Source: a virus. Taken from it: DNA of 17,347 bases. Within the stretch, counting starts at the first letter, position 1. Every line of letters begins with the position of its first letter. The notes beneath the pieces were generated by a model, which saw only the letters and a list, made by a program, of their open reading frames with translations, did no database searches and was not told the origin of the DNA. Shown here one piece after another: positions 1 to 17,347 of this stretch. The stretch is from the IMG/VR virus record IMGVR_UViG_3300045988_161160; one strand, 5' to 3'. The position numbers and the translations under genes are program-made.

Positions 1-90
1 CTGAATATTCGCATTCTACCCCATATCGTTTTTTTCTCCCTATCCCCCCTTTCATGTAACTATCTGTAAACAATTGGAAACATTTTCATC

Positions 91-118
91 TTGACATTTG
101 TTAATTAATATGTATAAT
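91..118 (+). promoter_or_regulatory. Sigma-A type promoter P1 inside the left ITR: TTGACA(91-96)-N16-TATAAT(113-118)
   Basis: Consensus hexamers read directly from the sequence; oriented inward toward the left-arm early ORFs. Confidence 0.6.
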
Positions 119-200
119 CAATGAAAACAAGCTTTCATTAGCAACACGGTTAACAAACTTATGAAACTGTTTTCAGAAAACATTTTCAACCATTTTTTAC

Positions 201-230
201 TAGACAAAAGCAACCTCAGTCTGCTATAAT
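201..230 (+). promoter_or_regulatory. Promoter P2 inside the left ITR: extended -10 TGcTATAAT (222-230) with a weak -35 TAGACA (201-206); followed by SD AAGAGGT (246-252) and ATG 261
   Basis: TGnTATAAT motif; position immediately upstream of the first ORF. Confidence 0.5.
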
Positions 231-260
231 ATAATCATAAAGATGAAAGAGGTAAGCAAT

Positions 261-413
261 ATGAAATACGCTATTTACTATTCAATTCCTAATGACGTCT
301 TACGCTATATGATGAGTGCGAGAGACGAGAAACAATTGGCAATATTTGTTAAAATGTTAGTAGATGAGAAAGCATATAACATTAGAGTAGAATTTAATGA
401 ATATGACGATTAA
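261..413 (+). CDS. Hypothetical early protein, 50 aa (MKYAIYYSIPNDVLRY...EFNEYDD), acidic C-terminus
   Basis: ATG at 261 preceded by AAGAGGTAA. In-frame TAA at 411-413. Sits directly downstream of the ITR promoters. Below the size cut-off of the supplied ORF track. Confidence 0.5.
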   Translation: MKYAIYYSIPNDVLRYMMSARDEKQLAIFVKMLVDEKAYNIRVEFNEYDD

Positions 414-437
414 TTATTATAAACAAGAGGTAACTTC

Positions 438-590
438 ATGAAAAAATATAGACTTACTTATCAATTACATACTGAACTTGGAAAACGCACATGTGTAGAA
501 ACATTCATTATGTTTGAAACAGTTTTACAAGTCATTGCTAACTTACACAAGCATTGTACTATTGATAATATTAAAATCGAAAGGATTTAA
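438..590 (+). CDS. Hypothetical early protein, 50 aa (MKKYRLTYQLHTELGKRTCVETF...)
   Basis: SD AAGAGG (425-430) then ATG 438; TAA at 588-590; tightly packed after the previous ORF. Confidence 0.5.
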   Translation: MKKYRLTYQLHTELGKRTCVETFIMFETVLQVIANLHKHCTIDNIKIERI

Positions 591-593
591 ATT

Positions 594-656
594 ATGACAT
601 CAACATTTATATTACTTATTTCATTATTCATTTTATCAATTACAATCTTTAATTAA
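594..656 (+). CDS. Mini-ORF encoding a 20-aa wholly hydrophobic peptide (MTSTFILLISLFILSITIFN)
   Basis: SD AAGGAT (582-587) then ATG 594, 3 nt after the previous stop; TAA at 654-656. Could be a single-pass membrane peptide or a regulatory leader. Confidence 0.3.
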   Translation: MTSTFILLISLFILSITIFN

Positions 657-666
657 CTAGTCATAT

Positions 667-691
667 CAGGGTTCGATTCCCTGTTATGATA
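667..691 (+). other. tRNA 3'-half-like element: T-arm (CAGGG-TTCGATT-CCCTG) followed by a 7-nt acceptor-like strand and a discriminator-like A. No D or anticodon arm upstream.
   Basis: GGTTCGATTCC is a near-canonical TpsiC motif inside a perfect 5-bp stem. Manual search upstream found no complementary 5' acceptor strand and no anticodon stem. Confidence 0.35.
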
Positions 692-852
692 TAAGGCTAG
701 TAATAAAAAAATAAAAAATAGAAAGTTGGCCTATGATGAACATTCACTAGTCGGTGTTCTAGGACTCTAAATTTTAACTTCTGGAAATGGCTCATTAAAA
801 TTCAGAAGATTCGCGGATAGACTATTGGGAACAGTCGTTTTCGCAAAAGACA

Positions 853-885
853 AGGCTTGACATTGTCAAGTCTTTTTTATATAAT
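853..885 (+). promoter_or_regulatory. Terminator/promoter couplet. Hairpin AGGCTTGAC-att-GTCAAGTCT plus T6 (853-878) overlaps a perfect promoter TTGACA(857-862)-N17-TATAAT(880-885), the likely late-operon promoter.
   Basis: 9-bp stem (one G-U) followed by TTTTTT. The -35 lies in the hairpin and the -10 directly after the T-tract. The first late gene starts at 971. Confidence 0.6.
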
Positions 886-970
886 AAAAACATAGAGAAC
901 ATAGTAGTCAAGTAAGCTATACAAGTACTATCACTACTCTATCTAATTGATTAAAAAGGAGGTAATATAT

Positions 971-1150
971 ATGTCAATCAAAACTCGTGAAGAGCTAGAG
1001 CAAGAACTTGAAGACATCAAATCTCGTTTGGCAGTAGTTGAACAGGAACGCACTCAAAAGGAAGAACCTAAAGAGGAAGAACCTAAAGAGGAAGAACCAA
1101 AAGACGAAGTTGAATCTGAAGATGAAATTGAAAAACTTCTTAACGCTTAA
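971..1150 (+). CDS. Small acidic coiled-coil protein, 59 aa, with three tandem EEPKE units; scaffold-like or head-assembly candidate
   Basis: SD AAGGAGG (955-961) then ATG 971. The track start at 947 is a TTG without an SD. A 15-bp tandem repeat GAAGAACCTAAAGAG x3 lies at ~1063-1107. Confidence 0.55.
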   Translation: MSIKTREELEQELEDIKSRLAVVEQERTQKEEPKEEEPKEEEPKDEVESEDEIEKLLNA

Positions 1151-1169
1151 TATATAGAAAGGATTTAAA

Positions 1170-1457
1170 ATGGTTAAAAAGAAAACAGCTTCTATTGATG
1201 AACAGATTACACAAAAACGTGAAGAACTAACACAAGCTCAAATCACACAAACCAATTCTTATAGCGAATACGTGAAAGTGATGAAAGCCAAATCAATTGT
1301 TAGTGAAGACGATACAGAAAAAATTGCTAAACTTGATAAGCTAATGTTTGAACATTTTACATCATATCAACATGCTTTAGAAGATGTTCAAAAATTACAA
1401 CTTGAATTGTGTGATATTGAATCACAAAAATATCTTGAAGAATTACTACCAGAATAG
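1170..1457 (+). CDS. Coiled-coil protein, 95 aa; scaffolding-protein candidate by position and composition
   Basis: SD AAAGGA then ATG 1170. Sits immediately upstream of the capsid gene, as in phi29, where the scaffold protein (gp7) precedes the capsid protein (gp8). Confidence 0.45.
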   Translation: MVKKKTASIDEQITQKREELTQAQITQTNSYSEYVKVMKAKSIVSEDDTEKIAKLDKLMFEHFTSYQHALEDVQKLQLELCDIESQKYLEELLPE

Positions 1458-1471
1458 AAAGGAAAATAATT

Positions 1472-1633
1472 ATGGAACCAATTGAAGGAACATCTAAAAC
1501 TTTTAATTCAGGTGGTGATTTTGGTTATGATAAACTATCAAAATCAAACGAACTATCACCTGAAATGTCAATTCAACCGCAAGGACGTGATGAATATGAA
1601 TCAAAACTATGGAATATTGGAGGTAGCAACTAA
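1472..1633 (+). CDS. Hypothetical small protein, 53 aa (MEPIEGTSKTFNSGGDFGYDKLS...)
   Basis: SD AGAAAGGAAA then ATG 1472. Its stop TAA (1631-1633) overlaps the ATG of the next gene as TAATG. Not in the ORF track because it is shorter than 60 aa. Confidence 0.45.
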   Translation: MEPIEGTSKTFNSGGDFGYDKLSKSNELSPEMSIQPQGRDEYESKLWNIGGSN

Positions 1634-2787
1634 TGGCGGATAAACTTACTCAAGCAGTCCGAGCTTCACTTATCACACATAATACCGAAACTGGACACGC
1701 TTGGACATTTGGCACTAACTGGGATAATACTGGTACTGAATTTGAAACATATGTCAATAAATACCTATTTCCTAAACTTAACGAAACACTTATCATTGAA
1801 TCAATTCTAGGAAATCGTTTCAACTGGTTAGCAAAAGAAGTTGATTTTATTGGTCAATATTCGGAAGAATACGTTATTCTTGACTCTGTTCCTATTGAAA
1901 TGGACTTATCTAAGAATGCTGAACTTATGCTTAAACGTAATTACCCAAAAATGGCTACAAAACTTTATGGTCAAGGTATTCTTAAGAAACTTAAATTCAC
2001 GCTTAACAACAACGATACACGTCTTAATTTCCTAACAATCGGTGATGCTATTACTTACGCTGTTTCTGTTTACCGTAAGAAAATCACTGATATCAACGTT
2101 GCCGAAGAGTCAGAAATGAAAGCTATGATTGTTGACTACGGTATTAATCATGTTAAAGACCAACGTACTGTAACTTCTATGGAAGAATTGTTTGAAGAAT
2201 TGTCAGAATCTATTCTTAATCTTCAAAATAATAGTGCTAAACACAATGAAGCTAATACAGCATCTGGTGGCGCTATTGGTCGTTTTACTACCGTATCAAA
2301 ACTTTCTGACCTTGTTATTGTTACAACTGACAAAGTCAAACGTTATCTTCTAAATACTTTCCTAGCTAACACATTTCACGCTGAGGGTATTGACTTATCA
2401 AAAATTATTATCTCATTCGATGACCTAGGTGGTACATATCGTGTAACTTCGGATGTAACAGTTACCCAAGCAGGTGTAAGTCTTCTTCAAACATTCGGGG
2501 ATTATCAAGTTCAGGTTGGTGACGTCATCCCTAAAGGTTATGTCTTCACATATGATGTTTCCCAAAATGCTGATTTTACAGGTAAAGTGGAAGAAATCAA
2601 ACCTGAATCAGATTTGTTTGCAATGGTTCTAGATGCCCGCAGTATTCGTTACAAACGCTTCACGAAAGGTATGCTTAAACAACCATTTTACAATGGTGAA
2701 TTTGATGAAATCACTTACTGGATTCACTACTATTCATTCAAATCTATTTCACCATTCTACAATAAAATTGTTATTAAAGGTGAATAA
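1633..2787 (+). CDS. Major capsid protein candidate, 384 aa
   Basis: First large gene of the late operon, after the scaffold-like genes. Followed by a strong attenuator hairpin. Role assigned by position only. Confidence 0.45.
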   Translation: MADKLTQAVRASLITHNTETGHAWTFGTNWDNTGTEFETYVNKYLFPKLNETLIIESILGNRFNWLAKEVDFIGQYSEEYVILDSVPIEMDLSKNAELMLKRNYPKMATKLYGQGILKKLKFTLNNNDTRLNFLTIGDAITYAVSVYRKKITDINVAEESEMKAMIVDYGINHVKDQRTVTSMEELFEELSESILNLQNNSAKHNEANTASGGAIGRFTTVSKLSDLVIVTTDKVKRYLLNTFLANTFHAEGIDLSKIIISFDDLGGTYRVTSDVTVTQAGVSLLQTFGDYQVQVGDVIPKGYVFTYDVSQNADFTGKVEEIKPESDLFAMVLDARSIRYKRFTKGMLKQPFYNGEFDEITYWIHYYSFKSISPFYNKIVIKGE

Positions 2788-2793
2788 TTAATA

Positions 2794-2830
2794 AGCTAGC
2801 TAGTTACTATCTAGCTAGCTATTATTTTAT
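2794..2830 (+). terminator. Intrinsic terminator/attenuator after the capsid gene: AGCTAGCTAG-ttactat-CTAGCTAGCT followed by ATTATTTTAT
   Basis: Perfect 10-bp inverted repeat built from AGCT/CTAG units, with a 7-nt loop and a T-rich tail. Confidence 0.55.
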
Positions 2831-2843
2831 AGAAAGGGTAACT

Positions 2844-3818
2844 ATGTTTGATTTATTTAATAACAAAAAAACTGATATCGAACAATCTCTAAGCGAGAAA
2901 GTAAAACAACGTGTCGTAAACCAACGAAATGCTTTCTTTCACTTCTTTAGAAATCGTTATGCTGAATTTCTTCCAACAGTGATTTCATACGAGGGCTTAG
3001 ACGATGAGAATGTAACAATTGATCCTATCCAAGTTGAAATTTGGCTTCGTCAAGGATTGGGGGTAGCCATTGGGCAAACAAAAGTTGGTACAATGGTTTT
3101 AGGCACAGTCAACATGTCTAGTAATATTTATAATATTTCTGTTTATGGTACACGTCCTCTGGTTGGCTCAGACATTAATTTCTTTATTAGTGATAAGATT
3201 AAAATGAAAACTTACAAAGAAATCTCTTATCATGATGGCTACAAAACTGGTAACTTTGTTGTTTTATACAATAAACCATTAGTATTAACAAACGATTATG
3301 AAATCATCGATATTTATAGCGAACGCATTGCTGAAATTGCCATGTCACGTTTTTCTATTTACATGCAAGCTAAAATCTCTACAGTCATTCGTGGTGAAAC
3401 AGATGATGAAGACGTTCTTCAAATTACTCAAGACATTTACAATGGCGCACCATACATTAACACCACTAAAATGTTTGATGTTGATGAAAGTGTTATCACT
3501 TTAAATGATAGTCAACAAATTATCTCAGCTCTTCCTGAACTAAAACGAGAGTACCAAAACAATATTGCTGAACTTAATAACATTTTAGGTCTCTCATCCC
3601 TTGCCGTTGATAAAGAAAGCGGTGTTTCACAATCTGAAGTAATGTCAAATAAAGCCTATCAAAAAGCAAATGCTAACATTTATCTTCAAGCTAGGAATGA
3701 GAAATTAAAACGGTATAATGACCTCTTTAAAACTAACTTAGTAGCAAGCTTCTCAGATGAAATTGCTAGTCAATTGTCTAGTCTTGAAAAAATTCAAATT
3801 CTTGATGGAGGTATTTAA
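2844..3818 (+). CDS. Head-tail connector (portal) protein, phi29 gp10-like, 324 aa
   Basis: Size matches gp10 (309 aa). Recalled gp10 blocks such as ...YEGNAPVIF... and ...[32 protein letters not shown]... parallel ...YNGAPYIN... and ...NNIAELNNILGLSSLAVDKESGVSQSEVMSN... here. Confidence 0.65.
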   Translation: MFDLFNNKKTDIEQSLSEKVKQRVVNQRNAFFHFFRNRYAEFLPTVISYEGLDDENVTIDPIQVEIWLRQGLGVAIGQTKVGTMVLGTVNMSSNIYNISVYGTRPLVGSDINFFISDKIKMKTYKEISYHDGYKTGNFVVLYNKPLVLTNDYEIIDIYSERIAEIAMSRFSIYMQAKISTVIRGETDDEDVLQITQDIYNGAPYINTTKMFDVDESVITLNDSQQIISALPELKREYQNNIAELNNILGLSSLAVDKESGVSQSEVMSNKAYQKANANIYLQARNEKLKRYNDLFKTNLVASFSDEIASQLSSLEKIQILDGGI

Positions 3819-4478
3819 ATGAAAACGACATCACGTTTATACGACATTATTTATACAACTTATAATAATCTTTATGGTGATTTTTTAAGGGGTAATCAAA
3901 TTGTATATTATAATCCTGAACTTCAATTTTCTCATAAAGTTGTTGATTATGATGATGAAATCAAGTCTGTTTGCCGTAACACTATCTTCTATGGTCTTGA
4001 CTTCTTAGATGAAACAAGTCGTTTACGTTTTGAACAAGAGTTCTTAACACGTTTCTTATCACGCACCATTAAATTTCAAACATATGAGAATTTCAATTGG
4101 AAGTTGGTAGCTTACTTACGTGGAGTAAAAGAAATCATTACCGATTATTATACAAATGCTAACAAGTATCTTCAATCGTATTCATTATCTAATGCAAGTG
4201 GAAATTCAAATTCCCAAGGTGAAACACTCTCACGAGATAATAACTTAGCTGTTACATTACCACAAGACAATACTGACTTATCGCTTGATAAAGATACCTA
4301 TGACTATGCCGACACTACAGCACACTCTAAGTCAAGAGCTACTAATACAACAGCTCAAAATACAACACAAACAAATGACACAATCACTTATGACGTTGCT
4401 AGATTATCTGAATTACAAGCCTATCATGATGACCTATTTTATGATTTAGATAGACTTTTATTCTCACAAATGCTATAA
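3819..4478 (+). CDS. Structural protein, 219 aa; lower-collar candidate by position
   Basis: Directly follows the connector gene (SD GGAGG, ATG 3819), as the lower collar gene gp11 follows gp10 in phi29. Confidence 0.3.
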   Translation: MKTTSRLYDIIYTTYNNLYGDFLRGNQIVYYNPELQFSHKVVDYDDEIKSVCRNTIFYGLDFLDETSRLRFEQEFLTRFLSRTIKFQTYENFNWKLVAYLRGVKEIITDYYTNANKYLQSYSLSNASGNSNSQGETLSRDNNLAVTLPQDNTDLSLDKDTYDYADTTAHSKSRATNTTAQNTTQTNDTITYDVARLSELQAYHDDLFYDLDRLLFSQML

Positions 4479-4502
4479 TAATAGTAACAGAAAGGAGTTA
4501 TT

Positions 4503-5333
4503 ATGGTTCAAAATAATAATGAAATTAATTTTGAAGACAACAAACCATGGCTAGCCCCTCACTACCCATTCTCTTTAGAAGGGCACTGGCAACCATGGTA
4601 CGATGACAGACGTGATTATGGTACGAATGCCCCAACTTATTACGACTATCTATCAAACTTTAATCATCTTATCAAGTCGATTGTAGAGTTATTAAACCGT
4701 GTCGTACGCAGGAACGTTAAAGTGGAAGACACTAACTGTATTGATATGACTAAAATCAATGACTGGATTGATGAGGGAAACGAGTGTCACACTTGGCACG
4801 ATGATATTATTTTAAAAGCTGATGTTATTCTTTCAAGTTATCAAAAAATCCTCCAATTCGATGGACATGAATATGCTTTAAACAATGCTATTTCATGCCT
4901 ATCAACTGGTTTATACGTAAGTGATTATTTACCACTGTTGGAAGCTCTAAAAGATAAATTAAACCAAGAAATTCTAGATAGAATTGAAGGGGATGATGAG
5001 CTAAACCAAAAAATTGAAAACGTTAAAAACGAATTGATAGAAGCTATTAATAACTTACGTCAAGAATTTAACGAATACAAAAACTCAAACAATGCTGAAG
5101 TTGATCAGTTAAAACAAGAGGTAGATAATTTAAAAAATGCCATCCAAAAAATCGTGACTAACTTGTTCGATGGTGGTAATGCTACTACTAATGATATTAA
5201 TACATTTAATATTGTTAACAAAATCGCAGCAGGGAATATTAATTTATTCGGTGGTGTATCAGATGGTCAATCACTTATCCGAACACACAAAGGACAAGCT
5301 GAAAATGATGTTACAATCGGTACTAAGGGGTGA
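4503..5333 (+). CDS. Structural protein, 276 aa, with a central coiled-coil; tail-fibre or appendage-associated candidate
   Basis: SD AGAAAGGAG then ATG 4503. Heptad-like segment NQEILDRIEGDDELNQKIENVKNELIEAINNLRQEFNEY... Confidence 0.3.
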   Translation: MVQNNNEINFEDNKPWLAPHYPFSLEGHWQPWYDDRRDYGTNAPTYYDYLSNFNHLIKSIVELLNRVVRRNVKVEDTNCIDMTKINDWIDEGNECHTWHDDIILKADVILSSYQKILQFDGHEYALNNAISCLSTGLYVSDYLPLLEALKDKLNQEILDRIEGDDELNQKIENVKNELIEAINNLRQEFNEYKNSNNAEVDQLKQEVDNLKNAIQKIVTNLFDGGNATTNDINTFNIVNKIAAGNINLFGGVSDGQSLIRTHKGQAENDVTIGTKG

Positions 5334-5337
5334 TTGA

Positions 5338-6045
5338 ATGGCAAATCTAAAATTCGGAATCAGACCTGACATTCTTCAAGGTGCTAATCTTTCATCGGTT
5401 CACTCATCTGATAATGAGATATATATCACATACGATAACTTTTATCCTGATGAAAGCCATAGGGTTTCACAATACAAGATTATGGCTAGATTAGCACTAT
5501 CTAATGTTACTGTTAACGATGACTTATCAATTGAATTCGATTACGGTGGAATCCAATCGGTTCGGGCTAACACTAACTTTTCTTCAGCCCCTGTTGGATA
5601 TAACGTTGAAAAAACATTATTCAGAGGAAGTGATAACGCTATCGTTTGGAAACAAACTGATGACATTGCCGCATCGTTTGATAGTCATGATATATCAGTT
5701 ACAACACAACCTATTCAGCACTACAAAGTTCCAGCTAACGGAACTATTTCAATACCAGAGGTTAAAGCATTTGGTTGGTTAGCTAGCGCTAGGGTTTCCG
5801 ATGGGTGTGACGTGTATGTAGGTGGAACAGTATCAAATATCATCCCAGATTATAAACCAAACGGAATCAGAAAGAATGGCGAGTGGAAAGGTGTCCAAGA
5901 ACTTAAGTTATCTACTTACATTCGTACGTCTGGTAATTGGAACGATGTTGGAACAGAGCTGGTGGCAACCGCTGGTCATGTTAACAAAGGAAAAACAAGA
6001 CGACGTCAAAACGGGGAATGGTTACAAGAAGTACCATTTTCATAA
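5338..6045 (+). CDS. Hypothetical virion protein, 235 aa
   Basis: ORF in the late operon. No recognisable motif. Confidence 0.35.
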   Translation: MANLKFGIRPDILQGANLSSVHSSDNEIYITYDNFYPDESHRVSQYKIMARLALSNVTVNDDLSIEFDYGGIQSVRANTNFSSAPVGYNVEKTLFRGSDNAIVWKQTDDIAASFDSHDISVTTQPIQHYKVPANGTISIPEVKAFGWLASARVSDGCDVYVGGTVSNIIPDYKPNGIRKNGEWKGVQELKLSTYIRTSGNWNDVGTELVATAGHVNKGKTRRRQNGEWLQEVPFS

Positions 6046-6062
6046 AATAGAAAGGAAAAATT

Positions 6063-7142
6063 ATGGCAAAAAAAATCGTACGTGGTATCACTGATATCAA
6101 AACAATCAATAATCAAGACTTTGACACAAACAACGTTAATGACCTTTTATCAGACGGTCAGTACAATTACATCCACCGAAAGAAAGGGAAAGATGAAGAA
6201 TACCACAATCTAACAGACAACATCAAAACCATTTCATCTGATAATACCGACCTGTTAGCCGTCACTAACAATAACAAAACAACAAATACCGCAACATTAC
6301 ACCCCAAACATGATGCCCAAAAAGAGCAAGTGCTAGAAAGCACACGAAACACTATTTCTATCCATCATGGCACAAATGGAACAGCTGAAAAAACAACAGT
6401 AGATACAAACCCTGAAAAAGTTTTGGAACATAGCAACCTTCAAACAACTTACGGTATTTCAAAAGCAACAGCTGGAAACACAACAACATTAGGACTTGAA
6501 TATAAACGAATAGAAACACCATTTGATTTAAACAATCTTGTCAATGGGTGTGTTAGATCTAATTTATTTATTCACGCACCAAACACCAACAATTGGTGGT
6601 TTGTTAAGTCATTCTCTGAAGGAACCTTCGCAATTCAAACAGCAACTACTTTTGACGATACTAACACAACATATGTGCGCCAAAAAAAGAATAATGTTTG
6701 GAGTGGATGGCGTGAGCAAGTTGGTGACAAATCAATTATTGATGGTTTATTGAATACCAAACAAAACACACTACAAAATAACATGTCAATTGGTGTAGTT
6801 GGAAATGGGTTATGTCAATTATACGCTTTAAAACAAACGTACTCACATGATAATGGTGTTTTGAAAACACATGTCAAAATTGTTTCACAAAATACTAGCA
6901 TTAGTACTAATGAAGAGGAATTTAACTTTACTCTTAAAATCAATCAAGGTTCTCAAGTTGCTACTTTCACTCTTAACACACACGACAAAATTAAATTCAC
7001 CAATATTATCACTGCTTACGGTGTAGAAAACGCAGTAAGAATTAATGGGTGTTTGTTCACCTTAAGCGATTCAACTCTAACAGTTTCAACTGAAGCGAAT
7101 ACAGAAAGTAATTACGTTATTAGCTTCTCAGATATCATCTAA
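6063..7142 (+). CDS. Thr/Asn-rich protein, 359 aa; receptor-binding or tail-fibre candidate
   Basis: SD AGAAAGGAAAAA then ATG 6063. Composition typical of adhesin-like tail proteins. Last gene before terminator 7148-7176. Confidence 0.35.
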   Translation: MAKKIVRGITDIKTINNQDFDTNNVNDLLSDGQYNYIHRKKGKDEEYHNLTDNIKTISSDNTDLLAVTNNNKTTNTATLHPKHDAQKEQVLESTRNTISIHHGTNGTAEKTTVDTNPEKVLEHSNLQTTYGISKATAGNTTTLGLEYKRIETPFDLNNLVNGCVRSNLFIHAPNTNNWWFVKSFSEGTFAIQTATTFDDTNTTYVRQKKNNVWSGWREQVGDKSIIDGLLNTKQNTLQNNMSIGVVGNGLCQLYALKQTYSHDNGVLKTHVKIVSQNTSISTNEEEFNFTLKINQGSQVATFTLNTHDKIKFTNIITAYGVENAVRINGCLFTLSDSTLTVSTEANTESNYVISFSDII

Positions 7143-7147
7143 TAAAT

Positions 7148-7184
7148 AACACCCGTTTAACTACGGGTGTTTTTGTGGTATAAT
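7148..7184 (+). promoter_or_regulatory. Terminator (AACACCCGT-ttaact-ACGGGTGTT plus TTTT) immediately followed by an extended -10 TGgTATAAT (7176-7184)
   Basis: 9-bp GC-rich stem with T-tract. TGnTATAAT abuts the T-tract. The next gene starts at 7212. Confidence 0.55.
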
Positions 7185-7211
7185 AATGATATACTTAGAA
7201 AGGAGTACGGA

Positions 7212-8987
7212 ATGAAATTATCACAATTCACCTTGTACAAGAATACGAATTTCACCGACATGCAAAATACTTTGCATTTCAACTCAAACAGTGAGCGTGA
7301 TGATTGGTTTACGAGTTATTTTACTGGTAATAATGTTATCAAGTTCACACACCCATTTAATTTCCGTTATGACAGAGGTACTCTAAAAGTGCCAATGGAA
7401 ATGAATTACTTACAAGGCTTTAACTATTGTAAGTTTATCGACGGTTTTGACGGAAAAACCTATTATGCTTTTATCGTTAAAACTAGTTACCTAAATGACA
7501 GAACAACCCAGTTAGACTTGATTATTGATGTTGTTATGACGTTCACACAAGGAAGTGTTATACAAAATCTTCAAAACGTTGAAGTTATCAGACAACACCT
7601 ACCCATGCAAGAACTGATTAACCGTGAGGAGTTCTTACGAAGTAACAACGATACACTACCAACTTCAACGATGAGATTTGTTGACCCTCGCTCATGGGTG
7701 GTTCAGAAAGAGGGCACAACACCTGAAGACTCAGTAGCCGGGGTTGATTTTAATGAAGTCATGTATATTATTCAAAGTGCTGTTGATTTAACGGCTGATT
7801 TTGGTTCTGAGGACAAACCAAAAATGACAACAGCTACAGGTGGAACATATGACAGCATAACATCAGCTGTTAATTTATATTTGGTTGATGGTGATAAACT
7901 TGATAAGCTTTTATCAAAATTGTCTAATTATCCATGGATTACCCAGAACTTTAAAACCATTGTTAAGGTGCCTAAAAGATTCTTAAAATTAGATGAACTC
8001 CTACCAGTTGATGTTAAGGGAATTAACTTATATATGATGACAGCTGGCGCTATGACAAAAGACGTTGTGTTACCATTTAACATCACGAAATCAAAAATTA
8101 AAGAAGCTATTCATCTTAAACAACATGAGAATTATCTTATTCGGGATAATGTGATTAATTTTTATTTAACTGACTATCGTGGTAACCAGCTTAATTTTGA
8201 AACTAATAAAATTACAGATAAGAACGATATTGTAGCCACATGCGTTTTCGGTGCTTTTAATGAGATTGATGTCTACTCACTTCAATATGGGCAACGTAGT
8301 GAGACTAAAAAACTTCATGGTTATTATCGTGACAACCAAATGAGTATTACTACATTCGATAATGTCCCTGTAATGATTGATAACTACAAACTTAACAAAG
8401 CTAACTCAGCTTATTCCCGTCAACTTGAAAATTCAAGAACTTTAAGTGGTCGTATTGAAGCTATAACAAACCCTAATAGTTCTGTAAAAGACAGACTATT
8501 TAACGCTGTTTCAGTCTATTCAAATGTTTTCTCTGGGGGTCTAGCTAGTGCGCCTGCTAAGGGAGCTGGATTGTTTGCTGATGAATATGAATACTTCAGA
8601 AATCAGAAAGCTCAAATGAACCAATGGAAAATATCACCACCAACAATTTCTGAAGGCTCTTATTCAAACACACCGCTTTCTAAAAAAGGTGATTGGGGTA
8701 TCTGGTTAAAAGTTTCAAAGATCAGTTATGAAGAATTAGACTCACTAAGACGTTATTACGGAAATTTTGGACATGAAGCCATGCCAAACGACAATCAAAT
8801 TTTCAACGTCAATTCCATGAGTAAAGCCAATTGGGTACAATTTAAAGGAAATTACTGGATTGACGACATTGACCGTGAACTATTTGACCAGCTGAAAACA
8901 CTGTTTGAGGGTGGTGTACGTTTGTGGCACAACTATAACGACCTATCTTCACGAAGTGAAATGGCTGATAATAATGTGATTAATTAA
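7212..8987 (+). CDS. Tail knob / distal tube protein, phi29 gp9-like, 591 aa
   Basis: SD AGAAAGGAG then ATG 7212. The track's GTG at 7167 lies inside the terminator and is rejected. Recalled gp9 N-terminal block ...WFTS... / ...KWFYAFVTELEF...FEIDVLQTWMF parallels DDWFTSYF / KTYYAFIVKTSY...LIIDVVMTFTQG here. Size is near gp9 (599 aa). Confidence 0.55.
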   Translation: MKLSQFTLYKNTNFTDMQNTLHFNSNSERDDWFTSYFTGNNVIKFTHPFNFRYDRGTLKVPMEMNYLQGFNYCKFIDGFDGKTYYAFIVKTSYLNDRTTQLDLIIDVVMTFTQGSVIQNLQNVEVIRQHLPMQELINREEFLRSNNDTLPTSTMRFVDPRSWVVQKEGTTPEDSVAGVDFNEVMYIIQSAVDLTADFGSEDKPKMTTATGGTYDSITSAVNLYLVDGDKLDKLLSKLSNYPWITQNFKTIVKVPKRFLKLDELLPVDVKGINLYMMTAGAMTKDVVLPFNITKSKIKEAIHLKQHENYLIRDNVINFYLTDYRGNQLNFETNKITDKNDIVATCVFGAFNEIDVYSLQYGQRSETKKLHGYYRDNQMSITTFDNVPVMIDNYKLNKANSAYSRQLENSRTLSGRIEAITNPNSSVKDRLFNAVSVYSNVFSGGLASAPAKGAGLFADEYEYFRNQKAQMNQWKISPPTISEGSYSNTPLSKKGDWGIWLKVSKISYEELDSLRRYYGNFGHEAMPNDNQIFNVNSMSKANWVQFKGNYWIDDIDRELFDQLKTLFEGGVRLWHNYNDLSSRSEMADNNVIN

Positions 8988-9000
8988 AAGGAGGAAATAA

Positions 9001-10524
9001 ATGGGAGCAACACAAGAACAAATACAGACAGTTATGAGACAAGAAGTTGGAAACGATTTTGGGATTTCAAGAGACACTATCTATAAAACCTTTCCTAATA
9101 TCCCAACAGGTCGTTTCGCCTATCTGTTAAACGATGAGCGTAGTGCTTTTGATAAAATTTGTGATATTATTGAAAGCGAGGGAGTGTCACCAGCCGTTTG
9201 GGTGGCCTATGAATCATCGGAGGGCTATAACAGTGAGCTAGGGTGGTTAAACCATACTTACTGGCAAGGCGATGTTTATCAAGATGCTAGGGCAGTAGCA
9301 AAATGGCTAAAAACAAGTGTTGGTAGCACACCAGCATGGGATGACCCATATGGTGGTACAGTTGGTGTTGTCCCTCCCGAGGTTATGGAAGCTGGTAATG
9401 CTGAATTTAACAGCTGGCCAGCTGGAACCATTGGAAAAACTTATACGGGGGGTACAGCTGCTGCCGCTTGGGGGATGTGGTATCCTGAAGCACTTTCAGC
9501 TAAGGTCAACGGTGTTCAAGATTATGGTAACCCTCTAGAGCGAATGGCTGATTTGATTTTCAATGTTTGGGGTGGTAAGGTTGATGGAAAACCTGCTGGA
9601 GACCCAGCACCAAAACCAAACACTGAACAACAGGTAGAAATCAAAGAAGATAATTCCGATAAACGTAAAGGTATGCTAGAAGCTCTCAATAAAATGTTTG
9701 CCATGTTAAAAGACATGTTCAACCAAAATGTATATACCGCTTCTGAACAATATATGTTTAATAAAGTCGTTAAGTTAACAAAAAACATGAATTTATGGCG
9801 AGTTCGTTTATCTGATGAAGCGCTTGACGAGGTTAAAAAGACATTAGAAGACGCTATTAATACAGTATTAAAAGACAAAGTGACTGTAACAACAGGTACA
9901 AGTAATGGTGATGTTAAGCCTAACGAAAACACACAAAATACACAAAACAAGCCAACCACTGACCGAATCCAAAAGGCACTTTCTGACATTGCTGGATTTA
10001 TTGGTGGTGGGATGCCTGGAGCTAACTTTGGAAGTGGGGACGGAAACGGAAACGTTGAAAGTCAATGTTATGCCCTTTCAGGTTACTTTGCTGGGTTAGT
10101 TAGTGGTTATACTTGTGCGCTTTGTTATAGTGGTAAATTTCAAACGCTACCTCAAGTCGGTGATGGTTTTAACGCTTACGCTTTGTGGAATGGATGGAAT
10201 TGGAGTGTGGCTGGAGCCCATACGCAAGGCTATCAAGGTATAGCCATGCCCGCAAGAGATTTGAAAGTAGGTATGATTTTCTGTACAGCCGCTTGGCAAA
10301 ATGGTCCTACAGGTTCTATAGATGGCGGTGGTAATGCTTATCTAACAACTTATGGTATTGGTCACACTGGTGTTATCGAAAGTTTCACGGACACAACAGT
10401 TACAACACTTGAACAAAATGCTTATATTTCTGGTGGTTCGATTGCCCCAAGACGTGTGGCAAGAATTACATATCCTAGAGACGCTTTTCTAAACACTGTT
10501 AGCGGTGTTGTTTGGTGGGACTAA
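9001..10524 (+). CDS. PlyCA-like peptidoglycan hydrolase, 507 aa: N-terminal glycosidase-like domain, helical linker, C-terminal CHAP domain
   Basis: CHAP catalytic motifs ...ESQCYALSGYF... (Cys) and ...GIGHTGVIESFTDTTVTTLEQN... (His). The latter closely parallels the recalled PlyCA C-terminus ...GHTGIIESWSDTTVTVLEQN.... The Gly-rich linker and overall three-part architecture match PlyCA. Confidence 0.65.
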   Translation: MGATQEQIQTVMRQEVGNDFGISRDTIYKTFPNIPTGRFAYLLNDERSAFDKICDIIESEGVSPAVWVAYESSEGYNSELGWLNHTYWQGDVYQDARAVAKWLKTSVGSTPAWDDPYGGTVGVVPPEVMEAGNAEFNSWPAGTIGKTYTGGTAAAAWGMWYPEALSAKVNGVQDYGNPLERMADLIFNVWGGKVDGKPAGDPAPKPNTEQQVEIKEDNSDKRKGMLEALNKMFAMLKDMFNQNVYTASEQYMFNKVVKLTKNMNLWRVRLSDEALDEVKKTLEDAINTVLKDKVTVTTGTSNGDVKPNENTQNTQNKPTTDRIQKALSDIAGFIGGGMPGANFGSGDGNGNVESQCYALSGYFAGLVSGYTCALCYSGKFQTLPQVGDGFNAYALWNGWNWSVAGAHTQGYQGIAMPARDLKVGMIFCTAAWQNGPTGSIDGGGNAYLTTYGIGHTGVIESFTDTTVTTLEQNAYISGGSIAPRRVARITYPRDAFLNTVSGVVWWD

Positions 10525-10528
10525 ATTA

Positions 10529-10565
10529 AAGACCTCTTTAAAGGGGTCTTTTTTTATGGTATAAT
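10529..10565 (+). promoter_or_regulatory. Terminator (AAGACCTC-tttaaa-GGGGTCTT plus T7) followed by an extended -10 TGgTATAAT (10557-10565)
   Basis: 8-bp stem (one G-U) plus T-tract; a TGnTATAAT promoter directly downstream, ahead of the holin gene. Confidence 0.55.
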
Positions 10566-10587
10566 ATTATAAGAAAGGAGAATAAAT

Positions 10588-11022
10588 ATGGAAGAATTAA
10601 TTAAACTTTTCCAAGATGGAGAGCTTCCTCAAATGGCACAATGGTTATTACTACTTAACATTATCGATGTTGTTACTGGCTTTATTAAAGCTGTTGATAC
10701 TAAAACAGTTTCAAGCAAAGTTATGAAACATGGTGCTTTAACAAAATTAGTTATTTGGATTGTGGTTTTCGTTAGTGGAATTGCTTCATCATATTTTAAA
10801 ACAGACTTATCATCTTATGTTATTGGATATTATCTAGTAATGGAAATTATTTCTATTTTAGAGAACGGTAGTGAATTTATACCTATCCCTGAAAAACTAA
10901 AAAATATTTTAAATACAAATAAAGATAATAAGACAACAGAAGATAATACAACAGAAGATAAAAACAAATCATCTGTTAATGATGAAATTTTGAATTATAT
11001 TAAAGAAAAAGGAGAAAAATAA
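10588..11022 (+). CDS. Holin (phage_holin_4-like), 144 aa
   Basis: SD AGAAAGGAG. Predicted transmembrane segments (WLLLLNIIDVVTGFIKA; LVIWIVVFVSGIASSYF; VIGYYLVMEIISIL) and a charged, low-complexity C-terminal tail. The motif IDVVTGF...K..SSK...G..KK resembles the holin_4 family. Confidence 0.6.
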   Translation: MEELIKLFQDGELPQMAQWLLLLNIIDVVTGFIKAVDTKTVSSKVMKHGALTKLVIWIVVFVSGIASSYFKTDLSSYVIGYYLVMEIISILENGSEFIPIPEKLKNILNTNKDNKTTEDNTTEDKNKSSVNDEILNYIKEKGEK

Positions 11023-11231
11023 TGAGTGATATTGTATTTAATGTGGCAGACAAACAGCCTTACGACTGCCTATATTTTGACACCAATTACGGCTACCGTG
11101 CTTGTTTGAATGGAAAACGTTTAGACATTGCGGACATTAAAACTGTTCTGGCTTTAAAAAATCAATTCGGATTGCCTGAATTGAATATCAGTTCAAAAGA
11201 CGTTGGGCGATTTGAAAAATGTATCTATTAA
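11022..11231 (+). CDS. PlyCB-like cell-wall-binding lysin subunit, 69 aa
   Basis: Overlaps the holin stop as TAATG, with SD AAAGGAG. ...YGYRACLNGKRLDIADIKTV...NISSKDVGRFEK parallels recalled PlyCB ...YGYRAFINGVEIGIKDIETV...NISKSDVEAIRK. Recollection only, not a search. Confidence 0.5.
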   Translation: MSDIVFNVADKQPYDCLYFDTNYGYRACLNGKRLDIADIKTVLALKNQFGLPELNISSKDVGRFEKCIY

Positions 11232-11240
11232 CATTAAAGA

Positions 11241-11266
11241 CTAGCTTTAAAAGCTAGCCTTTTTTC
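11241..11266 (+). terminator. Intrinsic terminator between the convergent arms: CTAGCTT-taa-AAGCTAG followed by CCTTTTTT. Overlaps the 3' end of the polymerase gene.
   Basis: Perfect palindrome plus T6. The polymerase stop (11254-11256, minus strand) lies inside the stem. Confidence 0.55.
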
Positions 11267-13566
11267 ATATAATATTTGTATTCTTCTAGTAGCTCATTAA
11301 TAGACTTATGAGCATTACTAACATTAGAATTACTAGTCAAATCATTAATTCCTATTGTACCATAAGGTGTTTCAACGTACAACAATATATGACTATCTTG
11401 TTGTATGATATCATCTCTTACATGTTCTTTGATTTTGTTTAAGGCTTCTTCGACCTCTGTTGTGTATTCTGTTTGATAGCTAACACCTTTTTCAAGCATG
11501 GCTTGTGACTCATAGATTGAAATGGTATTAATCTCGTTTCTTATAGAGCGTGTTGATGGTACCATGACACCGTCAGTAAAAAAGGTTCGTACAAAAAACT
11601 CAAAGTCATCATTACTACGTTTTATCCAATCTTTTATCAAAGCTTTAGAAATACCACCAGCACGAACAACAATACCATCATCATAAAGACAATACTTTTT
11701 ATGATTAAAAGCATAAAATTTTGTAATGTTTTCATGTTCAATATCCCAAGCGCCCAAATTCATCTTGTGAAACATTGATTTAGGAAATTTAGCTAAAGCT
11801 CTCTTATCCATATATAAACTATCGGTATCAGCATACCAGAAATACTCATCAATCTCTGATGGTTGTAAATATTGTAGTGGTGATAAGAGGTTATGAAAAG
11901 CAAACGCTGTTACACCTGCTGAGAAAACGATATTTCTTTCTTTATTTGTAAAACCGTCTTTAATATTGACAAACTCATTACCTTGACGTTTAAAATAATC
12001 AAAATGAATTCTAAGCGCCGGAACTCCGTAAATACCATTAAGCAGAACTTTAGAACCCTGAACCATTTCTTCAGAGAAATTGTATTTATCTGGTTTAGGT
12101 GTGTTTGTCATTTTTATATTTAAAGGGTCTATTGTGTCCATTTCACAATCAAGTTTGTTTTTCATTTTTCCTTGTGTTTTTATGAAATAGTTACGAGCTA
12201 TGACATCACGTGCCCCGAAATATTCAGTTTTAAAAACAGCAAAGTTTTCACACACCAGTGATGTGAATTCATGTTTTGTAATTTTTTCTAGTAATCTTAA
12301 AAATACAGTGTTAAAATAGACAAGACCATTTTTAGAATTGTAATATTTAACAATAGCACTTCGAATAACTATTGATTTTACATGTGATAAAATTTGTTCG
12401 TTAGCGTTTTTAATGGTCATTGTGAAAAATGTAAATACATCATCGTTTTTATAATCAAATGACTGAGTAGAACGTTTTCCATTAAAAGCTATTAAAAACG
12501 TTGGTAATTTTTCTTTATACATGACTGTTGGGTATGAGCTGTTTAAGTCAATTGAAAAGCCATCACTGTTTATAATTTTTCCTACATAAGCATCATTGTA
12601 TAAGTTTAATCCTCCTTTATAATAAGACCTAAAATAATCAAATCCGGTCATTCCACAAATATTGTAATCGTTAAGCACTAGATGAGAAAAACGACCATCT
12701 GTTTTTAACAGCTGAAACTCTGCTAATTTGTTATATTGTGAATATTCCTCTTTAATATTTTGAGTGAAAGTCATCTTAGAAAAATCAAAACCATAAAATA
12801 ATTTTTTATAATGTTTAACTCCTAACGCTAATATAATAACGTCATTTCTAATATAGATTAATTGTTGTTCATTAAGACTATCGAAGCAACGCTTAACATA
12901 TGAATTAATGTCATTTTGAGACATGTCATAATCCTTATCAAACGCTTGATAATCAAAATCAGTTTTTAAATACTCTTCAGTTATGAGATGATTATTTAAA
13001 AGCATATTTCCTAGAACTTTAATGCTAGTGTTCATTTTTTTAAAGCTGTCCGTAAAAACAATTTTTCTACCACCGATAAATGCTTTAACGGAAACATTGT
13101 TAGATGATTTAATACGGCTTTCAAAAATACAACCTTTATTTTTAGTGTCGGTGTCTATGTTAGCTATTTTCTTATTATGCTCGTTTGCTTCATTATTTAA
13201 TGATTTGTTATATTCGTTAAATATAGGTAAGTTAAAGTGTTTTGATAACTCTTCAATAGCAAAATGGTTATCAAATTTTTCACCGTTGTGAAAAATCATT
13301 TCAAATTCTAAAGATTTTCTGATTTTCTTTTCTTTAACTTTTTCGAAAAAATCAACAAAATTATTAAACACGGCTACTGATGGAAAGTCATCATCATCTT
13401 TAAAATAGGCGATAGCTAACGAATAGGTATATGAATGGTATTTTGATGGTTTTTCTTTACCAGCTTTTTTATTGACGGTGAGTGTTTCAATGTCACAAAA
13501 AAGCTGAACACTTTTAAAGCCTTTCAGCTTTTTCAAATAACTAAGTAGTTCAGCTTGATTGTTCAT
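11254..13566 (-). CDS. Protein-primed family-B DNA polymerase, 770 aa
   Basis: All motifs read from the translation: Exo I DIET (res ~25); Exo II HNGEKFD (~93); Exo III YIRND (~238); motif A DLNSSYP (~339); motif B KVLLNGIYG (~506); motif C YADTDS (~578); KxY HKKYCLY (~623). The C-terminus is ~70 aa longer than in the phi29 enzyme. Confidence 0.9.
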   Translation of the reverse strand: MNNQAELLSYLKKLKGFKSVQLFCDIETLTVNKKAGKEKPSKYHSYTYSLAIAYFKDDDDFPSVAVFNNFVDFFEKVKEKKIRKSLEFEMIFHNGEKFDNHFAIEELSKHFNLPIFNEYNKSLNNEANEHNKKIANIDTDTKNKGCIFESRIKSSNNVSVKAFIGGRKIVFTDSFKKMNTSIKVLGNMLLNNHLITEEYLKTDFDYQAFDKDYDMSQNDINSYVKRCFDSLNEQQLIYIRNDVIILALGVKHYKKLFYGFDFSKMTFTQNIKEEYSQYNKLAEFQLLKTDGRFSHLVLNDYNICGMTGFDYFRSYYKGGLNLYNDAYVGKIINSDGFSIDLNSSYPTVMYKEKLPTFLIAFNGKRSTQSFDYKNDDVFTFFTMTIKNANEQILSHVKSIVIRSAIVKYYNSKNGLVYFNTVFLRLLEKITKHEFTSLVCENFAVFKTEYFGARDVIARNYFIKTQGKMKNKLDCEMDTIDPLNIKMTNTPKPDKYNFSEEMVQGSKVLLNGIYGVPALRIHFDYFKRQGNEFVNIKDGFTNKERNIVFSAGVTAFAFHNLLSPLQYLQPSEIDEYFWYADTDSLYMDKRALAKFPKSMFHKMNLGAWDIEHENITKFYAFNHKKYCLYDDGIVVRAGGISKALIKDWIKRSNDDFEFFVRTFFTDGVMVPSTRSIRNEINTISIYESQAMLEKGVSYQTEYTTEVEEALNKIKEHVRDDIIQQDSHILLYVETPYGTIGINDLTSNSNVSNAHKSINELLEEYKYYMKKG

Positions 13567-13578
13567 TGTTATAACCTC

Positions 13579-14832
13579 TCATTCATATTTTTTGGCAAGT
13601 TGTTTTAAGAAATTGTCTTTTACAACTTTCTCATAAGTGTCATCAGTAGTATTGATTTTTGATTGTGGTATTAATTTAAACAGATTAATCATCATTAAAT
13701 TAGTGTCACGATTTATAAATGATTTTGAAAAGCTATCTTTGTATTTAAAGAAACCTTTTTCATATTTCTTAATAAAATTCTGCTTATAAAACTTATCGCT
13801 AAGAAATTGACATGTATCTGTTTCATCTTGTAAATTAATACAGTATTGTTCTTCGTTATCAGTCTGCTCTATTGATAAAATCATTATATCATTTTTAGAA
13901 ATAAGGCGCAACATTTTATTCTCATTTAGTTTAATTTTAACGCTTTTGGCACCGTTGAAAATCTGATAATACTGATGTTCATTGACAAGAAGATAGTTAC
14001 TAAAGTTAAATTCGCCAGTGACATCAGAATCATTAGGATCAGGGAAAGCACGAGTATTTTTACCCTCGTTACGATTATCATTACGTCTTAGTTCTAATAA
14101 GACGTTTCTGTATTGTTTGATGGTGTTAATTTCTTGTGTCTGTAGATTGTTATAAATGTTAAGTGCTGGAAGAAGTGGACTGTCAAAGTTGACTGGGTTA
14201 GCTAGGTAAATACATTTAGGAATTTTAATGTATGGACGGTTTTTGATACGGTCAATTGATTTAAAGATGGTTCTCATTTTGTCGTATTCGTTTGGAACGT
14301 AATCATCTGTCAACGTTAGAAATTCGTCGTATAATGTTATTCCAAAGTTACGAAGAACAGCAGATGACTGTTTTAAGTCTGAAGCGTTGTTTAAGTCAGT
14401 GATAAGAAAGACATCTTTTTCTTTGATTGTAATAATAATATAGTCTGAATTAGCACGATAAGTATAATCGTTTTTATAGTCACACCAACCTGTAGTTTGA
14501 AGGATTTCCTCTACTAATTCCCGCATTTTATCTTGTAATGTGAAATGACGCACGATGAGACATATACCTGTAAATTGTTCCATCATGGACGAAAGATATG
14601 CTAGACAAGAAATGTAGTTGAATGATTTACCGTCACCACGAGAGGTTATTGACATGTAATGGTCAATATCATGATTTAAGAGTTCATCTAATAGCTCTAG
14701 TTGGTTATATTCTGGCGGAAGATATTTTTTTCGGTATTCATTTAGATAGTAGTTATATTCATCTTCTTCAGATGAGAATAATGAAACTGCTTTTTGTTTT
14801 AGTGTTTTTGGTAATGTTTTCTTTTTAGCCAT
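13579..14832 (-). CDS. DNA encapsidation (packaging) ATPase, phi29 gp16-like, 417 aa
   Basis: Walker A ...SRGDGKSFNY... parallels gp16 GARGIGKSY. Walker B ...ITLYDEFL... parallels IVFDEF. ...IYLANPVNFDSPLLPALNIY... parallels gp16 CLSNAVSVVNPYFLFFNLV. Confidence 0.75.
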   Translation of the reverse strand: MAKKKTLPKTLKQKAVSLFSSEEDEYNYYLNEYRKKYLPPEYNQLELLDELLNHDIDHYMSITSRGDGKSFNYISCLAYLSSMMEQFTGICLIVRHFTLQDKMRELVEEILQTTGWCDYKNDYTYRANSDYIIITIKEKDVFLITDLNNASDLKQSSAVLRNFGITLYDEFLTLTDDYVPNEYDKMRTIFKSIDRIKNRPYIKIPKCIYLANPVNFDSPLLPALNIYNNLQTQEINTIKQYRNVLLELRRNDNRNEGKNTRAFPDPNDSDVTGEFNFSNYLLVNEHQYYQIFNGAKSVKIKLNENKMLRLISKNDIMILSIEQTDNEEQYCINLQDETDTCQFLSDKFYKQNFIKKYEKGFFKYKDSFSKSFINRDTNLMMINLFKLIPQSKINTTDDTYEKVVKDNFLKQLAKKYE

Positions 14833-14839
14833 AAATAAA

Positions 14840-14870
14840 GGGAGGTTTCTACACCTCCCATCACCTCCTT
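14840..14870 (-). promoter_or_regulatory. SD/anti-SD hairpin upstream of the ATPase. The mRNA reads AAGGAGGUGA-UGGGAGGU-guagaa-ACCUCCC-UUUAUUU-AUG: a 7-bp GC stem with U-rich tail, and a duplicated GGAGGUG.
   Basis: Inverted repeat gggaggt / acctccc at 14840-14859. A second cacctcc copy at 14862-14868. No SD lies within 5-13 nt of ATG 14832. Confidence 0.4.
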
Positions 14871-14872
14871 AA

Positions 14873-15289
14873 TTAAAATGGACATTCTTCTTCGATTGGT
14901 TGATAAGCATGTTGATAAAGTGTATCGTTATCGAATTTAATAGCGTTGATACGATAAAATTTATTGTTCATGTTTTCACCCTCTAAAATATTTACTGTTA
15001 GGAATTTACCTTCTTCAAATTTGAAGTTTGGGTCTTCGATTGAAGCAGGAATTTGTTCAACCACTTGTCCGTTTAACCAACATTTAATTTTATCTGTTGC
15101 TTTAAGAATAAAGAATGACTCTCCCTCTTTTGAAGTGTATTCAGTTAATCCAAATGAAATAAGTTTATTTTTTTCATATTCATTTTCAGGTTTGATATAT
15201 ACAGATTTTTTAGGATTTTCCACTTTAAATTGTGAATTTTGTTTGTTTGAAGTAGCAGTAATGTTTACGTTGACGTTGATGTTTTTCAT
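14873..15289 (-). CDS. Hypothetical protein, 138 aa; first gene of the replication operon. SSB-like role possible by position only.
   Basis: SD AGGAG then ATG 15289, downstream of the consensus promoter at 15376-15404. The gene order small protein / ATPase / polymerase matches the recalled order in 44AHJD-like phages. Confidence 0.4.
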   Translation of the reverse strand: MKNINVNVNITATSNKQNSQFKVENPKKSVYIKPENEYEKNKLISFGLTEYTSKEGESFFILKATDKIKCWLNGQVVEQIPASIEDPNFKFEEGKFLTVNILEGENMNNKFYRINAIKFDNDTLYQHAYQPIEEECPF

Positions 15290-15322
15290 GAGATTTTCTC
15301 CTAATGTATTATTGTTATTGTG

Positions 15323-15369
15323 TTAGTACTCCACGGTGTTGCTAACAGTACCTGTACTAATTTTTTTTT
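15323..15369. other. Hairpin TTAGTAC...GTACTAA (alternative TGTTAG/CTAACA) flanked by a T9/A9 run. It is a 5'-UTR stem-loop of the minus-strand transcript, and on the + strand a terminator-like structure.
   Basis: 7-bp inverted repeat 15323-15329 / 15354-15360 and T9 at 15361-15369. Lies between the -10 (15376-15381) and the SD of gene 14873-15289. Confidence 0.4.
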
Positions 15370-15375
15370 AACTTT

Positions 15376-15404
15376 ATTATACCAAGCTTGTTTTAAGCTG
15401 TCAA
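15376..15404 (-). promoter_or_regulatory. Perfect consensus sigma-A promoter on the minus strand: TTGACA (15404..15399)-N17-TATAAT (15381..15376). The spacer contains AAGCTT...AAGCT repeats.
   Basis: Reverse complement of 15371-15410 reads tgcTTGACAgcttaaaacaagcttggTATAATaaag. The -35 overlaps the stop of the 87-aa ORF. Confidence 0.65.
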
Positions 15405-15664
15405 GCAAAAACGTTAAAAAAATCATAAATTTTTGGGCACATTTTTTGAAGATAATTGAAGTAGCGTAGAGCGTCTTTATAGTTTCTAAAATAGTATTCA
15501 ATTTTATTATCTCCATAATGAATTAAAGCTTTTGTTTTAGAATCGTCCACTTGACAATACGCATGAGGGTTTACAAAGAATGGTGCTTCTTTAAGTGGTT
15601 TATCTAATAATACAACGTTGCTTTTATTGTTGACGGAAACTCTATAATGCGTTGTTCGTATCAT
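15401..15664 (-). CDS. Hypothetical early protein, 87 aa (MIRTTHYRVSVNNKSNVVLLDKP...)
   Basis: ATG at 15664 is preferred over the track's TTG at 15670. It overlaps the upstream 66-aa gene by 23 nt. Confidence 0.45.
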   Translation of the reverse strand: MIRTTHYRVSVNNKSNVVLLDKPLKEAPFFVNPHAYCQVDDSKTKALIHYGDNKIEYYFRNYKDALRYFNYLQKMCPKIYDFFNVFA

Positions 15665-15842
15665 ATTCAAAAATACCTAATCCTTTCATTTCTTCAAAAT
15701 CTTGTTTATCTACTCTAATAATTTCATTATTGTCTAGAATAATTTCAACATTATCTGAGTCGTATAAATAATATTTAATAGTTGATGGATTAATATACAA
15801 GTCTACACCTGCTTCCACGTTATATAATTTAAAAAATTTCAT
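15642..15842 (-). CDS. Hypothetical early protein, 66 aa
   Basis: SD AAAGGAG plus 6 nt then ATG 15842. Acidic. Confidence 0.5.
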   Translation of the reverse strand: MKFFKLYNVEAGVDLYINPSTIKYYLYDSDNVEIILDNNEIIRVDKQDFEEMKGLGIFEYDTNNAL

Positions 15843-15843
15843 T

Positions 15844-16011
15844 TTATTCTCCTTTTAAATAATCGTAATCGCTTTTAGATACATTTATTTTATCACCACA
15901 CGCAAGATGGATTATGTAGATAGCTAAAAAACGTTCAATATAAGTAATGTTATCAGTATTAATAAATACATATTTATTATAATTCATAGAGTATACTTCT
16001 TTTAACACCAT
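15844..16011 (-). CDS. Hypothetical early protein, 55 aa (MVLKEVYSMNYNKYVFINTDNITYIERF...)
   Basis: ATG overlaps the TGA of the upstream 53-aa ORF as ATGA (translational coupling). Stop TAA 15846..15844 sits just before the SD of the next gene. Below the track size cut-off. Confidence 0.4.
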   Translation of the reverse strand: MVLKEVYSMNYNKYVFINTDNITYIERFLAIYIIHLACGDKINVSKSDYDYLKGE

Positions 16012-16172
16012 CAAATTTCATCCATTGCAATTAATAAAACTCTTTCATTTTCTAATATTTTATTATACATAATTCTAGCTGAGTAGTATGATTTACATAC
16101 TATTGATTTTTCATCAATATACCCGTTATCTAGTTGGATATACCATGTTATTAAATATTTCTGTTTCTTCAT
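16011..16172 (-). CDS. Hypothetical early protein, 53 aa (MKKQKYLITWYIQLDNGYIDEKSIVCKSYYSARIMYNK...)
   Basis: ATG overlaps the stop of the 172-aa gene as TAATG. Full translation checked by hand. Below the track size cut-off. Confidence 0.4.
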   Translation of the reverse strand: MKKQKYLITWYIQLDNGYIDEKSIVCKSYYSARIMYNKILENERVLLIAMDEI

Positions 16173-16690
16173 TATCTTAACTCCAAATTTTCATAAAATA
16201 CAATAACAAATGGGTTAGCTCTACCACCTCCGTATTTACGTTGGATTTCATCAAGTCTTTTTGTTAGTCGTTTAATAGATTTGTCAAGCCCTCTAGTAGA
16301 AGTGATACCCTTACCATCATAATAATCGTTCATGACTGATCTAATAATGTTTTCAATTCTTTGACTAAGCTCTGGTCTATAATATGACCTATCAAATCTA
16401 AAATATTCTTGTAACTGGTCAACAGTGTTAAAAAATTTATTGCTAGCAATATATTTTACATCGTCCTCAGTTAGATTTGTTAAATTAACAACACCTGGCT
16501 TTGTAATAACAAAAGCTAAGCGATTAAGGTTGCTTTCAGCTAACATGATTAATTTATCATTTTTAGGTTGATTTGGGTCAAACAGTGTTGATTTGATTGA
16601 TAGGGTAGAGCGAAAAGTATTTCTTGGATTATATGCTTTACCTGTTTTTAGGATTTTTTTAGCTTGTTTTTTGCGTTGACGTTTATTCAT
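16172..16690 (-). CDS. Basic protein, 172 aa, with a highly cationic N-terminus (MNKRQRKKQAKKILKTGK...); DNA-binding. Best, but weak, candidate for the terminal protein.
   Basis: Start overlaps the upstream gene by 8 nt (ATGAATAA). Composition only: a basic N-terminal segment, as also present in phi29 TP. No sequence similarity to phi29 TP was detectable by eye. Confidence 0.5.
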   Translation of the reverse strand: MNKRQRKKQAKKILKTGKAYNPRNTFRSTLSIKSTLFDPNQPKNDKLIMLAESNLNRLAFVITKPGVVNLTNLTEDDVKYIASNKFFNTVDQLQEYFRFDRSYYRPELSQRIENIIRSVMNDYYDGKGITSTRGLDKSIKRLTKRLDEIQRKYGGGRANPFVIVFYENLELR

Positions 16691-17105
16691 GTTTTAACCT
16701 TTCAATTTCAAAGTTGATGTAATCTTTAGCTTTTTCAAGGTCTGACATAACGTTCTCACCTTGTTTCTTACCAGCACGACACGCATATTTAACAACGTTA
16801 CCAAGGTTAAAATTAAGGTCTTGGGCGTTGATAAGGTCAATTGGTTGGATTGTGCCTTGGTAGTGCGATGGAGTTGTTTTAATATGTTGTTCGTTGTAGA
16901 TTGGATTAAAAATATAATAATAGCTGTTTAATTTATTGAAATAATGTTCAACCCCGTTATCACCTTTAAGAAAAAACCCTTTTTTCAAAATATCAGTTAT
17001 ATCATATTGTTTTCCTTTAGTAAAATTTGCTAAATCTGAATATTCGCATTCTACTCTTTTGACGTTTTTCAATAGTTTAATATCCATGTTGTTTACCTCT
17101 TTCAT
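16683..17105 (-). CDS. First right-arm early protein, 140 aa. The C-terminal ~65 aa match a conserved small phage protein family, which I recall as Pfam DUF3310.
   Basis: Motif ...PSHYQGTIQPIDLINAQDLNFNLGNVVKYACRAGKKQGENVMSDLEKAKDYINFEIERLK matches the recalled family pattern HY..IEPID.I...NF..GN.IKY..R...K.....DL.KA..YL. SD AGAGGT at the ITR edge, then ATG 17105. Confidence 0.55.
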   Translation of the reverse strand: MKEVNNMDIKLLKNVKRVECEYSDLANFTKGKQYDITDILKKGFFLKGDNGVEHYFNKLNSYYYIFNPIYNEQHIKTTPSHYQGTIQPIDLINAQDLNFNLGNVVKYACRAGKKQGENVMSDLEKAKDYINFEIERLKHE

Positions 17106-17117
17106 CTTTATGATTAT

Positions 17118-17147
17118 ATTATAGCAGACTGAGTTTGCTTTTGTCTA
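17118..17147 (-). promoter_or_regulatory. Right-ITR copy of P2 (TGcTATAAT) immediately upstream of the 140-aa gene
   Basis: Identical ITR sequence. SD AGAGGT precedes ATG 17105. Confidence 0.5.
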
Positions 17148-17229
17148 GTAAAAAATGGTTGAAAATGTTTTCTGAAAACAGTTTCATAAGTTTGTTAACC
17201 GTGTTGCTAATGAAAGCTTGTTTTCATTG

Positions 17230-17257
17230 ATTATACATATTAATTAACAAATGTCAA
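17230..17257 (-). promoter_or_regulatory. Right-ITR copy of P1 (TTGACA-N16-TATAAT) directing leftward early transcription
   Basis: Identical ITR sequence on the opposite strand. Confidence 0.6.
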
Positions 17258-17347
17258 GATGAAAATGTTTCCAATTGTTTACAGATAGTTACATGAAAGG
17301 GGGGATAGGGAGAAAAAAACGATATGGGGTAGAATGCGAATATTCAG

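Follow-up and report, generated by a model that had tools for sequence, protein, structure and literature searches.

The left early operon of a C1-like streptococcal podovirus ends in a minihelix that mimics the top half of a tRNA and whose 3' end coincides with the start of a conserved structured RNA, here termed module C. The window, i.e., the whole stretch of DNA that was analysed, is the complete linear genome of this phage (17,347 bp, with perfect inverted terminal repeats (ITRs) of 213 bp), and the minihelix (660-692, + strand; CM R1 score 44.8 bits) belongs to a previously undescribed family of tRNA top-half mimics in phages of the Streptococcus bovis/equinus complex, which we name tRNA-like elements (TLEs). 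Covariation across the family indicates that the tRNA top-half mimic is under selection in these phages. A tRNA-type punctuation appears to be the most economical reading of the tract: host RNase P and RNase Z may cut at the minihelix and thereby release a small RNA of ~185 nt, a proposal to which we give about an even chance.

In GenBank, the source phage is closest to pBovineB21 and pBovineS21, two phages of S. equinus that share ~77% identity with it along part of the genome. The gene map resembles that of phi29, with capsid, connector and encapsidation genes of phi29-like type, and the phage is a lytic podovirus with a polymerase of the protein-primed type and no integrase (no integrase-sized ORF context was found). 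Two early promoters on the + strand lie inside the 213-bp ITR (91-118 and 201-230, with 12/12 and 11/12 consensus matches, respectively) and are the only strong promoters upstream of the minihelix; no consensus promoter was found between them and module C. They are followed by three small rightward ORFs at the left end of the genome (243-413, 438-590 and 594-656, all on the + strand), the last of which, a 20-aa hydrophobic mini-ORF, is the final coding gene of the left early operon. This mini-ORF, already listed in the initial annotation, is real, its peptide being conserved in five relatives (L004, L005, L135, L160 and L162), and its stop codon lies 3 nt before the minihelix; it is nonetheless not part of the element, because in L160 the stop of a different gene overlaps the minihelix.

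The early transcript ends at an intrinsic terminator on the + strand (stem 852-874 followed by a T-run), in agreement with the strong terminator initially placed at the end of the tract, and this is also the predicted 3' boundary of the small RNA. It overlaps a perfect promoter of the sigma-70 type (TTGACA at 857-862, 17 nt, TATAAT at 880-885), whose -35 box sits within the terminator hairpin and which serves the late structural operon starting at 971. The same terminator/promoter design is common to L002-L005, L011, L135, L160 and L162. Between the mini-ORF and the terminator, no ORF longer than 32 aa is present in 657-852, so that the ~165-bp tract is non-coding as first described; it is not empty, however, as it contains module C (691-774). 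A decayed protein gene in the tract was considered and rejected, as no similarity to the ORFs of relatives was detected: tblastn of the relatives' small ORFs against 641-900 returned only self matches and matches to the terminator. The region 641-900 has no similarity to the rest of the genome, no PHROGs annotation was obtained for the neighbouring proteins, and the plasmid collection yielded no match.

The minihelix consists of a 5' acceptor strand (GTCATAT, 660-666) that directly adjoins a 5-bp T-stem (CAGGG/CCCTG, 667-671/679-683) enclosing the T-loop TTCGATT (672-678), followed by a 3' acceptor strand (TTATGAT, 684-690), the discriminator A691 and U692, all on the + strand. The near-canonical T-arm reported inside the CAGGG/CCCTG stem is thus located at 667-683, and the 7-nt acceptor-like strand and discriminator-like A described after it are likewise recovered. 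The statement that no 5' acceptor strand exists turned out to be wrong: GTCATAT pairs with 684-690 at 6/7 positions (with a G1-U72 wobble and a U7-U66 mismatch), so that the element is a 7 + 5 = 12-bp coaxial acceptor/T-arm minihelix and not an orphan 3' half. Within the CAGGG/CCCTG stem, the 11-mer GGTTCGATTCC (670-680) has a single exact occurrence in the window, and the T-arm is not a chance match, because only 0.15 matches are expected in 17.3 kb with one mismatch allowed; moreover, the T-arms of many true phage tRNAs, among them those for Lys, Glu and Ala, consist of exactly the 19-mer TCAGGGTTCGATTCCCTGT. The features of a canonical tRNA top half are all represented (G53, T54 T55 C56 R57 A58, C61, acceptor stem and discriminator), as are the sequence prerequisites of RNase P and RNase Z cleavage (12-bp helix, T-loop, no encoded CCA and a U after the discriminator).

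The folding and covariation analyses proposed at the outset both favour an RNA element, with 11/12 pairs covarying in the family (see below) and a minihelix energy of -14.4 kcal/mol (z = -3.3; 0/200 shuffles as stable). The minihelix is the most stable local structure apart from the terminator. A CM search with filters off revealed no second minihelix copy in the window. The hairpin 660-690 was also evaluated as an intrinsic terminator and rejected: the sequence downstream of it, ATATAAGG, holds no T-run (i.e., no U-run in the RNA), and the terminator scan places a terminator only at 852-874.

Searches for tRNAs and known RNA families, likewise proposed initially, were both negative for the window. 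A canonical tRNA gene can be dismissed, as there is no cloverleaf, the 5' acceptor strand abuts the T-stem, and ARAGORN predicts 0 genes in the window, in line with the D-arm and anticodon arm having been described as missing. A tmRNA is rejected on the same ground, ARAGORN finding none in the window, and the program detected neither tRNA nor tmRNA genes in 12 relatives. Rfam searches of the window, at the gathering threshold as well as at E <= 10, assigned it to no RNA family (tRNA, pRNA and YrlA included), and the same holds for the prophage TLE arrays described below; a YrlA tRNA-like domain, for which no Ro/Rsr context is present either, was therefore rejected. Weak Rfam hits to ncr1575 and BSnc120 are driven by the terminator.

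The distribution of the element among podoviruses is patchy. The 12 relatives were fetched from IMG/VR via their capsid protein (58-89% identity; L001-L012, phage C1 being L009), and pBovineB21 and pBovineS21 were taken separately from GenBank; the TLE is absent from all of these genomes, and in L001-L005 and L011 protein genes extend to the same terminator/promoter. Closer relatives, obtained from ENA and Logan assemblies via homologues of two flanking small proteins, carry two copies (L160) or three copies each (L162 and L163), all on the + strand and between the last early ORF and the terminator/promoter. The initial expectation that the T-arm would recur in related genomes therefore holds for the closer metagenomic relatives (1-3 copies) and fails for most C1-like phages. 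The acceptor stems of the L160, L162 and L163 copies are fully paired (7/7) and diverse in sequence (GTTATAT/ATATAAT, AGCTATG/CATGGTT, ACCCGTA/TGCGGGT), and their T-stems covary (CAGGG, AAGGG, TAGGG, AACCG). In the middle copy of L162, acceptor strand and T-stem are separated by an 11-nt connector, ATGGTATCTAG, which occupies the place of nt 8-48 in a real tRNA. Finally, L135 carries a chimera to which copy 1 contributes the 5' half and copy 3 the 3' half, with the junction inside the T-arm; this chimera represents a deletion by recombination between copies, and its acceptor stem no longer pairs (2/7), which means that an intact minihelix is not indispensable. The window has lost its last unit in a similar manner.

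Beyond podoviruses, blastn searches that used first the L162 tract and subsequently that of Javan207 as query identified at least 22 GenBank records with matching unannotated gaps of 0.4-1.2 kb, all of them phages or prophages of S. equinus, S. gallolyticus, S. infantarius, S. macedonicus and S. pasteurianus, and including both temperate siphoviruses (Javan199, 207, 213, 214, 220, 231, 263, 288, 414 and others) and lytic S. equinus siphophages (PY1 and others). These gaps always lie between early/replication genes and a late regulator or terminase, and contain TLE arrays, mostly with a 10-14-nt connector and, in prophages, far from ORF ends. A scanner requiring G53-TTCRANN-C61, a T-stem, an acceptor stem with at least 6/7 pairs and a connector of 0-16 nt detected 28 elements on the sense strand and 0 on the antisense strand of 17 loci, as compared with 0.3 expected in shuffles. 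Over all loci, 43 distinct copies were collected, nearly all on the transcribed strand, with 1 to 4 copies in a given phage. An A serves as discriminator in 34 copies and a G in nine, the base after it is U (T) in 43/43, with trailers starting TAA or TTA, and a CCA is encoded in none (0/43); GG is found in 32/33 connector-bearing copies, at the place of the D-loop G18G19.

In 24 distinct copies, compensatory changes occur in 11/12 pairs (pair 7:66 is unpaired in 15/24), and 94% of cells are paired versus at most 48% with slid partners, although the former percentage is inflated by the conditions set in the scanner (presence of the T-loop motif and no fewer than 6/7 acceptor pairs). The invariance of G53-C61 and of T54 T55 C56 R57 A58 is likewise due in part to the scanner requirement. 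It is the strand bias and the shuffle control that carry the argument, together with the diversity of pair types, which is not built in either.

This pattern bears directly on whether the element could have decayed from a tRNA gene, be an att or recombination scar derived from a tRNA, or form a palindrome in DNA without RNA function. Such an origin would agree with the identity of the T-arm 19-mer to those of real phage tRNAs and with the occurrence of recombination between copies (the L135 chimera and the module loss in the window), but neither 11/12 covarying pairs nor a strict strand bias would be expected from it, nor would an exact deletion of nt 8-48 leaving a 12-bp helix in several independent sequence families. 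A source sequence was not found either: none of 185,579 species genomes contains the 20-mer that spans T-arm and acceptor strand, and GGTTCGATTCCCTGTTATGA is absent from the same genomes as well as from JGI metagenomes and IMG/VR. Exact and degenerate T-arm + acceptor patterns, used to search for a host tRNA remnant, yielded no related sequence from IMG/VR, JGI metagenomes or GTDB genomes; what the degenerate pattern matched were ordinary tRNA-Leu genes and unrelated loci. A tRNA-derived att site was rejected given the absence of the 20-mer from species genomes and the biology of the phage, a protein-primed lytic podovirus with 213-bp ITRs and no integrase. The suggestion of a recombination-site remnant is accordingly abandoned, the copies being multiple, strand-specific and covarying, and we consider a scar or palindrome of any of these kinds very improbable.

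The conserved features of TLEs, i.e., the helix, the T-loop and the purine discriminator, are those read by enzymes acting on the tRNA top half. They also match what top-half-binding proteins in general read, and the minihelix itself might be the effector, an abundant decoy or sponge titrating a host factor, with the modules secondary. Possible targets would be a defence nuclease cleaving tRNA tails or acceptors, a nucleotidyltransferase of the MenT/AbiE type, RNase Z or the CCA-adding enzyme, and there are defences that recognise a tRNA by its acceptor stem, T-arm and CCA tail, e.g., Cas12a3 (PMC12851939). A copy number of 1 to 4 per phage is what would be expected of a dosage device, and TLEs are common to unrelated phages of one host clade. 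On the other hand, the acceptor sequences vary freely, which implies that no specific tRNA is mimicked, a broken acceptor stem is tolerated in L135, and a decoy leaves unexplained why the module starts exactly at the discriminator. As we also know of no candidate target in these hosts, we regard this possibility as rather unlikely, while still giving it some weight.

The small structured RNA suspected in the remainder of the tract is indeed found there, as the core of module C (691-774, + strand; CM R2 score 96.6 bits), which starts at the discriminator A691, and two further hairpins. The core begins with UAAGGCUAG and an A-rich stretch, continues with AGAAAG (720-725; AGAAAGnnGG in the family) and AUGAUG (733-738), the order being AGAAAGnnGG followed by CUAUGAUGA, and contains a CCUA (730-733) paired with UAGG (760-763) and a covarying hairpin (stem 738-744/753-759) with the loop CACUAGUC, whose family form is (C)CUAGUCG, then CUAGGAC. 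The long form of the module includes, also on the + strand, a predicted hairpin H2 (778-808), which is conserved in sequence in L160 and L162 with no clean compensatory change seen, and a hairpin H3 (813-844) with one compensatory pair and several one-sided changes; H3, like H2, is shared with L160 and L162, and an H3-like sequence is also present in Javan207, just before the third TLE. In an alifold analysis of eight phages, 5/13 pairs of module C display compensatory changes, and its covariation score is reached by 0/500 shuffles, the alignment being model-fitted and thus favouring structure. The region 692-851 folds no better than shuffled sequences (z = -0.5), which means that there is no thermodynamic signal and that the evidence for module C is comparative.

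The CM R2 search recovered 25 copies of module C, and none in relatives lacking the TLE. The association between module and element is precise: in 15 IMG/VR contigs fetched with a pattern derived from module C only, independently of the TLE, a TLE ends exactly at the module start in 13. The 3' end of the module is in turn formed by the next TLE (L160, L162) or by the terminator (window).

Two other functions can be confronted with these data. A phi29-type pRNA, mentioned in the initial annotation, would suit the phi29-like capsid, connector and encapsidation genes and the position of the tract near the left end. Such an RNA would be expected to fit the pRNA covariance model, to be strongly structured over 120-174 nt and to be conserved in all related phages. 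The probability of a pRNA is nevertheless close to nil: no Rfam pRNA match is obtained even at E <= 10, 692-851 has the unremarkable folding energy given above, and the tract is missing from the 12 relatives with 58-89% identical capsids (C1 included) and from pBovineB21/S21, while being present in siphophages that package with terminases. This distribution speaks against a pRNA because an essential packaging RNA should show the opposite pattern, and the identification was rejected for want of a model match, of conservation in relatives and of a restriction to phages without terminases (PMC11476376).

Alternatively, module C could act in translation, as a leader ORF of 4-5 codons or as a ribosome-binding decoy, with the TLE merely co-travelling. 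The arrangement of AGAAAGnnGG, 3-5 nt and AUGAUG is nearly invariant, and a UAG or UAA follows 4-5 codons later in 7/8 aligned phages, the stop lying in the hairpin loop. However, in L171, whose loop is shorter by 1 nt, the frame stays open, the apparent stop belongs to the conserved CUAG motif, and changes in codons 3-5 are matched by changes in the opposite (3') hairpin arm, as expected from RNA covariation and not from peptide conservation; in addition, the window has only the terminator downstream and hence no gene to regulate. A translational role is thus quite improbable; the Shine-Dalgarno-like AGAAAG with AUGAUG, which might point to it, counts against the processing model.

In that model, the early promoters in the terminal repeat would give rise to a single transcript running through the small ORFs to the terminator (852-878), in which host tRNA-maturation enzymes would recognise the 12-bp acceptor/T-arm helix and the T-loop. 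A cut by RNase P 5' of G660 would detach the mRNA, and a cut by RNase Z between A691 and U692 would complete the release of the minihelix, a possible CCA acceptor, and of a small RNA of ~185 nt (692 to ~878) comprising module C and the terminator hairpin. Streptococcaceae tRNA genes are all CCA-less, RNase Z cuts right after the discriminator, and in a mapped tRNA-Ala precursor the trailer fragment began with U (PMC8549757). The lack of an encoded CCA in streptococcal tRNA genes implies dependence on RNase Z. The invariant U after the TLE discriminator, and the TAA trailer that also follows the real tRNA-Lys of prophage Javan199, fit maturation by this enzyme. Among the roles proposed initially, mimicry of a tRNA for RNase P, RNase Z or the CCA-adding enzyme on the early transcript is therefore the one best supported by anatomy and comparison.

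Several features sit less comfortably with processing. The D-loop G18G19 builds the tRNA elbow, and RNase P normally also recognises this contact of D-loop and T-loop as well as, in some bacteria, the CCA at the 3' end. The GG of the connector could mimic G18G19; connector-less copies have neither the elbow nor the CCA. The window copy has the U7-U66 mismatch and G1-U72 wobble, L135 tolerates a broken acceptor stem (2/7), and 7:66 is unpaired in most of the copies compared (15/24).

A cis-acting role is also conceivable, in which the hairpin, whether processed or not, would block 3' exonucleases at the end of the early mRNA or uncouple this mRNA from read-through into the late operon, with the downstream tract as a spacer. 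The start of the hairpin 3 nt after the last stop codon and its rank as the most stable local structure besides the terminator are consistent with this; yet a generic hairpin needs no invariant T-loop, no exact 7 + 5-bp geometry and no purine-U junction, the supposed spacer is conserved with covariation across unrelated phages, and the prophage TLE arrays are far from any ORF end. End protection or insulation is accordingly improbable. Even without the processing model, selection on a tRNA top-half mimic calls for explanation.

Processing by RNase P and RNase Z would place TLEs among known tRNA-like signals. In plant mitochondria, t-elements are acceptor/T-arm-like structures in non-tRNA transcripts at which RNase P and RNase Z make the ends of neighbouring RNAs. 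They resemble TLEs in being tRNA-like stem-loops embedded in non-tRNA transcripts, but are organellar, single and mRNA-adjacent, whereas TLEs are phage-borne, arrayed and bound conserved small RNAs; cleavage has been shown for t-elements, and for TLEs we infer it. In the MALAT1/MEN-beta mascRNA and the TMERs of murine gammaherpesvirus-68, a tRNA-like part is linked in cis with a second functional RNA, from which it is detached by tRNase Z and RNase P, and it receives CCA without aminoacylation. These RNAs are eukaryotic and cloverleaf-like, with an anticodon-arm analogue (the TMERs being Pol III units), in contrast to TLEs, which belong to bacterial systems, have no anticodon arm and carry only 0-14 nt in the position of nt 8-48. 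Phage substrates of RNase P without a cloverleaf include the phi80 M3 RNA and the P1/P7 C4 antisense RNA precursor, and bacterial Y RNAs of the YrlA type carry a tRNA-like domain; like TLEs, M3, C4 and YrlA are small RNAs matured or recognised via acceptor-stem/T-arm mimicry, but they are single elements of other sequence families. Processing signals of tRNA-like type are thus known from organelles, mammalian nuclei and a herpesvirus, and the proposed anticodon-less, arrayed version in bacterial phages is new. If confirmed, TLEs would be a new compact and portable RNA-processing signal of 31 nt in phages of Gram-positive cocci, and module C, together with the modules next to it, would make up a new family of small phage RNAs exchanged among podoviruses and temperate and lytic siphoviruses.

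An anti-defence or host-takeover role seems to us the most likely one for the small RNA, although the indications are indirect. Restriction to a single clade of hosts, transfer among unrelated types of phage, differences in copy number and gain or loss of modules are hints of host-interaction cargo, and exchange within a single host clade is a pattern typical of counter-defence cargo. RNA anti-CRISPRs (Racr) and viral sgRNAs/scaRNAs, i.e., phage ncRNAs mimicking host CRISPR RNAs, occur in streptococcal prophages (PMC10651486; bioRxiv 10.64898/2026.06.01.729453), with no mention of tRNA-like elements found by word search in either report. In L162 and L163, the sequence GTTTTCGTACTCTTAAGATTTAAGCACCCGTA, located between the first and second TLEs, is identical at 27/32 positions to the S. 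thermophilus type II-A CRISPR1 (St1) repeat (sequence from PMC3737339), with an alignment score of 39 against a maximum of 29 in 2000 shuffles (0/2000). In L162, cleavage by RNase Z and RNase P would yield a 13-nt tag plus 25 nt of repeat, and this predicted product has the shape of a short-guide crRNA, reminiscent of the viral scaRNAs/sgRNAs of the 2026 preprint (10.64898/2026.06.01.729453).

Such similarity to a host repeat or scaffold, which defines Racr, scaRNAs and sgRNAs, was found in L162/L163 only; an St1 repeat mimic beside TLEs is absent from the window and from the other loci, and the window scores 14 against the St1 repeat where shuffles average 14.6, i.e., no significant similarity. 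Two segments of the window, ATAAGGCTAGT (691-701) and AGTCGGTG (750-757), match the SpCas9 sgRNA scaffold. Mimicry of a tracrRNA or sgRNA by the window is nonetheless a weak lead that we do not claim: the scaffold score is reached in 62/2000 shuffles (p ~0.03), the matching segments are in the wrong order and not collinear, and the nexus stem cannot form.

We tentatively propose, as a possibility we hold to be the less probable side of the matter, that the non-coding tracts at the early/late junctions of S. bovis/equinus-complex phages are RNA anti-defence islands, natural tRNA-guide RNA arrays in which TLEs would recruit RNase P and RNase Z to dice the transcript into decoy or regulatory RNAs such as the Cas9 crRNA mimic of L162/L163 and module C of the window. 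Engineered polycistronic tRNA-gRNA arrays have the same layout of tRNA-like unit, RNA module and tRNA-like unit, with release by endogenous RNase P and RNase Z; they are man-made and use full tRNAs, while the natural case is a proposal, and the window has no repeat-like module. If correct, TLE arrays would provide a natural precedent for these constructs, and the unannotated gaps of several hundred bases in at least 22 GenBank records of Streptococcus phages would be gene-dense in RNA terms. In a viral-scaRNA reading of L162, GTTTTCGTACTCTTAAGATTTAAGC would match St1-type repeats of the host, and UUAGGCUAGGAAG would have its protospacer beside a Cas9 PAM in a cas9 promoter. Solitary St1 repeats also occur in other IMG/VR phage contigs, where they stand without TLEs.

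The tRNA-like element (TLE, an acceptor/T-arm minihelix) found at 551-583 in the related podovirus L135 is chimeric, combining the 5' half of copy 1 with the 3' half of copy 3, the two being joined within the T-arm; it shows that repeated T-arms are recombination substrates, deleting or shuffling modules. In prophage arrays, other TLEs are followed by additional conserved non-coding modules (L166, 1815-2000; L167, 1913-2100; L168, 1077-1300; L169, 1383-1590), for which there were no Rfam matches. One of the prophage-array modules carries a UAACC(C/A)GAAA trailer and a GGAGGUG...CACUCCUUC hairpin, while another, module D, carries AAAUAGAAAAGAGG... and occurs also in L135 and in two further podovirus relatives, L160 and L162.

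In L162 and L163, which have three TLE copies each, two TLEs flank a solitary unit (L162 1043-1074, identical in L163) that matches the Streptococcus thermophilus type II-A CRISPR1 (St1Cas9) repeat at 27 of 32 positions, and that supplies, through its 3' end, the 5' acceptor strand for the second flanking TLE. This repeat-like unit is a candidate viral crRNA/scaRNA mimic. St1-type CRISPR repeats, one or two in number, also follow a promoter in three IMG/VR phage contigs (L190, L191 and L195); these are mini-arrays or solitary repeats without TLEs, in which the final repeat is truncated and merges into a terminator.

Within module C, the structured non-coding RNA that begins at the TLE discriminator of the window, an SD-like AGAAAG precedes AUGAUG, and 4-5 codons further on a stop falls in the hairpin loop (720-750 for the whole arrangement). 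The arrangement has homologues in seven other phages, and in L171 the AUGAUG-to-stop frame is broken. The window's module C also contains three CUAG motifs (698-701, 747-750 and 759-762). Elsewhere in the window, the covariance model built for the minihelix weakly matched (15.1 bits, E about 0.1) a hairpin in the gap separating the capsid gene from the gene that follows (2794-2822). The T-loop motif is missing from this hairpin, which is probably just an ordinary intergenic one.

The structural-operon promoter is a perfect consensus (TTGACA, 17 nt, TATAAT), with its -35 box embedded in the early terminator hairpin, a fusion (window 852-885) also retained by L135, L160, L162 and the TLE-less relatives L002-L005 and L011. 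These TLE-less relatives share a conserved structural-operon leader of about 100 nt after this late promoter, containing …TAGTACAATATTAAAACATAATTAAGTAACACATGAT… and different from that of the window (886-960).

The two small early proteins encoded at 243-590 of the window have homologues with 73-92% identity in other podoviruses, at times encoded in the right-end operon. The S. pasteurianus siphophages SG586P1/P3 also carry homologues (75% DNA identity). No annotation came from PHROGs or from the precomputed Pfam domains of the homologous clusters. The window spans a linear genome in its entirety and carries perfect inverted terminal repeats of 213 bp (1-213 and 17135-17347). The left operon's two early promoters fall within this repeat, and identical promoters are therefore present at the right end.

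Follow-up and report, generated by a model that had tools for sequence, protein, structure and literature searches.

The lysin PlyC was long regarded as unique to phage C1. It consists there of two separately encoded subunits, PlyCA (orf11) and PlyCB (orf9) (structures 4F88 and 4F87). The C1 genes run in the order holin, plyCB, lil, plyCA, which had been given correctly in the preliminary description of the present locus, as a check of NC_004814 confirmed. In activity PlyC ranks near the top of the known phage lysins (PMC6356687). Work on C1 suggests that PlyCA and PlyCB fold together; the docking platform is provided by N-terminal residues of PlyCB (PMC10604209, from which the domain limits of PlyC were also taken).

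The tail-tip lysins (LysT) of the staphylococcal picoviruses Andhra and P68, Andhra gp10 (8EJ5) and P68 gp11/Orf11 (6O43), have the same three-part architecture as the lysin described below, and Andhra gp10 is seated in the tail knob via its linker helices (PMC9710869). Both genes lie in a late operon adjoining the knob and holin genes, in the order knob, holin, lysin, while the endolysin of these phages is a separate amidase and PlyCB is missing. The enterococcal Rountreeviridae Idefix and SHEF14 carry tail-associated spike lysins with PlyCA-like GyH and CHAP domains (IDF_13 and ORF11, respectively), to which SHEF14 ORF11 adds the domains D2 and D3; Idefix also encodes a separate amidase endolysin, and a PlyCB homologue was not found there. 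The nearest published relatives of the genome analysed here are the Streptococcus equinus phages vB_SbRt-pBovineB21 and pBovineS21, in which a rearranged order of the lysis genes is annotated (ON759209 and ON759210) and has been discussed (PMC10241823, Sci Rep 2023).

Genome and gene order

The window, that is, the whole stretch of DNA analysed (17,347 nucleotides), was identified as a complete linear 17.3-kb genome of the picovirus type, because 263-nt inverted terminal repeats stand at both of its ends. It belongs to the Rountreeviridae, in the streptococcal C1-related lineage. Its relevant features, apart from the lysin gene, are the following.

1-263, no strand: left inverted terminal repeat, with its partner at 17085-17347 (263-nt arms, 99% complementary)
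7148-7184, plus strand: terminator-like hairpin (7148-7171) and extended -10 box TGGTATAAT (7176-7184), where the knob-lysin transcription unit begins
7212-8987, plus strand: tail knob gene (Pfam Caud_tail_N, E = 4.9e-19; phrog_2248 tail protein, E = 2e-122)
10528-10565, plus strand: intrinsic-terminator hairpin with T-run (10528-10556), overlapping an extended -10 promoter TGGTATAAT (10557-10565)
10588-11022, plus strand: holin gene, 144 aa (Phage_holin_4_1, PF05105, E = 3.8e-23; 41% identity to the C1 holin)
11022-11231, plus strand: gene of the PlyCB-like small subunit, 69 aa, whose start codon overlaps the holin stop (TAATG)
11254-13566, minus strand: protein-primed type B DNA polymerase gene, the convergent neighbour (54% identity to the C1 polymerase)

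The order is therefore knob, lysin, terminator/promoter, holin, plyCB and then the convergent polymerase gene, and knob, lysin, holin and plyCB follow one another in the same way in 15/15 other distinct clade genomes (pBovineB21, pBovineS21 and 13 from metagenome data). The lysin, holin and plyCB genes of the window together fit into 2.2 kb. As in C1, plyCB lies directly 3′ of the holin gene and overlaps it. C1 plyCA, however, lies 3′ of lil on the polymerase strand, whereas the lysin gene here stands behind the knob gene, upstream of the holin gene, on the structural-gene strand and in a transcription unit separate from that of plyCB. The preliminary description had implied that this arrangement was new; it was published in 2023, so the order by itself is little news, and the coupling of plyCB to the holin gene already exists in C1. 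The rearranged order is usual throughout a large group of gut phages, and the position of the lysin behind the knob gene is the family norm, from which C1 departs. The PlyC-type lysis genes of this genome are real but ordinary. A simple block inversion relative to C1 was considered and rejected: inverting the cassette fails to yield the C1 order, so that at least two rearrangements are needed.

pBovineB21 and pBovineS21 share order and strands with the window, but carry lil after plyCB. Identity to the window reaches 83-84% for PlyCB, 71-72% for the knob and 74-75% for the polymerase, but just 56-59% for the holin. The protein annotated as PlyCA in these two phages ends in a Phage_lysozyme2 domain (PF18013), and its N-terminus is unrelated to that of the present lysin and at most weakly CHAP-like. 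A host assignment via bacterial genome contigs was discarded, the sole matches being two Clostridia-labelled contigs of metagenome-assembled genomes, which we read as mis-binned phage contigs.

Transcription units

The knob protein is 31% identical to the Andhra knob gp12 (E = 1.5e-88), and the knobs of Andhra and P68 are homologous to it. Its mechanical ORF opens with GTG at 7167, but translation probably begins at the ATG at 7212, which has a Shine-Dalgarno sequence in front of it. The hairpin and extended -10 cassette 5′ of the knob gene was found in 15/16 clade genomes. Between the knob stop and the lysin start lie 14 nt with a Shine-Dalgarno sequence as the sole element, consistent with the earlier statement that the lysin follows right after the knob gene, and the junction is tight in all 14 clade genomes that have both genes on one strand. 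Two genomes, L011 and L013, have an inverted knob gene on the strand opposite to the lysin gene, so co-transcription of the two is not obligatory. The separate terminator and promoter proposed between lysin and holin were also recovered: the terminator at 10528-10551 (-12.7 kcal/mol, z -3.4) and its promoter are kept in 11/11 genomes compared, with stem letters that vary and pairing that is maintained. The motif TGNTATAAT was counted 7 times, where 1.96 occurrences would be expected. Judged from these signals, knob and lysin on the one hand and holin and plyCB on the other form two adjacent late transcription units, and at the head of each stand a terminator hairpin and an extended -10 promoter.

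The lysin

The lysin ORF was confirmed at 9001-10524 on the plus strand, as were the holin and 69-aa ORFs at their positions given above, and encodes 507 aa, divided as follows.

9001-9615, plus strand: PlyCA-N/GyH-type glycosidase-like domain, residues 1-205, carrying E74, N84 and H85
9616-9960, plus strand: central helical linker, residues 206-320, with helices at 219-246 and 272-289
9961-10524, plus strand: CHAP peptidase domain, residues 321-507 plus stop codon, with C356, H455 and N473

The PlyCA-like three-part layout described earlier was borne out. BLASTP against C1 PlyCA gave E = 8e-29 at a low 25% identity across 515 columns, phmmer against PDB sequences matched residues 4-505 to PlyCA (4F88, E = 4.7e-22), hhalign of a 40-sequence lysin profile against PlyCA returned a probability of 100% (E = 1e-64), and Foldseek matched the lysin model to 4F88 with E = 2.6e-17. 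The best PDB matches in phmmer were the tail-tip lysins Andhra gp10 (8EJ5, E = 4.8e-39) and P68 (6O43, E = 2.4e-36), which held ranks 1 and 3 in Foldseek (8EJ5, E = 2e-20); hhalign against the tail-tip lysin gave E = 2.4e-69. The lysin is homologous over its full length to both PlyCA and the tail-tip lysins Andhra gp10 and P68 gp11.

As in C1 PlyCA, a GyH-type domain, a helical docking region and a CHAP domain follow one another. The first matches P68 Orf11 (E = 2.4e-36; 6O43 with TM 0.86 in Foldseek) and is 24% identical to the PlyCA GyH domain, and residues 5-282 are 32% identical to Andhra gp10. The linker, modelled by AlphaFold with low confidence (pLDDT 33-65), aligns to the PlyCA docking domain at 23% identity and is the counterpart of both this domain and the knob-inserting linker of Andhra gp10. 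The CHAP domain is 38-40% identical to that of PlyCA, and the AlphaFold model is confident in this region. Residues E74, N84/H85, C356, H455 and N473 correspond to the catalytic residues E78, N87/H88, C333, H420 and N438 of PlyCA and are unchanged in all 40 lysin homologues. The local Pfam models PlyCA_N and CHAP both stayed below threshold on the 507-aa protein (CHAP E = 2.8e-4), so that the protein was placed in its family on the strength of phmmer, hhalign and Foldseek; a newer PlyCA_N model, available in precomputed annotations, matches most close homologues of the lysin, the closest ones weakly.

The PlyCB-like protein

Homology of the 69-aa protein to PlyCB, as had been proposed, was confirmed. 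BLASTP against C1 PlyCB gave E = 4e-12 at a low 37.5% identity, phmmer against the PDB returned PlyCB entries exclusively (E = 7e-6 to 1.5e-4), and a clade profile matched PlyCB over its full length (E = 3e-10); the Pfam model C1_PlyCB scored 29.8 bits, slightly below its cut-off of 30.5. In Foldseek, the top 16 matches of the AlphaFold model were all PlyCB chains with a probability of 1.00 (TM 0.65-0.80, rmsd mostly 1.5-2.0 Å), whereas the next match had a probability of 0.25. The signature named earlier for PlyCB occurs literally as YGYRACLNG, DIKTV and NISSKDV. The protein thus resembles C1 PlyCB in size (about 70 aa), fold, YGYR motif and N-terminal strand, where the motif MSxIxFNV is conserved.

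Among the four wall-binding residues of C1 PlyCB targeted by mutation, Y28 and R29 correspond to the conserved Y25 and R26. K59, however, is replaced by S58 (with a K adjacent) and R66 by E65, a residue that does not vary within the clade. The exchange R66E in C1 PlyCB abolishes wall binding, so the ligand or the binding pocket probably differs from that of C1 PlyCB.

Roles in exit and entry

The region is very probably the module for lysis and the tail tip in the complete genome of a picovirus of the Rountreeviridae, with a PlyC-type lysin/PlyCB pair that would act at exit by analogy with C1 and at entry by analogy with Andhra and P68. If C1 is a guide, the N-terminal strands (MSxIxFNV) of a ring of eight PlyCB would bind the central helices of one lysin, and the resulting wall-targeted holoenzyme would pass the membrane via the holin and lyse the cell. 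The separate transcription units of lysin and plyCB count against this, given the joint folding suggested for the C1 subunits. If Andhra and P68 are, some copies of the lysin may go into the tail tip, held there by the very same linker, and degrade the wall at entry. Of the ORFs compared with Pfam or PHROGs, none was recognised as a further peptidoglycan hydrolase, and for this reason service of the lysin in both entry and exit is plausible. The putative entry role suggested earlier is strengthened because the best solved-structure matches are virion tail-tip lysins. The literature searched contained no mention of PlyCA as part of the C1 virion. A dual role in which a dimer plugged into the knob serves as entry lysin and the same protein, docked to the PlyCB ring via the same helices, as endolysin, may hold with a chance slightly short of even. 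If it does, PlyC-type lysins would have arisen when a picovirus tail-tip lysin recruited a separately encoded wall-binding ring and the usual separate endolysin was lost, and the linker would be a docking module with two purposes; its conservation despite freely exchanged catalytic domains would then be explained.

The 507-aa protein might instead act solely in a PlyC-like endolysin, as its catalytic subunit with no part in the virion, and stand behind the knob gene through compact packing, a reading that we regard as a real if doubtful possibility. The literature describes PlyCA solely as an endolysin subunit. The opposite strands of knob and lysin in L011 and L013 also favour this reading, as does the tblastn search for the Andhra tip protein gp1, which found no homologue in the window, although gp1 is small and fast-evolving, which makes its absence uninformative. 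Against it stand the linker, which is homologous to the one that gp10 inserts into the knob, the homology of the knob to gp12, the lack of another wall hydrolase for entry in the above scan and the tight knob-lysin junction in the 14 same-strand genomes.

The converse, a lysin confined to the virion tail tip with the 69-aa protein in some other holin-linked role and not as its partner, is improbable. It would fit the tail-tip lysins at the top of the PDB matches, the co-transcription of lysin and knob with a terminator before holin and plyCB, and the changed counterparts of K59 and R66. But the above scan of the genome gave no alternative candidate for an endolysin, and staphylococcal and enterococcal relatives encode a separate amidase for this purpose; moreover, conservation extends to the PlyCB fold, its N-terminal docking strand and the YGYR motif, and the linker aligns to the docking domain of PlyCA. 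That the region was recently inserted from a foreign source, which would account for its odd order and its high G+C content (0.40-0.41 across 8500-10500 in the composition profile, against 30-35% elsewhere in the window), has next to no probability. It was rejected on GC3, in which the lysin gene, at 0.287, does not differ from its neighbours (0.28-0.31); the G+C excess lies at codon positions 1 and 2 and hence most likely stems from amino-acid composition. The same gene also occupies the same place in all relatives.

Exchange of catalytic domains and presence or absence of lil

The clade shows catalytic domains swapped around the conserved central linker, the sole segment common to the present lysin and the pBovine-type lysins (48-59% identity; hhalign 99.8%). 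In a mirror-tree (Mantel) comparison of 16 genomes, which linkage and shared ancestry confound, the linker correlated with PlyCB (r 0.48, p 0.001) and with the knob (r 0.54, p 0.0004); the partial correlations, confounded by linkage as well, were 0.21 (p 0.08) and 0.36 (p 0.004), respectively. This covariation is weak. Three genomes (L004, L017 and L019) combine knobs that are 92-95% identical with linkers that are 45-74% identical. The PlyCB proteins of the window and its many gut-metagenome relatives fall into at least 88 clusters at 90% identity. These genomes offer a natural panel of PlyCA/PlyCB pairs with varied wall-binding residues, exchangeable catalytic domains and a common linker, which could aid lysin engineering. 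The comparison also sharpens the question of whether PlyCA-type proteins are both tail-tip entry enzymes and endolysin subunits.

The absence of a lil equivalent, unlike in C1, was upheld: tblastn of the window with three lil proteins gave nothing better than E = 0.08. The gene behaves as a clean indel of about 310 bp that is absent from 4/16 distinct clade genomes, and in the relatives that carry it, it lies 3′ of plyCB and never between the two lysin genes. lil is a selfish HNH gene that a genome may or may not carry, and its lack in the window reflects a recurrent presence/absence polymorphism. In the window, 22 nt only separate the plyCB stop from the end of the polymerase ORF, and the following element was noted there.

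11241-11257, no strand: hairpin where plyCB and the DNA polymerase gene converge, folding on both strands

This hairpin sits at the site that lil occupies in the relatives.

Identity of the lysis proteins

The preliminary description read the lysis region of the window as encoding a PlyCA-like lysin, a holin and a PlyCB-like protein, and homology searches bore out these assignments.

Lysis genes of the window (+ strand)
9001-10524, lysin ORF, 507 aa
10588-11022, holin ORF, 144 aa (Phage_holin_4_1, E 3.8e-23)
11022-11231, PlyCB-like ORF, 69 aa

Lysin residues 4-505 align with PlyCA of phage C1 (PDB 4F88) at E 4.7e-22 (phmmer), BLASTP gave 25% identity (E 8e-29), and a 40-homologue lysin profile matched PlyCA by hhalign at E 1e-64. 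Identity by domain is 24% for GyH, 23% for the docking domain and 40% for CHAP. The catalytic residues E78, N87/H88, C333, H420 and N438 of PlyCA correspond to E74, N84/H85, C356, H455 and N473 of the lysin, which show no variation in the 40-sequence alignment. Recent import of the lysin gene (G+C 0.42) was rejected, as the excess comes from the first and second codon positions and not from codon usage (GC3 0.287).

The 69-aa protein is 37.5% identical to C1 PlyCB (BLASTP, E 4e-12), its clade profile finds PlyCB over the full length (E 3e-10) and its PDB matches are PlyCB entries only; its score is 0.7 bit below the Pfam cut-off. Its AlphaFold model is of moderate confidence (pLDDT 66), and the top 16 Foldseek matches of the model are all PlyCB chains, with TM 0.65-0.80 and rmsd 1.5-2.0 A for most. 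As in C1, the holin and plyCB genes overlap, here by the start/stop sequence TAATG. In C1 PlyCB, the N-terminal residues form a beta-platform that takes the docking helices of PlyCA (PMC10604209). This N-terminal motif is conserved, reading MSDIVFNV in the window and MSKINVNV in C1; F6 does not vary in the clade and N7 hardly does, and the lysin linker aligns with the PlyCA docking domain. By analogy with C1, the PlyCB-like monomers would assemble as a ring whose N-termini carry the docking helices of the lysin. The position of R66 in C1 PlyCB is occupied by an invariant Glu in the clade and that of K59 by Ser; since the R66E mutation abolishes binding by C1 PlyCB, the wall ligand of the window protein is probably different from that of C1. 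The clade alignment (A3) shows two invariant cysteines, C16 and C28, and a nearly invariant one, C67, none of which C1 PlyCB has.

Genome type, gene order and lil

The window ends in 263-nt inverted terminal repeats (99% complementary) and has the two-armed layout of the protein-primed picovirus type, with capsid, connector, collar, fibre, knob and lysis genes on the + strand and the type B DNA polymerase, encapsidation ATPase and small early genes on the - strand, indicating that it is a complete Rountreeviridae-type genome. Its closest phage-collection records are two phages of Streptococcus equinus, vB_SbRt-pBovineB21 and pBovineS21, which align to 22-30% of the window at a nucleotide identity of about 76-77%. 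Phage C1 is a more remote relative, with 54% identity in the polymerase and 37% in the knob.

The C1 order given in the preliminary description, holin-plyCB-lil-plyCA, is correct, and the lack of a lil equivalent was likewise confirmed, as no lil-like sequence was found anywhere in the window. The gene order of the window is already published and not new. In the annotation of the two pBovine phages, the tail (knob) gene is followed by PlyCA, holin, PlyCB and lil, and the polymerase is convergent; their 2023 description reported that, compared with C1, the four lysis genes are inverted and also rearranged among themselves (PMC10241823). Among 16 distinct genomes compared (the window, the two pBovine phages and 13 metagenome contigs), all have the order knob-lysin-holin-plyCB. 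Metagenome data contain at least 88 clusters of relatives of the PlyCB-like protein (67-89% identity to it), and at least one contig examined comes from a human gut metagenome. The locus adds one representative, lil-less and mosaic, to the pBovine-like streptococcal picoviruses, a kind that is both abundant and already published. Origin of the order by one block inversion was discarded, as this cannot turn the window order into that of C1.

The lysin as a tail-tip lysin homologue

The top PDB matches of the lysin are not PlyCA, but Andhra gp10, annotated 'tail tip lysin (spike)' (8EJ5, E 4.8e-39), and P68 Orf11 (6O43, E 2.4e-36). The fold agrees (Foldseek E 2e-20 and 5e-15 against tail-tip lysins; TM 0.86 to 6O43), as does the profile comparison with tail-tip lysin (E 2.4e-69); the linker is a low-confidence region of the AlphaFold model. 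Staphylococcal and enterococcal picoviruses carry the tail-tip lysin gene in their late operon, close to knob and holin, so that the position in the window is the family norm and C1 the outlier. Andhra gp10 forms a tail-tip dimer whose linker helices enter the knob hexamer (PMC9710869), and by analogy with Andhra and P68, part of the lysin pool would be incorporated into the tail tip; a search of the window for the Andhra tip protein gp1 gave no homologue. The preliminary description had suggested a virion-entry role for the lysin. Pfam and PHROG scans of the window ORFs detected no second peptidoglycan hydrolase, which leaves the lysin as the sole detected candidate for both steps, and its action at both entry and exit would be the economical reading.

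Domain shuffling around a conserved linker

The pBovine 'PlyCA' and the window lysin share only the central linker (48-59% identity; hhalign 99.8%, confined to window residues 220-324). The C-terminus of the pBovine protein is Phage_lysozyme2 (PF18013, E 7.5e-21), and its N-terminus, without PlyCA_N similarity and unrelated to the window lysin, is at most weakly CHAP-like. On these alignments the protein is not a PlyCA orthologue outside the central linker, and the published annotation is misleading.

Genes for pBovine-type 'PlyCA' (also in L004, L006, L008, L013 and L017)
L001, 6617-8044, - strand
L002, 6794-8221, - strand

These proteins combine peptidase-like and glycosidase-like domains in the order opposite to PlyCA. 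Other lysins of the clade join a C1-type PlyCA_N domain (52% identical to C1) to a window-type CHAP domain. By a Mantel test the linker co-varies weakly with the knob and with PlyCB, a signal confounded by linkage. The remaining interest lies in this docking linker, conserved amid shuffled catalytic domains, and in the hypothesis of a dual entry/exit role for PlyCA-type lysins.

Transcription units and mosaicism

A separate terminator and promoter between lysin and holin had been proposed, and both were located; the knob and lysin genes form their own transcription unit.

Regulatory features around the knob-lysin unit
7148-7171, hairpin 5' of knob
7176-7184, TGGTATAAT following this hairpin
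10528-10551, terminator hairpin 3' of lysin (-12.7 kcal/mol, z -3.4)
10557-10565, extended -10 box TGGTATAAT 5' of holin

The cassette of hairpin and TGGTATAAT before the knob gene is kept in 15/16 genomes and that between lysin and holin in the 11 compared, where stem letters vary and pairing is retained. TGNTATAAT occurs seven times in the window (1.96 expected). The mechanical knob ORF begins at GTG 7167, within the promoter cassette; ATG 7212 is likely the true start because it has a good Shine-Dalgarno sequence and gives the N-terminus of relatives (MKLSQF...). In two independent metagenome contigs (L011 6254-7999, L013 4379-6124, both - strand) only the knob gene is flipped with respect to the lysin and the structural genes on either side. 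It has its own TGnTATAAT promoter and terminator there, and the knob-lysin co-transcription present in the other 14 genomes is thereby broken.

The lil gene forms a clean insertion/deletion of about 310 bp that begins at the plyCB stop codon; the window, L011, L013 and the L019-L021 group lack it, and the other 12 genomes carry it. Genomes L005 and L014, the closest to the window for knob and lysin (94-97%), carry lil, and their holins are just 53-54% identical to that of the window, whose holin (70-74%) and polymerase (85-86%) are nearest L017 and L019. The window is therefore a recombinant mosaic, and its lack of lil is polymorphism of an ordinary sort in a selfish HNH gene. The breakpoint falls close to the lysin-holin promoter cassette (TATGGTATAATATTATAAGAAAGGAG), which is highly conserved and may serve as a recombination site.

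Other features of the window

Additional features
1633-2787, + strand, major capsid protein, 63% aa identity with Staphylococcus epidermidis phage Andhra
2794-2820, both strands, strong palindromic hairpin of 10 base pairs (AGCTAGCTAG...CTAGCTAGCT) directly 3' of the capsid gene, terminator-like on either strand
6063-7142, + strand, 359-aa late protein just 5' of the knob unit, no Pfam/PHROG match
16683-17105, - strand, early DUF3310 ORF, 140 aa (E 4.9e-15; PHROGs label of relatives 'nucleotide kinase')

Megablast matches of the capsid region to staphylococcal picoviruses reach about 75-86% nucleotide identity, and cross-genus conservation of the capsid protein is far above that of tail genes (knob 31%). 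The slot of the 359-aa protein is highly variable between relatives; in L005, L015 and L016 it holds a 473-aa protein with a weak GDSL-lipase match, recalling the Andhra gp6 hydrolase. The 359-aa protein probably binds a receptor or modifies the wall.
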